A DNA stretch of 63,266 bases, filler included, from Globobulimina sp. (lineage: Eukaryota): assembly GCA_003354225.1 (NCBI GenBank). It is 15 parts of 15 records of this genome, joined end to end, with 100 filler letters (N's around TTAATTAATTAA, not from the genome) between each part and the next. Parts side by side here need not be neighbours in the genome. Positions count along the whole stretch, not along the records: positions 8,467 to 12,596 come from PIVH01001574.1; positions 12,697 to 16,825 come from PIVH01001575.1; 13 more parts are not named here. One strand, 5' to 3'. The position numbers and the translations under genes were made by a program. Below are positions 1 through 63,266 of the stretch, one piece after another; position 1 is the stretch's first letter, and every line of letters begins with the position of its first letter. The notes under the pieces were generated by a model. It was not told the DNA's origin. It made no database searches and saw only the letters and a program-made list of their open reading frames with translations.

Positions 1-3000
1 AAGTCCCAGTCAATGTAACTGGCGAATTTGGATGTAATTACAAAGAAAGTCCATTAACGATATGTGGATTAGACACCGTAGGTTCTCAGTGGTGGTTAGA
101 CGGCGATTATGTACGTCAAATGAATGCGAGTTATAATGATCATTCTATTTGGAAAAAAGAAGGTTTTTATTTGCGGGATTATTATATATTTCTGCATACT
201 GCAAATCGTTCGGATGAGTGGTATTGGGCAATTACCACTGATCCGACATTGCAAAATGATGCGTACATTGCTGCGTATTGTGCACAAATGAATAGCAGTG
301 ATCCATCGAATTGCAACCAATGGAATACGCGTATTCGTGTTAGCGAAGGCTATGCCTTTGTGCCTTATAAAAATCTCACCATTTCTGCGGAAGCGTGCAG
401 TATGAATGATAGCTATATTTGTGTGGCATCCACCCAATCATCATTAGGTTTGTGTATATTCGTTAAATGAGCAAAAATAAATATACATTCATTGTATTTT
501 GTATACAATATGACGCGAACTAGTTATTTGCACTTTGTTTCATGTGATTTGCATGTTTTTTTTTGCATATTGTACGTCAGAAAATGTATATTGATTGAAC
601 AGTGACAAATGTTTTTCGGTTTTTGTTCAAATTTTTGTGAGTTATTTGATCAATTATAACCAATATATTTTATGTTAATTAATTTAAATTTAAGCTGGCT
701 TGGATGGAACGTATCGTTTATTCCACAACAAAGTACCATTATGGTTCCGAGAGATCACAGACTGTGACAGCACCCCCGGCGTATTACGGTTAGTCTACGA
801 CACAACGAATTACTTTCAATTATACGATTCCATCGATAAATGGACCATTGCCCAATGCGAGGATATAAACGACAATCTAACTGTGGCCGAATACAAAATG
901 AACCCACAATTATGCGGCAATTGGACGACATTATTGGACAATACATTGGATAGAGACGAACTAATTATTGATGGCACATTCATTATAAATCCAGATCAAT
1001 GCGTAGCAGAAACATGTATTATCAATGAAGCACCGGCGGACAGTTTATGTCTATCAAAAAATTCCATTTTACACTCATTTTTGGAAGGGACCTATGTTCA
1101 AACTGGTGTTGTTGGACCAAAATACAAATCAGTGGAGTATGTGAAACAAGACCCGATATATTATAATGGTACCGTTGTGCCATCGTATTTGCTGTATTTC
1201 GGTGAATTTGATGAGAATCGTAAATGGTGGATATTATCTCCACGAAATATGAGTCAATACATTTCAATATTTAATCAAAATTTATATATCGTAGCATATT
1301 ATGGAGCGCTCCATTGTTCGTTGATGAATGTGGTGAGTTGCCAGGCTCCGTGGAATTTTTATTGGGGCGTCACAGAATCGACACATTCCGACAGTTTATT
1401 TCAAATCGCTCAAGGTATATTTTCTGAAAATTAATTATTTTTTCCTCCATTTATATTGAAAAACAGATCATTGTCCACCAACCACTACCGCGGCACCACC
1501 AGAATACGGAGAGGAATATGATTATATTTGCATTGATGTCGATGACACGGATGCTTTTGAAGCAAAATCAACATTGAATCTAAAACTATTAATCGGTGGG
1601 TATCAAATAAACAGAGACAACGCATCCATTCCATATTGGACCAAACCAGTCAATGATTACACCGATGATGAGACCTACATTCGTTATGACCCTGTCTTTG
1701 GAAATTGGAAAATAAACACATTAACCGCACCATTTAGTATCTGTATGACTGACGCTTTATATCCACAAGAATGTGTATGGTATGATACCGTGGATGGATC
1801 CACATTGAAAAATGTTATGTCACTCCGTGTGAATAACTGTTCCTCCGATGATGTACTACGCAGATCCTGTTCCGCGTTACATTCATGGTTGCAATTATCG
1901 GGTGAAATGGATGAAACTGTGTCCTCTGCACATACCTTATTTGCACCATATAGATATCGTACAAAACCAACTGAGATTATACTGTTAGAATTAAATGATA
2001 ATCCCTGTGATGTTAATGGTATCAGCACAGATATTGCCGGCAAAATGGTATTCTATAAAATATATCTCGTGATTGGTTGACAAAAAAAATATCAACTTGC
2101 CATGAAATTTTTTATTTGTTTTTTGATTGGTTACAAAAATTATTTTTTTCTACGTATACGCAAAGGTATTATTATTTACGGTGGACTTGGATTGGTATAA
2201 TGATGGCTGCAGTGATCATTATCAATTATATGTAATGGAGCAAAATAACGCGTCATCCGCCATTATATCCAGCCGTGATAACACATTAAGTAACATCCGC
2301 GACGATGATTCATTATATTATACCACCTCTATTCCGATGCGAGGTATACAGCTGGACAAAGCCATTGAAATACGTCAAAAAATCGCCAATGGCCACACCG
2401 TATACGGTACATTTGATTGCAACGATTCCTATCGATATCCCATAGAAATCTGTGCCTCTCAAATCAGCCTCGAAATGTATGGCAATTTCCAATACCAAGC
2501 TCATAAAAAGTATAACCACCATCCGGTATGGATACGTAATGGTTATTCCGTGTATACCCAATATCAAAATGTATACTTATACTTACACACCGCGGACGGC
2601 GATAACGCCTGGTTTTGGGCCATGAATAGCGGCAAAATCAATGACGATGCATATATGATTGCATATTGCAACGATACTGCGACCACTACAGAACCCACAC
2701 TATGCGACACCTGGATCCATAGCGATGGCATCACGGACCTGAGCAACATGACATTGTCCGCACAGCTATGCAATGTCAGTGACAATTTCTTTTGTATCTC
2801 ATCCACGCAATCATCGTTAGCCGGGCTGTCCGGTACTTATCGCATGTATTACGAGGAAGAAGCTGTATGGTTTCGTGAATGGGACGATTGCGATCTGGCT
2901 CCCGCTGTATTCATGTACGACAATTCTTATTTTTTGCTGATGGACCCTATGGACGACTGGGTCATTGCCAGTTGTTTTATGGGCGATTTGTATGATTATA

Positions 3001-4133
3001 ACCGGTACCATTCGCACGAGGATGAGTTCAAATTTCGGCCCGATTTATGCACGGATTGGTATACATTGATTGATAGCAGTTTGGATGATGAGTTATTGTG
3101 GGATGAGACGCTGCAAATTGCATTGAATAGTGAGTGTGGACAGGAATGCGTTTATGAGGATGTGGTGGCGGAATTGCTGTGTCTGGATAAGAGCGCGGTG
3201 ATGCACTCGTTTTTGGAGGGGGAGTATAGTGCGAATGGAGTGGTTGGTGATAGGTACGGTACGTTGGAGTATGAGCATCGTATTGTGTATGGCGACATTG
3301 ATGTGAATATTTATTTGTGGTTTTATGGCGAGATCAGCGATAAATATAATTGGTGGATCATCGCGGCGCATAATATGAGTGTGGGAGATGCGCAAAATTA
3401 CTCATTGGTGTATGGGTATAATGCGTGTTCGACGCAGAATGTGTTGCATTGTAATGGGAAATGGAACTTTTATTGGGGCGGAATGGAAGGACAAGGCTCA
3501 TGGCACAATGATAATACATTTAGATTACTGTCCGGAGAGTGTCATGTGAATGAAACGAAGGCGTTGTCGTATGATGAGAAATATGATTATTTGTGCATTG
3601 ATGTGGAAGATGAGGGCTATAATCGATCGAATGTGTTACGTGGCGGGTATAAAATCACTAAAATACATGAGATCCATGAGATATTTGCAGATATATATCC
3701 GATTTGGGTGAAACCGGTGAATGATTATACAAACGATGAGATTTATGTTTATTATGATGAATTTTATGGATATTGGCAGATTGGAAAAAGTGAAGGTTGG
3801 CCGATTATTATTTGCCATAATACCAACACGCCGTACCCCGAAAAGTGTGAAAAATGGTACGATTTGTATTCAAATTCGATGCAAAATCGGATAAATATTC
3901 GGGTGGATGACTGTTCATCGTCAGATATGTTGGAAAAGACAGAGGAGAAAAAGTATGGCGTTGGCATTGGCATTGCGGTGATTGTTGTGGTGTTTGTGGT
4001 GGCTCTCTGTGGCATTGGTTGGTATTTTTATGATAAGAAATGCAAAAAGAAAGCGTATGACACATTTGATTCAGGCGACAGTGGCCATGGTGACCTCGAT
4101 GGCAATGTGTACGATGGGAATAATACGGAAATG
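1..4133 (+). CDS. Large Cys/Trp/Tyr-rich type I membrane protein with internal tandem duplication and a PA (protease-associated)-like domain; partial at both ends
   Basis: ORFs 120-470, 700-1434, 1574-2080 and 2127-4133 join in frame via GT-AG introns 448-694, 1415-1466 and 2048-2165. Blocks repeat (YICVASTQSSLAGLDGTYR vs FFCISSTQSSLAGLSGTYR; YDYICIDVDD vs YDYLCIDVED; PYWTKPVNDYTDDE vs PIWVKPVNDYTNDE). PA-like segment IAGKMVLL..GCSDHYQLYVMEQNNASSAII..IPMRGI. C-terminal TM helix GVGIGIAVIVVVFVVALCGIGWYFY followed by a basic stop-transfer run. Confidence 0.75.
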
Positions 4134-4233
4134 NNNNNNNNNNNNNNNNNNNNNNNNNNNNNNNNNNNNNNNNNNNNTTAATTAATTAANNNNNNNNNNN
4201 NNNNNNNNNNNNNNNNNNNNNNNNNNNNNNNNN
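4134..4233. other. Artificial contig spacer N44-TTAATTAATTAA-N44 (stops in all six frames); first of 14
   Basis: Identical 100-nt spacers also at 8367, 12597, 16826, 21054, 25280, 29506, 33730, 37953, 42174, 46394, 50613, 54831 and 59049. Intervening contig lengths fall from 4133 to 4118 nt. Confidence 0.99.
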
Positions 4234-4662
4234 TTTATAAAAAAGATGAAAAAATAAAACAACAGCAAGAGCAATTGATTAAACAAAGAAAAAGAATTCA
4301 AAGAATGAGCAACCAAATTGCAATATTACGGAAATCAAATAATTTGTTGGTCCAAGCGATAAATGGATCATGATTTAATTTGACTTGTTTTATATATCCT
4401 TGCACTGTCAGATACTGTACGATTTAGATTTTCTCCCTTACAGAGCATGTATGACAAAAAGAATTTTACCAATGGTACAATATATGACGCAGAATGTCTC
4501 CATCTGCAACAAGTTTGTTTTGCTAAAAGTTCAAAAATGAAACGTAACCAGAACTAAGCAACAATAAAATTAAATCTATTTCTTCTTTAACACATGAGAC
4601 AAGAATGAGATATTACAAAACAAAAAAAAAAAACAAATAAACTTTCACACGTTTTGACGGAT

Positions 4663-4920
4663 TCACATTTTATTTTGTTGCATTAACACCAAATGCTCTA
4701 GTAGCCTTATCCTGACGGAAATTCTTTTGCGCCATTGTCTAGTTGTCATTTTCAACCGTACGCGTCTATTTCCCTTGTTTCGCCATTGTCGACGTCTGGA
4801 TCGCATTCTATTTCCTATTTTTCGCCATTCATCAACAGTACGTTGTAAATGGAGTCTTTCATGATCACATCTTCGACAACTACATCTTCGACACTGCCTA
4901 TTCGGCTTCCGTACACCCAT
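4663..4920 (-). CDS. Small Arg-rich hypothetical protein (85 aa)
   Basis: ATG-started ORF, higher GC than its flanks, with a CRRCSCRRCDH cluster. No recognisable family. Confidence 0.3.
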   Translation of the reverse strand: MGVRKPNRQCRRCSCRRCDHERLHLQRTVDEWRKIGNRMRSRRRQWRNKGNRRVRLKMTTRQWRKRISVRIRLLEHLVLMQQNKM

Positions 4921-5567
4921 TGTCAGTTTTCTTTAAGAAACTGAAAAACTTTGCAAACCTAACATTTTGGCATGAATTTAATCAAAGCAATATATTCATA
5001 CGCTTATTATTATGACGCATTACCAATTGATCACAAAAAGAAATTTTATAATTCAAGTTTAGATATCACACCTTATTGCGGCATCAGTCATAACGACCAG
5101 CCTTCATCAAAAAGACAATATTTAATAAACCATGGTTTACGTAAAAAATATTTGAAAATGGAAATTAAAATGTCTATAGACGAAGATATCAGTGAATTAT
5201 CAATCGCAGCATTTAAAGGTGCATTGGTCTGCGTATTTTATACAATGATCCCGTTATTATACCTTTTAGTATGTCATTGATTATATAAATTCCTAGATCG
5301 AAAGATTATATATATATATATAGAGGTATAAATTCCCAGATCAAAAGATATTAAAGAAAATTCTCAAAATAAGAAAAGCACCAAAAGCTTTTATAAGTGA
5401 CAATAATACTTATCATAAATTATTACAAAAACAACTCTGTAATGCACAAAACAATAATTATAAACCATGTCGTGGTCAATCAAAACAAACTGTGATACCT
5501 AGATTCCACCCATATAATAATAATAATAATAATAATAATATCCAAATACCATCGCGTTTATTTTCGT

Positions 5568-7643
5568 ATGATATTGCGTTATTATATGATGCACAATTTA
5601 ATTTCAATGACCTACAGTCTATGCAACAGTTACAGTGTTTCTAAATATTTTAAATCAATATTTCTAGAAACATTATTTTTAAATTTCAGGTGTGAAAAAT
5701 CCGCTATTTTGAGTTCATTTAATTTCAAATTAATGAAATTATGTTCAATATGTGACTGGAAAACAGATGTTAATAATATCTGCTCGTTTTGTGAGGAAAA
5801 ATACCAATCCCATCAGAAATCTCATTATTGTGTTGCCGGTTATTATGGTTTCCATAAAAACCATATAATATCACATAAACTATATGCAAATGAATGCGAT
5901 CCAACCAATTTTTGTGCAAAATGTATTAATAAATTCTTGAGATGGAATTCTACAAATTTTGAATTATTGTATGAGATGAAAGGAAAAGTATTGTCAATTG
6001 CAGAAAATAAAGAAATATATCCATCCATTATAGTGGAAAGTATTGTATATGTAACAAATGATTCGTATCTTATCGCAATACCAATATTTAGGAATAATAA
6101 TCTTTCGCTATGTAATGAATATCTTCAAGCAGCAATCATTAAATGGTATAGCACTCAAAAAGATGAATTGTTACCTGCACCAATGCAACCAATGAAAAAT
6201 CCAATGCAACCAAAAGAGAATGTTGGTTTAAAATTATATGATTGGTATGGGAGAACGTGTGAGCATCTCGATGTGATTGATATTTTAAATCCATGTAATA
6301 AAAAAATCATTGATATTCAAAATAAGAGAGTGACCAATGATATAAAAAAAATCTGTATTGCTAAAGCCTATAAAGACAAACAACGAGTGGATGATAATAA
6401 AGAGTATGTTCCTGGTTCGGTTGTTAATCAATATGTACCTGAATATGCATTCAGTGAATTTATAAGAAATCGAAATTTATTCTCCGACGCAGCAAAAAAA
6501 GCATGTAATGATGGCTATGATATTATCAATGTGATTGAAAAATATTTGAAAGATTTACAAATTGACAAACGTGGAAAAAGATTTTTGGCACCGTCTTCTT
6601 ATGGATACAATTCAGCTAAAATGTTGGATGACAATGTAGTTGACGTGGCACCAACAAGGATAGCTCCACAAATGATATGGACATATAAGGGTGCAGAAAT
6701 TATATATATGATGCAGTTAACGGTTTTACGGATTTTGATGTGTCGATATTATCCCTTATGTGGCGATTATGACAGTTTAATGCATATGTTTTATTGGGGG
6801 TCGGAACTGAATGGTCATAGAGATTGGGAACCATTTTGTTATAAAGCAAAGCGTCATGTAAAAGATTGGCGCAAACATGGAAAGTTTGAACATTCTACAT
6901 TGTGTTTACAAGTTGCACGCATTGGGCCTGGGAAAAAGATTTATACGTATGGCCCATCATCAGGGAAAAGGATTTTTGGAATCGAAAATACAGCATTAAA
7001 TATCGAACAATTAGATAATTCAGGCACATTCTTTTATGGACAACAATATTGTACTGATATGCATGGCAGCACAACTAATTCAAACACAATTGCTACTATT
7101 ACCGCTGCGAGATCGTATATGGACCCCTATTATTGTTATTACAAAGATTCAGTGGCAACCAAAAGTGTACTCTGCATAATTCGTTCATTAATGGATAAAA
7201 TAGCAATGGATAGATGTAATATGTTACAATTAATTGATCTATTATATGATTATTTAGTAAAGAATGATGATGAGGATAATGAAACTTTTGAAACATTTTG
7301 GAATGATGAGTTTGATACAGAAACTGCGAATTTTAATAAAGTTCATATTCAGAGTTGGATCGACATTGCAATTAAATTGCGATATGTGCAAAGATTGAAA
7401 TATGCGACCATTGGGTTTTGTGAAGAGAAAAATTATACTATGAATATTTTGCGCAAATTAAAATCACAAATGTATTTTTGGGAAGCAATCGATGCAGAAA
7501 CATTTGTTCAATCCATTTTATTTTTTAGAGATAGTAAATTATTTGTTTTACAAATGAAACATCAATTTCGAAATTGCACAAAATATATTGATTACATGTT
7601 GCATAAAACGTTGCAATGGCTAATTGCAAGATATTACAAGTAA
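5568..7643 (+). CDS. Hypothetical protein: N-terminal Cys/His Zn-binding cluster plus putative 2OG-Fe(II) dioxygenase (AlkB/TET-JBP-like) domain
   Basis: 691-codon uninterrupted ORF; real start possibly MKLCSIC near 5733. CxxC pairs CSIC, CSFC and CAKC. Motif order FYWGSELNGHRD (HxD) ... GTFFYGQQYCTDMHG (distal His) ... ITAAR fits the double-stranded beta-helix facial triad. Confidence 0.5.
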   Translation: MILRYYMMHNLISMTYSLCNSYSVSKYFKSIFLETLFLNFRCEKSAILSSFNFKLMKLCSICDWKTDVNNICSFCEEKYQSHQKSHYCVAGYYGFHKNHIISHKLYANECDPTNFCAKCINKFLRWNSTNFELLYEMKGKVLSIAENKEIYPSIIVESIVYVTNDSYLIAIPIFRNNNLSLCNEYLQAAIIKWYSTQKDELLPAPMQPMKNPMQPKENVGLKLYDWYGRTCEHLDVIDILNPCNKKIIDIQNKRVTNDIKKICIAKAYKDKQRVDDNKEYVPGSVVNQYVPEYAFSEFIRNRNLFSDAAKKACNDGYDIINVIEKYLKDLQIDKRGKRFLAPSSYGYNSAKMLDDNVVDVAPTRIAPQMIWTYKGAEIIYMMQLTVLRILMCRYYPLCGDYDSLMHMFYWGSELNGHRDWEPFCYKAKRHVKDWRKHGKFEHSTLCLQVARIGPGKKIYTYGPSSGKRIFGIENTALNIEQLDNSGTFFYGQQYCTDMHGSTTNSNTIATITAARSYMDPYYCYYKDSVATKSVLCIIRSLMDKIAMDRCNMLQLIDLLYDYLVKNDDEDNETFETFWNDEFDTETANFNKVHIQSWIDIAIKLRYVQRLKYATIGFCEEKNYTMNILRKLKSQMYFWEAIDAETFVQSILFFRDSKLFVLQMKHQFRNCTKYIDYMLHKTLQWLIARYYK

Positions 7644-7648
7644 TTTTA

Positions 7649-8176
7649 TTATAATTTAACTTTTGAACATGATTTATTTTTGTAATGTCTATTTAGATTG
7701 CTTTTGCGCTTAAATTGTCGTAAACATTTATGACATTGATATGGCTTTTCTCCAGTATGCATCCGAGTATGATTTCTTAAATAATCAGATCTTGCAAACA
7801 TTTTGTCACAATAGTCACATTTAAATGGTTTCGCTTGAGTATGTATTTTCATATGTCTTGATAGGATTGCATTTGTTGTAAATTTACATTTACATACTAC
7901 ACAACGCTTTTGATTGTCAATTCTTTTTTGTAAATTTGAATTTTGATTTTGTAAAAATACAATAGTTTCTTGCAATGTTTGAGTTTCTTTTTTTGTGATC
8001 ATTTCTATATGATTTTGGTGGTCGATTGTTTTTTTATGCAATGCGATAATTTCATTTTGACTCTCAATGATAGCCATAGTTCTTTTTTTATCATGTTTTA
8101 ATGTGTTGATTAAAGTTTTATGCTTTTTATTTCTACATTTTCTGCGAGATCTGGTAGTAATTGGAAGATGTAGCAT
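7649..8176 (-). CDS. C2H2 zinc-finger protein (3 Kruppel-type fingers) with N-terminal coiled coil
   Basis: CVVCKCKFTTNAILSRHMKIH, CDYCDKMFARSDYLRNHTRMH, a TGEKPY linker, then CHKCLRQFKRKSNLNRH. Confidence 0.9.
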   Translation of the reverse strand: MLHLPITTRSRRKCRNKKHKTLINTLKHDKKRTMAIIESQNEIIALHKKTIDHQNHIEMITKKETQTLQETIVFLQNQNSNLQKRIDNQKRCVVCKCKFTTNAILSRHMKIHTQAKPFKCDYCDKMFARSDYLRNHTRMHTGEKPYQCHKCLRQFKRKSNLNRHYKNKSCSKVKL

Positions 8177-8466
8177 ATTAAATTTTTAAGAGATGAGCAG
8201 GATGAGCAGGCTCATATGTTAGAATTAAGTTTAAAACTTTATAGTAAAAAGATAAATTAGACTTGATGTTCAAGAATACTAACAACAACAAAAACAAAAA
8301 CCTTTTTTCAGATTTAAACATTTAAAGCATGGCATCCAATCCAAGTCAAGCCACAGCCAAGTTAGTNNNNNNNNNNNNNNNNNNNNNNNNNNNNNNNNNN
8401 NNNNNNNNNNTTAATTAATTAANNNNNNNNNNNNNNNNNNNNNNNNNNNNNNNNNNNNNNNNNNNN

Positions 8467-9640
8467 GCAAATCTTCGAGTTGTGTGAGCAAACCCAATGC
8501 CAAACCAATCACTCCACGCAAACCACCGACACATAGAATTACCCCATCTTTGACACTAATGTGATAGCCTGTTTTCTGGATTGGATACCATAATATCGCT
8601 AAAGATATGAGCCTTGATATATGGATAAAGATGTAAATCATAAATAGATACAGTATATCCTGTGCATCAATGCCTCCTTCCATCACTCCGTCGACAATAA
8701 TCATTCCACCAAATACGAAAATGAGCGTAGTTGCTATAAAGCCCAGTATCTGCCAAACGTGATGCAGAGACGACTCGATCTGCGGGGAAATGACGAGCTT
8801 GTGTTTGGACAGTACGAGTCCCAGGAATACGCATGCTAAGATCCCCGAAGCTTCAAATTCTATTTCAGCCAAAAAGAAACATAAATAACAGGCAAAGACA
8901 GTGATAGTAATTTCAATTTGATCGTCATTGAAAATTATTTTGAGCCAGCCAGCTATGGCATAGCCAAAAATTATTCCAGTGAGACATCCGACAAATGCTA
9001 ATTGAAAAAACGATGTAATCACACCGCCAACGCCAACCTCTTCACCAACAACAAATTTCAGCGCAATTACCCATAAAACATATGCAGTGCCGTCATTCAA
9101 CAAAGATTCTGCTTCGATCAATGTGGCCAATCGTTTGGATGCTCCTATTTCTCTGAGGAGACAGACCACTGCCACCGGATCTGTGGCAGAAATAATTGCT
9201 CCAAATAATAGAGATTGGGCAAACCCCCAATTATATGGAAATAAGTATTGCACGAAAACTCCGATTAATGAGCCATTGATCAGCACGCCAGGTCCCGCTA
9301 ATAATAATGCTTGGCCGAATTCCCTTGAAACTGTGTGGAAGTTGACACTGAAGGCAGATTCGAAAATTAATGCTGGGATAAAGGCACCTAATAACAAATG
9401 GGGATCGATGGACTTGACTCCTTGGATGGCGTCACCTAATCGCCCCAATTTATCTTCTACCACTCCGAGGATTAAACCTATGATTAATAAGATCACCGTG
9501 AAAGGGATTGGGAGTTTAAGAAAGCGTCTTTGTATAAATCTTGTCAGTGCTCCGATAAATAAACTGACTGCCACCAATCGAATGGCTCCAATAAAGTCAG
9601 ATTCTCCATTCGCTTCATGATCACTCATCGCGTATTGCAA
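8467..9640 (-). CDS. Na+/H+ antiporter, CPA1 family (SOS1/SLC9C-like); C-terminus cut by contig end
   Basis: Motifs IPALIFESAF, LLLAGPGV, SATDPVAVV, ESLLNDGTA, SGILA and GGLRG; many TM helices. Confidence 0.93.
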
Positions 9641-10082
9641 ACTACAGTAAAGAATAAAATTAAATTATGAGTGTCTGATGTCTATAAATATATAATTATA
9701 ATGATTGTATTGCTGTTCATCATAATTCATAAATAAATTATTAATGATTGTAAGATGTGATCATATATTATTTCTTTTCGTATATATATCTTCAAAACAC
9801 TAAGAAATCAATTCGATTTGTGTATGATATTAAATTCCAATAAGTAATTGATTTTATATTGCAAAATATATATATTGATTCGTGATGATATTGGATCAAT
9901 GATCACGGTATATATATAGACCATCAATAATGTGAAATTAGTTTACTATTAAAGTATCATAATTTTGTTTACATGAAGCCATTAAGCGTTTTTTTCTTCT
10001 GAGTGTGTGGACAGACTCAACTCCAAAACACACACACATATTTTAGATAAAGAAGTTTTATAATCGTTTTATTTTACTTTTA

Positions 10083-11705
10083 TTATTTTTCTGTCATTTT
10101 CTGTGTGATGATATTTTGTATATCTCTCAATTGGTCGTGAATTAATAACTGTTTTGTAGAGTCATTCAAATCTGTGGCATATCTCAATGCATTATTAAAT
10201 ATCAACTGTGCCTCATTCAATCTATCCTGTTCAATCAATGATTGTCCGATCACATACAATACGCTACATTTCATTTCAATCATCTGCTCCAATGAAGATA
10301 CACCAGAAACAGTTGAATTTGCAATCATTTGCTGTTTCTGTTGTTGTGATTGTATTTCCTGTTCATATCTTACCTCTTCTTCAGTTTTTCCACCACCAGT
10401 CCGCAGCAAATTATTTTTTACTTTATTTTTTAGCGTATTCTTAATTCCTCCCTCCATTATTCTGTTCCTTTTCTTATTGCTATCATCCAAACTGTATTGT
10501 TGTGCTGACGATGAATATTTATTTGTTCCGGATTCTATAATTCGCAAAGCATTCCGGGCAGATATTTCTGCAATTTGCCATTGTCTTAATTCCATTTCAC
10601 AGCAGGCGCGGCCTAACAACATATGTGCAATTTGTATATGATTCTCACCTAACAATGTTTTTGCCCCTTTTATTGCTTTATTCGTATATTCAACACTTTC
10701 CTTCCATTTGTCTTGTTTTCTAAGTAAAACAGCCATTTGTTGACAAATTGGTGCATATTCATTATGATTATCACTATTTTCACTGTTTATTACTTTTAAC
10801 GCTCTCTCTAAAAACAATAAACTCATTTGATTTTGTCCTAAATTCATATAACAATCACTTATTTGTCTACATGGCATAATTAATTCACTAGATTTATATC
10901 CAAATTCTTGAGTTAATGCTTTTACGACAATCAAATAATTATCTATCGCGGATTGATATTTATGTAATAAATAACATATTTTACCCAATTGAACATGTAA
11001 TGCAACAATCTGTGCGTCATAAAATATCTTTTCCTGCTCATCCTCCTTTGTTTCTGGGTTAATATTACTCAAATATCCACCGCCCAAATCCTCCAATGCT
11101 TTCCGACAATGCGTTTCTGCCTCGGACAAATGATACGTTCTTAAATCGACGTCATTTGCAGTCAATGCGTGTTCAATATGAGCTCTTACGGAGTATATTT
11201 CAGTTAATGTATGATCATCATAATTATCACGTTTTTTGCGGTATAATGTCCAACACCATGCTGTAACCATTGCTATTAAACCCATCACAATTCCATCACG
11301 GAATAACCGTTTACCAGATTCTGGCGGCTCTGGGATATGTTCATGCTATTTTATTGATTGTAAGGTATTATTATATGTTTTTGTGTGTTTTGTTGAAATT
11401 TCTATCAATTTCTCAACTTCATCTGGGACAAATTCCGGTGGTCTGGGTTCTGTTGTAGCGCCTGATCCTGTTGCTATATTACCAACTTCTTCTTGTATTG
11501 GTGTTTTTATTTCAGGCGTTTCCCTTTTGTTGGAAGATGAACAGGTCCGAACGAAATGCGATGTATACACATTGTTTTTACTATATATTTGCACCAGATG
11601 TTGTCTGGGACAAATTATAGACTGGTGGTAGTTTCTTATGCTGTTAGACTGTGCGTAACAATGCCATAGTTGTTTGGAACGCAACGCCGAACGTTTTAAA
11701 AACAT
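10083..11705 (-). CDS. TPR-repeat protein with probable mitochondrial presequence and one TM helix
   Basis: Two ORFs joined by an intron at about 11346-11417 (PDE|HEHIPEPP). Arg/Ser-rich N-terminus, hydrophobic GIVMGLIAMVTAW, and kinesin-light-chain-like TPRs (ALHVQLGKICY.., KTLLGENHIQIAH..). Confidence 0.75.
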
Positions 11706-11783
11706 GACATGAGCAGACAAGACAAATAAAAGGTTACAGTAAAAACCTTGTTAATCATGTCTTAGAACTAGAGAGACAAAAAC

Positions 11784-12512
11784 ATGTCACAAAACAGAAG
11801 AGATCGAGGTAGCTTTTTCAAAAAATGCTGTGAGCCATGTGGCACCAACACATGTGGGACAAGTATCATATTTTTGGGATTTGTAGCTTTTTATGTATTA
11901 TCTTTTTTATGGGATGTATTTGTAATTCGTGGCGGATATTTATCATTATCAATAGCCCAGATGCCAAATTGTGTCAATCGCAGTGGATTTGAGGGCATAT
12001 CATCAACATTAGTATTGGTATTATTATTTATCGCCTGTTTTCATGCAATATCATTAGTTTGGATAATAGGTTTTGTACATTCCAAGCAATTATCAAATGA
12101 TTGTTTAGGGGCAGAATTGATCGATGTACCGACAGAATGGCCGCAAATATGTGGTCGCAAATGTGAGTGGGCCATTTGCGTTCCATTCACATGTTTCGAT
12201 ATGTTAATGATTATACAATTCGGTTTATCCTTATATGTCTATCTATTCTTGCAACAATTAATCGAGGATGAACCTGAAGAATATGTGGATAAATTTTGTG
12301 TCGGATATGAAGAAACTGAAGAAGCCTACGAATGGATGCAAATATCTTTGATGTTTTTCATGGGCACCATTCTTATGGGCTGTGTTTATTGCTGTTTAAT
12401 ACGTGTTGCTACCAATGATATTTCCATCACTCAAGCCGGACAACAACGATTTATGCCTAATGACAATAATGAAAATCGAAGGAATCAAAATAGAAGAAAT
12501 CAACAAGAATAA
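11784..12512 (+). CDS. Hypothetical 4-TM Cys-rich membrane protein
   Basis: 242-aa ATG ORF with four hydrophobic segments; divergent from the TPR gene. Confidence 0.7.
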   Translation: MSQNRRDRGSFFKKCCEPCGTNTCGTSIIFLGFVAFYVLSFLWDVFVIRGGYLSLSIAQMPNCVNRSGFEGISSTLVLVLLFIACFHAISLVWIIGFVHSKQLSNDCLGAELIDVPTEWPQICGRKCEWAICVPFTCFDMLMIIQFGLSLYVYLFLQQLIEDEPEEYVDKFCVGYEETEEAYEWMQISLMFFMGTILMGCVYCCLIRVATNDISITQAGQQRFMPNDNNENRRNQNRRNQQE

Positions 12513-13086
12513 AAACAATAATTATATTAAATCACTCACACAAAATGTTGTATTTATAACTCGTTTTTTTTTTTAATTTGTTTTTTGTTATTATCTNNNN
12601 NNNNNNNNNNNNNNNNNNNNNNNNNNNNNNNNNNNNNNNNTTAATTAATTAANNNNNNNNNNNNNNNNNNNNNNNNNNNNNNNNNNNNNNNNNNNNAATC
12701 ATTACCACAAGTGATCTAAATCCCAACTTATGACTACTACCGATTTGCCTTTTTATTAACAAATTTGAATACTTCATTAACAATTTAATTAAAAAATGCG
12801 TGACATGTGCTCCATTCTATAAATATATTAGTACAACTAATATATATATTAGTACTAATATGCGTACCTCTTATCGGGAACACTACTGTACGAGAAACCG
12901 TGTTTGTTGTGTTGTTATCCTTTCATTGTTGTGAACTGCAAATAAAACTAAGTTGATTTTTAATATTTCCTCTCAAAAATATCTGTATTGCATTTTTGTT
13001 ACATTATTGTGTGTATTAAGTAACTAAATTTAAAATGGACTGCGTTTAACACATTGAAAACATTATAATGTAAACTTTGTAAATAG

Positions 13087-14173
13087 ATCAAGTATTAATT
13101 GATCGCAAAGCAAAATCGGATGGGATTTTGATTGAAAAGAAGGCCGTCATTGAAATGGCTTTAAAAGAATTCACACATTTATTATTAGATGGATTTGGAA
13201 ATATTTATTTATCGCGCACTGGAAAGCTTTCATTAAAAAGAAGGCGAATTTTAATGTATTATGGAAGACAGTGACTGAGAGAACATTAGATTTATTATTC
13301 AAATACGCCGAGAAAGATCAGGAGAATATGCCTGTTATTAAATATATATTGGCAAACTTGAAGAAAATGAGGCTGTTTATTAATGGAACAGTTAATTCTA
13401 TGATTAATAACAAAGACATTTCGAACGACTCGTTTTGGATTAAGATGGGAGTATGCTTCGAAGTGAATAATTTTGTGGAGAATGGCAAGAAATTGGATTG
13501 GAATTCGGCTGAATTTATGCATGAATGGACACAAATGAGTAAATCGGAGGATAAACCTGCGATTGTTATGAATGCATTGCCTGAGATTTGTTTGGGTGAT
13601 ATTGAAGAATCCGTATTAAATAATGATGAAAATAAGATGAAGAAAGATAAAAATAAAGATTTTGCGTGTTTTACCTGTGGGAAACCGCATTTTCAACGTA
13701 ATTGCCCTACGCAATTAAAGAAGAAATTGGCAGACGAAAGAAGAAGAAATCGAAGAAGTTGGGACAATAGGAATCAGTATGAATATGGAACGCATGCAAA
13801 ACGAAGAAAATTGAGTCGATCTGAAATGAGTCGGTCTTATTATCCGTATGAACCATATCGAGCAGCTTCAGAGTATGTAGAGGAGGAACAAAAGAGTCGT
13901 GGCAGTGAGAGAGGGCGAGACGTGGTCCATGTCAATGAACACCTTTATTTCAAGAGGAATGGACAGCATTTTATTAAGGAGGAATATAAAGGAAAGGAAA
14001 TCTGTAGATACGCGAAGAAGAAAAGATGCAGACATAATAATTTCATGGACTGCAATTACGGACATTACTGTTCTTTCTGTGGTATTGCTGGGGCTCATAT
14101 GTCCAAAGATTGTCCAAAAGCGCAATCGGGTCACTTTGCAGGACATTTTGATAGAAGCTCGAGGCGGCATTAG
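13087..14173 (+). pseudogene. gag-like 3' exon of the DIRS-like element (CCHC knuckles plus CCCH finger), with an internal deletion/frameshift near 13210
   Basis: After acceptor AG at 13085-86 it reads QVLIDRKAKSDG..LLLDGFGN, then shifts frame to WKAFIKKKANF..TER. Contains CFTCGKPHFQRNC, CRYAKKKRC..C..GH and CSFCGIAGAHMSKDC. Confidence 0.8.
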
Positions 14174-14670
14174 ATCATTATAGATTTTTTATGCATATTT
14201 TTTATGATTTATATTACATTTTGTTTGGATCTGGTTCTCGTTGATATTGTTGTATCAACGCGTTACCATTTATGATTTAGATTTTATTATGCATGGAATA
14301 ACTGTAATATTGCTGTATTATGGATATTCATTTATTTTTTATATAATTTATTCAATGGTAGGAAACTGTTGATTGGTTGCTATGCTATATAGTAAAAGTT
14401 GTAAATCAATAGTTGATTCTTTTTGTTTTTTAAACTTATAAACAATGTTATCGTTGTAACTTGTTATTTAATTGCATTTTTAGTTTGTTTTAAAGAGAAC
14501 TTTGAATCGCGTTGAGAGAACTAACTGGTGGCAACCAATGGGCATTTTACGTCAGAAGAAAGCAATTGTAATTGCTCCCGACGTTTATGTTTGAGGAAAT
14601 AATGTTTGTGTGTTAATAAAAAATATATTCTCATCAGTTGTTGCTGAAAAGAGTCGTTTTGGCAAAGTAA

Positions 14671-16523
14671 GCTAAAACAAGAGGTTATGTTGTCGAAAAT
14701 GTTTTATTTCTGTTATGGCTTGGGACACCCAATGGCTATGTTCCTTTATTTGTAAGACCAAAAGAGAGAGATCCCGTTACAGGAGAGGTATTACAATGGA
14801 GAGTGATTAGAGATGGTACCTTTGGATCGGAGGAGTTTCCATCATTGAATATGCTAACTGGCGACGATCAGGCTCATGTTAAATTATTTTATTTACAGAA
14901 TCTTGTGAATTATTGCTGTATATTTTATTTACAATGGGGCAGTGGTTTCTATTTAGCCAAAACAGATTTGGCCACTGCTTTTCGTCAATTACCGTTAGCA
15001 ATAACTGAACCTGAAAATTGTGCGTACAAATTTGATGGCAAAGTAATTTTGGATTGCTATGATTTTTGGGGTACGCGCTCAGGTTCGAAGCACACACAAG
15101 ATTGCGGTCGAATTGTGTGCAGATATTACAATCTTAAAATTAATGGATTACAGTTAGTGGAAGACGTTAATATGGCTATTGATAAATGCAATGTAATGTA
15201 TTTTTATGATAAGTTTGTCAATGAGCTGAAGAATGAAAGTGTTTGTAATGAAGAATATGTATTATTGTTTAAATGGAATGCAAATATAATAAAACGTTGG
15301 TTGAGTAATAATGATATGAAGATTGTATGCAAATTGGTAGATGCATACATACATACCAAATGGCAATGCATTGATATCATTAAATGAATGTGCTGCTGCT
15401 ATCAATTTACCGTCAGATATTTTCAGATTATTAAAAAATGTCAACTTTTTCAACAAATTATTGATTTTGAAGTTGAAATGTAAGCAATTAATGCATTTGA
15501 TTTTGAATAATTATATTGATGATTACGTATTATTTCTGCCACCAATTTTACAGACTGCAAATGAGATTTTTCTGAATTTCTGTAAATTTTTGAAGGTGTT
15601 AGGTTTGGAAGAATTGCCTCGAAAAAGAAATGGCCCAAATACATTATTAGAGATAATCGGTTATGTCATTGATTCTAAATTAATGAAGATATCTGTGTCG
15701 AAATTGAAGATACAAAAAATCAAAACTTTAATTTTTGCGGCTTTATTACATGAATCATTGATGTTGGATGAATTTGAATCATTAATTGGTAAATTGCAGG
15801 ATATTTCTAATTTGGCATGGCCTGGAAAAGCGTTTCTAAGGCGATTAAGAGAAAAATTGTATAAATATATTAAATTGTATGGGAGAAAGAATGTAGTCAT
15901 ACATTTGTCTGCTTGGGAATTGAAGGATTTATGGTGGTGGGCAAAGTATATTGATATTGTTACTTCAGTGTCAATATTAGATTTAGGGAATACGCGATTG
16001 CCGGAAGATGAAATTCATTTTGATGGTGCTACAAATGGATCGAGAATGAATGGATGGTGTCCGGCCATTGGTGTATGGTATAAAGGGCATTATATTTCAG
16101 CTAAAATACCAGAAAAATATACCAATATCTTTGTATCGCATAATAAAGAATATGAGACAGAATATGCGATTGCTCACTTTGAAATGATTGCGATTATTGT
16201 TGGATTGTATAATTTTAAACATTTATTCAAGCCATACACAAAATTAATGATGAAAACAGATAATAAATACGTTAAATATGTATTGAAAAATAAAAATGCG
16301 TCTGATGAGTTTTTACAATCATATCTGTATGTTTGCGGTGCAATATAAAATTCATATTTATATTAATTATGTGAATACAAAATTTAATAAATTGCCAGAT
16401 ATGGCTTCGAGATTTGATTATTATCGATTCAAGCAATTAGCAGGGAAAAAATGCAGGATAAATAATTGGAATTTGTTTAATCATTCAGCAAATTTTATGT
16501 TTCCTAATATACATGAATGGTAA
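14671..16523 (+). pseudogene. Reverse transcriptase-RNase H (pol) of the DIRS-like element; two frameshifts
   Basis: RT: VPLFVRPK..WRVIRDG..SLN, AKTDLATAFRQLP, FWGTRSG, YIDD (15512), LEIIGYVIDS, ESLIGKL. RNase H: FDG, AHFEMIAI, KTDN, NKLPDMASR. Frameshifts at about 15350 (CATA duplication) and about 16318. Confidence 0.85.
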
Positions 16524-17063
16524 TTCATTGTTGAAATACACTGACCTTTTTGCATATTGTTGTATGTGATATTTCTGTGTTGCATGCATTTAAATATTAA
16601 AAATATAAAAATAAAAATAAAACTAAAAGTAAAGGAGCCATGCATTTTAAGCACTGAAGGGGGCCCAAACACAAAACTATAAAATAAACACAAAAAACTA
16701 AACTATATAGTCAGAAAAAGAACGTTTAATAATCCAGTTTTTAATCTGGTTGCTCCCATATATATGGTGGTGTAAAGATATCGTCAGAGGGAACGTATCA
16801 AGATGGTTTCTTAGAATTTTGGCGANNNNNNNNNNNNNNNNNNNNNNNNNNNNNNNNNNNNNNNNNNNNTTAATTAATTAANNNNNNNNNNNNNNNNNNN
16901 NNNNNNNNNNNNNNNNNNNNNNNNNCGACTTATTTTGCGTTATATATGCTTGCAGCACTTGTGTTTGTTTAGTTTATTGAATATATCAACTGTAATCCAG
17001 TATTGTTTCACTTTAAGAAACATTTTCAAATTTTGAGTGAAGTCGAAGATTGTTGATCCAAAC

Positions 17064-20000
17064 ATGGATCGTTTTCAGTGGTGTACTCATTCAAATTGCA
17101 ATCAAAACTGTCAACAATATTACCAGAGTCCACACAATCAGCATACGCATCATTCGCATGGTCATGTTCATCAAAATATGCATAGTCAACCATCAGAATG
17201 TAAACATGAACATATGCATGGTCCTGTTCATCAACATATGCATGGCCAAAATCAGCAATATGGTACATGTCATTTTTCAAATGCGCACAATATGAATATG
17301 CCACCAAAACCTATGCGAAACACGACACGACAACAATGTGGTATGTCGTGTTAATTGGATGTTTTTTTGACATCGATCAAACTGTAATGTAGAAAACGTT
17401 TTTGTGCAAGGATACTTTTTCAAACTTTACATTTGCAAAAGTTAAACACGTACAGATGGATATTCGTCATCAAGTCAGTGTAATGGCGCATTTATTGGAT
17501 ATAATTCAACTCAAAATCATTATAATCATGAAAATCAATATAAACAACATAATAATCATTCAGGTAACGTATAACATGAGAATCTATATATAATACTATA
17601 AAAAATGAGAATTTATATATTTATTTATATAGCATTGAATCGAGCGCCTTTTACAGACGTTACTGGAACGAATATGTATCAAAAACAAGCTCAGATTCCA
17701 CAAAAAAGCGAATATAAATCAATTGCAGCAATAACAGGTTTGAGTTAATAATTTATAGAACAATAAAATCCGATTAACCTGCAACAGTTTGAGATATTTT
17801 TATGATTAATTTTGTCAGTTAACAACGCCTAAAACAATAAAATTTGATTAACCCGCAACAGTTTGACATATTTTTATGATCAATTTTGTGAGTTAACAAC
17901 GTCTGAAACAATAAAATGTGATTAACCTGCAACTGTTTGACATATTTTTATGATCAATTTTGTGAGTTAACAACGCCTAAAACAATAAAATTTGATTAAC
18001 CTGCAACTGTTTGACATATTTTTATGATCAATTTTGTGAGTTAACAACGTCTGAAACAATAAAATTCGATCAACCTGCAACTGTTTGACATTATTTTATG
18101 TCAATATATTTTATGAATTTGTGTGTTTAACTAAACAGAAATAGAAATACATCAAGTTCCAGGTCTATGGATATCATATAACGCGGATAAATGTAGATTT
18201 TTATTAAGTAATTGTTGTGGACCAAATTATAAATTTTTTAATTGCGAAAATATTGCGAATATATTAGACACAAAACATTGGGAATATTTTAGTGAATTTA
18301 ATGACGAAGACGTTGAGCAATTGTCCACATTGTTAGGATGTGAACAGAGATCAAAATATATATTAAAAGGATTATTACAACGAATATCAAATCAAATTAC
18401 AGAGTTTAAAAAGCATAAAACTAATAAAATTAGAAAAAATGCAATGTATTTAGATGATAATATTGATAAAGTAAAAGATGAACAATCGGATGAGTCAAAT
18501 GATGAAACTGGCGCAGAAACTGAGGAATCAGAGGAAAATGGCATTGATGTATCGGATATGAAGAAAATAAATAAAACAAAACAAGTATTTAAACATTTAT
18601 TTATATATTTAATTATCTTTACATATATATCTATAAACATACAGCTTATACGAAAATGCATAAAATCAACAGGTAAATGCACACAAAGTGTTTTTGATAA
18701 ATATTTAAGCGAAAATCATCCAAATTATGAATTCTGTGGTCTTTATCATCATTATGTTGCATTGAATTATTTAAATGAATTAAATTGTCCATGGAAAGGT
18801 GAATGGTTTTTTGTGCCATGGGGTAAAATGAGGAGTGGAGAGAAAAATTGTCGATTAAAATTTGCAGCAAAAAAATCGAAAAAAAAATTAAAAAAATCAA
18901 AATGTAAAATTATCAAACCATCAAAAAAACGAAGACGATCCAATACAAATCAAGTAATTGAAACTGCAAATGATGATACTGACAATGACGAAGACAGTGA
19001 TTATTCAGAACCTCGTCAATCGCAAAAACAACAACCAACAAATAATAAAAATGCAGATGAAAGTGAACACGAATCCGATGTTGATATGCAAAATAAAGAA
19101 AAAAAAGATGTTGAGATTGATGAAGTGAATGAAAAAGAGAAAGAAACAGAAAATAATAATAAAAATACAGAGAAAGCAGAAGCAGAAGCAGATAATGAAA
19201 ATAATAATAATGAAGAGATTGTTAATGATGATGAAACAAAGTAAGTTGACTCTGATTTTTTTTTGTTTGTTTGAACCTTTATAAATCGATTGTGCTCTGC
19301 TAATTTTTGTACAGGAATATTTATTTATCATTTAAATTTCAACAGCAAAGACAAAATGTTGAAATATGTAGTCTGCCACGCAAAAAAATAAAGAATAAGA
19401 AAACAAAAGTTAAAGACCCAAAACGAACTCCTCAAAAAAAATGCAATCATTCATCAAACAATGATAACAATTGTCAACGAAGTAATTTTGAGCAAGACTC
19501 AAAAGATTTTAATGATTATAAACAGAATTGCTTTGATGCTTTTCAACAGAAAAAACGCGACCAAAAAATCAAATATGTCGCACAATATATCAAATGGATT
19601 GTACCAAAAAATGATAAATCTAAACAAGAATGGCTGAGTGGAGAACATAAAAAAAGATATCCCTCATATATAATTGAATTGCCATTACGAAGTGGATTGT
19701 CATATGTTGTTGTGTGTAGTGTTTATTTCCGATGGTTTTACGATATAGGCATTTCAAAATGGAAGAATTGGTTGGAAGTGATTTGGTTACAACGAACAAG
19801 AGGTTTATTAGATATTGAAGTTAAGTCAAAATATAAAGGATATTGTAATAAATTGGTGACACCAACATGGACCAATGTAGCAGAACAAATCGCTGTTAAA
19901 CACACTAAATTAATTGAAACACATTATGCTAAAAGAGATACAGTATGTTTTGATCAATTGGATGGTGAACAAATGACAATTCAACGATTATGGTGTATGA

Positions 20001-21053
20001 TCATTGAAATTGATCAACCAGTCTCATATGAAACATATATTAAACCATTTGGTTCGTTAGCAATGTATTTGCAGTCATTGAAGAAAAAACAATGCAAAAA
20101 GTTAATTAACAATATACCAAAACCATTTCCTTGTTTTGGTCATTTTAGAGTTGTATTTCCGCGGATATTTGATACTGTTTTTGGCAGAATTAGTGGTGAT
20201 AAATGTAATTCATGTAAACAATTAAAACTTGCATCTGAGCATTGTGTAGAAATTATTAAAAGAAATGACTTGTTAGCGGCATTAAAATATCATCAAACAT
20301 GGGCTGCTTTCAAATATCAATGGAATACTCATTGTAAAGAAATATCTTATTTATCATTTCATGAAAAAGACATTGACATTAAATGTTTTAAAAAAACAAA
20401 AGAATCAAAGGTTTATCCAAATACATCGGTTCATTGTGAATTTGATTTTGATGTTTCATATTCTGAATCACATATACGAGAAAATGTGGATTATTATTCG
20501 TCACAAATATGTTGCAAATCATTTTCCGTACATCTCACCCCCGGTGATGAAAAGAGAGGACAAAAAAAAGTTTGTATGTGGAGTGACATGGTGGGTAAAA
20601 AAACAGGAGAAGAAGTTATAGGTCGTCTTGAGTATTGTTTAATTGAGAGAAATATAGGAGCAGAAAGAGCATTTTTTCATTCTGACACAGCATTAAGAAC
20701 ATATTTATTTTATATGTGGATTGTTTGGATTTGTCATCCACAGAATCCAAATATATTATTTTTATCAGCTTCTGCATTGACATCAACTGTTGGACATTCC
20801 CGTTTGGATGCAGATACAACACAAAGAACAATGAGACATTGGTTTAAAAAAAAAGAATCATTTCGAAATTGTCAGGACAGAGTACAATATATTAATAAAA
20901 ATACCGGTGTTGAAGCAATTGAAATGAAATCATTTTATCATGTTCCTGTTTTATTCCATGAGATATTTATCAAACCAGATAAATGGGTGGATCAGTTTGG
21001 AAATAAAGCCAACATTAAACATGATCCTGGATTGTGCTATAATTCAGGTCAAA
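17064..21053 (+). mobile_element. Multi-exon DNA-transposase-like gene (DDD type, Sola1/DUF7869-like); 3' end cut by contig end
   Basis: The last exon has DKCNSC..H, EFDFD, CMWSDMVGKKTGEEV..L, FHSD and VGHSRLDAD, matching the D-C-x2-C / D / W..rG..E / SD / GHS-x3-D pattern. Upstream His-rich and acidic exons appear linked by GT-AG introns; the last (19241-19314) was checked in phase. Superfamily assignment is tentative and no terminal repeats are visible. Confidence 0.65.
17759..18100. repeat. 74-bp tandem minisatellite, about 4.6 copies, intronic
   Basis: Unit AACAATAAAAT..GATTAACCTGCAAC.GTTTGACATATTTTTATGATCAATTTTGTGAGTTAACAACG(CCTAA/TCTGA) starts at 17759 and 17833. It lies between donor GT at about 17738 and acceptor AG at about 18138. 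Confidence 0.95.
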
Positions 21054-21153
21054 NNNNNNNNNNNNNNNNNNNNNNNNNNNNNNNNNNNNNNNNNNNNTTA
21101 ATTAATTAANNNNNNNNNNNNNNNNNNNNNNNNNNNNNNNNNNNNNNNNNNNN

Positions 21154-21375
21154 TCAATTGCCACACCTGGCGCAAATACTGTCAAATATGGTGGCAATAC
21201 CTCGTGTCTCGAGATGCGCTGCGGTGACAAGGTCTTAATTTTTGATGGCGGCACCGGAGTGCGATATCTCGGCAACCATCTGGCCAATGAGGCGCCGCTG
21301 GATATCGACATGTTCCTGACCCACACCCATCTGGACCACGTTTGCGGGTTGCCGTTCTTCAAGCCATTTTATGAT
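21154..21375 (+). CDS. Fragment of a bacterial MBL-fold metallo-hydrolase (chimeric contig end)
   Basis: SIATPGANTVKYGGNTSCLEMRCG..IFDGGTG..FLTHTHLDHVCGLPFF (HxHxDH motif). GC content is higher than the adjoining ligase. Confidence 0.9.
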
Positions 21376-23127
21376 GCGCAAAACAAAACTCACCGGCTAT
21401 TTCACTGAAAGAGTTATGTAAAAACGCTCTCCGTTCAGCAAATGTTGCAGATATTAATGGCTTGTCATTGATTAATAAACAGTCAAAGGCATAAATACAA
21501 ACAGATACAGAAATATCAGTTGCTTTCACATTCTTCCGTTTGCGTGTAATTAACGTGGCAAATGGCAAAATCGTATTGTTCGTACGGTCAAATGCGACGA
21601 TTTCCGAATCGATAATAAACGATGAAATATCTTTATGTTTAAATCTATTCACTGTACCTAATAATTCTGGGAATTTCCCTGTGTTATCCTCCGCATTGCG
21701 GGAGAATATTTTAATAGTTCCATCCGATAATAAATGGATTTGTGCGCGTTCCCCATCGTATTTATACTCCAATGTAAAGCGCATATTTTCAAATCTTTTC
21801 AATATCTCAGAGATCCCTTTCGTGGGTTTCGCCAACATTGCTTTGATGGGAATGCCGGAGGTTAAATGGCAATGTTTGCTTAAATTCTGTATCCCATATT
21901 TTATCAATGAATCGATTATCATTTCATAATTTGGTAACTGCGAAACAGCAGTTTTTAATATCGTTGTATATAAAGCCTCCAAATCTGCCAATTTTTGATA
22001 ATTTTGTTGCTTTTTTTTATTGAAAATATTTAATTCATTGAAGGCCAATGCTCGGCCTAACGCACTTAGCACCGTTTGCTCGTTGACACCAATACGTAAT
22101 CTGCCTTGTAAATGCCGTACGATATATCGACATTCACTGCTTTGTGAGGAGACAAATAATCGTTGAATATTTCGCACTTTTTCTTGTTGTGTGCCAGTGC
22201 CCGAAGTGGACGCTATTTTTTTGAAGGTTTCAAACACATTTTTGACGGTTAATGGTTTGGGTTTAAATAACGTATTTTGTTTAGAGCGACAATTTACAGC
22301 CACATCGCCTAAATCGCCCTGTTTGGTGCAGTCGGATTTGATGTCGCGCAATTTTCTCCCCGTGGACTCGCATAAGGCTTTCAAGATTATGCCATCACCG
22401 ATACCTAATTCAAGCCCATCGTATGGCGGTGCTATCTCATTGCAACATAAGTAGACACAATGCAGTAATTCAGAGGAGCGTAAATGCAAAATACTGCGAA
22501 ATACACGGCTTATAATCTCAATCTTTTCTAATCGTTTGGTGGTCGCAGCTAATTTATCAAACATCGATGCAATGATAATATATTCCACTTCTTTCTTAGG
22601 GTTGAAACCACAGTCATTTACGACGTCATATTTGCAGGCAGCTTTCAATGAGGATTCTCTTTGTTTTTAGGTGTAAAGAAATATCTGGAATATTCTGAGA
22701 AGAACTTAACTCACTTGATTTTGGACAATGGCATGGAGGGTTTATTGTTTTTTTTAGTTGGGTTTGTGTTGAGGTTGAGGTCGGGATGGAAATCGTCGTC
22801 ATCTGCTTCCATGGATTCATCCGGATCTGATATGCATTTTTCTTCCTCATTATTATTGATCTCATTAACTTGTTGTTTAATTTTAAGAGATTTAATCGAT
22901 GGAATGGTATCATTTTCCGATTTCTTATTGTTTTCTTCAGTTTCTTGGTTGTCTTTATTGTCCGTATTTTTATTGTCTGTATTTTTATTGTCTGTATTTT
23001 TATTGTTGGTGTTATTGGTTTGATTATCTGGCTGTATTAATAATTTTCTTTTCTTTTTTGCAGGAGCTAAAGATTCATCGTTATCACTATTTTTACGTTT
23101 TCGACTGAAAAAATTGCGAATGTCCAT
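21370..23127 (-). CDS. LIG1: ATP-dependent DNA ligase I; C-terminal part replaced by bacterial sequence
   Basis: N-terminal PIP-box-like MDIRNFF; intron 22659-22714 joins in frame; ELGIGD, GRLRIG, MLAKP; adenylation motif EYKYDGERAQIH; FIIDSEIV; AFDCL. Confidence 0.95.
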
Positions 23128-23384
23128 TTACAAAAAGTTGATAAAAGCAATAATAAATGCACTAAAATGAATAAGATCGATTGCTGATACCTCTAAGAAC
23201 GTTGCGATGATCTCTTACGAGAATGAAAAAACTTTCGCTTGGCTTGATATTTGATAAGCAATAAAGTTGTTTTAATTTTAAATATATTACATAAATCAAG
23301 ATAACAAATATCTTGCATTAATACTTATATATAATAGAGTATAAAACAAAACACGCAAACAAAATTATTAATAATGCGCATAAT

Positions 23385-25082
23385 TCAATATTCAACAAAT
23401 ACCATGGCAACACCAAAGGGCACCAATATTATCCCAAATATAACCATTCCCAATGCAATGTATCTTTTATATTTATATGATGCTCTTTGATTCTTTTTTA
23501 ACATTTCGATTGGCAAATAATAATAAAACAACCCAGGCAAAATAAAGGCTTATTAAACAAATATAAGTTAGATCAAAAACTACAGATTACATATATTTAA
23601 GGCTAATTTAAGCAGTCTGCAGTTAATCTGTTTTTGAGCTAACCTATAATCGTAGTCCCGGTGGAGCCAACAATACCAATCACAGCTCCTAAATCATCCG
23701 TAGCCATTGCAATCACAAACGATAATAACACAATTGTCCATGTAATTAGATTATATTTCACCCAATGCAATTCCTTTGCATTTGCTACACCAAATATCAA
23801 TGAACTGAAAGAATTCCTCGCCGGATATGCTAACACCGGGTATGAAAATGCAATCGCTAATGACAAACAAATGCGACAAATTAATATCGGTATGGTTTTG
23901 GGGTATGCAGTTAACAAATTTGATGGCGCAGAAACACCAAAACTATAATATCCACTCGCAGCTACAACCATATATACGCACATACAAAACGTTTCCGATG
24001 CAATTAGTACCTTATTTAAGTTTGGTTTTGACGCTATTTGTAATTCATTAACTACACTGAATGCATTTTGATGACAGGTATATGCAAATATTATCACTGG
24101 AGCTGCTTTGAAGAACTTTAATAAATCAGTGGCACTATGGATGGGTAAAAATTCTTTTTCATTATTTCTACAAAACTTTTCAAAACGATCAGGGTCATGT
24201 TCATCGCATAAATGTAAGCCGTCAATGAAGGCATATAAAATCACAATAATTGTGGTATAGGAAAAGCATACAATGGCTGCTGTAGAAGTAAACCTCAGTT
24301 GATCCATTTTTTTAAGGCGCGCAGTTGGAATAATAAATATAATTAAAAACACTACAATCCATAATTGGCGAGATTCTAACACATCCTCCACGGTGCTCGA
24401 CTTGACTCCATGCGCGCGATTGATAATTTGTTCAGCCACATCGGGCATATAATCACCAATCACAACTAAATAGGCACAGGCCACGCCAAAACAGGTGATA
24501 CCGACAGCAAAATCAACCAAATATTTCAATTTGGGCACGGTGGCCTCGCACATGGTGAGATAGGAGACACGGAGGTTGTTCTTATTTATTTTAAGAGTGT
24601 GTGCAGCCATCATTGCTAAATGTAAGGTAATTTGAGATGTGACAGCAAAAAATAATAATAAAAAAAAGCCTAACAGCCAGCCCATATGGGTCATGGCTTC
24701 GGGCAACGTTAATATGCCGGCACCAATCACGGTATTGCATAGATTCATACATGACGAAAATATTGTGGCTGCCGGTTGGTTTAGGAATGATGACTTGCGT
24801 CTTTCTTGTTGGTGCTTACTAACGTGTACTGTATTAAATCCTGATATTACTGATGTTTTTTCGTTTCCTTGGTCGTTAGGGCTGGTATCGTGACTATCGT
24901 AATACATATGCGATGCAGACAGTAATGCTTCTTCAATAGTTGGCGAACTGGCCGGTGCTTTCGCAAGCGAGTCCATTGAATCGTATTGACTTGGTATGAC
25001 GTCACTGGCTACTTTCTTCGCTAACATTAGACTACTAAGACTAGTACCAACTGACAAAAGCTTTTTTACAGTCACTTCAGTT
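23385..25082 (-). CDS. Amino-acid transporter (Aa_trans, SLC38/AVT-like); 5' exon missing
   Basis: NLCNTVIGAGILTLP, FAYTCHQN, AFSYPV and GIVGST. An intron at about 23549-23644 leads to the last exon FILPGLFY..VEY*. Confidence 0.92.
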
Positions 25083-25120
25083 CTAGTTTGTAATTTACTT
25101 TTTTTTTTTATCGAAATCAG

Positions 25121-25279
25121 AGAAACATTTTCAGAAACGTTTTTCAGGAACATTTTCAGAAACATTTTAATTTCCAGGACATTTTCAGAAACATTTTTAG
25201 AACATTTTCAGAAACGTTTTTCAGGAACATTTTCAGAAACATTTTAATTTCCAGGACATTTTCAGAAACATTTTTAGAA
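25121..25279. repeat. Minisatellite of 12-13-bp ACATTTTCAGAA variants with a 77-bp higher-order period
   Basis: Block AACATTTTCAGAAACGTTTTTCAGG recurs at 25124 and 25201 and runs into the contig end. It sits upstream of a splice acceptor of the transporter gene. Confidence 0.92.
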
Positions 25280-25748
25280 NNNNNNNNNNNNNNNNNNNNN
25301 NNNNNNNNNNNNNNNNNNNNNNNTTAATTAATTAANNNNNNNNNNNNNNNNNNNNNNNNNNNNNNNNNNNNNNNNNNNNACTCTCACAGAAAAAACTGTT
25401 TGATCCAGTTTCTGTTCAACCAGGTATGTAAAGAAGAAATATAAGCAAAGCAACACACATTACTCAATAAAAACAGACCCAATCACAAAATAAATATAAA
25501 ACTTGCACTTATTAAACACGTTCACTCCTTGATCATGACATTAATGCTGAATAAGTATTCCATATAACAATTAAACGTATTGCTTGACCCAAACTGTTAT
25601 GAATGGAATCAATGGATTGGTGGGTAATAGCATGGATGTAAGGTTTGGATGTTTAATTCAACAGCAATAAATCCGATAAATTGAGAATCTAAAAAACCTT
25701 AGGTTTTACCTTAATTTTAAGAAACATTTTCAAGCTTTAAATGGGGTC

Positions 25749-27762
25749 ATGAATGAAGGGCAAGTTTGTGACACCAATGTTGATGGTGAAGGCACATTCA
25801 ATTTTGCCAAGTGGGTAATCGACAGTGATTTAACTGAAATTAAGCATTTATTTTTCAAACATAGAGTCACAAAACGCGCATCATTAAGCATTGCATCACA
25901 CGAATTCCAATCATTGTTAAAAGATGCAGAGTTACAGCAAAAGCCATATTTATTTCCAATTGTAATGGATGCCCTCACCACAATTCCACCAATCGAAGCA
26001 CAGTTAATTTCCACATCATACTTATGTTATATTATGTTGTGATATATAATCTTCATAACTCACACATATATGCACCCGAATAATCAGAGATGTCCATGAA
26101 TACACTAAGAATTTAATATATGTCGAGGAGCAATCCGTTATTGATAATATGACAAACAATATTAAAATATTGGAAAACTCTTTTAATAAATTAAAAAAAC
26201 TAAAGTCAGAGCATATACATAGTATTAACACCGCGAAAGAAACAAAAGTAAAACAAATTGGCGAAACAAGAAATAAAATTAATAAATTATTTCTTGATAT
26301 AACTAATTCTGCAGAAATTAAGAAACAAATATTATTAAAAACATTAGAAAACATTGAAAAGGATATAAATATCCATCAAGAATCAGAAGGATTGGATGAT
26401 AACAAAGAGAATGATATGATATCGACTGCAATGCGAAAGTTAGAGAATGAAAAAGAATGTTTACATAATAAAATTAATGAATGTAAGACAATGATTGAAG
26501 CGGCGAATGAAAATAAAAATATTCAACGAAGGAAAACAAAAATAATTAAAATTGGGAAAGATATGACCAATAATTTTGAGAAAATACAAAATGAGTTGGC
26601 TGATAATATAAAAATAATACAAAAAACGATAAATAAAAATGAAAATGATGCTACACTGACAAATATTGATTATATTATCAATAAAAATAAATATAATGAC
26701 ATTGTGAATGAAATAAGCAATTTAGGAACAATTATAAATCGACAAAAACAAAAACAATCCGTGCAAAATCTAAAAATGGCAACAAATAACCAAACAAACG
26801 AATTAATGGCAGATTTGGTGAGGAAATCAAGTCAAATAACAAAACAAAAGGCGATTATTAATGATTTAAACATAACATTGGGAGTAACCGTCAGCAAATA
26901 TATGCATTTTCAAACAAAATTAATTGAAAGTTTATCATTTGCTGAAAATTCACAAATTCGATGGTATGTTAATAATGATAATGAAAGAAAATCAGATTTT
27001 AATGATCTGTCAATCGGTAAAATAAACAATGACTCATATTGTGTAAATATTATATTTACAGATAAAAACATTAAAAAACGCATTTCAAGAAATGATTTAG
27101 TACTAACTCCGCAGAACAATGATATGGAACATCTTTGTGATTTGGTATCGATTTTTAAATCAAATATCACTGAAAATATTTTGAAAAATATGGAAGCTCC
27201 AAAAGTGAAATTTGTTGATGTTGTTGGAATTTCGTGGGATAAAAAATGTAAATCAGCAAAGTTCAGTGTTAGTTGGTTCAACCAAAATGAAGTAAGATTT
27301 AATGGTTTGGATTATAATGAATATGGAATTGCTTTTTTATCTCATTACGTGAATGATGGTGAACATCATTGGACATTTCGAATGAATAAATACAAGGAAG
27401 GAACCAGTTTAATGATTGGCATTTGTGATAAAAATATTGCTATAAAAATGAATTTAAATATTAATTCATTTTTGGGAAGTTTAGCACATTCATGTTATGC
27501 ATTGATGGCAACGCAAGCAAAGTTAAATGTGTATAATAAAGATGATGCGTGGACGTATCCGGACAGTTATGGGGTGCGATGCAATCAGGGCTCACTTATT
27601 ACGATGGTACTCAATTATTTTAATTTAACATTATCGTTTGAGATTGATGGCAAATCGTATGGCAAAGCATTCGATGTTAAACATACTGGATATATTCCTG
27701 CGATATCTACCAATTTTTATGGGAATTCAATTGAGATTTTACGCTATCAAAAAATGGAATAA
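25749..27762 (+). CDS. Coiled-coil plus C-terminal SPRY/B30.2-domain protein, with a possible SAM-like N-terminal exon
   Basis: Long heptad-rich region, then DGEHHWTFRM, LMIGI, SYGVRCNQGSLITMVLN, LSFEIDGKSYGKAF and YIPAIS. The upstream ORF 25749-26002 is probably joined by an intron. Confidence 0.8.
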
Positions 27763-28203
27763 TTTTGCGTGTGTGTGTTTGCTGTAAATTTATTTATATG
27801 ATTGATGGTATTCTTTGAGTTTGATTTATCAGCACTGCTATGTTTCCCATAAGAAATATCACCATATTAAAATAGTTAAATAGTACAAAATCATGTGTTT
27901 AATAGTAAGCTTTTCAAACAAGCAATAACTATTTCTTTTAATTCATTCCCAAATAATCCCATAATGCAAGCACAACGACTCTAACACCTTTGGATTCACA
28001 CTATTGAGCTAATTTATTGTGGTGAGCTAATTTACTTTAACTTTTGGAGTTGGTATAACTTTGTGTTGAGTTTGGTATAACTTTGTCATTGAGTGGAATG
28101 GAATGTGTATATAATGTAAAATACTCTGGAGATTTACATGCACGAATTACATACAGTGCGAGGATGATGTATATATTCTAAAGCAGTGAGAGAGAGCAAT
28201 GAA

Positions 28204-28881
28204 TCAAGCAAGAAATTGATCCTCATCCATTCGTTTGCCATTCCATTTTCCAGGACTAAAAGTAATATTGTTTGGTCTCCACCATGTTCCTTTAAATGAA
28301 TTGAATGAATCAAATTTAAATTCAAATAAACCGTTATCATTTGAATTAGTTCTCCCCCACACTCCCCGTACAATATGTCTTTCATACGAGGTCACTGATA
28401 TTGTTTTATGTGATGTTGGTATTTTCCCTGTTAATGAATAATAACCAGATCCATTTTTTATTTCCATTAAACCAAATGTTGTATTCCATTTACCTTCCAA
28501 TGAAAATGAATATGAATATTCCGCACAAATTACACATATATTTATATCTAAATTAATATTAAAATTGTTTGAAACAATATATTGCAAATCGAATGCTGCG
28601 GAGAAATGTTTTCTTTTGAGATTAGAGAATGATTGACATGAATATAACATATTTGATATCACTCCATTTTCTGCATTTTTGTCCCGTAATAATTGTTCAT
28701 AAATAAAACATAACAATCTGTGCTTCAGACGATTTGCATCCATATTCTCTATCTCATTTTTTATTTGATATAATGAACTATGTTCTTTTTCTTCTTTTGC
28801 ATCATCAACATGACCCAACTTATTGTTTTTCGATGATACCGTGAGTATTATCTCACTTATTAACTCTACCGCAGTTGTCAT
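28204..28881 (-). CDS. Hypothetical protein with a C-terminal Gly/Trp-rich beta-barrel-like domain
   Basis: 225-aa ATG ORF with the pattern GKWNTTFG..G.Y..VRGVW..GLFEF..FKGTW..GKWNGKR. Confidence 0.6.
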   Translation of the reverse strand: MTTAVELISEIILTVSSKNNKLGHVDDAKEEKEHSSLYQIKNEIENMDANRLKHRLLCFIYEQLLRDKNAENGVISNMLYSCQSFSNLKRKHFSAAFDLQYIVSNNFNINLDINICVICAEYSYSFSLEGKWNTTFGLMEIKNGSGYYSLTGKIPTSHKTISVTSYERHIVRGVWGRTNSNDNGLFEFKFDSFNSFKGTWWRPNNITFSPGKWNGKRMDEDQFLA

Positions 28882-28939
28882 TTTGCAAAGGTTATAAGAT
28901 CCTTTAGTCTTTAACTTAGCCCTCTACCTTTCCGAAACC

Positions 28940-29505
28940 ATGGCAACCTGCAAAGTAAATTCAAGCTGGGAATGCGGAACTTGTACATTCGAGAATGCAA
29001 CTTGCAACAGTTTGTGTCAAATGTGTGGAGCACGGACACCGATTGTAAAACACAAAATTGATATCGATGCTAAACCGTCACGATGCACATTATGTACTTT
29101 TAAACCAAATGCATCCAAATGTTCAATATGTAGTCACAAGAGATCAAGAAATACGAATTATGCAATCAGAAAAGATATTGTTCAACGAATAGAGAATAAA
29201 TCAACAAATTTCATAAACCATTCCAATTCGTTTGATATTAATATTGGTAATCAATCAATATTTAAACTACAAAATAAATCATTTGATGGAATATGGAGGT
29301 GGAATGCTAACGGAAGTTGGAAGGATTTCGACATATTTGCTTCTAAACAAATCGACAATGAAATAAAAAAACAATGGCATCAAAATAAATACAATATTTG
29401 CTTCAAATTAACTGCAGGTCCATGGTTCACCCAATCCAAAAATAAAGGCATTTATATTTGTAATGTACAACTAAATCAATCAAGAAATAAAATACAATCC
29501 GTCAC
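28940..29505 (+). CDS. RanBP2-type zinc finger plus WWE-like domain protein (partial)
   Basis: WECGTCTFENATCNSLCQMCG, a second degenerate finger CTLCTF..CSIC, then WRWNANGSWKDFD..SKQID. Confidence 0.75.
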
Positions 29506-29605
29506 NNNNNNNNNNNNNNNNNNNNNNNNNNNNNNNNNNNNNNNNNNNNTTAATTAATTAANNNNNNNNNNNNNNNNNNNNNNNNNNNNNNNNNNNNNNN
29601 NNNNN

Positions 29606-29754
29606 TACTCTTTCGGTAGGAGAACGCCAACTCCTTTCCTTTGCCCGGGCTCTAGCGTTTGATCCGAGTATCCTGATTCTGGATGAGGCCACCAGTTCGG
29701 TGGATTCGGAGATCGAAGCCCAGATCGAAAGGGCCACCGACGAGGTCATGAAAG
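29606..29754 (+). CDS. Fragment of a bacterial ABC transporter ATPase (chimeric contig end)
   Basis: [42 protein letters not shown] contains the ABC signature, Walker B and D-loop. Confidence 0.9.
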
Positions 29755-30800
29755 TGATGAATTCCTCCACATTGACGGCGCCTCGTTCTTCGGTGTCAAT
29801 CCATTTGAAGACATCGTCCAATTCGCCTTCGCCAAGCATGCTATTATCGATATTCAAGGCGCGAAACACGGAACTCACCAACAATCGATCCAAATGGCGC
29901 GTGTTCTCCAAATCCACTTCCTCCCATATCGCAGTCACCGTATTCTCGTGGTCCTTCTACAGAAATATCAATATTTCGTGTGCTTTGTAAGTGATATATC
30001 CGTCAAATAAAAACAAAATATATCTATGTTTTAACTGTGAATTTATATCGATTCTTATAGCGAACGCGCAATGGCCGGATATCTGGCGAATTGCGAGGCG
30101 TTTCTTTGACTAAATTGGTGCCATAGCGTGCCTCCAACCATTCGCCCTCCTCATCCACAAAGACGCGAGTGACCAGGCCCCGCATCCACTTCTTTCTGCC
30201 GCGCGAATAAACTTCGACGCGCGAACCCCGCACCCACGAATTGCGAATTTGTATGTCGATGTCGTTTTGACTCATGTCGTCCAATGATTTGTTGGAGTTT
30301 GTGTTTGGTAGCGAGTTCAAAAGAGGTCCGCCATCGCTACGGATAGTGGCAGTGGCCGTTAATTTCACATTGTTCATATTTAATCCTTTGTGGATGGCGG
30401 ATTGTTGATGTTGCTGCGGTGGCGGTGGTTTAGTTGCATTCGTTTTGACCGGACGTATGGCGGATTTGTCATCGCGAGGGATTTGCTTTAATCGCATCAC
30501 TTTACCGCAGGCATATTGCACTTCTAACCATTCGCCTTCAGGGTCGACGAATATACGCGTTATGTCGCCTTCGTACCATTTCCTTTTGCTGCTGCTGTAT
30601 ACTTCTACTTTGGAGCCGACTTTCCATTGTTTGCGCTTCATGGCATCGGTGACCAGCATGGAGGATGAAGTGTTGTTGTAGTTGTTGTTGGATGGTAAGA
30701 GATTCGAGTTTGCGCCAAATTGGTTATGGTTTGGTTGGGGTGGATTTTTTTGACGTAAATTTCGAAAGGAGCCTTTAGCGACTCTAGGTTGACTATACAT
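29740..30800 (-). CDS. Protein with two Agenet/Tudor-like repeats plus an EF-hand pair; truncated by the chimera
   Basis: Repeats [25 protein letters not shown] and [25 protein letters not shown]. The downstream exon has EF-hand-like loops DLENTRHLD and [13 protein letters not shown]. Exact splice sites were not resolved. Confidence 0.7.
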
Positions 30801-30925
30801 TGCTGTTTGTAGCTATAAACTGGTATTCTGGTTTGTGTTTGTTACGTAATTCAATTAAATTGAACCCATTTACATTAGTTTAGTTTGGATAATGATTTTT
30901 TAAAATAAAAGCACGACTTTACTTA

Positions 30926-33138
30926 ATGTCTTCTCCTTCTCTATCAAGTACAGCGACACAAATGTGTTTCATGGCATTAGGATTCGTTTGTTTAGAGGGT
31001 GGTTATGTTCAGCACGAATATATCCAGACATTAATAATCAAAAATTTACAAAATATTATTTTTGGCTTTGTAATTTATGTCATTTTTGGCTATGCTTTCA
31101 GCGTTCGAAACTATGAATACATCGCATTATACAATTTACCATATTCGGAGTGGGATACAGTATTTACAAATGCAGCATTCTCGGTAACCGCAGCAACAAT
31201 TATGAGCAGCGCCATATTAGAAAGAATGAGAAATGTGGCATATTCGTTGTGGGTCTGTTTAATAATTTTAATAAATTTTTCCATTGTTAGTAGTTGGATA
31301 TGGCATACAGACGGATGGTTATTCAAATTAGGTTTCGTTGACTGTGCCGGTGCAGCTGTTGTGCACATGACGGGAGGTATTGGTGGTTTGATGCTATGCG
31401 CGTTTTTAGGACCCAGATATTCCTCGTTATCATCTATTATGAGCGACCCGTTGGACCAAAACACTAAACGTTTAAAAGCGAAGCATCGGCCCAGAAATTT
31501 ATTAATAATGTTTATGGGAACATTAATATTATGGTTTGCTTGGATAGGGTTCAATACATCATCGCCAATTTTTGGTCTAGTCGGTGATCCACACATTGTT
31601 TTGCCCGGATTGTTGACTGTGATGGTTCCCGCGATGTCCGCTACATCGACATATTTACTCAGTTATACGAAATGGCCGAATTGGAGTTGTCTTAAACAAA
31701 AAGGTATAAAACCAGGCTCGAATATATTACTAAGAAGCTCTGTTAATTTATCTCATGCAATTTTGTCTGGTTTAGCTGTTGTCACCGCATGTTGTTATAC
31801 AATAAATTTAATTTCTGCCATAATTATTGGTTTCCTTGTACCATTTCCCATATTTTGGGCATCCAGTTATTTACGGCACCATTGGTATATTGATGATCCA
31901 TTGGATACAATTCCAACACATTTACTTGGTGCAATTATTGGTTTATTAGCTGAGGGCTTATTTAGTTTTGATAATGGATTGTTGACCACAGGCGATTATA
32001 CACATTTTGCTGTGCAATGTTTGGGTATCGTTGTTACTTTGCTTTTTAATGTTGTTCTCAATTCATTTTGGTTGGTAATCTTTAGATTTGTAATATACAG
32101 AAACAAAGGCTTTAAAACAACACCGTTGTCCATCTGTTTAAGTACTTCGTCTCAAACCAATATTTATTATGAGATGGATTACGGATTGGCAATTAGAGAA
32201 TTAATGTTTGGCGATACCCAATTTACGCGTCTTTTACTAGCCACTTTTCATCGATATTTAAAGACTGTATTTTGTGAGGAACAGTTAGATTTTATCATAG
32301 CCGTCTATCGTTTCAGAAAATTGTTTGATCGTAAAACAAGTTAAAATAATACTATACAGTATCCGATATATTTATTATCTTAAAATTAAATATATTTATA
32401 TTAATCACCACAGCTTTGTCTAACACGCTTCCCAGAACAACTTCATCGACAGCTCCATCGTCGATTGCAACGCCGGCGGGACGAGCTTCACTGCCTTCAC
32501 ATACTGAAATTACTATTAATGATACTGGCGCTGATACGGAGACCGTTACACAGTCACACTCTGCATCGGACAGTGTCATTTTGAATATGAACAAAGAAAT
32601 TAAAAACGCATATAATTGTATTTGTAATGTATACATCCGAAATGGAGCAAGGCAACAAATCAATATTGATCATCGAAATAGAAATGTCATGATGGCTATT
32701 TATGATAAATCGAAAACTGCGGAAAGAATAGTTTGTGATGAAAATATCAATGAAAACGAATTATTTATTGATAATAATGAGAAGGTTGTAATTATTGAGA
32801 AAACTGTATTTAACAATGCGTTTATGACGGTAATGGGTCAAATTACAATTCATTTACGAGTATTAATGCAAAAATATCATGATGACACTCAATGGAAAAT
32901 AAAGAGAAATTCAAAACAAGATAAATATAAAGAAGAACCTTACACAGTGTTGACTGATACATATAAAATACATTGGTTTGACGATCCAGACACGGATATG
33001 CCAGAAATTTATAACCATGGCCATCATAGCGGACAAGCATCAATTTCACGCTCTCATAAAAGAAAAGAATCATATATTGAAGCACATTCTGGCAGAGTCA
33101 AATGTGTTGAAGAGCATATTGATGATATTTTACACTAA
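30926..33138 (+). CDS. Ammonium transporter (Amt/Mep/Rh) fused to a C-terminal RGS domain, 712 aa
   Basis: Amt motifs ATIMSSAILER, WIW..GWL, DCAG..VVH, LGPR, WFAWIGFN and DDPLD..PTH. In-phase intron 32340-32413. RGS motifs FHRYLKTVFCEEQLDFIIAVYRF ... ICNVYIRNGARQQINI ... VFNNAF. Confidence 0.88.
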
Positions 33139-33574
33139 ATAATTTATTAATTATCTCCCCATCGTATTATATTATTTATATATATAGATATTACTAAATA
33201 ATTAATTATATTTATACTATTTTTGCCACTCTACTCTTTTTTGATTGTTTGTTAAGATTATTGTGCATTATTACTTATATTTTGAATAATAATTTTAATG
33301 GACTTGCAGAGTCATCGATATATTATGTTTTTCATTTTGCTTATCCAAAAATTGAATAGCCAATCCGTGTAATTTTGTGTACACCAAATCTAAGAGGCAA
33401 CATATTAATTAATGTCTCGATCTTGTTGGTGGTTGATATTCCAAGACGACGACATGAAAAACTTGAGTTGACAAACAGAAAAGCAGTCAAATCAGCATGT
33501 CAGATGATTTTGGTGACGTTTACATTAGTTTAGTTTGGATAATGATTTTTTAAAATAAAACACGACTTCAGTTA

Positions 33575-33729
33575 ATGTCTTCTCCTTCTCTATCAAGTAC
33601 AGCGACACAAATGTGTTTCATGGCATTGGGATTCGTTTGTTTAGAGGGTGGTTATGTTCAGCACGAATATATCCAGACATTAATAATCAAAAATTTACAA
33701 AATATTATTTTTGGCTTTGTAATTTATGT
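33575..33729 (+). CDS. 5' end of a second, near-identical Amt gene copy (tandem duplicate, cut by contig end)
   Basis: Same first 51 aa as the 30926 gene with one synonymous change seen. About 55 bp of upstream sequence is also shared (33519 vs 30868). Confidence 0.9.
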
Positions 33730-33972
33730 NNNNNNNNNNNNNNNNNNNNNNNNNNNNNNNNNNNNNNNNNNNNTTAATTAATTAANNNNNNNNNNNNNNN
33801 NNNNNNNNNNNNNNNNNNNNNNNNNNNNNAATTTAATGGATGTCATTCATTCCTATTTTATCCATTCAGTTGACATTGGATTTAATATTGTAAACGATCT
33901 AAATATAAATATAAAGAATGAGAATGAGAATAATATTTATTATGATAATATTTATTATGATATGGTAATTAT

Positions 33973-36900
33973 TTGAACCCAAAAGCAGTTCCATTTATTC
34001 CCAGTGAAACATTGGTATCTCGTTACTGTGGAACTGATAATAAATATGATGCAGATATTGAAATGGATGAAACTAAAATTAATGACATGAACACTGTACC
34101 ATACCACGACCATTTTATTATTGACAGGACTCGAACAGTCTATGTTTGTCCCATTACAGACTGTGACAAACACCGCAACATTGATCACAGAATGTCATTT
34201 ATCGATTATTGGGTAAACAGACACATAAATAGCAAGAAACCTGTTAGATTCTATGGATTTGCTAAGAAGGCACAATTAAAAACACATTTAACCAAATTTC
34301 ATTTATTAGGTAACCCGAGCTCAATCCCTACAAAATATTTAATAAAAAATAATTATAATATTTGCAGAATTTGCAGCAAATTTTGCAAACGCACTACAGA
34401 CGCTCATCCAGGATGCACTCAGAAAGAAAATCAAATTTCTGTTTTGCCAGAATCATTAGTTCCATTCCAAAATGTTACATTAACAGAGATTCAGGCATTG
34501 CGACCGAAATTATTATTTGATATCCCTCAGTCGTGTCGAACATTATTTGCTGACATTTTGAGCCAAATTTTGGAATCATTGGCCAATAATAATGAAGACC
34601 ACGATTTTAACTTTAAATTGTATCATGTTTTTAGTAAAATGGTTTTATTAAAGCCACCTAAGCGTGGTGGCAAAAGTAAATATATGCAACGAGCGAAATT
34701 ATGTAAAATACGCTTGAAGCTGTTTCGTGACAAAAAATATGACTTATTATGGACACATTTATTGGATCACATGCAAATACTCACAAATTTGACACAGAAA
34801 CGTTCGAAACAACAACGAACTCAGTCAGCAGCAAATCGGATCGTAACCAATCGCCGCAGAGCGGTTAATTATGTACGCGAAGGAGACCTAAGCCGAGCGG
34901 CTTCAGCTCTGACCACCAACGGTATGGCACCTTGGACGGATAGAATTGTTCAACAAATGGTTGATAAGCATCCAACACAACAGCCGCCGGATATTTCTAT
35001 ATTTGACACGGATAATTTACCAGAAATTGATTTATTATCAGGTGAAGTCCACAAAACTTGCCTCAAACAGCAAAAATTTGGTGGTCCGGGTCCCAACCTT
35101 TTGCGCCCATATCATATCAGACAATGTGCGCGTAGTTATAACGGACGCAAATTGTCTAAAAGCATCGCAAAATTTGGCAGATATTTATTCAATGGACAAT
35201 TTCCGCTGCATTTAGGCAAATATTTCGCCGCGTCATCTTTGTTCGCATTATGGAAAAATAATAAATTGACAGATGCGAGACCCATCGCTTCCGGCGACGT
35301 TATTGACCGCATTGTCAGCCGGACAGTTATGAGAAACAAACGAGCGGAATGGAGGGAAATATTGGAACCAGAACAAGTTTGTTTATCTGAACGCGGCACA
35401 GAAAAATGTATCTTTGCCTGTGCGCATGCGATTGCTGCCAACGCAAACAATAAAAATTGGGTATTAGTAATGGTTGACATTAAAAATGCCTATAACACCG
35501 GAGACAGACAAATTAAATTATTAGCAACAAGCAAATATGCCCCAGAATTATTACACTTTGAGTTATTAAAATATAACGACAGTATCCCATTATATTTATC
35601 AAATGGTGATATTATTCAATCTCAGGCTGGTGGCAAACAGGGAGATACTTTGGCTGCTTTAAATCACGGTTTCTTTGATAAACATTTGATAGATTCTATT
35701 AGGAATAAAGAAATGTATAATGACTTATTAAATATTGCATATGCAGATGACCGACAGTTCGGTGCCGATTTAGAAACTGCAGCGGAGTTTTACAAAGAAT
35801 CAAAAACGAGTTTAGGTGCTGCGGGCAGTGAATATAAATCAAGCAAATGTACTATTTTTGTGCACCCAGAAAACACATTTATTAACCATGATGTTACGGA
35901 GTTAAATGAGGAAAAGGCCGAAAAATTGAGGAATAAAAAAATCAGAGAAATGTTCGGTGATTCAGATATTAAAATTACATACGGATTTAATATGGAATTA
36001 CTCGGAGCATTTTTAGGGAGTAACGATTATATCAAATCAAAAATTAATAAAAAAATTAAAGATTTACAATATTTAATGGATCAAGCTGCAGCATTGGAAG
36101 ACACCCAATCCGCTGCATTATTATTATCAAATTGTTTTGACGCGTGTCGTATGACCCATATCATACGTACGACTCATCCAAATATTATTATTGAAGCATT
36201 GAAAGATTTTGATTACTCTTTGAAAAACTCATTTGAACGGATTTTTGGTAAATCATTTACGGACTTTGAATTTATGGAATTATGCTTAGGTATTAAGGAA
36301 GGCGGACATGGAGTACGCACTATTGAAGATATTTCAATCGCGGCTTATCTGGGTTCCTATGCTCAAGCAATACCATACTTACAGACCATTGGTGATAAAA
36401 TTCATTGCGATTTATTATCTAATTATTTGTTCGATGATTTTGTCAAACTCAAACAACAATTTTGCGACAATTATAATGTGAATATTGATAAGTTAAGCGA
36501 CAACTTATTATTACAACAAGACACATTATCGGAATATATTAAGGAATTTAGATTAAATATATATGAATCAAATTTAGTCTCAGCAATTGATAAAAGTCGT
36601 CATTCAACGGCTAAAGCCCCTTACGCGGGAGCTTGGATTCGCGCAAAACCAACGCGCCCAGCAACATTGCTGCCGTCAATATCATACAAGCTAGCTACCT
36701 ATCAAAGATATGGGTGGCCAATTTTTAACTGGAATTTTGACGACAAAACTTGTACTGATTGCGATAAGGAAATGGATAAATATGGCACACATTGTATAAA
36801 TTGTGGAAGTAAAGACGGTGTTTTCACGTATACTCACAATAAAGTGCGTGATTGCATTGCTAACTATGCGAAGAGAGCTGGCTTTTTAGTTGAAAAGGAA

Positions 36901-37329
36901 AAGCCGGGTTTATTGGATTCTGGTGCGAAACCAGCGGATATTTATTTTTATAACTATTTACGTGGACAGGATTATGCTTTTGATGTTACGGTGGTATCAC
37001 CGTATAAATTAAACTCATTGGCAGACACTATACGTTTTCCGTGTATGTCAGCCGATAACGCCATTCGGAACAAATATAAAAAATATAGCAAAGATATCGA
37101 ATCGGTTCATTGGAAATTCCAACCGATTGCATTTGAGAGAAGTGGAGGGTGGAGTTTGCCCGCCCAACTACTTATTAAGAGGATCTCCAAACAATTTGGA
37201 TCGAAATATAATATCAATGAAAACATTATAATAAATTCAATCATTTCGGAGATAAGCTGTATACTCCTAAAAAGCACAGCATATATGATTGCAAAACGGA
37301 AGGTTGATAATGGCCCATCGGATTTATAA
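33973..37329 (+). mobile_element. Non-LTR retrotransposon with restriction-like endonuclease (CRE-like), single open ORF of 1118 aa
   Basis: N-terminal Zn-finger-like CPITDC..HLTKFH. RT: RPIASGD, DIKNAYN, QGDTLA, AYADD, ELLGAFLG. CTDC..HCINC knuckle and HNKVRD. RLE: KPADI..DVTV..KYKKY..PIAFERSGGW. Confidence 0.93.
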
Positions 37330-37407
37330 GCCTTCATTTTATTTTTATTTTTATTGCATTGTTTCTTTCTTTGTTTCTTTAATTTTCATGTCTTGTTTTA
37401 TCTTAAG

Positions 37408-37572
37408 AAGTGTACAATTGATAATGTAAAAAGAAAAATATCTCATGCAACTAAAATAGATGTGGATAAAATACGATTGCGTGATGCTGACAACATTGAA
37501 GCACCTCATATCACAACAGATGAACAGATGAAATATCATATTGAAAGAGGCTCCAAATTAGAGCAATATTGA
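37408..37572 (+). CDS. Probable terminal exon of a ubiquitin-like protein
   Basis: Pyrimidine tract and AG at 37406-07, then CTIDNVKRKISHATKIDVDKIRL..YHIERGSKL, a Ubl-like pattern. Confidence 0.45.
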   Translation, partial: KCTIDNVKRKISHATKIDVDKIRLRDADNIEAPHITTDEQMKYHIERGSKLEQY

Positions 37573-37734
37573 CAAATTAATTAAATGTCACATTTAATCA
37601 TGTTTCTTTTTGAAAGTGTTTTCGTTGTGATACTACAGCTGCAGAATTTTCACGCACAATCGCATTATAGTTGAAACTTGAAGTTCCTTTAGTCTTCACA
37701 ACTGAACAAAACTCAGCAAAAAACAAAATTCACA

Positions 37735-37952
37735 ATGAACACTGCTTATAATTATTTCCTGCTGGTCTGCATCCTGTTCATTATTAGCAAAGCTGCAGAT
37801 ATTTCTCTGTTTGTTAATGACGGTCACACATCGCGTGCAATCGAGTTAGCAAACACCGCAACAGTAGAACATGTTAAACAAGACATTAGAAACTATCATG
37901 GTTACCGAGCGTCAACAGGAGTAACATTAACATTCGCAGGAGTAACATTGGA
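37735..37952 (+). CDS. Signal-peptide-like N-terminus followed by a ubiquitin-like domain (partial)
   Basis: MNTAYNYFLLVCILFIISKA, then ISLFVN..IEL..ATVEHVKQDI..LTFAGVTL. Confidence 0.55.
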
Positions 37953-38052
37953 NNNNNNNNNNNNNNNNNNNNNNNNNNNNNNNNNNNNNNNNNNNNTTAA
38001 TTAATTAANNNNNNNNNNNNNNNNNNNNNNNNNNNNNNNNNNNNNNNNNNNN

Positions 38053-39430
38053 GGGCGCCTTATTGGAGGCAGCAGAGAAGGTATTATTTATTTATTTATT
38101 TATTTATTATATTAAGCCTTGCACTTATTATTTTATTTTCTTTTATTTTCTTTTCTTTTCTTTTATTTAGCTATTATCGAAAGGTATTCATCCAATTCGT
38201 ATAGCACAAGGCTTTGAGAATGCGTGCGACGAAGCCGTGCGACATTTAAAATGCATATCGGACGAAGTGGAAGTATCTCGAGATAATGCATCCAATTTAT
38301 ATGCAACAGCGGAGACCACGATAAGCAGTAAGATAGTGAATAAGTTTCGCGTTGAAATATCTCGTATCGCAGTGGATGCGGTATTAAGTGTGACCGATTG
38401 GGATAGGAAAGATGTTAACTTTGAGCATATCAAAATCGAGGGAAAAGTAGGCGGCAAATTATCGGACACGTGTTTAGTGCATGGCATCATCATAGATAAA
38501 GAATTTAGTCATCCACAAATGTGCAAATCCATAAAAAATGCACGCATCGCAATCTTAACCTGTCCGTTTGAACCACCACGGCCTAAAACAAAATATAATA
38601 TTGATATCACCACAAGTGAGCAATATATGCAATTGCATGAAATTGAGCAAAAATATTTTAATGATATGATTTGTCACATCATTGATAGCGGCGCAAATGT
38701 GGCCTTTTGTCAATGGGGGTTTGATGATGAAGCAAATCATTTATTATTACAAAAGAGGTTACCCGCCGTCCGATGGATTGGTGGCGTCGAATTGGAGTTA
38801 ATTGCAATGGCCACTGGTGGACACATTGTACCTCGTTTTAAGGAATTAAGCAGTAATAAATTAGGTAAATGTGGTTCAATTCGAACCTTAGAGTTTGGCA
38901 CAACAAAAGATCGAATGTTAGTAATCGAAGAATGTCCAAATTCATCCGCAGTGACAATATTTATACGTGGCGGTAATAAAATGATTGTTGAAGAAGCAAA
39001 GCGTAGTATCCATGACGCTTTGTGTGTGACAAGGAATTTAATTAAAAATTCTCATATCGTATATGGTGGTGGTTCCTGCGAGATATCGACTGCTAATTTT
39101 ATTCGCGAGAAAGCAAATAAAATTGAGAATATGGATCAATATTCCTATCGAGCATTTGCTAATGCTTTAGAGTCAATTCCTATTGCATTGGCTGAGAATT
39201 CTGGTTTATCACCAATTGAATGTGTTGCACAAGCCAATAAATTACAAATTCAACAACAAAATCATTATATTGGTATTGATTGTATGTGTACGGGGCAAAC
39301 CGATATGAAAAAAGCAAAGGTTTATGAGACATTGACTGGCAAACAACAGGCCTATCTTTTAGCCACTCAAGTCGTCAAAATGATACTTAAAATTGATGAT
39401 GTTATGAAACCTTCCGACATTGGCTATTGA
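38053..39430 (+). CDS. CCT5: T-complex protein 1 subunit epsilon (5' partial)
   Basis: GALLEAAEK, intron 38081-38170, then [46 protein letters not shown] and MILKIDD. Confidence 0.97.
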
Positions 39431-39565
39431 TAATATAAATTATATAATATGACCGTAAATTCACTTTGACATGAAAACTTACTTTTTTTTTTTTTAATTC
39501 TACTTTTTTGAAGTGATCTAGTCGGATTAAAAAAAATGCAAGTTTTGACATAATAATTATATAGT

Positions 39566-42094
39566 TTAATCATGGTATTTTTCACCTCTTCCAATACCAA
39601 TTTGAAGCATTTTGGCAAGAAATCGTTTCCTATACATACTGGGCTCAATACATGAGATTCCATATCCATCGACACATTTGATAAACACTTTAAAAAATCG
39701 TTCAATTCTTTTTTCAAAATTATAATCCTGTAAAATATCAATTATTCCCATCAGATAAAATCCAGGACCTTCAATCATTCGCGATTGGTATGACATTGGA
39801 TGGGAAGACAGCTGCGTTAATCCGGTACCTGCGGTAAATGCCCTTCTTCGCAACGCAGGTTCCGATGATTTCCCTTTTGGCGAAAACTTATCTTCCAATT
39901 TACTGAAATCTTTCTTCATTGCACTCATTGTATTTAAATCTAAAATATCTGATTTATTATACTGCACCGAGTGTATTCCAGTTATATCGTCGGCATCATC
40001 GCCTTCCTTTAACTCTCCTTGTTTTAGCTCTTCATTCTCATTCTCTTTCTCGTCATGTATTTGTAATTCTATATTGCTCTCATTCTCATTCTTATTCTTA
40101 TTCTCATTCTCGTTATGTGGCGGCTTATAGCTTCCACCGCGTGTAGCATTTGCATTGAATGACCAGTTTGATTTTGAGAAATTTGCATTTTGTGTAGAAA
40201 TACCAATATAATAAATCCCGAGCAGTAAAGAGTAATCCATAATGTTTAAGGTATTCAGGAAACGCGTATCATGCGACATTTGTTCCCACGCTTTCTTACT
40301 TTTTAAGTATGGAATTAATACATTTTTTTTAAGATCTTCATCTTTCATCAATTTGCCTAACTCAATGTGGTGTTTTGTGTGCCGATTAATCCACGAACCT
40401 TTAATGTCGTATTTTTCATGAGGCTCTAAATCGGGAATGAATAAATATTTCATTATTGTAAAATAGAGCCTCGTGCCGTATAACTTTATCCCATATAAAC
40501 CATAAAACTTTGTTATAAACGAATGTGGAAACTTCCTCATATGTTCAAAATAACCGGGCAATATTCGTAAAAATGTAATGGCTTCGGACTTACGCAACGT
40601 TTTAACCATAAATTCACTGTTTGGTGTCATAAAAAAGAATGCGCCGGATTTGCCTTCAGAGAATTTCGCAGATAATTCATCCATCGTTGAATGATTATCG
40701 ATTGCTATTTTCACGGATTGTGCATACTCGGTCTCTGAGGTCGAAAAACAATTTGCACGCAAATACTTAAAGACGTGCGGCGAATAATCGATAAAATCAA
40801 TCTGGTCAATACCGCCGGAACTATGCGATGCCATTAAAAACCTGTGGATGCTCTGATTATTTGTGTACTCCATCTCGAGCGCCGAACCTTTCTTCATCCG
40901 ACTTATTGTATTGATGGGGGAGAAATGCTCTGCATTTATTGAGTAGGCGCCATTGCCATTGCCATTGGTGTTATATTCCCGATTATGTGTAAAATGGTCC
41001 AAACTTTGGGTGACGCCCGAACACATATTCCGGATTAATTCCAGACGCAACGCAGACGACATATTCATATTATTGCTATTCTTGTTGCTGTCCATATGCA
41101 TTGCCATGGTCATGGATGGCGAGCGATACTCAAAGGAAAGTATGTCCTGATCCGGATCCGCGATGTTGCCATCCTTTGAGTTTCCATCCATTTGTTGCCT
41201 TTTCCGCAAGAAATTCCCTAAATAGGTTGATCTATACATATAAATGGTTGCTTTTTTCATTCGAAATTTTTGTAGTACCCAAGTGGTGCAGTCAATGGAG
41301 GCGGTCCCGACAATGATAAAAGAGACAGCAAAGGACAGGCCGCCAGAGCCTAACGTTTGTAGTAATAATATAAACCAGGCAATGCCGAGAATAGTATATA
41401 ATAATACAAAAATGATATGGTCTTTAACCATAATGGTCGCGTGCTGGAAAACCTCACCCAAACCATTTTTTAGTCGAAAAAACACAAATATTAATGATAA
41501 GAGACCAGACAAAGTGCCAATGATATATGGACCTAAAAATGTAAACCATTCTTGTATTTTTTCGGGTTTGTTGCTCTTATTTATGCCCAAAAAACAAAGC
41601 TCTCCGTTATGTTCGTGCCTATAGCCATTGCCATTAATAATGGAGAATATCAGTGTAAGAATGGCAGACAATGTCCATGAGCAAATGTGCACAATTCGTG
41701 CGGTATAAGACACAGAGCGTAATGGGTATGTACAGGTTGTATATAAGTCATAACACATTCCAATAAAATAAAATTGTGATGACATGAAGAAAAATGCAAT
41801 TAATGGACCCCAATCAGAACATATGGCTGCTTTTGCAGTGGGATTTAATCCGCCATCGTCCACAACTGCGGATAACAATAAAGTGGAAAATATAAACCCG
41901 GTGTCTGCTAAAGTGCGCGCAAAATGTAATCCTGCTGGATGCGATCGAATACGTTTAAATCGACAAAATGTATATAAAACAAATATTAATAAAGGTGCTG
42001 CAATTGAGCCTGATATGATATATGCGTTTGATGGGTCCGACCATGTGTTGTCCAGGTCGGAATATTGAGGACTTGTTGGATTTGGACTTGCCAT
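39566..42094 (-). CDS. GPCR-PIPK: 7TM (cAMP-receptor-like) domain fused to phosphatidylinositol-phosphate kinase
   Basis: Seven hydrophobic segments, linker ALRLEL..SGV, then FIDYSPHVF..LR, SEGKSGAFF, FMVKT, YDIKGS, MKDED, IMDYSLLLGI and GIIDILQ.Y...K..E. Confidence 0.93.
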   Translation of the reverse strand: MASPNPTSPQYSDLDNTWSDPSNAYIISGSIAAPLLIFVLYTFCRFKRIRSHPAGLHFARTLADTGFIFSTLLLSAVVDDGGLNPTAKAAICSDWGPLIAFFFMSSQFYFIGMCYDLYTTCTYPLRSVSYTARIVHICSWTLSAILTLIFSIINGNGYRHEHNGELCFLGINKSNKPEKIQEWFTFLGPYIIGTLSGLLSLIFVFFRLKNGLGEVFQHATIMVKDHIIFVLLYTILGIAWFILLLQTLGSGGLSFAVSFIIVGTASIDCTTWVLQKFRMKKATIYMYRSTYLGNFLRKRQQMDGNSKDGNIADPDQDILSFEYRSPSMTMAMHMDSNKNSNNMNMSSALRLELIRNMCSGVTQSLDHFTHNREYNTNGNGNGAYSINAEHFSPINTISRMKKGSALEMEYTNNQSIHRFLMASHSSGGIDQIDFIDYSPHVFKYLRANCFSTSETEYAQSVKIAIDNHSTMDELSAKFSEGKSGAFFFMTPNSEFMVKTLRKSEAITFLRILPGYFEHMRKFPHSFITKFYGLYGIKLYGTRLYFTIMKYLFIPDLEPHEKYDIKGSWINRHTKHHIELGKLMKDEDLKKNVLIPYLKSKKAWEQMSHDTRFLNTLNIMDYSLLLGIYYIGISTQNANFSKSNWSFNANATRGGSYKPPHNENENKNKNENESNIELQIHDEKENENEELKQGELKEGDDADDITGIHSVQYNKSDILDLNTMSAMKKDFSKLEDKFSPKGKSSEPALRRRAFTAGTGLTQLSSHPMSYQSRMIEGPGFYLMGIIDILQDYNFEKRIERFFKVFIKCVDGYGISCIEPSMYRKRFLAKMLQIGIGRGEKYHD

Positions 42095-42943
42095 TGTTGA
42101 CTGATTAGAATTTTTGCTTTTAGTTAAAGAAAAAACGCAAGGAACGCTTTTTTTTTATTTTCATTATTTTAAANNNNNNNNNNNNNNNNNNNNNNNNNNN
42201 NNNNNNNNNNNNNNNNNTTAATTAATTAANNNNNNNNNNNNNNNNNNNNNNNNNNNNNNNNNNNNNNNNNNNNAACTTTGCATAAATATTTGTAACATTT
42301 TATAATAATGAATAGCAAAATAAATGACAGCAATATTAAACAAAACATCCGGGATCAGTAAAAATAGAAACAAATCAATATATGGGTTTACCACAAATAT
42401 TTTTGTAATAATAATATGGATCAAAAGTATGGAATGGAATTTTTATTTCATTTTATTTTTGAATATTGTTATGTTATTAATATACATATGAATAATTATT
42501 TAATTTATCAAACTTTGCATACATTACAGTCTGTTGAATGTAGCCGTAATAGTTTAGTTTGTGTATTGTCCGATGGAATATTGGGTATTTTAATAAGTTA
42601 TTTATGGCGATCTCATCCAAATTGGCATCACATTGAATGGGTCGAACAGCATCAAATGCATAAACATCAAATAAATGAATACGATGCAACAAAACTAAAA
42701 TTAATGGTTAGTAAAACACAAAATAACTTGTTATTGAAATTAAATGAATTAACAACGATAATTGCAGAGAATTGCCAAGATGGAAAACGAAAGAAACGAG
42801 AAATCTCATTGGTTCTCAGATAGACACTGTTTATTTGTATGTTATATATGTTTATAATATCCATACATTGTCAATATTCAGCTTTTAATAATTTAATCGC
42901 AAACCGACTATAAATTACTTACAAATAACAACTAAAAAAAATA

Positions 42944-45900
42944 TTATTTTGTGGTTATATCAACAATATGCATAATATTGCATGCATTACCAATAATAAA
43001 TAAAATAAACCCAGAAACTAACAACAGCACAGCACCAATCCGATCGAACCAAAAAGTCCAACTTTGGTTCACCTTTTCCAATGTTTTAATCCTTTGCATT
43101 TTTTCTGCTTTCAATTGTGTTTCAACTTTCTCCTGAATCGTTTTACTCGCTTCCCGCAAGTTATATGTTTTTGACTGAGATACAAATGTTTGCGAGACAG
43201 ACACCACCGACACTTCCCGCTTTTTATTATTCTTATCCACATTCTTTGACTTTGACCTCTCCATTCGATCATTCTTAGCTTTATTCAATTTGTGATACTT
43301 TGAACTTTGTCCCCACCATTTTGACTTCCTCTCTTTACTCTGACTTTTTTTATGTTTTTTCCTCTTCAAACTGCCGCCTTCATAGCTTCCATAGCTTCCA
43401 AGTACACCGCTTTCCTCTTCCACATTACAGTTATATTTATGTTTGGTGTGCGATGAAAACGAGACGTACTCCGAATACCCATCAACGCCATGCAATTTAT
43501 TGCCGGTACTACTCACAAGCTCGTCCAGTTCCGGTGTCCGCGAATCCGGAGTCGGCGACGCGGATTTTGATGAATGGTCGCTCAGCTTACTAATATTATA
43601 TTTTTCTTCCATTTCCGCATCAAAGGTCGAGCTCGACGCTGATTCTTCGTCGTCAATGGCTATCAACACAGATTTTTTGCACGACCCCGTACCGTATAAC
43701 CTCGAATGCGACTCAATAATGACATGATTCCACGAATCGGGCGTCATGATATTTGGTAGCAACCCGTCGTTTGTGTTGAATATTTTATTTGTAAGCTGCG
43801 AGCCGGATAATAAGGAAGATTTATTGTCCACATCGCTTTGATTTCGGTCGTTGACGGTCCGCGCATAGTTCATCAACGGCGGCGTAGCTGTGGCAATGAT
43901 CGAGTTTAATGTCGACTGTGCGTTCAAATTATATTTGGATAAATGTGGGGCAATCACATCACTGCTGTTATTGTGGTGATACTCCATCATGGCAGTCACA
44001 AAAGTTTGCGACGGGAATATAATAATATTCCAAAACAACAATCCCGGCAAAATTAGACACAAAATAGTGGCAAATATGGCGCCGCTCCACGCAAATAACA
44101 CCGCCAAATCCTTGATAAACAATGCAATGATTAATGCAAATACGCTCACAAAAAAGGTCAGCAATATATGCTGCGTAATCGTGTTCTGCTGCGGATGATT
44201 TGTGAATATTAAGACCGACATTGAATGCCGAGACGGTTCCAGCACAGTGGGATAAAACAAAAACATTGCTATGCCAATAATTATCATAGCGCTTAATATA
44301 TAGAGATTGTCCACTTTGTCTTTTAAATTCAAAACCACGTTGGTTTCCACTGTTGGATTGTTGCTGAAATAGAAATATCCGCAACTGCCTAATATCAATA
44401 TATAGATTGTATGCTGTATGAGCGCGCCATGTGCGATTTGGTTCAGTTTGGGCCGGTTCTCCGAGGATAGTTTCTCGTGCACTTTGAACAGTTCACAGTG
44501 TGTGGTCAACGCGTATAAAATGATGGGATATCCGAGCGACAATGAATAAAAGTTAGAGAGCAAAGTCTGACTCTCATCAATGTAGATTCCAATATGAATG
44601 CCCTCTGAGTCGAAGGAGATGTTTTCATTGCTATCATCGTCGCAGAATCTGTCCATGCAAGCTAAGGTGATGGCGAATAAAAAGGAAATCATACATATAT
44701 TGTACAGCGTGTCTCGCAGTCTATTCATATTTCGAGGGCGCTCTCGGCGACGTCTCCGCTGTTTCAGCTTAAACCGCTGTAAATGCGCCGGTTTGTCCTT
44801 GAATGATAGCGGCAGCAATATGAACAATGTGACAATCACCAACAAAAAGGAGCGATTGGCCAGGAACGAATGGGATAAATGATCGGCAAACACAGGTTGG
44901 ATTAGGTCCGCTAAGGCGATCAGAATGGCAATGCATTGTGTGAAACAATAACCAAATATTATAATGTTGATGAACAAGACTCCGCATTTATTTTTTAGAT
45001 ACAATATGGTTAACTGCTGTATGGAGCGCACACCGGTACATTTCTGACATTGTAGCAACAATCGCATAGATAATAGTTGTAACAGTACAATTACTGCGAT
45101 CACGATAAAGCCGTAAAGCCATCCGCATAAAGAGAAGACATACGGTATACACAACACACTGCATCCGAGCGTGGAGGCGGACAAATTGCACAACACTGCG
45201 CCGATGGAGCCATATTCAAAGAAGAAAAAGTAGGATTTGGGCTGTTTTTTATGTCTCCGCATTTTCTGTCTGTTTATAACAAACAACAAACAACAGAAAC
45301 ATGTGAATATTAATATGTTTCTGCAGTATTAAATCATCGCAAAATATAGCATACCGTGCCCGTATTACTTCTTTTCTATCCTTTTCAGCTCTGCGTATTT
45401 TCTCAAACGAGTCATCGGATACAATGTCCAATTGATAGTCTTCTTCGTTTAGTCTCTTTGTGATGGCGTTATACAGATTTTTGCTGTTTGTGATGCTTTT
45501 GGATAAATCGGTGGCGATGGACGACTTCATCGCCAATCTATCCTTGGGATTAATATAGCGAAATTTCGGATTGTTTGTCAATATTTCTTTGCCTAATTTG
45601 CTTAAATAATGGATTTTATTGCTGTGCAAGCTTGATTTGGAAACATTTATTTTGCCATAAAATAAGGTGTTATCACTGCTGTAGCCGTCATTGGCTGTGG
45701 CTTCATCTTCTAATAAAAATACGGAGGCACGCAATACATCGTCGTCCTCGGGCAACGAACAGCTCTCTGTCAACAATGGCTTCTCTTTGCTTTTATTCAC
45801 CGCTCTCTTCTTACTCTTACTTGTTTGTTGGGCGTTGGTCGATGGCCTCGCTGGCTTCTTAGATGAGGCACGTTTGGCTGTTTTGGCAGCTTGGCTCTGC

Positions 45901-46393
45901 TCATATTTTTGTTGTTGGCTCTGCTGATATTGTGCCATTAGTCGGTAATATTCTTGTTGTTGCAGCTGCGATTGCTGTTGCTGTGATTGGTGCCGTTGTT
46001 GAGAATACTCGATATTATAATTATTGTGTATATGTTAATTAGGTGTGCGAGGATAGAATAATGTAAATATATATATATATATATGCTAGTACTTGTAGAG
46101 AGGGCTGTTGTTGGTGGTAATATACGTCGGTATGATGTGATTGTAGCTGTGGATGTGGATGGGGCGCTACTCTGTGATTTGATGATGTTGCTTTGTTTTG
46201 TTTGGTAAATGAATGTTGAGCGTATTTGTGGGAATGGTGATTTTTATTGGTTGTGTATTGTGAATGCTGTTGCGAATGTTTTGTATATTGTTGTTGTGGA
46301 TATTTGTTTGGTGGAATATTTCGTTTTTGTCGTTGATGATTTGTTGATTGATATTGACGAGAATAGTTTTTATATTGTTGTTGTTGCTGTTGT
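42944..46393 (-). CDS. Amino-acid transporter (Aa_trans/SLC38-like) with a long Q/N-rich N-terminus and a large Ser/Lys-rich loop before the last TM; 5' partial
   Basis: NLSASTLGCSVLCIPY, YALTTH and LILPGL. Intron 45270-45354 joins ORF 45249-45938 in frame (VIRAR|QKMRR). Further Q/N-rich sequence upstream is inferred to be exonic. Confidence 0.8.
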
Positions 46394-47304
46394 NNNNNNN
46401 NNNNNNNNNNNNNNNNNNNNNNNNNNNNNNNNNNNNNTTAATTAATTAANNNNNNNNNNNNNNNNNNNNNNNNNNNNNNNNNNNNNNNNNNNNAACCTGT
46501 CCGTTAAATACATGAGCCAGCAGACCAACCAAAAGTTAGAAGCCGTTAAATGGACCACAGTCACCAACGTGACATACAGTCACATACTGCAATACGCCAA
46601 TAAAGCAGTATGGATAACATTATGTAGCATTACCAATCGTAAACAGACTAATCGATGGGCTACTTTTTACGTTTGCAGCTAAACGGTGTAGGCACTGACA
46701 ACAAGCGACCACTTTTGAAAAACAAAAGTGTGGCGAGTACTCCTTAGAGGTGGATAGCCCACAAAACACCTACGCATTTGGTCTTATTTGCCCCATGCAC
46801 AAAATATATTGATCCTGGCACTCAAAACATATATAGACATTAAAACGAGGAGCATCGATCTTAGAATCTTTCCAGGCGATGGTTGGAGCAGATGAAGATG
46901 ACGATGACTGTGATGATTTTGACGATGTGCCATTCACAATGACATCGACATACACAGAAAAGAAAAAATTAACACCAGAAGTATTAGAGTTTTTAAATTG
47001 AACAATATTTGTCGTACATTTGTGTAATTACTTATAGATTGTTTGTTGTTTGTTTGTTTGTATACGTGTTTTAATAAAATTTGTTTTGTTTGTGTTCATG
47101 CATATTAATAATATTTCCGTTTTTATTTTTCTTTGTTTTTTATTTTGTTTGTTTATTTTTTTTATTTTGTTTTCAATTGTCTCAAAATTTCTCATTTGTC
47201 TGTGTTCAGTATTTTAAGTTTATTATTTTTTTTATCTTGCACTAAACGTCGACTAGCTTAAGTGAATCGAGCATGGACTAGTTTCCCTCTTCAAAATACT
47301 GCAA

Positions 47305-49125
47305 ATGATAGGCAAAACAGCACAGTTGTTTTCTTACAGGAGCTTCTATGCATCAATACCTGTATCACGATTATGTTTGACATGCAAGCGATCATTCACT
47401 GCCTTATCTATTACAAATTTAATGTCAGAATTGGATGAAGCAGGTTCATGCAAAAACGATAACAAAGTTATTGAATTGTGGCATATGGCGGAAGCAAATG
47501 AGTTTAATAAAAATAATGCTTGTTTGCGGAATTTTTTATATTGGTTTTCATCATTAGGACAAATACAATATACATTGGATTGCGTCTCATCACTAATCCC
47601 CAACGTAACCACCGACGACACATTGCAACTATTAACAACATATAAAAATGCAAAAAACCATAAAATGGCTCAATATGCATTACAATTATTAGTCGACAAT
47701 CAATTTGAATTAAATCGTCAACATTTTGATGTTCTAATCGCAACTTCGGCAAATAATGGGGACATCGCGTCCATTATTCATATTTTAAATATTATGAAAT
47801 ACGAATATAGCACAAATGAGCCCAACCAGCAAACACTAGATTTAATATTTGCGAGTTTAGAGAATTATTATCAAAAAAATAAATATTTATTATCAAATGT
47901 CGATATCCATGCAATCATTCAACAAATTCAAGAAAACTTATTTAAAATATGTATGCATTCAAATAAGGATAAGGATAAGGACAAATACATTATTTCTTTC
48001 ATGAAATGGTACTGCGAGTTCGGCGATGTTAACAATGCTTTCATATTATATGAAAATGTATCATTTGAAAAACATGCATCCGGATTGTCGTCAGATATCA
48101 TGGAACAGTTAGCCATCAAACAAATATCCCTGTTATTTGTGAATAAGATCAACTTATCCAAAGCCATATCGTTACTAAACCAAGTGTTACATTTGCAAAT
48201 CGAAGACAATTCTAAATTATATTCTTTTTTTAATTTAGATAGCAAAAATAAGCAAATTATTCCCATGATTAATACCTCGCGGCATATATTTGATATGTTG
48301 ACTGATCACAGAGGCGGATTTGATGGATTATGCGATGTGAATATATTGAATTTATTGTTACATATCAGCTATTTATCGGGTGACTTACATAATGCACTGT
48401 ATATATTGCATAATACGTTGGAAATAGGGATAATTGAACCAAATCATAATACCATTCAATATATTTCAAAAGTATTTGCATTGAATGTAAACGATTATGT
48501 CCAGCCACGTACCATCGATTGGAGTATTTCGATTTATAATTGGTTATTAAATAAATATTGTGAGGTTATAAACGAAAATGAGTTGTTTATACGTGATATA
48601 ATATCAAATACTACGCAGAATCTATTGAGCTTATTATTGAATGATATTGATAATATTCGTCATTTTCGCGATGTATTACGAAGTATTAAGACAATAATGC
48701 CTGAATTTGAAACAGATGCAAAATTGTTTACCATTTTAGGGAAACAGATTGTAAGTAATCAGACGCAGTTAAATGATGTTTTGGAGAAAACAATTGAGAT
48801 TTATGGATATATGGTGGAATCGCGAGATAATGCATCAAATGCAAAGAAACTAACATCAGTTACGGATAGAGCCAGATTGTTAGGATCTGTTTTAACAAAC
48901 TATGATAAAAATATTTGTAAGTTGTATGAGGAAACTGTTGGTGGTTCAAAACAATCATATTTTCAAATTCGACGGGATTTACAGCAACAATTTGTCTTAA
49001 AACTCAATCGAAAATATGCATTGGCTGACATATTGACTCTTGATGTACTCGAATTGACTCGAACCAAACAAGTTGAACATACCACCGCATTGACAGATAA
49101 TTTAATGGATGTAAATGTGACTTGA
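47305..49125 (+). CDS. Helical-repeat (PPR-like) protein with probable mitochondrial presequence
   Basis: PPR-like units HFDVLIATSANNGDIASI..PN, SFMKWYCEFGDVNNAF and ILNLLLHISYLSGDLHNAL..IEPN. Confidence 0.65.
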   Translation: MIGKTAQLFSYRSFYASIPVSRLCLTCKRSFTALSITNLMSELDEAGSCKNDNKVIELWHMAEANEFNKNNACLRNFLYWFSSLGQIQYTLDCVSSLIPNVTTDDTLQLLTTYKNAKNHKMAQYALQLLVDNQFELNRQHFDVLIATSANNGDIASIIHILNIMKYEYSTNEPNQQTLDLIFASLENYYQKNKYLLSNVDIHAIIQQIQENLFKICMHSNKDKDKDKYIISFMKWYCEFGDVNNAFILYENVSFEKHASGLSSDIMEQLAIKQISLLFVNKINLSKAISLLNQVLHLQIEDNSKLYSFFNLDSKNKQIIPMINTSRHIFDMLTDHRGGFDGLCDVNILNLLLHISYLSGDLHNALYILHNTLEIGIIEPNHNTIQYISKVFALNVNDYVQPRTIDWSISIYNWLLNKYCEVINENELFIRDIISNTTQNLLSLLLNDIDNIRHFRDVLRSIKTIMPEFETDAKLFTILGKQIVSNQTQLNDVLEKTIEIYGYMVESRDNASNAKKLTSVTDRARLLGSVLTNYDKNICKLYEETVGGSKQSYFQIRRDLQQQFVLKLNRKYALADILTLDVLELTRTKQVEHTTALTDNLMDVNVT

Positions 49126-49198
49126 ATAATAATAATAATACACTGTACTGTATATTAAATAGAAAATGTGAAAAACTTTCACAACGGAATCATCAATC

Positions 49199-50612
49199 AT
49201 GACGTTGTTAAGCAGAGCTTTCAGTAGTGTTCGTCATCCATCTCAGTCTATTTCATCATCGATACAATCATTCAGTAGCACTGCTGATTATTCATCAACA
49301 GCACATAATGATAAAACATGTGATATTGCCATTATTGGAGCAGGTATTATGGGCTTAAACACCGCATATCAAATAGCAAGACGTTGTCCATCAACAAAAA
49401 TCAAAATATTTGAAAAATCTGCTGGTGCAGGTTATGGTTCATCCGGTGCTTCGTCAGCAATATGCAGAACATTTTATACATTTGAAAACCAAATCAGACT
49501 CAGTCAAGATGGCATTCACTTATACCAACACTGGAATGACTATCTACAATATCATGCGTCTGCTGCATTTACGAAAACTGGAATGTTAATAATGGCTCCA
49601 ATGACAAAACAAGAAGTTACTGAGCATCAAATAAAATATTCAAAGTTAGGAATATCGACGTGTATCGTTGATAAAAATATGATGACATCACGCTTTCCTC
49701 AAATTAATGCAGACATTGGTTTCTTTGATAACAACGGCGAGAAAGAATTCGTCCCAAAAGAAATGGATCAAGACACTTTTTTCTTTTATGAAGAAAACAG
49801 CGGATATTTTGAGCCAGTTCAAGCTTTAACCGATTTAAGAAATGTATTAAAAGATAATTTTTCTTCAACTGTTTCATTTTACTTCAATACGAATGTAAAT
49901 AAAATACTTCATTCATCAGGTTGGGACATATTAATTGTTACACTTTTCAATTATTACATGATTTAAAACATCTCTTTTTTGGATTTCGACAGCAGAATTA
50001 ACCCAAAAAAGATGTTTTTAAATTTGTAATGTTCAAACTATTTAAATAATATTGTTGGAAAAAGGTAGGGTCAAAGGTTTACAAATTGAGAGTAATTATA
50101 CAGGACTTGATGAAATATATTGTGATACCATTGTCAATGCGAGCGGACCGTGGTATAATAAGGTGATAAATGAATTAGATTTGGACATTCCATTCACGTT
50201 ATCTCCAGTTCGAATACAAGTGATTTATAAGGACTGTCCAGAATTGTTTGCCGAAAATGCATTGGCTGCGAAAGAAAATGGTGTTCCGATTCCAGTGATC
50301 CACGATGTGTTTGGTGGCGTTTATATGAGGGCGCAAAAGCAAAGCAAACAGATATTATGTTCCACCACGAAAGACGAAGAGAAACGGGATAGAATCGAGC
50401 CAGATAATGAGTTACCATTTGGTGCTGACCCTGAATATAGGAATAAATATTTAAATTCAATGCATCACAGATTGGAACCCATATTGACAGCCACTTCATC
50501 CAAAGTTCAGTCATTGAATGGGATTTATACAGTGTGCGAGCAAGATGTTCATTACATAATTGGACCAACGAAACTAAAGGGATTTATTGTTTGTAATGGT
50601 TTTAGTGGCCAT
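49199..50612 (+). CDS. FAD-dependent oxidoreductase (DAO/sarcosine oxidase family) with probable mitochondrial presequence; 3' partial
   Basis: DIAIIGAGIMG, GYGSSGASSA, SGYFEP, IVNASGPW and CNGFSGH. Intron at about 49920-50074. Confidence 0.92.
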
Positions 50613-50712
50613 NNNNNNNNNNNNNNNNNNNNNNNNNNNNNNNNNNNNNNNNNNNNTTAATTAATTAANNNNNNNNNNNNNNNNNNNNNNNNNNNNNNNN
50701 NNNNNNNNNNNN

Positions 50713-51500
50713 TTGACAAATTGCAATAGTTCGTCTTCATCAATGTCATAATCAAACATCATTAATTTTACAGCATTTAAATTAATAATTTTTGCAAACT
50801 CTCGTTTATTTTTCGTCAATTTGTAAATATCTGCGATGGACTCTGTAATCTCTGACTCGTTTTCATTCCAATTATTTTTATGACGACGAATATTCTCAAC
50901 AATTGATGTAAATCGGCACAATTTAAATGGTTGGCCTCCATTGTAATTAAATATATGATTTGGCGGCAAATAGGAACACAGCACGCCTACAATATCTCTA
51001 TTTATTTGTTGATAGCCACCATTGTCCACAAACGAATATTCTCCATTTAAATATTGGATAATATCTGAGATGCGTCTGATTTTTTGTTTCAATGCAATAA
51101 AAATATAACAATCGCTATGACTCCATGCATTTGCGTCCGATTTATTTGATTTATTTGTTTTTTCCAATTTGAAACATTGGATTGCTATTTTTTGATTATT
51201 TTGTAAATGCCACAGTGCGTTGAAGCCAATCTCATATCTTATGTTAAATTTTCTGTCATATAAAATCTGAGACGATTCAAATCGAATCTTGTTTACAATT
51301 AATTTGTGTTTGTAACAGAAACAATGCCATAATGACTCTAAATTGTGGGCGTGATTCTTTTCAGAAAAGGAATCGATATCTTTTATACTGTCGAATATTT
51401 CGTCTATTTCCTCAATATCAGATTGTATCAATTGATAATTCTCTAAACCGGCACTGTAATTTTTTTCGGTGCCTTCCACTTTGCTAAAAATATGACCCAT
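50713..51500 (-). CDS. Hypothetical protein with an N-myristoylation-type start (partial)
   Basis: MGHIFSK (Gly2, Ser6); open to the contig end. Confidence 0.55.
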
Positions 51501-51609
51501 TTTGATTATTACAGGATACAATGCATATTGGAGACATTCAAAAAGTGGTTCAAACAAACTGAGAAAAAAAACTCTTCAAATAAAAAATATAAAAATACAA
51601 AAATACAAT

Positions 51610-54600
51610 TTAAATATCAACAAATTTTGCATTGTCTTGGTGGTCAACAGCAACTTTCGACACATTGCATTCCGATTTGGTTCTTATTTTCTGTGCAAAG
51701 CCGTGAACTAAATTCTTCATTTTTGTTTTCCACTGTTTTGGAGCATTTTGGATTTTGTTAGTAATATATTTTTGTGCTTCGCCGTTGGTCATATCCAATT
51801 TCAGTGAGTCCCGCAAAAACAATTCAATTTCGTTTGCTTGATACAAGAACGCAAAAACAACTCTGGCAAAATCAATCAATTCGTTAGCATTCACTCGCAA
51901 AATCATCCACGAATCGACGCATAGCCTCACAAAATCAGCCCAGCCATGTTTGTCTAAATCAAATATTTTCTTCAAATCAGATGTGATTGCAATGCGAGCC
52001 GTGTCCAAACTCACTTTATTGTTGAATATGTATCCATAGTCAATATGAAATAAGATACATTTTTCTACATTAATCAGTATATTCTCGTCGTGGCGGTCTC
52101 GGATACCACAGACAAAGGAAGCTATGAACGATCCGGCCGAGGAAGCAATTAATCGATGGAACTTGTTTCGGACTGACATATTATCCAAAAAATGTGCTGT
52201 GAATAATGTCGTTTTTAGGGATAATATTTTATTCAATTCGATGCAATCTGAGATCATTTCAATTATTCCAATCTCATTGGTCAACGGTATCACTTTGTAG
52301 ATTAAACAGGAAACATTGCACTGCGAATATGACATATCATTTTCGCGCCAAATATAATTCATAAATTCAAACATTTGCAGCACTGCCTGGTCTTTACGCA
52401 AATCGTCGCCTTTTTTCAATATGAATGAAGAGCTCAATATGTTGGTTTTTCCGTCGGTTAATTTGTTTTTCACATAACAGTCAATTAAATACGGCTCGCT
52501 GCCGAATTAAATACAGACCGAACCTGTGTAATATAAAAACATTTGTTCTGCGCTGCGCTGCGAACTGTATACAACAAATCAAAGCAAATACCTTCAACTG
52601 TTGGACGCAGTGATTCTCATTTATCGGATCAAAAAAGCGATGTTGCAATTCGGGCGGCACAATCACTGTAAACCCAACCTTTGCAAAATGGTCCAATGGC
52701 GAACGAAACAATTTGATGGGATCTTTCTCGCCGAAATACACAATATTGGCGGCATTCACATTCAATCTGTTGATGTCCACCACATTGTACGTCGGCAATA
52801 TGCTTTCGTTCCGGAAGCTCGTCGCTTGATTATAATTATATGGCGTGTTGTTGCCCAATGTCTTCCCGTACGGCGTCATTGAGCCGCAAGCAGCGCCATG
52901 CTCCAATTTGCATTCATCGACAGCTGCAGCACCATTGGTACTCACATTATATCTATAAAACTCTGCTGTTTTCTGCACTTTCCTCATAATCCGATGTTTG
53001 CCGAACAATCGCTTCACGTCTACACACTGCAAATATGAGCATAAGAAAAAGTAAAAATGCATTTCCAAGTACTTGTTTCTCTCAATTTTGCCCTCCAAAA
53101 TGCGCTTTAATTTGGTGCGGTAATTTGTCATTCCAAATGGCAGCAAAGTTATGCAAGAAACCACAATATTTAACATATTGATCAACTCGTTGATTTCGGC
53201 GAATTCTATCTGAATTTCCATCTGTCCCCTTCTGAAACCGTGCAATAAGTTTAATTTGTGACCGATGATTGGCTGCGAATCATTGCCGTTTATTTTTGAT
53301 AGTTTATCAATTTGTATTTCTTGTTCGCGGATTAATTGTTTAAGGTCATCGATATACGTTTTTTTCCTTTTTTTTTTCTAAAATATATTGACTTAATTTA
53401 CTTTTCTCATCAAGGCATAGTTGATACACAATATACGAATAACAATATCATTATTTCGATACGAACCATTTGAAATAAAACCCAATAATATTTTTATAAC
53501 ATTTGCTATTTTCTTCTCGGTATAATCCCATCGATCCACAGTGAATAACAACCAAATAAATATTGCCACAATACTGAAACAAACAATTTCTAGAATAAGA
53601 TCCGCGATAAAAGCACCCACACAAAACGCTGTAACAATGATTGCATTTCCTATGGTCAAAAATAAGAAAACCAGCAACAGTCTCTGCCACACAGTCGATG
53701 TCGAATTTTCTCTCCAAATCTCCGCCGCCAAGAAACACATTCCAACACAAACATAGCCAACGGCTGCAAATAGGATCGGTGGCAGGGTAGAAACGGATAT
53801 TTTCATAAACCACAACTGTCCAATGATGCTAAAATGGCCTATAAACTCTCCATTTATCGAGTCATTGGATAGAAATATCCAGGACACGACGAAAAAAATG
53901 GAGAAAAAATCAGTACACACACAAATCCAACAAAAAAAATATGATTTCTATTCAATGCCTTGGCTGATAACAAGTTATTTTGTCATAATCGAGGTCATGG
54001 ATAAAATAATGGATCCAACTGCAATGTAGTTTGTTTGTTTAAAATAAACCATGGCGGCAATGCCTCTAAAAATGCCTCCAGCATAAAACCGCCATGTTTA
54101 TTGATTTTGGAGATGGTAAATTTAGCCATTTCTGATAAGTGATCTTCTAAAGGAATATTGGTACGCTTTTTGATACCGACTGTGTCACGCAACCATATGG
54201 AAAATTTGCTGTCTTCATTTTCTGCAAAATACATCAAAAATGAGACCAAGTGGCCAAAGGGGAGTAATAAGCAAAACATAAATAGAGCAAATAGCACGGC
54301 CCCGGTCATCAACATTGCAATGCAGGCACATTGGATGCATTTGCTGTCCTGATTCAAATTAATATCAATCAAATTGCTAATCTTATCGCAGATGTTACAC
54401 CAACAACACTTTGATACAAGCAAATCGGCAAAATCTTCACAGTCAAAACTAAGAAAAAAGACAATTAAATATCCAATTTGAGAGATTATTAAAATAATGA
54501 GGGATATGGTAAAAAATGTCATTCGATTGGATAAATAATAGGATATTAACACCATTATATCGGTGGTGATGTCGGCAATAGAAATGAAAATAGTCAATGC

Positions 54601-54789
54601 ATCATAAAATAGGCTGAAATATTTTGAAATTAATTTATCTCGTTTTGTATGGTCTTTTTGTTGTGCTACTAATGATTTAGGAGCTGGCGATGATGAGGCT
54701 GAGGCTGTGGGAGCGGGTACAATTTGTAATGGCAATGTTTCTGAGGATTCTTTTTTAGGCTCTTCAGGAGTTTTTGGTGTTGTCAACAT
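51610..54789 (-). pseudogene. XK-related multi-TM domain fused to a PI3-kinase catalytic domain; disrupted
   Basis: XK-like ISIADITTDIMV..YY and MLEAFLEALP. Kinase motifs KKGDDLRKDQ, GIRDRHDENILI and HIDYGY. Lesions: frameshift near 54055, in-frame stops at 53975-77 and 53948-50, a break at about 53378-53401 and a frameshift near 52497. Intron 52524-52591. Confidence 0.7.
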
Positions 54790-54930
54790 GTTGATATAGT
54801 GTATATTTAGGAGTTGAAAAAAAGTAACTTNNNNNNNNNNNNNNNNNNNNNNNNNNNNNNNNNNNNNNNNNNNNTTAATTAATTAANNNNNNNNNNNNNN
54901 NNNNNNNNNNNNNNNNNNNNNNNNNNNNNN

Positions 54931-56022
54931 GGCCATTCCCCACCAAAAAATGGTCAGAAAACACCTCTCAAATCTCCAAAAATTGCTTCCTCCTCTGCTT
55001 TGACTAAAGACGATCAATTGATAAGTGATGAAAAGGACTCTGAGACATTATGTGATAACTGTTCTGGACCCACGGACAATGATTCCATTGGTTGCTTTAT
55101 TTGTGCCTCAAATTGGCAATGTACTGAATGTATAAAACGTCATTTGGGAATCTCAGCAAAAACTCAATTTAAATCCACTTGCAAACAATTGAAGAAGGAA
55201 GGACTTAATGGATCTTGGCAATTTATTTGTACTCAATGTCGACCAAAATTACGTCAATTTAGTGCTACATTATTAAAAGGTACAAAACAGTCGATTTTAT
55301 CTGTTACCCCTGATCCTGTTATTGTCTCAACACTGGACCAGAAATTGGAAACCCTTCAATCTACAGTCAATCAACTGGCCCAACAGATGGTAACTGTGCA
55401 ACAATCACTTAAACCTTCCCTCTCATTTGCTGAAGCTGTCAAAAACAAACATGGTCCTATTATTCCTAAATCGTCTTTCATTAATGATAACAAAATGCAA
55501 CCACCTGTGCCAGTCAAACAACAGGTTGTCACTATTGACCAAATGGAACGCGAACACTTTGAAAGACAAAACCGAGCTAAAAACATTGTCATATCTGGTC
55601 CTGAAATCGACAAAAACTCTGATGAACAGTTAGTTATGCAAATTTTTGAACAAATCAATGTAAATTATAATGCTCATGTTCATCATGTCCAAACAGAACA
55701 ATATAAATCTGGTCAAATTCGTCTTGTAGTCACTCTCGATTCCAATGAAAGCAGAGACATTATTATGAAAGAAAAACGTCATTTGAAAGATTGTGATGGA
55801 TTTTCGGATTATTACATTAATGTCCATTTGACCCCTCTCCAAGCCAAAGAACAATTTGAACTGCGTCAACAACTTAAAGAAAAGGTCTCTAACAGGCGGG
55901 AGGATGGGGCTAGACGATTCTTCATCGACTATAAAAGAATGCGAATCCGGAGTCACAAAATCACCATCGACAATGCAGGCTCTCCTACTCAATGCGCAAA
56001 GCCTGCGGAACAAGAAATATAA
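54931..56022 (+). CDS. LINE ORF1 (PHD-like finger, coiled coil, nucleic-acid chaperone)
   Basis: CDNC..IGCFIC..C..FICTQC, SFAEAV, RAKNIVISG and YINVHLT. The frame is open to the contig start. Confidence 0.85.
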   Translation, partial: GHSPPKNGQKTPLKSPKIASSSALTKDDQLISDEKDSETLCDNCSGPTDNDSIGCFICASNWQCTECIKRHLGISAKTQFKSTCKQLKKEGLNGSWQFICTQCRPKLRQFSATLLKGTKQSILSVTPDPVIVSTLDQKLETLQSTVNQLAQQMVTVQQSLKPSLSFAEAVKNKHGPIIPKSSFINDNKMQPPVPVKQQVVTIDQMEREHFERQNRAKNIVISGPEIDKNSDEQLVMQIFEQINVNYNAHVHHVQTEQYKSGQIRLVVTLDSNESRDIIMKEKRHLKDCDGFSDYYINVHLTPLQAKEQFELRQQLKEKVSNRREDGARRFFIDYKRMRIRSHKITIDNAGSPTQCAKPAEQEI

Positions 56023-58792
56023 ATTTGAAACTCAAGTGTTATCTACAACCAAACCTAATCTAGTCGCTGTTTGTGAAACTTGGTTTAATTCTGACGAAAG
56101 TTTAAACATTTTACCTAATATGTTCCATGACTACATTGCAGTTAGAAAAGACAGAACTAACATTGGAGGAGGAGTTTTGTTATTATTTGATCAATCATTA
56201 TTTCCTGTATCTGTTACATGTTCAATTGATGCTGAAGTTGTCTGTGCAGATCTACATTACTGTCAACCACCACTACGTGTTATATGTGCCTACCTTCCCA
56301 GCCGTCAACCTGAACTGGCCAACAACCTAAAAGATGCATTACGTGAGTTAATTATCCCAGAACGTCCTATACTATTGTTAGGTGATTTGAACCTGCCACA
56401 TATTGACTGGCCCTCTTTGACAGCAAGCAATGGTGATAGAATAGAAAATGATCTAGCTGACTTTTTTGCTCATTATGGCCTTATTCAAACTGTCAATCAA
56501 TCTACTCATGTACGAGGTAATATATTAGATGTTGTCTTATGTAATGAGCCATATATGGTATTGGAAGCCATTCCCGATCCTGCGGCAGCCATTTCTGACC
56601 ATTTTCCAGTCAGAATAGAATTAGCCCTTAAGCCAACACAACAAGTTGAAAAACCACCTCGGCCTCAATGGGACAAAGCCGATTATGATATTATTAGAGC
56701 ATATTATGCAACAATTGACTGGGATTTAGAACTTAATTCATGCCAAAATGTTGAAGAAATGTGGTCTAAATTCAATTCTCATTTCGAATACATATTGTCT
56801 GAAGGTTATGTCCCTTTCTCAGCTATGAAAAAGAAACGAGCTCCATGGATTAACACCAAAATAGAAAGGCTAATTAAAAAACGACAAAAACGTTGGCGAT
56901 CATACAACAAAGACATAAATAATTGCCATAAACTTGCTGCCTACCAAGAAGCTGACCGAGTTACAAAGAAAGAAATCGAACAAGCAAGGAAACACTATGA
57001 AGACAAAAAATTATCCAATCTGAAGCATGGTCCAAAGTCGTTTTTTGGCTTTGTCAATCGATCATTAAAATATCGTCAATCAATCCCACCCTTGAAGCAA
57101 AATAATGGAATAGCTGTGTCAGATTTTGACAAAACAGAAGCACTCAATAATGCATTTTCTAAGAATTTTAGTCATGACGATGGCAAGCATCCCCCTCTGC
57201 GAGCTTCTCCAGTCAACAGTTTCCTATCCGATGTCCATTTTAATGCCAATATGATATGTCAAGAACTACGTAGATTTAAACCTGATTCAGCCCCCGGACC
57301 TGATGGCATCCACCCTCGATTCTGCCGCGAAATTGCATCACTAATTTCTTATCCATTGTCTATTATATTTACAAAATCCATGAATGACTGTCAAATACCA
57401 AATGATTGGAAAATTGCCAATATTACACCTATATTCAAAGGAAAAGGAAGTACCTCCGACCCAAATGGTTATCGACCCATATCATTGACTAGTATTATTG
57501 CAAGAGTAATGGAATCGATTATACGTACTTCATTATTAGACCATTTACTATCAAACCATTTGATCTCCCGCCATCAACATGGATTCCTATCAAAAAGATC
57601 GACTCAGACACAATTACTTGAATGTCTTAATGATTGGACTAAGGCGCTGGATGAACGTAAGAAAATTGATGCAATTTATCTCGATTTAGCTAGAGCATTT
57701 GACAGTGTGTGCCATTCAAAACTGCAAATGAAACTCGAAGCCTATGGCATACAGAACAACCTCCTTATGTGGCTGAAGAATTTTCTCCAAGGTAGGAAAC
57801 AATGTACTGTATTAAATGGAGTATCATCATCATGGACTAATGTTATATCGGGTGTGCCCCAGGGGACAATTCTGGGCCCAATCCTATTCAACTTGTTCAT
57901 AAATGATGCAGTGAATCAAATCAGCCCTGGTGGTACATTAAAACTATATGCAGATGATTCCAAATTATACCGCATTGTCACTGGCCCTCCTGATGTTCAT
58001 AAACAACAACAGGACTTACTTGCACTTGAACAATGGACCACACTATGGCAATTACATTTCAATGCGGAAAAATGTTCTGTGCTTCAAATGTCTAATCATC
58101 AAGAACCCAATGACTACTACTTGTCTGGAATGGTACTAAAACCCAGCATTATGGAAAAAGACCTTGGAGTCTACATTCAAAATGATTTAAAATCACACGA
58201 ACACTGTAAACAAGCTGCAGCTAATGCCACAAAAATAGCCATGTCAATCAAAAGAACGTTCAGTCACCGACATGAAACTGGATTATTTAAACGTCTATAT
58301 TGTACATATGTGCGTCCCCACCTAGAATACTGCAGTACTGTATGGTCACCTCAAACAAAAATGGATGCGGACCTTATTGAAAAGGTTCAACGACGATTCA
58401 CAAAATATATTCCAGCTTTGATTGGTCTCACTTACCCTGAACGACTAAAAAGACTTCAAATTCCAACTCTAGAAGAACGCCGATTAATAGCCGATCTATG
58501 CCAGGTATACAAAATCTACAATGGACTTGACACTTTAATTTTCAATGAATTTTTTATTAAAAACGAAAATCATACAAGAGGCCATAATTTCAAATTATGC
58601 AAAGAAAGACCAAATTGCTGTACAAGGGCCAATTATTTCTCTGTCAGAATAGTCGACTCATGGAATGCTCTTCCTCCAGAAGTTGTTGGAGCAAGATCAC
58701 TTGCTGTTTTCAAACAGATGCTTGGGAAAATCAATTTATATGATTTGAATGGTGGAAACTGGCGTGTTGGATCTGCAACCTATTTGCTATAA
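55973..58792 (+). CDS. LINE ORF2: APE endonuclease plus reverse transcriptase
   Basis: NAQSL, VCETW, GDLN, ILD, SDH, PGPDGI, YRPISLTS, DLARAFD, GVPQG, YADD, EKDLGV and YVRPHLEYC. Confidence 0.96.
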   Translation: MQALLLNAQSLRNKKYKFETQVLSTTKPNLVAVCETWFNSDESLNILPNMFHDYIAVRKDRTNIGGGVLLLFDQSLFPVSVTCSIDAEVVCADLHYCQPPLRVICAYLPSRQPELANNLKDALRELIIPERPILLLGDLNLPHIDWPSLTASNGDRIENDLADFFAHYGLIQTVNQSTHVRGNILDVVLCNEPYMVLEAIPDPAAAISDHFPVRIELALKPTQQVEKPPRPQWDKADYDIIRAYYATIDWDLELNSCQNVEEMWSKFNSHFEYILSEGYVPFSAMKKKRAPWINTKIERLIKKRQKRWRSYNKDINNCHKLAAYQEADRVTKKEIEQARKHYEDKKLSNLKHGPKSFFGFVNRSLKYRQSIPPLKQNNGIAVSDFDKTEALNNAFSKNFSHDDGKHPPLRASPVNSFLSDVHFNANMICQELRRFKPDSAPGPDGIHPRFCREIASLISYPLSIIFTKSMNDCQIPNDWKIANITPIFKGKGSTSDPNGYRPISLTSIIARVMESIIRTSLLDHLLSNHLISRHQHGFLSKRSTQTQLLECLNDWTKALDERKKIDAIYLDLARAFDSVCHSKLQMKLEAYGIQNNLLMWLKNFLQGRKQCTVLNGVSSSWTNVISGVPQGTILGPILFNLFINDAVNQISPGGTLKLYADDSKLYRIVTGPPDVHKQQQDLLALEQWTTLWQLHFNAEKCSVLQMSNHQEPNDYYLSGMVLKPSIMEKDLGVYIQNDLKSHEHCKQAAANATKIAMSIKRTFSHRHETGLFKRLYCTYVRPHLEYCSTVWSPQTKMDADLIEKVQRRFTKYIPALIGLTYPERLKRLQIPTLEERRLIADLCQVYKIYNGLDTLIFNEFFIKNENHTRGHNFKLCKERPNCCTRANYFSVRIVDSWNALPPEVVGARSLAVFKQMLGKINLYDLNGGNWRVGSATYLL

Positions 58793-59148
58793 TTTATATC
58801 ACAACTCTCTCCTCCAAATTATTACTTGACAAGGATCACAGGGTTGCGCTGGTCGTTTCCCAGAAGAAGCAGTTTTAGGCCAAATATAATTTACGATTTT
58901 ATGATTAAATATTGATGATCTGTTGAAATGTTTTTGTGTGGTTTTATGCTTCTCCTAAAATTAAAATAAATATATATACAAACAGAGCTTACAGTCACAA
59001 AAGAATCGTACGAGGGAGGTAAACTGTGCAACAAGACAGCAACTTGATNNNNNNNNNNNNNNNNNNNNNNNNNNNNNNNNNNNNNNNNNNNNTTAATTAA
59101 TTAANNNNNNNNNNNNNNNNNNNNNNNNNNNNNNNNNNNNNNNNNNNN

Positions 59149-59930
59149 TCTTATTTGTCGGTGTCTTGGGGTTGCGAGGGGCTGAGTGTTATGAGAATTG
59201 TGACAAACATTATGAAGGGTATGGTGTTTATGTCAGTGATTTGGACTTTTATTGGACTGAGGATGAGGAACACGTGACGCATTCGCGCAATATCCACACT
59301 TTGACATATATCAATAATGCGTATTCACAGTCCTTTGAGAATTTGCACCATGTTCGCATCCGTCTACGTCACTCGAAGTCGGCCAGCATTGGTCATGATG
59401 TCTTTTTGCGTATTGGGCGCACGCAACGCCGCATTGAGCCAGTATGGATTTACTATCATGTTTTTAATTTACAGCGTCGGCATTTGCGTCCCCTGTATCA
59501 ATATCGGTTGGTCAAACGTTTTCTGTTTCAGGCGCCTGGGCGTGATTGTCGTTTGACAGCGGTGAAGCGTCAGTGGTCTGGCCTTATTCTGGAGTTAGGC
59601 TTTATTGATGGGCATCGATATCGCTTTCATGGATTGCGCAAAGGCTTTGCCACCACCTTGCAACAGCATGGTATCGTAACCAGTCTTATTGCGTATGCGG
59701 GTCGGTGGAAGTTGATGGCTGCGATTTATCGGTATCTTATCCACACTCAGAATGATTTACTTCCGTTGACTTTCACATATTTATATGGTTTATCGCACAA
59801 TCGAGATGTTGTGGATTTTGATACATCGGAGGTTGATTTGATGCAAAATTTGTCTCAGACCAAGCAGACATTGTCATCTTCCTTTTTCAAGGAGTATCAG
59901 GCCAGTCTCACCACCACCGATCCCTCTTAG
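59149..59930 (+). CDS. Tyrosine recombinase, DIRS-type (5' partial)
   Basis: Catalytic residues in order: GLRGAE (R), HSK (K), FHGLRKG (HxxR), AGRW (W) and IYRY (Y). Confidence 0.9.
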
Positions 59931-60372
59931 TGTATGTTGTGTATGTTTTGTTTGTTTCTAGGATTTACGATTTGGACTATTATTTGACTGTTATTTTTAC
60001 GTTATGGATGTTGTTTAGGTATATTGTGTGATACCAACTATTGTGTCTCAAGTAGTATTTAATAAATTAAAGTATTTGTGAATCAAAAAAGGATTCACCG
60101 TTTTTGTCCATATCGAAAATCAAAGTAAAACATAACGTTTTTTATAAACGAGTGTTTCACAGATTGAAGATATTTGTTATTGTCTATTTGTTATTGTTTT
60201 TGTGAATGTGAAAAATCTTTCTAGTCTAGTTTTTGTGACATTTTACTTCTATTCAAACTTTTGCATCGTCGCGAGAACAAAGCAGTACGAGCAGATACCA
60301 CATATCCCGTCTCTTCCGTAATTTCGTCGTTTTGGCTTTAGGCAAACTGACGACAAACTAGCAACGGTATCG

Positions 60373-63266
60373 ATGCTCCTCAACAGAATTACCAAATTGA
60401 AGAAGACTAATGTTGCGCGCATGCAGAAGTCAGCGTCGATGATATTGGCGACAGAATTTGTGAATGTCGATTTCGTCATTCATCCTGAATATTATAATAC
60501 CTGTGACTTTGGTGAAGAAGGCAAAGAAGATCAGGACGATATCAGCACGACCAATCAGAATTTGTTGTGTTTGATCGCTACCGAGGCTCGCCAGCAGGCG
60601 GCGGGGCAGATTCGTGGGAGCTTTGCAGGTAACACGTTGACCTCGTATAAGAAAAGCCAGCGGGTGGTGACTATCATCGGCTTGTTGATTATTGAGACGA
60701 TGGCGTGTTTAAAAGAGCCGACCATTATGTTGTTGAAAGATATTGTCGATGAGATACGCGAGTCAGTGGCAGCGTTTCTTGTCGTGAAGAATGCAGATCG
60801 AGCGGAGAATGCGAGGCTGAAGACATTCAAGCACATTAAATATGATAATTTGACGCAGTGGGGATTGGATGAGGTGGCGGCGAAAGAAGTACAGGAAATT
60901 CGCCAAATCTTAGGCTATGTCGCGATCCACAGTGCAACGTTGTTGGGCGCGGCTCCAGAATTCCAGGCCAATGCCAATACGCTTCAGGCAGTGGCGATTC
61001 CATCCATTGTTCCGAGAGATAGTTACATTGCTTTGGCGGCTGAGGCGTTTCAGGCGATTGAGGCGGGCGTCAAAACGCAGATGACATTGTTGCAGCCACC
61101 GCCCAGACCATCTTCACAGGCGCAGGCACCGCAGACGAGGGTGCGTTTAGACCCTCTCGGTGCTGACCGTATTGTTGATCTTTCAGGGGATCAGGAGGCA
61201 GCGAGGGCGCAGCAGCGTGATGTTGTTATGGTGGATAGGGCGAATGAGGAGAAGCTGGATAGCGCGCAGGTGTTGAGTCGTACGATGGGCATTAATACAG
61301 ACCGCTTGGATGCCGATGAAGCCAAGCAGCTGTTGAAGTATCTGAAAAAGTTGAATGATGATTCGAAGTCTGCGATTGTTGCAGAGACGCCTGCCGTTAC
61401 TCCGATGGATGAAATTCGCGACTTTGCCAACTCGCATGGTATTGGCGCTCAGGCGCAGAAATATAAGGTGACCGCCAAGGATAGAAAGGCTGTGGAAGGT
61501 TGGTGTGAGGCGCAAGGATCGAAGCGCGCGATTCATACCACAATGTCTAACAATAATGCCGGCTTAATGGCCATTTTGAAGAATGGTCAGCATGACCAGG
61601 TGACTTTTCAGGCGGCGATCACCCATATTGCAGCAAGTATGTTTGTATGTGTTTGGTTTGGTGTGTGGTTGGTTTGTGTGTGGTTTGTGTATACAAATTT
61701 TGGTTTGTCGTTTGTATTTGAGGCACCATACACTCATTTTACTGTTCGTACGTCTCCGTGTTCTCTTAGGGTTGATGAATAACGCTCTGTATATCCGCGT
61801 ATGTTTGCGCATCGTAAGCGGATGCAAGTGAACGGAATGCAACGTTTTTGGCCTTTGTGCCGCACCTTCATAGTGGCATAGCTATGGTGCAGGCTGTATA
61901 TCTTAAGTGTACGTGTTGTTAGGTTTGCCTGTTTCTGTTGTATTACTCCAATGATAAGCAGATTCAGTGCCGTTTTCCGTGGCCATAATATACATACACA
62001 CACGTTTATGTTTGTGCTTATGAGTTACATCGTGTTATTTGCAACAAATCAATAACATTTATTATGCATTTATTATCATCACATTACTATTAAGATCAAA
62101 TGTTGAATGAGAAGCGCGCGAAATCGGACGGCTTGTTGATTGCGAAAGAAGCAGAATTAAAATTGGCCACCGATGAATGCGTGCATTTGCTTTTAGATGG
62201 ATTTGGGAACTTATTTTATTTGATCAAATTTATGTGGTACAAGTACTGGAAATTCTATCTGCAGTGGGGGCAGACTATCAAAGCGGCGCTAAGGGCTTTT
62301 TTGGCCAAAAAGTCGAACTTTCATGTTTTTTTCACCACGTTTACCGAGCGGATATTTTATATGCTATATCAGAAAGCGACGGCAAGTAAGTATGCGGGAT
62401 TAGTTGGGTTTATTACGCGCAATATCAAGGCTTTTCTAGTTGCCGTGAGTACCAATGTTTGACGTATGATTAACGACAGAGCTATCACGCCAGCGATGTT
62501 CTGGCAGAAATTAGGCATTTTCTTTGAAGTGAATTTGTTTCGTTTTCATAATTCGGAGCGACGACTTTGGTGGAAAGGTGCGGAGTTTGCGCATCAATGG
62601 GATCAAATGAGCAAGTCCGAGGATAAGGTATTGCAAGTCATTCAAAGTGTGCCGGAGGAGTGCCTGGCGGAGTTCAAGCAGTCTATAGTTCGCACGTTTG
62701 GTGCGGCCAACAATTCCATCAATGTCTCCAACACATATCCGACCAATGCCAACCAATATAATAAGCCAATCAGTTGCTTTACGTGTCAGGGTCCTCATTT
62801 TAAACGAAATTGTCCGATTGAATTGCGGCGGCAGTTAAATATCCAAACCAGACGGACCAATCCGAATAACTGGCGGCGTCCCCGTGGCAATGGCAATTAT
62901 AATCGCAATCGAGTTCGCAATCCGAACACCAATAATGGCCAACATTATTATCGTCCGCCACCGATGCCCACTCAACCGAATCTACGACAGCGTGCTAACG
63001 CGCATGCGGGGGGTCAGAACCCTCAGTTCGTGGCACCGCAGCAACCCCGAGGTGCTCCCAATCGTTTCCCGCCTCGACCTACGATTCATGCCAATCAGAA
63101 TAATCATTTGGGTACGAATGCCGGTGGCAGTTATAATCATCATCCATCGGCTATGCGTGCACCGGTTGCCCGTCGAAAGCCGGGAGAGATTCATTATATA
63201 TTGAAACAGGGCCATCATTTCGTGAGACCGGAGACTGTGGGCACACCGCCATGTCGATATTTTGAC
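60373..63266 (+). CDS. Spliced gag-like gene with one in-frame TGA; 3' end beyond the window
   Basis: Exon 60373-61636, phase-1 GT-AG intron 61637-62094, then an exon from 62095 (AA-N-QMLNEKRAKSDG). TGA at 62460-62 is followed in the same frame by RMINDR..QMSKSEDK..CFTCQGPHFKRNC..QGHHF..CRY, open to the window end and missed by the ORF track. Confidence 0.8.

Follow-up and report, generated by a model that had tools for sequence, protein, structure and literature searches.

Retroelements copy RNA, and an intron lying in the sense orientation survives in their DNA only if the copied RNA escapes splicing. To our knowledge the proven intron-keeping cases are few, namely Ogre, copia, BARE1, the Penelope-like elements and the retroviruses. 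Splicing of element RNA is described as established for copia, BARE1, Ogre, CRR and env-bearing gypsy elements in the accessible part of PMC3735527, where Ogre is stated to be an element that 'splices between ORFs'. The definitions of the Ngaro-like, PAT-like and DIRS groups used here are those given in the accessible part of PMC13465315. In a retrotransposition assay of DIRS-1, an engineered sense intron was removed from new copies when it was spliced (PMC7192593, accessible part), so that a retained natural intron would need incomplete splicing. No report of a natural intron in a tyrosine-recombinase retrotransposon was found in the accessible portions of open-access text, nor was a description of a retrovirus-like splicing programme for the order DIRS. 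Introns had been attributed to 'a few fungal DIRS elements' in a preceding reading of this DNA from sequence only, an attribution that could not be traced in open-access text; in a survey of fungal DIRS and Ngaro elements (PMC3783388) the words intron, spliced and splicing are absent.

The window considered here, that is the whole stretch of DNA that was analysed, is 63,266 bases long and consists of 15 contigs, each of about 4.12 kb, with N44-TTAATTAATTAA-N44 spacers between them. Most of the contigs carry AT-rich eukaryotic genes with long ORFs, among them CCT chaperonin, DNA ligase I, amino-acid and ammonium transporters and a receptor–PIP kinase fusion, and the window also holds two non-LTR or reverse transcriptase (RT) ORFs. 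An 862-codon ORF on the minus strand (39569-42154) combines a 7TM receptor-like N-terminus (E 1.7e-5, below the cut-off) with a PIP5K kinase domain (E 4e-70). On the plus strand, a non-LTR element with AP endonuclease and RT occupies 55832-58789 (RVT_1 E 1e-28), and a 1122-codon retroelement ORF with a weak RVT_1 match occupies 33961-37326. The subject of this report is a pair of further elements: copy A on contig 4 (12697-16825, 31.6% GC) and copy B on contig 15 (59149-63266, 44.9% GC). Their features are collected in Table 1.

Table 1. Features of copies A and B, with coordinates along the window
Feature	Coordinates	Strand	Basis
Copy A, non-coding stretch, possibly the 3' part of an intron; AG at 13085-13086	12697..13086	+	
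Copy A, gag, proposed 'exon 2'; CCHC-like knuckle; frameshift at about 13207-13217	13087..14173	+	
Copy A, RT/RNase H in three frame pieces; frameshifts at about 15340-15360 and 16320-16335	14671..16523	+	
Copy A, probable (tentative) beginning of the tyrosine-recombinase ORF; conserved motif with no ATG ahead of it	16711..16825	+	
Contig 15, tyrosine recombinase, C-terminal 259 codons, then stop	59151..59930	+	
38-nt sequence at which contigs of three runs begin or end, with high depth	60128..60165	+	contigs of sequencing runs
Copy B, upstream ORF, 421 codons and 1 base, proposed 'exon 1'; protein without a named family	60373..61636	+	open frame
Copy B, proposed intron, 458 nt, GTATGT...TTAAG, GT-rich 5' end	61637..62094	+	
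Copy B, gag, proposed 'exon 2', running off the contig; ATG at 62100; in-frame TGA at 62460-62462	62095..63266	+	

As judged from their sequences, copies A and B are diverged members of one tyrosine-recombinase retrotransposon family. The gag of copy A aligns with that of copy B and with the C-terminus of gag in L003, a metagenome locus described below, and pieces of gag used in tblastn searches of the 15 contigs found matches in two, contigs 4 and 15. Both copies are damaged. Copy A has three frameshifts and is free of premature stops, and copy B has an in-frame TGA at 62460. The stretch 13081-14173 does not form one clean ORF, being broken by the first of the frameshifts in copy A. An AlphaFold model of gag reached a pLDDT of 40, too poor for a structure search.

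The RT and RNase H characteristic of the order DIRS are both present, in the form of a YIDD or YVDD motif and an RNase H-like match, in a layout that is kept in six relatives. In copy A the motif is YIDD, and the RT_RNaseH profile matches at E 5.5e-5, just below the Pfam cut-off; the RVT_1 profile gave no match to the RT of the family at E 0.01. The six relatives (P0004-P0009) were found among 1282 candidates, are 42-61% identical and come from metagenome or assembly sources. About 130 extra residues lie between motifs B and C of the RT (window positions 15060-15500; residues 60-210 of P0005). A pol intron at this position in copy A was considered and rejected, since P0005 reads through the 130-residue insert and the interruption in copy A is a frameshift.

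A profile scan of the JGI metagenomes with RT/RNase H returned three loci, L001-L003, and in each of them a recombinase ORF follows RT/RNase H, in the place of a DDE integrase. L003 comprises the C-terminus of gag with a CCHC knuckle and, beyond a gap of about 620 nt, the ORFs for RT/RNase H (713 codons) and the recombinase, in that order. The corresponding two ORFs of L002 are 735 and 470 codons long, and L001 is similar. All ORFs of the family are set apart by spacers, which measure 45-620 nt. The Phage_integrase profile matches L001 at E 1.3e-5 and L002 at E 4.5e-3, both below the gathering score, and the contig 15 recombinase at E 7.2e-4, below the cut-off. The last is 38% identical to the recombinase ORFs of L001 and L002, and its HxxR...Y residues were read by eye. 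The recombinase start at the end of copy A was placed by a weak tblastn match to the N-terminus of the L003 recombinase (E 0.03) together with a three-frame reading.

Neither a methyltransferase nor a protease or DDE integrase was detected in Pfam searches of the family loci. The pol ORFs of copy A, L002 and L003 close directly behind RNase H and are followed by the recombinase ORF, and the methyltransferase of DIRS1-like elements is absent. The order gag, RT/RNase H, recombinase, free of a methyltransferase, is that of Ngaro-like elements. The label 'DIRS-like' given to the family holds in the broad sense of an RT/RNase H combined with a tyrosine recombinase, but not in the strict sense, for want of the methyltransferase. 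A repeat search of the two contigs, both incomplete, found short repeats at chance level only, with no inverted terminal repeats and no internal complementary region. As to the split direct repeats of Ngaro-like elements (A1 ... B1 A2 B2), the cut contigs show a high-copy breakpoint of 38 nt at 60128-60165 and nothing else.

The gag frames of the two copies open at the same point. Copy A reads ...aaatag/AT CAA GTA and copy B reads ...attaag/AT CAA ATG, with exon starts at 13087 and 62095 respectively, and the seven bases AGATCAA at the boundary are identical. Ungapped identity between the copies is 34% from -60 to -3 and 58% from +1 to +90. The boundary at the AG is real and sharp in both copies; the letters and the step in identity agree with the sequence-only reading, which held that two diverged copies on different contigs share the position and phase of this AG. 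The sharp limit of homology at the AG and the order of the ORFs in the family are both plainly established. An in-frame TAA stands two codons before the boundary in copy A and directly before it in copy B. The 39 codons past the boundary comprise 11 that are identical between the copies, 11 that differ synonymously and 17 that differ non-synonymously, clearly the pattern of coding sequence. In copy A the first in-frame ATG comes 22 codons after the Q, past conserved codons; copy B has an ATG at 62100, two codons past the AG, which is a possible ordinary start codon. Earlier, the acceptor letters at the start of gag had been read correctly but the ATG at 62100 had been left unweighed.

As a reading of both copies, a 3' splice site where gag begins appears to be the better and the more economical one, since the coding conservation extends as far as the AG, which has a stop close before it, and copy A is without an ATG for 22 conserved codons. 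This reading is further favoured because the upstream stretches of both copies are T-rich (38-40% T), as are the host introns. In copy A the stretch before the AG has stops in all three frames (16, 5 and 8) and contains 38% T and 12% G, against 28% T and 24% G in the exon. The last 25 nt before the AG are 64% pyrimidine in copy B and 48% in copy A, a modest tract that counts against the reading. On the evidence of these letters, splicing at the putative acceptor has an even chance of being real, and somewhere between an even and a slightly better chance when a donor elsewhere is allowed for as well.

The most serious rival dispenses with splicing altogether. The upstream ORF and gag would then be separate cistrons, or parts of neighbouring elements, separated by a plain 458-nt spacer; gag would be translated from its own ATG (62100 in copy B), copy A would be a dead copy without a start, and the common AG would be due to chance. 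The ATG two codons past the boundary in copy B is what such a scheme expects, but in copy A the homologous codon would then have undergone two substitutions, or ATA one, and the first ATG of that copy follows 22 codons that show coding-type conservation. Both copies are indeed damaged, with three frameshifts in copy A and one stop in copy B; a two-base loss of the start codon (ATG to GTA) would nonetheless seem unlikely in copy A, because with three frameshifts and no premature stop that copy is only lightly decayed. The five bases between the AG and the ATG of copy B are identical in the two copies, whilst their non-coding DNA is unalignable. The scheme gains from the in-frame donor not being significant, from the 45-620 nt spacers that set all ORFs of the family apart, and from exon 2 by itself, which with low confidence is modelled as about 225 residues of helices plus the knuckle and may suffice for a complete Gag. 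The pol ORF likewise has ATGs at the start of homology in L003 and none in L002; L002 looks intact, however, and still lacks a pol ATG, and the recombinase ORFs are without starts of their own. Furthermore, we know of no obvious route by which a cistron downstream of a 421-codon ORF would be translated in a eukaryote. Translation without splicing is, on balance, unlikely, although it has to be taken seriously.

In copy B, where the region upstream of the AG is longer, a donor can be proposed. One base of a codon is left over at the end of the upstream ORF, and the A+AT CAA join keeps the frame across 61637-62094. The coordinates and frame given previously for a donor at 61637 and a 458-nt in-frame join are correct, but the join carries no weight as evidence, because 8 of the 30 GTs in 61560-61790 would join in frame to gag. 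The proposed intron is 40% T and 39% GC between flanks of 47-50% GC, and has stops in all frames. Six host introns read by eye are 30-91 nt long and T-rich, with GTA.. donors and AG ends, and the proposed intron is 5-15 times the length of those seen in the window, which speaks against it. GT-rich low-complexity patches occur at its start (61637-61720), after the recombinase stop (59931-59960), after the 38-nt breakpoint (60170-60215) and, in copy A, 150-185 nt upstream of gag (12900-12940). The choice of 61637 as the donor is more weakly inferred than the acceptor and is doubtful, and a fusion of the upstream ORF to gag across exactly these 458 nt is likewise unlikely.

The phrase 'conserved intron' claims more than the two copies show. 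The acceptor is shared by both copies (2/2), at the same place and in the same phase, but the donor and the upstream exon are visible only in copy B; the three metagenome loci end short of the gag boundary, and the count of conservation is one of copies A and B. Contig 4 has 390 nt ahead of the AG, and these contain nothing like the upstream ORF of copy B. A 66-codon ORF lying upstream of the GT-rich patch in copy A was tried as a homologue of exon 1 of copy B and was rejected, there being no alignment at E 100. Local alignment of the 390 nt with the 458 nt of copy B scored 21, against a mean of 21.1 for shuffled sequences, and this score was reached by 103 of 200 shuffles. The 458 nt fold at -117.3 kcal/mol, compared with -116.5 for shuffles (z -0.15), which is no signal of structure, and an Rfam search of contig 15 at E 0.1 matched no family. 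The suggestion that the intron carries a packaging or replication signal is not borne out by these three results, and a conserved RNA element in the proposed intron has no support.

The frame of the upstream ORF in copy B is open over 60322-61636. The ORF probably starts at the ATG at 60373, a codon that lines up with the first Met of P0002. Three relatives came out of an exhaustive search of 1.84 billion representative proteins; they are 140-173 residues in length and 28-38% identical, and each is a cluster of one member whose label names the transcriptome of the foraminifer Globobulimina turgida. They span residues 20-264 of the query only, short of the junction. Two of the three relatives, P0001 and P0003, end within a few residues of a common QPPxR motif (window positions about 61105-61130), and the ORF of copy B runs on for 170 codons past the motif. 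Their common end could be the end of an ORF, an exon border or chance. Pfam found no family for the upstream ORF, an AlphaFold model had a pLDDT of 36.5, too poor for a structure search, and in a look-alike search of the atlas the best score, 0.80, was at chance level. GC3 is 57% in the upstream ORF, 49% in the gag of copy B and 47% in the recombinase, compared with 31% in host genes. Other runs of the sample contain diverged pieces of the upstream ORF and of gag. Because its GC3 is element-like and diverged pieces of it, as of gag, occur in those runs, the upstream ORF would seem to be part of the element family.

The explanation that accounts best for these observations is a single family in which gag is opened at a spliced AG and 61637 is the best donor candidate in copy B; as a whole it stands a little short of an even chance. 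The gene order is upstream ORF, gag with a CCHC-like knuckle, RT/RNase H and recombinase. We infer that the gag AG is used as an acceptor, most likely as a phase 1 3' splice site that opens the gag frame. For the upstream exon of copy B the foremost candidate would be the 421-codon ORF with its donor GTATGT, and the spliced product would then have at least 812 residues to the end of the contig, where gag is still open. Gag would be translated from spliced RNA and new copies made from unspliced RNA, and the copying of unspliced RNA would leave the intron in the DNA. The DIRS-1 assay counts against this explanation, as there a spliced sense intron was lost from new copies (PMC7192593, accessible part).

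The starts of the other ORFs in the family lend the acceptor reading some support, since the recombinase and the pol of L002 are also without starts of their own. In the recombinase ORF, conserved coding sequence extends upstream of any ATG in copy A, L002 and L003. In L002 the pol frame stays open over 735 codons but has no ATG where homology begins; in L003, ATGs lie exactly at the start of the pol homology. Before the recombinase, L002 (2565-2592) and L003 (3580-3605) have 25-mers that are 88% and 84% pyrimidine respectively, followed by an AG at the same aligned column and in the same phase as the gag AG. L001 has no AG in the open frame before the first conserved recombinase residues, which counts against the reading.

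These starts also suggest a second alternative, in which the gag AG is a real acceptor but its donor lies elsewhere, for example in a short 5' leader, and the upstream ORF is skipped or gives an alternative product. One upstream exon would be spliced alternatively to gag, to pol and to the recombinase, in the manner of retroviral subgenomic mRNAs. Same-phase AGs do stand before gag (copies A and B), pol (L002 and L003) and the recombinase (L002 and L003), and such a scheme would provide for a recombinase and an L002 pol that have no ATG. The pattern was seen post hoc, however, with two copies per junction, and AG is a common dinucleotide; L001 is a misfit at the first conserved recombinase residues, the pol AG of copy A lies beside TAA+G, which is frequent by chance, and no leader exon, common donor or 5' end of the element was identified. 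A donor elsewhere is accordingly rated as improbable. The general proposal that the family, one of foraminifer-like marine protists, expresses gag, pol and recombinase by same-phase alternative splicing from one exon, replicates from unspliced RNA and keeps its introns would be a similarly long shot.

The quality of the assembly bears on the continuity of copy B. A 1099-nt contig of run X1 spans 61010-62108, unspliced and with no differences, and a second contig goes on from 62091, so that independent support for continuity over the acceptor is thin, consisting of an 18-nt overlap of two Logan contigs (62091-62108). Elsewhere in the window, contig 6 bears on its plus strand (21154-21366) a fragment of 54.5% GC that encodes the start of a metallo-beta-lactamase-fold protein (Lactamase_B, E 6e-6), adjoining a DNA ligase I gene of 33-39% GC on the minus strand (21362-22666) whose ORF ends within the adenylation domain. 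This suggests that contig 6 is a composite, through a chimeric join or bacterial DNA in the assembly, and thus that mis-joins occur in this assembly. The notion that contig 15 was itself mis-joined at repeats, with the upstream ORF, 'intron' and gag contiguous in no genome, can draw on contig 6, where a Lactamase_B fragment meets a ligase gene cut inside a domain, and on the breaks of the run contigs at 60127-60175 and 62091-62108, at a depth of 3-7, but is very improbable in view of the X1 contig and its continuation, the coherent composition of the three coding parts of copy B and the boundary in copy A, which it leaves unexplained.

In run X5 the summed depth at the 38-nt sequence within the first of these breaks rises to 163. 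Runs X2, X4 and X5 match the stretch on its left (59149-60164, 1016 nt) at 99+% identity, and the right side is absent from them. The 38-nt sequence may be a terminus of the element or the boundary of a repeat.

RNA junctions and further copies were sought in several collections. The five runs listed as carrying the locus include none on record as RNA, and the contigs of four runs contained four joints, all of them elsewhere and none at 61636/62095. Protein searches yielded no scored relative among 380 candidates for the gag of copy A and no relative among nine candidates for the first 122 gag residues of copy B. Locus scans with gag found no relatives in 309 metagenome stretches or in 79 stretches of viral contigs, and scans of viral contigs with the upstream ORF found none in 9 and 47 stretches. 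With RT/RNase H there were no relatives in 67 stretches of viral contigs or 29 stretches of prokaryote genomes, and none of the three metagenome loci (0/3) reaches the gag boundary. Pfam searches of short flanking ORFs, made in mapping host introns, gave no matches.

If splicing at the gag AG is true, it would show how a multi-ORF element of the order DIRS translates ORFs that have no start codons, and it would offer a handle on the sorting of spliced and unspliced RNAs in a poorly studied protist lineage. If it is false, there remains a divergent new family with an extra upstream ORF, of modest interest.

Among described elements, the Ngaro-like and PAT-like groups, as far as the accessible part of their definition (PMC13465315) goes, share with the family of copies A and B the combination of gag, RT/RNase H and recombinase free of a methyltransferase or DDE integrase. 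The present family differs from them in its extra 421-codon upstream ORF and the insert of about 130 residues in its RT, in having ORFs that are separated by spacers, several of them without start codons, and in an RT that matches no RVT_1 profile at E 0.01. DIRS-1 of Dictyostelium discoideum also has a tyrosine recombinase and RT/RNase H, but differs in that no methyltransferase, inverted terminal repeats or internal complementary region were found on the incomplete contigs of the present family. By its sequence the family lies nearer to the Ngaro/PAT layout than to DIRS-1 proper.

With regard to retained introns, parallels can be drawn with more distant elements. Penelope-like elements are likewise retroelements with retained introns, and Arkhipova et al. 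are said to have described in 2003 how they keep spliceosomal introns in genomic copies. Their RT belongs to an unrelated lineage; they have one ORF and a GIY-YIG endonuclease and replicate by another mechanism. Ogre, a Ty3/gypsy element of legumes, likewise has an intron between coding regions, with translation from spliced and copying from unspliced RNA. Its intron was reportedly detailed by Steinbauerova et al. in 2008, and its splicing demonstrated by experiment. Ogre is an LTR element with a DDE integrase, and its intron is situated further downstream, near pol. In copia, BARE1 and the subgenomic mRNAs of retroviruses, alternative splicing determines which protein is made, according to the accessible part of PMC3735527. 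Splicing in these elements removes coding sequence, yielding Gag or Env alone, whereas in the family of copies A and B an upstream ORF would be fused to gag, or a start codon would be brought close to ORFs further downstream.

Follow-up and report, generated by a model that had tools for sequence, protein, structure and literature searches.

An ammonium-transporter domain continued in frame into a conserved, probably RGS-homologous tail: a candidate ammonium-to-G-alpha protein of an AT-rich protist

By what route Amt/Mep 'transceptors' relay an ammonium signal inward has long been a question: fungal and plant Amts carry no attached output domain, so the signal route has to be guessed. A locus on the plus strand of the window (the whole 63,266-nucleotide stretch of Globobulimina sp. 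DNA that was analysed, along which all positions are counted) raises the question of whether a single eukaryotic protein contains such an output, as the original prediction of an Amt-RGS fusion had proposed. Where a candidate output domain is covalently attached, the route becomes directly testable. The answer that we favour, tentatively and with a little less than even confidence, is that an Amt membrane domain and a divergent RGS-homology tail (about 126 residues in three pieces) together allow ammonium occupancy to act on G-alpha.

The window locus is an intact, spliced gene of an AT-rich protist, whose TCP-1 epsilon shares 88% identity with a EukProt entry and 83% with an MMETSP/JGI transcript. 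Coding exon 1 (30926..32339, +) opens at the first ATG of a reading frame spanning 30896..32344 and supplies codons 1-471 and the first base of codon 472. It is followed by a 74-nt GT..AG intron (32340..32413, +), whose retention would place an in-frame TAA at 32342-32344 and give a product of 472 residues, and by coding exon 2 (32414..33138, +; reading frame 32350..33138), which runs from the rest of codon 472 to codon 712 and the stop at 33136-33138. The spliced coding sequence from the ATG at 30926 comprises 2139 nt and 712 codons, in agreement with the 712-residue gene originally predicted after removal of a 74-nt intron. A check of the 32339/32414 junction had also been proposed, and these positions are joined exactly in contigs from three public runs of two studies (X4, X6 and X7); none of the nine sequencing runs is listed as RNA, and the splice support is that of contigs from runs with no recorded library kind. 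One X4 contig (record 9, 1655 nt) maps to 31325-32339 and 32414-33053 with a joint that 'skips 74, GT..AG'. An X7 contig (record 20, 2061 nt) and two X6 contigs pass from 32337 to 32414 with two letters between ('skips 76'), which amounts to the same 74-nt removal. Exon 1 holds the Amt domain, the linker and the RGS-like N-terminal part in one open frame; the junction between Amt and RGS-like sequence thus lies inside a single exon, and the fusion requires no splicing.

Contigs from organism C preserve this coding frame. Their indels within the coding sequence sum to multiples of three in each contig (+3, -6, -6; or +6, -6), those at 32436, 32445 and 32548-32556 being in frame and within the first insert of the tail, and the sole +2 indel falls past the stop. 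Among the 37 substitutions listed, 25 are synonymous and 27 occupy codon position 3. Organism C also has a paralogue. The GC3 of both exons fits that of other genes in the window. Further along, 2650 nt downstream, a copy of at least 211 nt of the gene's 5' end stands immediately ahead of a reverse-transcriptase ORF, indicating that the region has been rearranged.

On sequence grounds, residues 1-392 form an Amt domain that is clearly recognizable although very divergent. The Amt/Mep domain (30962..32086, +; residues 13-387), delimited by Pfam, PDB alignments and hydropathy, matches PF00909 (Ammonium_transp) at E 1.4e-52 with 179.2 bits against a cut-off of 23.2, over profile positions 10-373 of 399. 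Hydropathy by a crude window method gives about 11 peaks, with none beyond residue 392; proteins of the Amt family have eleven membrane segments and a cytosolic C-terminus, and the orientation here is taken from the family. Eleven PDB sequences match the domain at E <= 1e-10, led by 6EU6 (E 3.2e-25) and by 8QJ3 and 8QPF (about 2e-22), with Mep2 entries next (E 4e-18 to 1e-12). The first of these is Ks-Amt5, an Amt-histidine kinase, and 8QJ3/8QJ4/8QPF are Sd-Amt1, an Amt-HAMP-diguanylate cyclase; both are described as ammonium receptors (PMC5764959, PMC11152129). HMMER alignment to Sd-Amt1 and Ks-Amt5 and a 40-row alignment were used to place the pore residues, all of which are retained (W126, S213, F85, F209, H147, H332 and D139). 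Both alignments uphold the twin His (H147/H332), Phe gate (F85/F209), Trp (W126) and Asp (D139) that the original prediction had named. At the pore exit, where transporters have Ser and Sd-Amt1 has Asn-269, the window protein has a bulky His (H277).

A protein search returned 39 Amt relatives, of which 20 carry a fused signalling domain (15 P-II, 2 histidine kinase, 3 MCP), the Amt-P-II fusions scoring highest at 28-29% identity. The domain is of the type that includes bacterial ammonium receptors and plant AMT1, and in the tree its branch is very long and unplaced (3.0 changes per site; <=30% identity). Because the best matches of the Amt domain are bacterial, its acquisition from bacteria by horizontal transfer was considered, and is unsupported: the long branch is unplaced and GC3 matches that of host genes.

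The ligands of the N1 ammonium site of receptor Amts are retained (E24, N40, T91 and S94), together with K39 and F20. The published receptor signature is QX6EX15NX2D[F/T]X54-60TX2[S/T] (PMC11152129). In the alignments the window protein reads A17-X6-E24-X15-N40-X2-N43-I44-X46-T91-X2-S94, which departs from the strict signature at three positions (A17, N43 and I44) and in its 46-residue spacer; the full signature residue set is found in 22 of the 39 relatives. AtAMT1;1, a true transporter, has the N1/N2-type region conserved as well (PMC13745463), and the region therefore does not mark a sensor. Fused in frame, C-terminal to the intact Amt domain, is a conserved tail of 320 residues, whose status as a transducer depends on its assignment to RGS.

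The tail is conserved in one distant relative. A search of exon 2 against 1.84 billion protein representatives returned a single match, P0040, the sole member of its cluster, encoded on a 1084-nt JGI contig. P0040 begins at a Met matching M417. No longer relative of it was present among 3635 candidates, and two metagenome scans, one using P0040 peptide patterns and the other a degenerate pattern of a shared motif of 10 residues, found no locus.

Comparison of the two proteins divides the tail into conserved pieces and variable inserts. By the segment table, a linker (32102..32173, +; residues 393-416) connects the last membrane segment with the RGS-like sequence; Pfam coverage ends at 373 of 399, leaving the canonical C-terminal region of Amt proteins (profile positions 374-399) unmatched. 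The RGS-like N part (32174..32338, +; residues 417-471), with the motif FHRYLKTVFCEEQLDF, is 62% identical to P0040. Insert 1 (32339..32583, +; residues 472-528) spans the intron and is 18% identical; with 21% Thr and 19% Ser (40% S+T), it is the Ser/Thr-rich insert that had been foreseen. The RGS-like middle part (32584..32703, +; residues 529-568, ICNVYIRNGARQQINIDH), placed by alignment to RGS16 and by the extent of the Pfam envelope on P0040, and containing N555, is 38% identical to P0040. Insert 2 (32704..32802, +; residues 569-601) is rich in E, N, K and I, differs in length from its counterpart and is 27% identical. A putative RGS-like C part (32803..32895, +; residues 602-632, VFNNAF...LRVLMQK) is 35% identical and was recognized by eye only; none of Pfam, PDB sequences, the two-species profile or the ESM Atlas aligned residues 602-632 to RGS. 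The C-terminal region (32896..33135, +; residues 633-712) includes an acidic patch, WFDDPDTD, and is conserved in its last 22 residues (50% identity), the two proteins ending at the same place. Together the three RGS-like pieces total 126 residues, against 117 in the Pfam model.

Several searches point to RGS as the identity of these pieces. Exon 1, a 69-residue piece of its tail, exon 2 and P0040 were scanned separately against Pfam, in which RGS (PF00615) has a cut-off of 23.9 bits. RGS was the top match of the exon-1 tail (69-residue piece, E 0.008, 17.0 bits, profile 12-40 of 117; whole exon 1, E 0.18, 12.7 bits) and of P0040 (E 0.03, 15.1 bits, residues 25-136 matching profile 15-82), all of these scores being below the cut-off. 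Against PDB sequences, the 69-residue piece matched R4-type RGS proteins in 15 of 15 cases (RGS16, RGS2, RGS18, RGS8, RGS3, RGS5 and RGS4; best E 0.0035). Of the eight PDB matches of a profile built from the two species, seven were RGS, the best being RGS16 (E 8.9e-4) in two collinear pieces. These pieces, residues 24-63 and then 65-87, are adjacent in RGS16 and about 37 profile positions apart here, with profile positions 99-121 aligned to RGS16 65-87; by manual count, the window's own middle part shares 10 of 23 residues with this stretch, NIDH included. In the ESM Atlas, the top three clusters for P0040 residues 1-225 were RGS (0.87, 0.86 and 0.85; 178 shared features).

The residues that would meet a G-alpha subunit are partly kept. 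N555 of the QINID motif aligns with the Asn of EVNID in RGS16 and is preserved in P0040, in keeping with the originally noted Asn of a QIN motif; we take it to be the counterpart of the G-alpha-contacting Asn in the alpha5-alpha6 loop (RGS4 N128). The 'SEEN' loop of RGS16, whose positions presumably correspond to RGS4 S85, E87 and N88, reads CEEQ here and CLEQ in P0040: Ser is replaced by C450 and Asn by Q453, and of the loop residues both proteins retain just the second Glu (E452). A terminal DSxxRF motif is absent from the tail, as predicted; the only sequence that can be set against it, by eye, is a loose 'HLRVLMQK'.

Exon 2 taken alone had no RGS match in Pfam, PDB sequences or the ESM Atlas. 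Its best Pfam match was C5orf34_C (E 0.0019), an identity we set aside because P0040 does not reproduce it; PDB sequences gave three Cmr4 chains at E >= 1.6, and the ESM Atlas gave hypothetical and C2 clusters with <=116 shared features. P0040 alone against PDB sequences matched just a kinesin at E 0.2 and no RGS protein. AlphaFold models had a mean pLDDT of 30.9 for exon 2 alone and of 40.6 for P0040 with a three-row alignment, the latter helical at residues 1-56, 85-141 and 167-209 with gaps at the inserts. Foldseek of this P0040 model against the PDB returned no match at E <= 0.001, an uninformative result at such a pLDDT, and a complex prediction of the two RGS-like halves (55 and 104 residues), run without controls, scored 0.22 against a mark of 0.34. 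Judged by sequence, the tail is probably RGS-homologous, with two variable inserts interrupting the domain; the assignment is probable rather than proven because the Pfam scores are sub-threshold and no confident fold was obtained. The 'RGS box' of the original prediction therefore stands in part: RGS ranks first in the exon-1 tail and in P0040, with every score below cut-off and exon 2 alone silent, and the Pfam scan that had been suggested places Ammonium_transp above its cut-off and RGS below. Likewise for the predicted architecture, the Amt domain does continue in one frame into an RGS-like tail with contig-backed splicing, and the RGS half of the name is probable only.

In the mechanism that we favour, an Amt trimer would hold three RGS-like domains at the membrane. 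In each of them a Ser/Thr-rich loop and a second loop, acidic and Asn-rich, separate the three pieces, and a further 80 residues with a conserved end follow. When ammonium occupies the pore, the ability of these domains to act on G-alpha would change, and the Ser/Thr loop may add control by phosphorylation. The ammonium level would then set how active G proteins are, with no 7TM receptor involved. We infer for this protein that the tail binds G-alpha or has GAP activity, that it is coupled to ammonium, and that the signal runs in this direction. A bolder form of the proposal, which we consider doubtful, would make it the first ammonium receptor of a eukaryote to carry its own G-protein output: the Amt trimer would replace the 7TM bundle, and ammonium bound within the pore would switch the RGS-like domains, through either their GAP activity or their availability, directly turning a self-activating G-alpha up or down without a GPCR.

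Information could instead flow in the opposite direction, the protein being a working ammonium transporter whose RGS-like tail serves as the input, with a partner such as G-alpha-GTP opening or plugging the cytoplasmic pore exit, much as bacterial Amt channels are gated by P-II/GlnK proteins, whether free or fused. Every pore residue needed for conduction is kept, Amt-P-II fusions make up 15 of the 39 nearest Amt relatives found, and the autoregulatory Amt C-terminal region is unmatched beyond profile position 373 of 399, which suggests that the tail may have assumed its role; the presence of N1/N2-type residues in AtAMT1;1 (PMC13745463) also accords with a transporter. We nevertheless judge this reading improbable, on points none of which is decisive: the literature searched contained no RGS domain gating a transporter, the closest solved relatives are described in PMC11152129 as binding rather than conducting ammonium, and the pore exit carries the bulky H277. 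A tail that is no working RGS, either a decayed RGS remnant or a helical segment that merely resembles one, would be a lineage-specific regulatory, trafficking or phosphorylation tail of a fast-evolving ordinary ammonium transporter. This we find unlikely without being far-fetched. Most of the RGS signal stems from a single stretch of some 30 residues and every match lies below the Pfam cut-off, exon 2 alone has no RGS signal and a competing weak C5orf34_C match, the models gave no confident fold, Q453 replaces the loop Asn, and in organism C the tail has diverged faster than the Amt part (49 differing letters of 747 versus 58 of 1257, X7 record 20). Yet three different searches ranked RGS first, the second collinear piece matches the RGS16 segment directly after the first with the 10 of 23 residues shared, C5orf34_C is not reproduced in P0040, and conservation between the two proteins is concentrated in the RGS-like pieces.

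That the fusion is an artefact or a dead gene, produced by misjoining of two neighbours or by a recent rearrangement beside a retroelement, is extremely improbable and already close to refuted. The 5'-end copy and reverse-transcriptase ORF downstream do mark a rearranged region, but the Amt domain and the best-matching RGS-like piece share one uninterrupted exon, and the intron is bridged in frame by contigs of two studies. Moreover, organism C keeps the frame over four indel sites with mostly synonymous change, exon GC3 fits other genes of the window and conservation of the tail in P0040 extends to the final residues.

RGS architectures have reportedly been surveyed comparatively by Anantharaman and colleagues (2011). 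The full-text literature searched describes no Amt-RGS fusion, in line with the original prediction, which was aware of no characterized example; that search covered text as distinct from figures, such as Fig. 7B of PMC11152129, which gives domain organizations of eukaryotic Amts. The supplementary PDF of the same paper does not contain the term 'RGS'. If the favoured reading is correct, the bacterial design of an Amt pore plus a fused transducer would exist in eukaryotes too, and the logic of plants and many protists in which a regulated RGS stands in for a GPCR would not depend on 7TM receptors. Should the tail be inert, the finding shrinks to a fast-evolving transporter with a lineage-specific tail.

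A close functional parallel is provided by the 7TM-RGS proteins, such as Arabidopsis AtRGS1, 28 proteins in Naegleria fowleri and others in Trichomonas (PMC9283941). Membrane-tethered RGS acting on self-activating G-alpha is established in plants, Trichomonas and Naegleria, and because these proteins act there as GAPs, the RGS protein, not a GPCR, is the regulated step (PMC9283941). The window protein shares with them the order of a membrane module, here a candidate sensor, followed by a presumably cytosolic C-terminal RGS-like domain. It differs in having a predicted 11-segment, presumably trimeric Amt in place of a 7TM bundle, and its RGS-like domain is far more divergent, carries two inserts and has a GAP activity that is predicted only. 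Pfam identifies the N-terminal membrane module as an Amt domain rather than a seven-transmembrane module; by analogy, the protein may work like a 7TM-RGS protein without being a member of that family. As for the RGS-like half itself, all 15 PDB matches of the exon-1 tail, the two collinear RGS16 pieces and the NID motif resemble R4-type RGS proteins. Those are small and soluble with an uninterrupted domain of about 120 residues, whereas the domain of the window protein is interrupted by two inserts, has Gln at the position of the loop Asn, lacks a DSxxRF-type motif and scores below threshold.

Among Amt proteins, Ks-Amt5 and Sd-Amt1 share with the window protein an intact Amt pore, a C-terminal fusion, the switching Lys and the four N1 ligands (E, N, T, S). 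The window protein differs from both in being eukaryotic, in its candidate RGS-like output module, in an identity of only about 30%, in having Asn for the N2 Asp and Ala for the Gln, and in a loop of 46 rather than 54-60 residues. Bacterial Amt-P-II (GlnB) fusions likewise join an Amt to a C-terminal domain, theirs being the nitrogen-signalling P-II, a regulator of the channel, and not RGS. Fungal Mep2, an Amt-family protein, has been proposed to inform development pathways of ammonium availability (PMC4852598, PMC6837285, PMC7048316) and falls in a cluster lacking the N1/N2 ligands (PMC11152129). It carries no fused signalling domain, and the route downstream of it is still debated; in the window protein an output-like domain is covalently attached. 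The proposed scheme would parallel both the glucose-responsive 7TM-RGS proteins of plants and protists and the bacterial Amt-kinase and Amt-cyclase receptors.

The Amt-RGS-like gene is divided between two open frames detected by ORF scan on the plus strand, 30896–32344 and, in a different frame, 32350–33138. Removal of a 74-nt GT..AG intron (32340–32413) joins them into a coding sequence of 2,139 nt and 712 codons that runs from the first ATG at 30926 to a TAA stop at 33136–33138, consistent with the original prediction of a single 712-aa gene; without splicing, the reading frame ends at 32342–32344. We mapped four public sequencing runs (X1, X4, X6 and X7) onto 30850–33200. X1, the probable source of the window, contains a 2,546-nt contig that equals the window sequence and retains the intron. 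A 1,655-nt contig from X4, which derives from another study and another organism (organism B; at least 99% alike), lies on 31325–32339 and 32414–33053, its joint reported as 'skips 74, GT..AG' and exactly reproducing the predicted 32339/32414 junction. Contigs from X6 and X7, a third study of organism C (~95% alike to the window), include one of 2,061 nt and connect 32337 to 32414 through two intervening letters, equivalent to that 74-nt removal with two changed bases. Depth over the intron bin (3.28 in X4, 4.66 in X6 and 4.3 in X7) equals 16/79 of the neighbouring depth, exactly the contribution of the 16 exon 2 bases in the bin, so X4, X6 and X7 hold no intron-bearing contig. The joined form is either mRNA or an intron-less copy, X6 and X7 being presumed RNA; in both cases a single continuous frame results.

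Per contig, organism C indels within the coding sequence total a multiple of three (+3, −6 and −6; or +6 and −6) and sit in the first tail insert (insert 1) and in a His/Gly/Ser stretch near residue 672; its sole +2 indel falls behind the stop. Among the 37 listed organism C substitutions, a count outside which lie 109 more rows from all runs combined, 25 are synonymous, 27 affect codon position 3 and 34 fall in exon 1. The in-frame indels and mostly synonymous change indicate an intact gene that is kept by purifying selection, in the Amt part at least. In organism B, TCG replaces GGG at codon 208 (31547–31548), a Gly-to-Ser change in the highly conserved W-x-G-F-N motif beside the Phe gate. 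A further organism C contig of 1,621 nt and higher depth (X7 record 21; also in X6) matches only 31112–31165 and 31914–31961; the spacing of these conserved stretches is the same but the intervening sequence differs, pointing to a diverged, paralogous Amt gene.

The gene lies in an AT-rich window (GC 0.28–0.45) with ordinary eukaryotic genes for TCP-1, DNA ligase, PIP5K, a PI3/PI4 kinase and a Na/H exchanger, as well as two amino-acid transporter genes and two reverse-transcriptase ORFs. The exchanger and the two Aa_trans genes (8470–9664, 23639–25207 and 42944–45328, all on the minus strand), counted together with the Amt gene, bring the solute carriers to four in 63 kb. The TCP-1 epsilon exon at 38171–39430 shares 88% identity with a EukProt protein and 83% with an MMETSP/JGI transcript, against only 60–65% with named animals and oomycetes, placing the organism in a sparsely sampled protist lineage. 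A divergently oriented 262-aa ORF on the minus strand (30024–30812) carries two internal repeats and matched no Pfam family. Minus-strand contigs of X4 and X7 (mapped at 30850–30883) stop at 30883, just 43 nt short of the Amt ATG, pointing to a very short intergenic region common to both genes. Starting 2,650 nt downstream, at 33519–33729, the 5′ end of the gene recurs (96–100% identity): the copy spans 57 nt upstream of the ATG and at least the first 52 codons, ending inside the N mask at 33730–33773. It is followed at 33961–37329 by a 1,122-aa ORF that matches reverse transcriptase weakly (RVT_1, E = 2e-6). Either a disrupted tandem duplicate or capture of promoter and 5′ end by a retroelement may account for the copy. 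A LINE-like non-LTR retrotransposon is represented by a 986-aa ORF at 55832–58792 that encodes endonuclease/exonuclease/phosphatase and reverse-transcriptase domains (RVT_1, E = 1.1e-28). Runs of 44 N interrupt several ORFs in fourteen pairs, 12 bases apart and recurring every ~4,228 nt (for example, 33730–33773 and 33786–33829); their strict regularity suggests masks rather than assembly gaps.

Pfam Ammonium_transp covers residues 13–387 (E = 1.4e-52), and hydropathy gives about eleven peaks, none beyond residue 392. HMMER alignments to solved structures and a 40-row alignment put in place all the predicted pore residues (twin His, Phe gate, Trp and Asp), with W126, S213, F85, F209, H147, H332 and D139 present. 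The domain is very divergent: the closest of 39 relatives, found by scoring the 8,000 candidates with most words common to the query, is 29–30% identical, and a maximum-likelihood tree leaves it unplaced, with a branch 3.0 changes per site long. A fused signalling domain occurs in 20 of these relatives (15 P-II, 2 histidine kinase and 3 MCP).

Eleven PDB sequences match at E ≤ 1e-10, the top three being 6EU6 and 8QJ3/8QPF, with fungal Mep2 next. According to PMC5764959 and PMC11152129, 6EU6 is Ks-Amt5, an Amt-like ammonium receptor fused to a histidine kinase, and 8QJ3/8QPF is Sd-Amt1, one with a HAMP-diguanylate cyclase; both have two internal ammonium-binding sites, N1 and N2, and do not conduct ammonium. 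The Amt-RGS-like protein shares with them the N1 ligands (E24, N40, T91 and S94) along with K39, the switching Lys, and F20. It has A17 in place of the signature Gln, N43 in place of the N2 Asp and I44 immediately after it, and its spacer spans 46 residues against 54–60 published; the strict published signature was not found in the domain. A Tyr-type pattern replaces the receptor pattern in 5/39 relatives. The domain is nevertheless clearly of the Ks-Amt5/Sd-Amt1 rather than the AmtB/Mep2 type. An N1/N2-type region is also conserved in the genuine transporter AtAMT1;1 (PMC13745463), so these residues cannot separate sensor from transporter.

The tail (residues 417–712) follows a 24-residue linker and starts within exon 1, so its first segment requires no splicing to adjoin the Amt part. 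Pfam ranks RGS first for the final 69 residues of exon 1 (E = 0.008; 17.0 bits against a cut-off of 23.9; profile 12–40 of 117), and their 15 PDB matches at E ≤ 10 are without exception R4-type RGS proteins, led by RGS16 (E = 0.0035) over the FxxFLKxEFSEENLEFW helix pair. Among 1.84 billion protein representatives, exon 2 has exactly one relative, P0040 (302 aa, E = 3.4e-8), which begins at a Met matching M417, continues unbroken across the intron position and ends in the same C-terminal motif, which is independent proof that both tail halves form one polypeptide. RGS again ranks first when Pfam is run on P0040 (E = 0.03, 15.1 bits; residues 25–136 on profile 15–82), and the best three ESM Atlas clusters for its residues 1–225 are RGS (0.87, 0.86 and 0.85; 178 shared features). 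A two-species profile, built from P0040 and two window pieces, gives RGS in 7 of 8 PDB matches (best E = 8.9e-4) and aligns collinearly with RGS16, 22–61 on 24–63 and 99–121 on 65–87; window residues equal the second RGS16 segment at 10 of 23 positions, NIDH included. These stretches adjoin in RGS16; here, a Ser/Thr-rich insert stands between them. Against P0040, the RGS-like pieces show 62%, 38% and 35% identity, the inserts 18% and 27%, and the last 22 residues 50%; the three pieces total 126 residues, near the 117 positions in the Pfam model. The tail is probably homologous to RGS. The predicted RGS box split by a Ser/Thr insert stands as an arrangement, with two collinear pieces flanking the insert; as a domain assignment it is probable rather than firm, every match lying under the Pfam cut-off.

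A serious rival is that the tail is non-functional or not RGS at all. No RGS match of the tail reaches the curated cut-off, and for exon 2 alone the RGS signal is absent in Pfam, PDB sequences and the ESM Atlas, which return three Cmr4 chains at E ≥ 1.6 (PDB) and hypothetical and C2 clusters (ESM Atlas). P0040 alone retrieves only a kinesin from the PDB (E = 0.2), the third RGS-like piece (VFNNAF...LRVLMQK) was assigned by eye only and both structure predictions are of low confidence. C5orf34_C, the best Pfam match of exon 2 (E = 0.0019), was rejected as its identity since the match is absent in P0040; it lies at 32569–32679 (exon 2 residues 52–88; 18.4 bits, cut-off 27), where the RGS16 alignment also falls. 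Among the residues through which RGS4 contacts Gα in the RGS4–Giα1 structure, the α5–α6 Asn is kept as N555, bearing out the predicted retention of the EVN/QIN Asn, and the SEEN loop has the sequence CEEQ. The tail lacks a DSxxRF-type motif, as anticipated. The tail is rather unlikely still to act on Gα; the fusion would be of real interest if it does. Signalling in the opposite direction, with a G protein or other partner gating the transporter in the manner of P-II, fits equally well in several respects.

Full-text searches, which covered the text of papers, returned no description of an Amt-RGS fusion; domain organisations of eukaryotic Amts are shown in PMC11152129 Fig. 7B. The family looks narrow, comprising organism A (the window), near-identical organism B, organism C at ~95%, the diverged organism C paralogue and P0040, the last two each known from one half (Amt part only and tail only, respectively).

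Ammonium control of Gα through the RGS-like tail, as originally proposed and the likeliest of the readings, would run as follows. The Pfam match ends at profile 373 of 399, indicating loss of the canonical Amt C-terminal region; in its place, a pore of the receptor/AMT1 type carries an RGS-like domain, set off from the membrane by 24 residues. Ammonium occupancy could shift the position or availability of the trimer's three RGS-like domains and so change the GTPase rate of Gα. The tail loop (insert 1) is 40% Ser/Thr, a plausible phosphorylation target. Bacterial Amt receptors relay the occupancy of the pore to a C-terminal transducer (PMC11152129), and in plants, Trichomonas and Naegleria, as described in PMC9283941, a membrane-tethered RGS protein is the regulated step on a self-activating Gα. 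The Amt-RGS-like protein would combine both templates.
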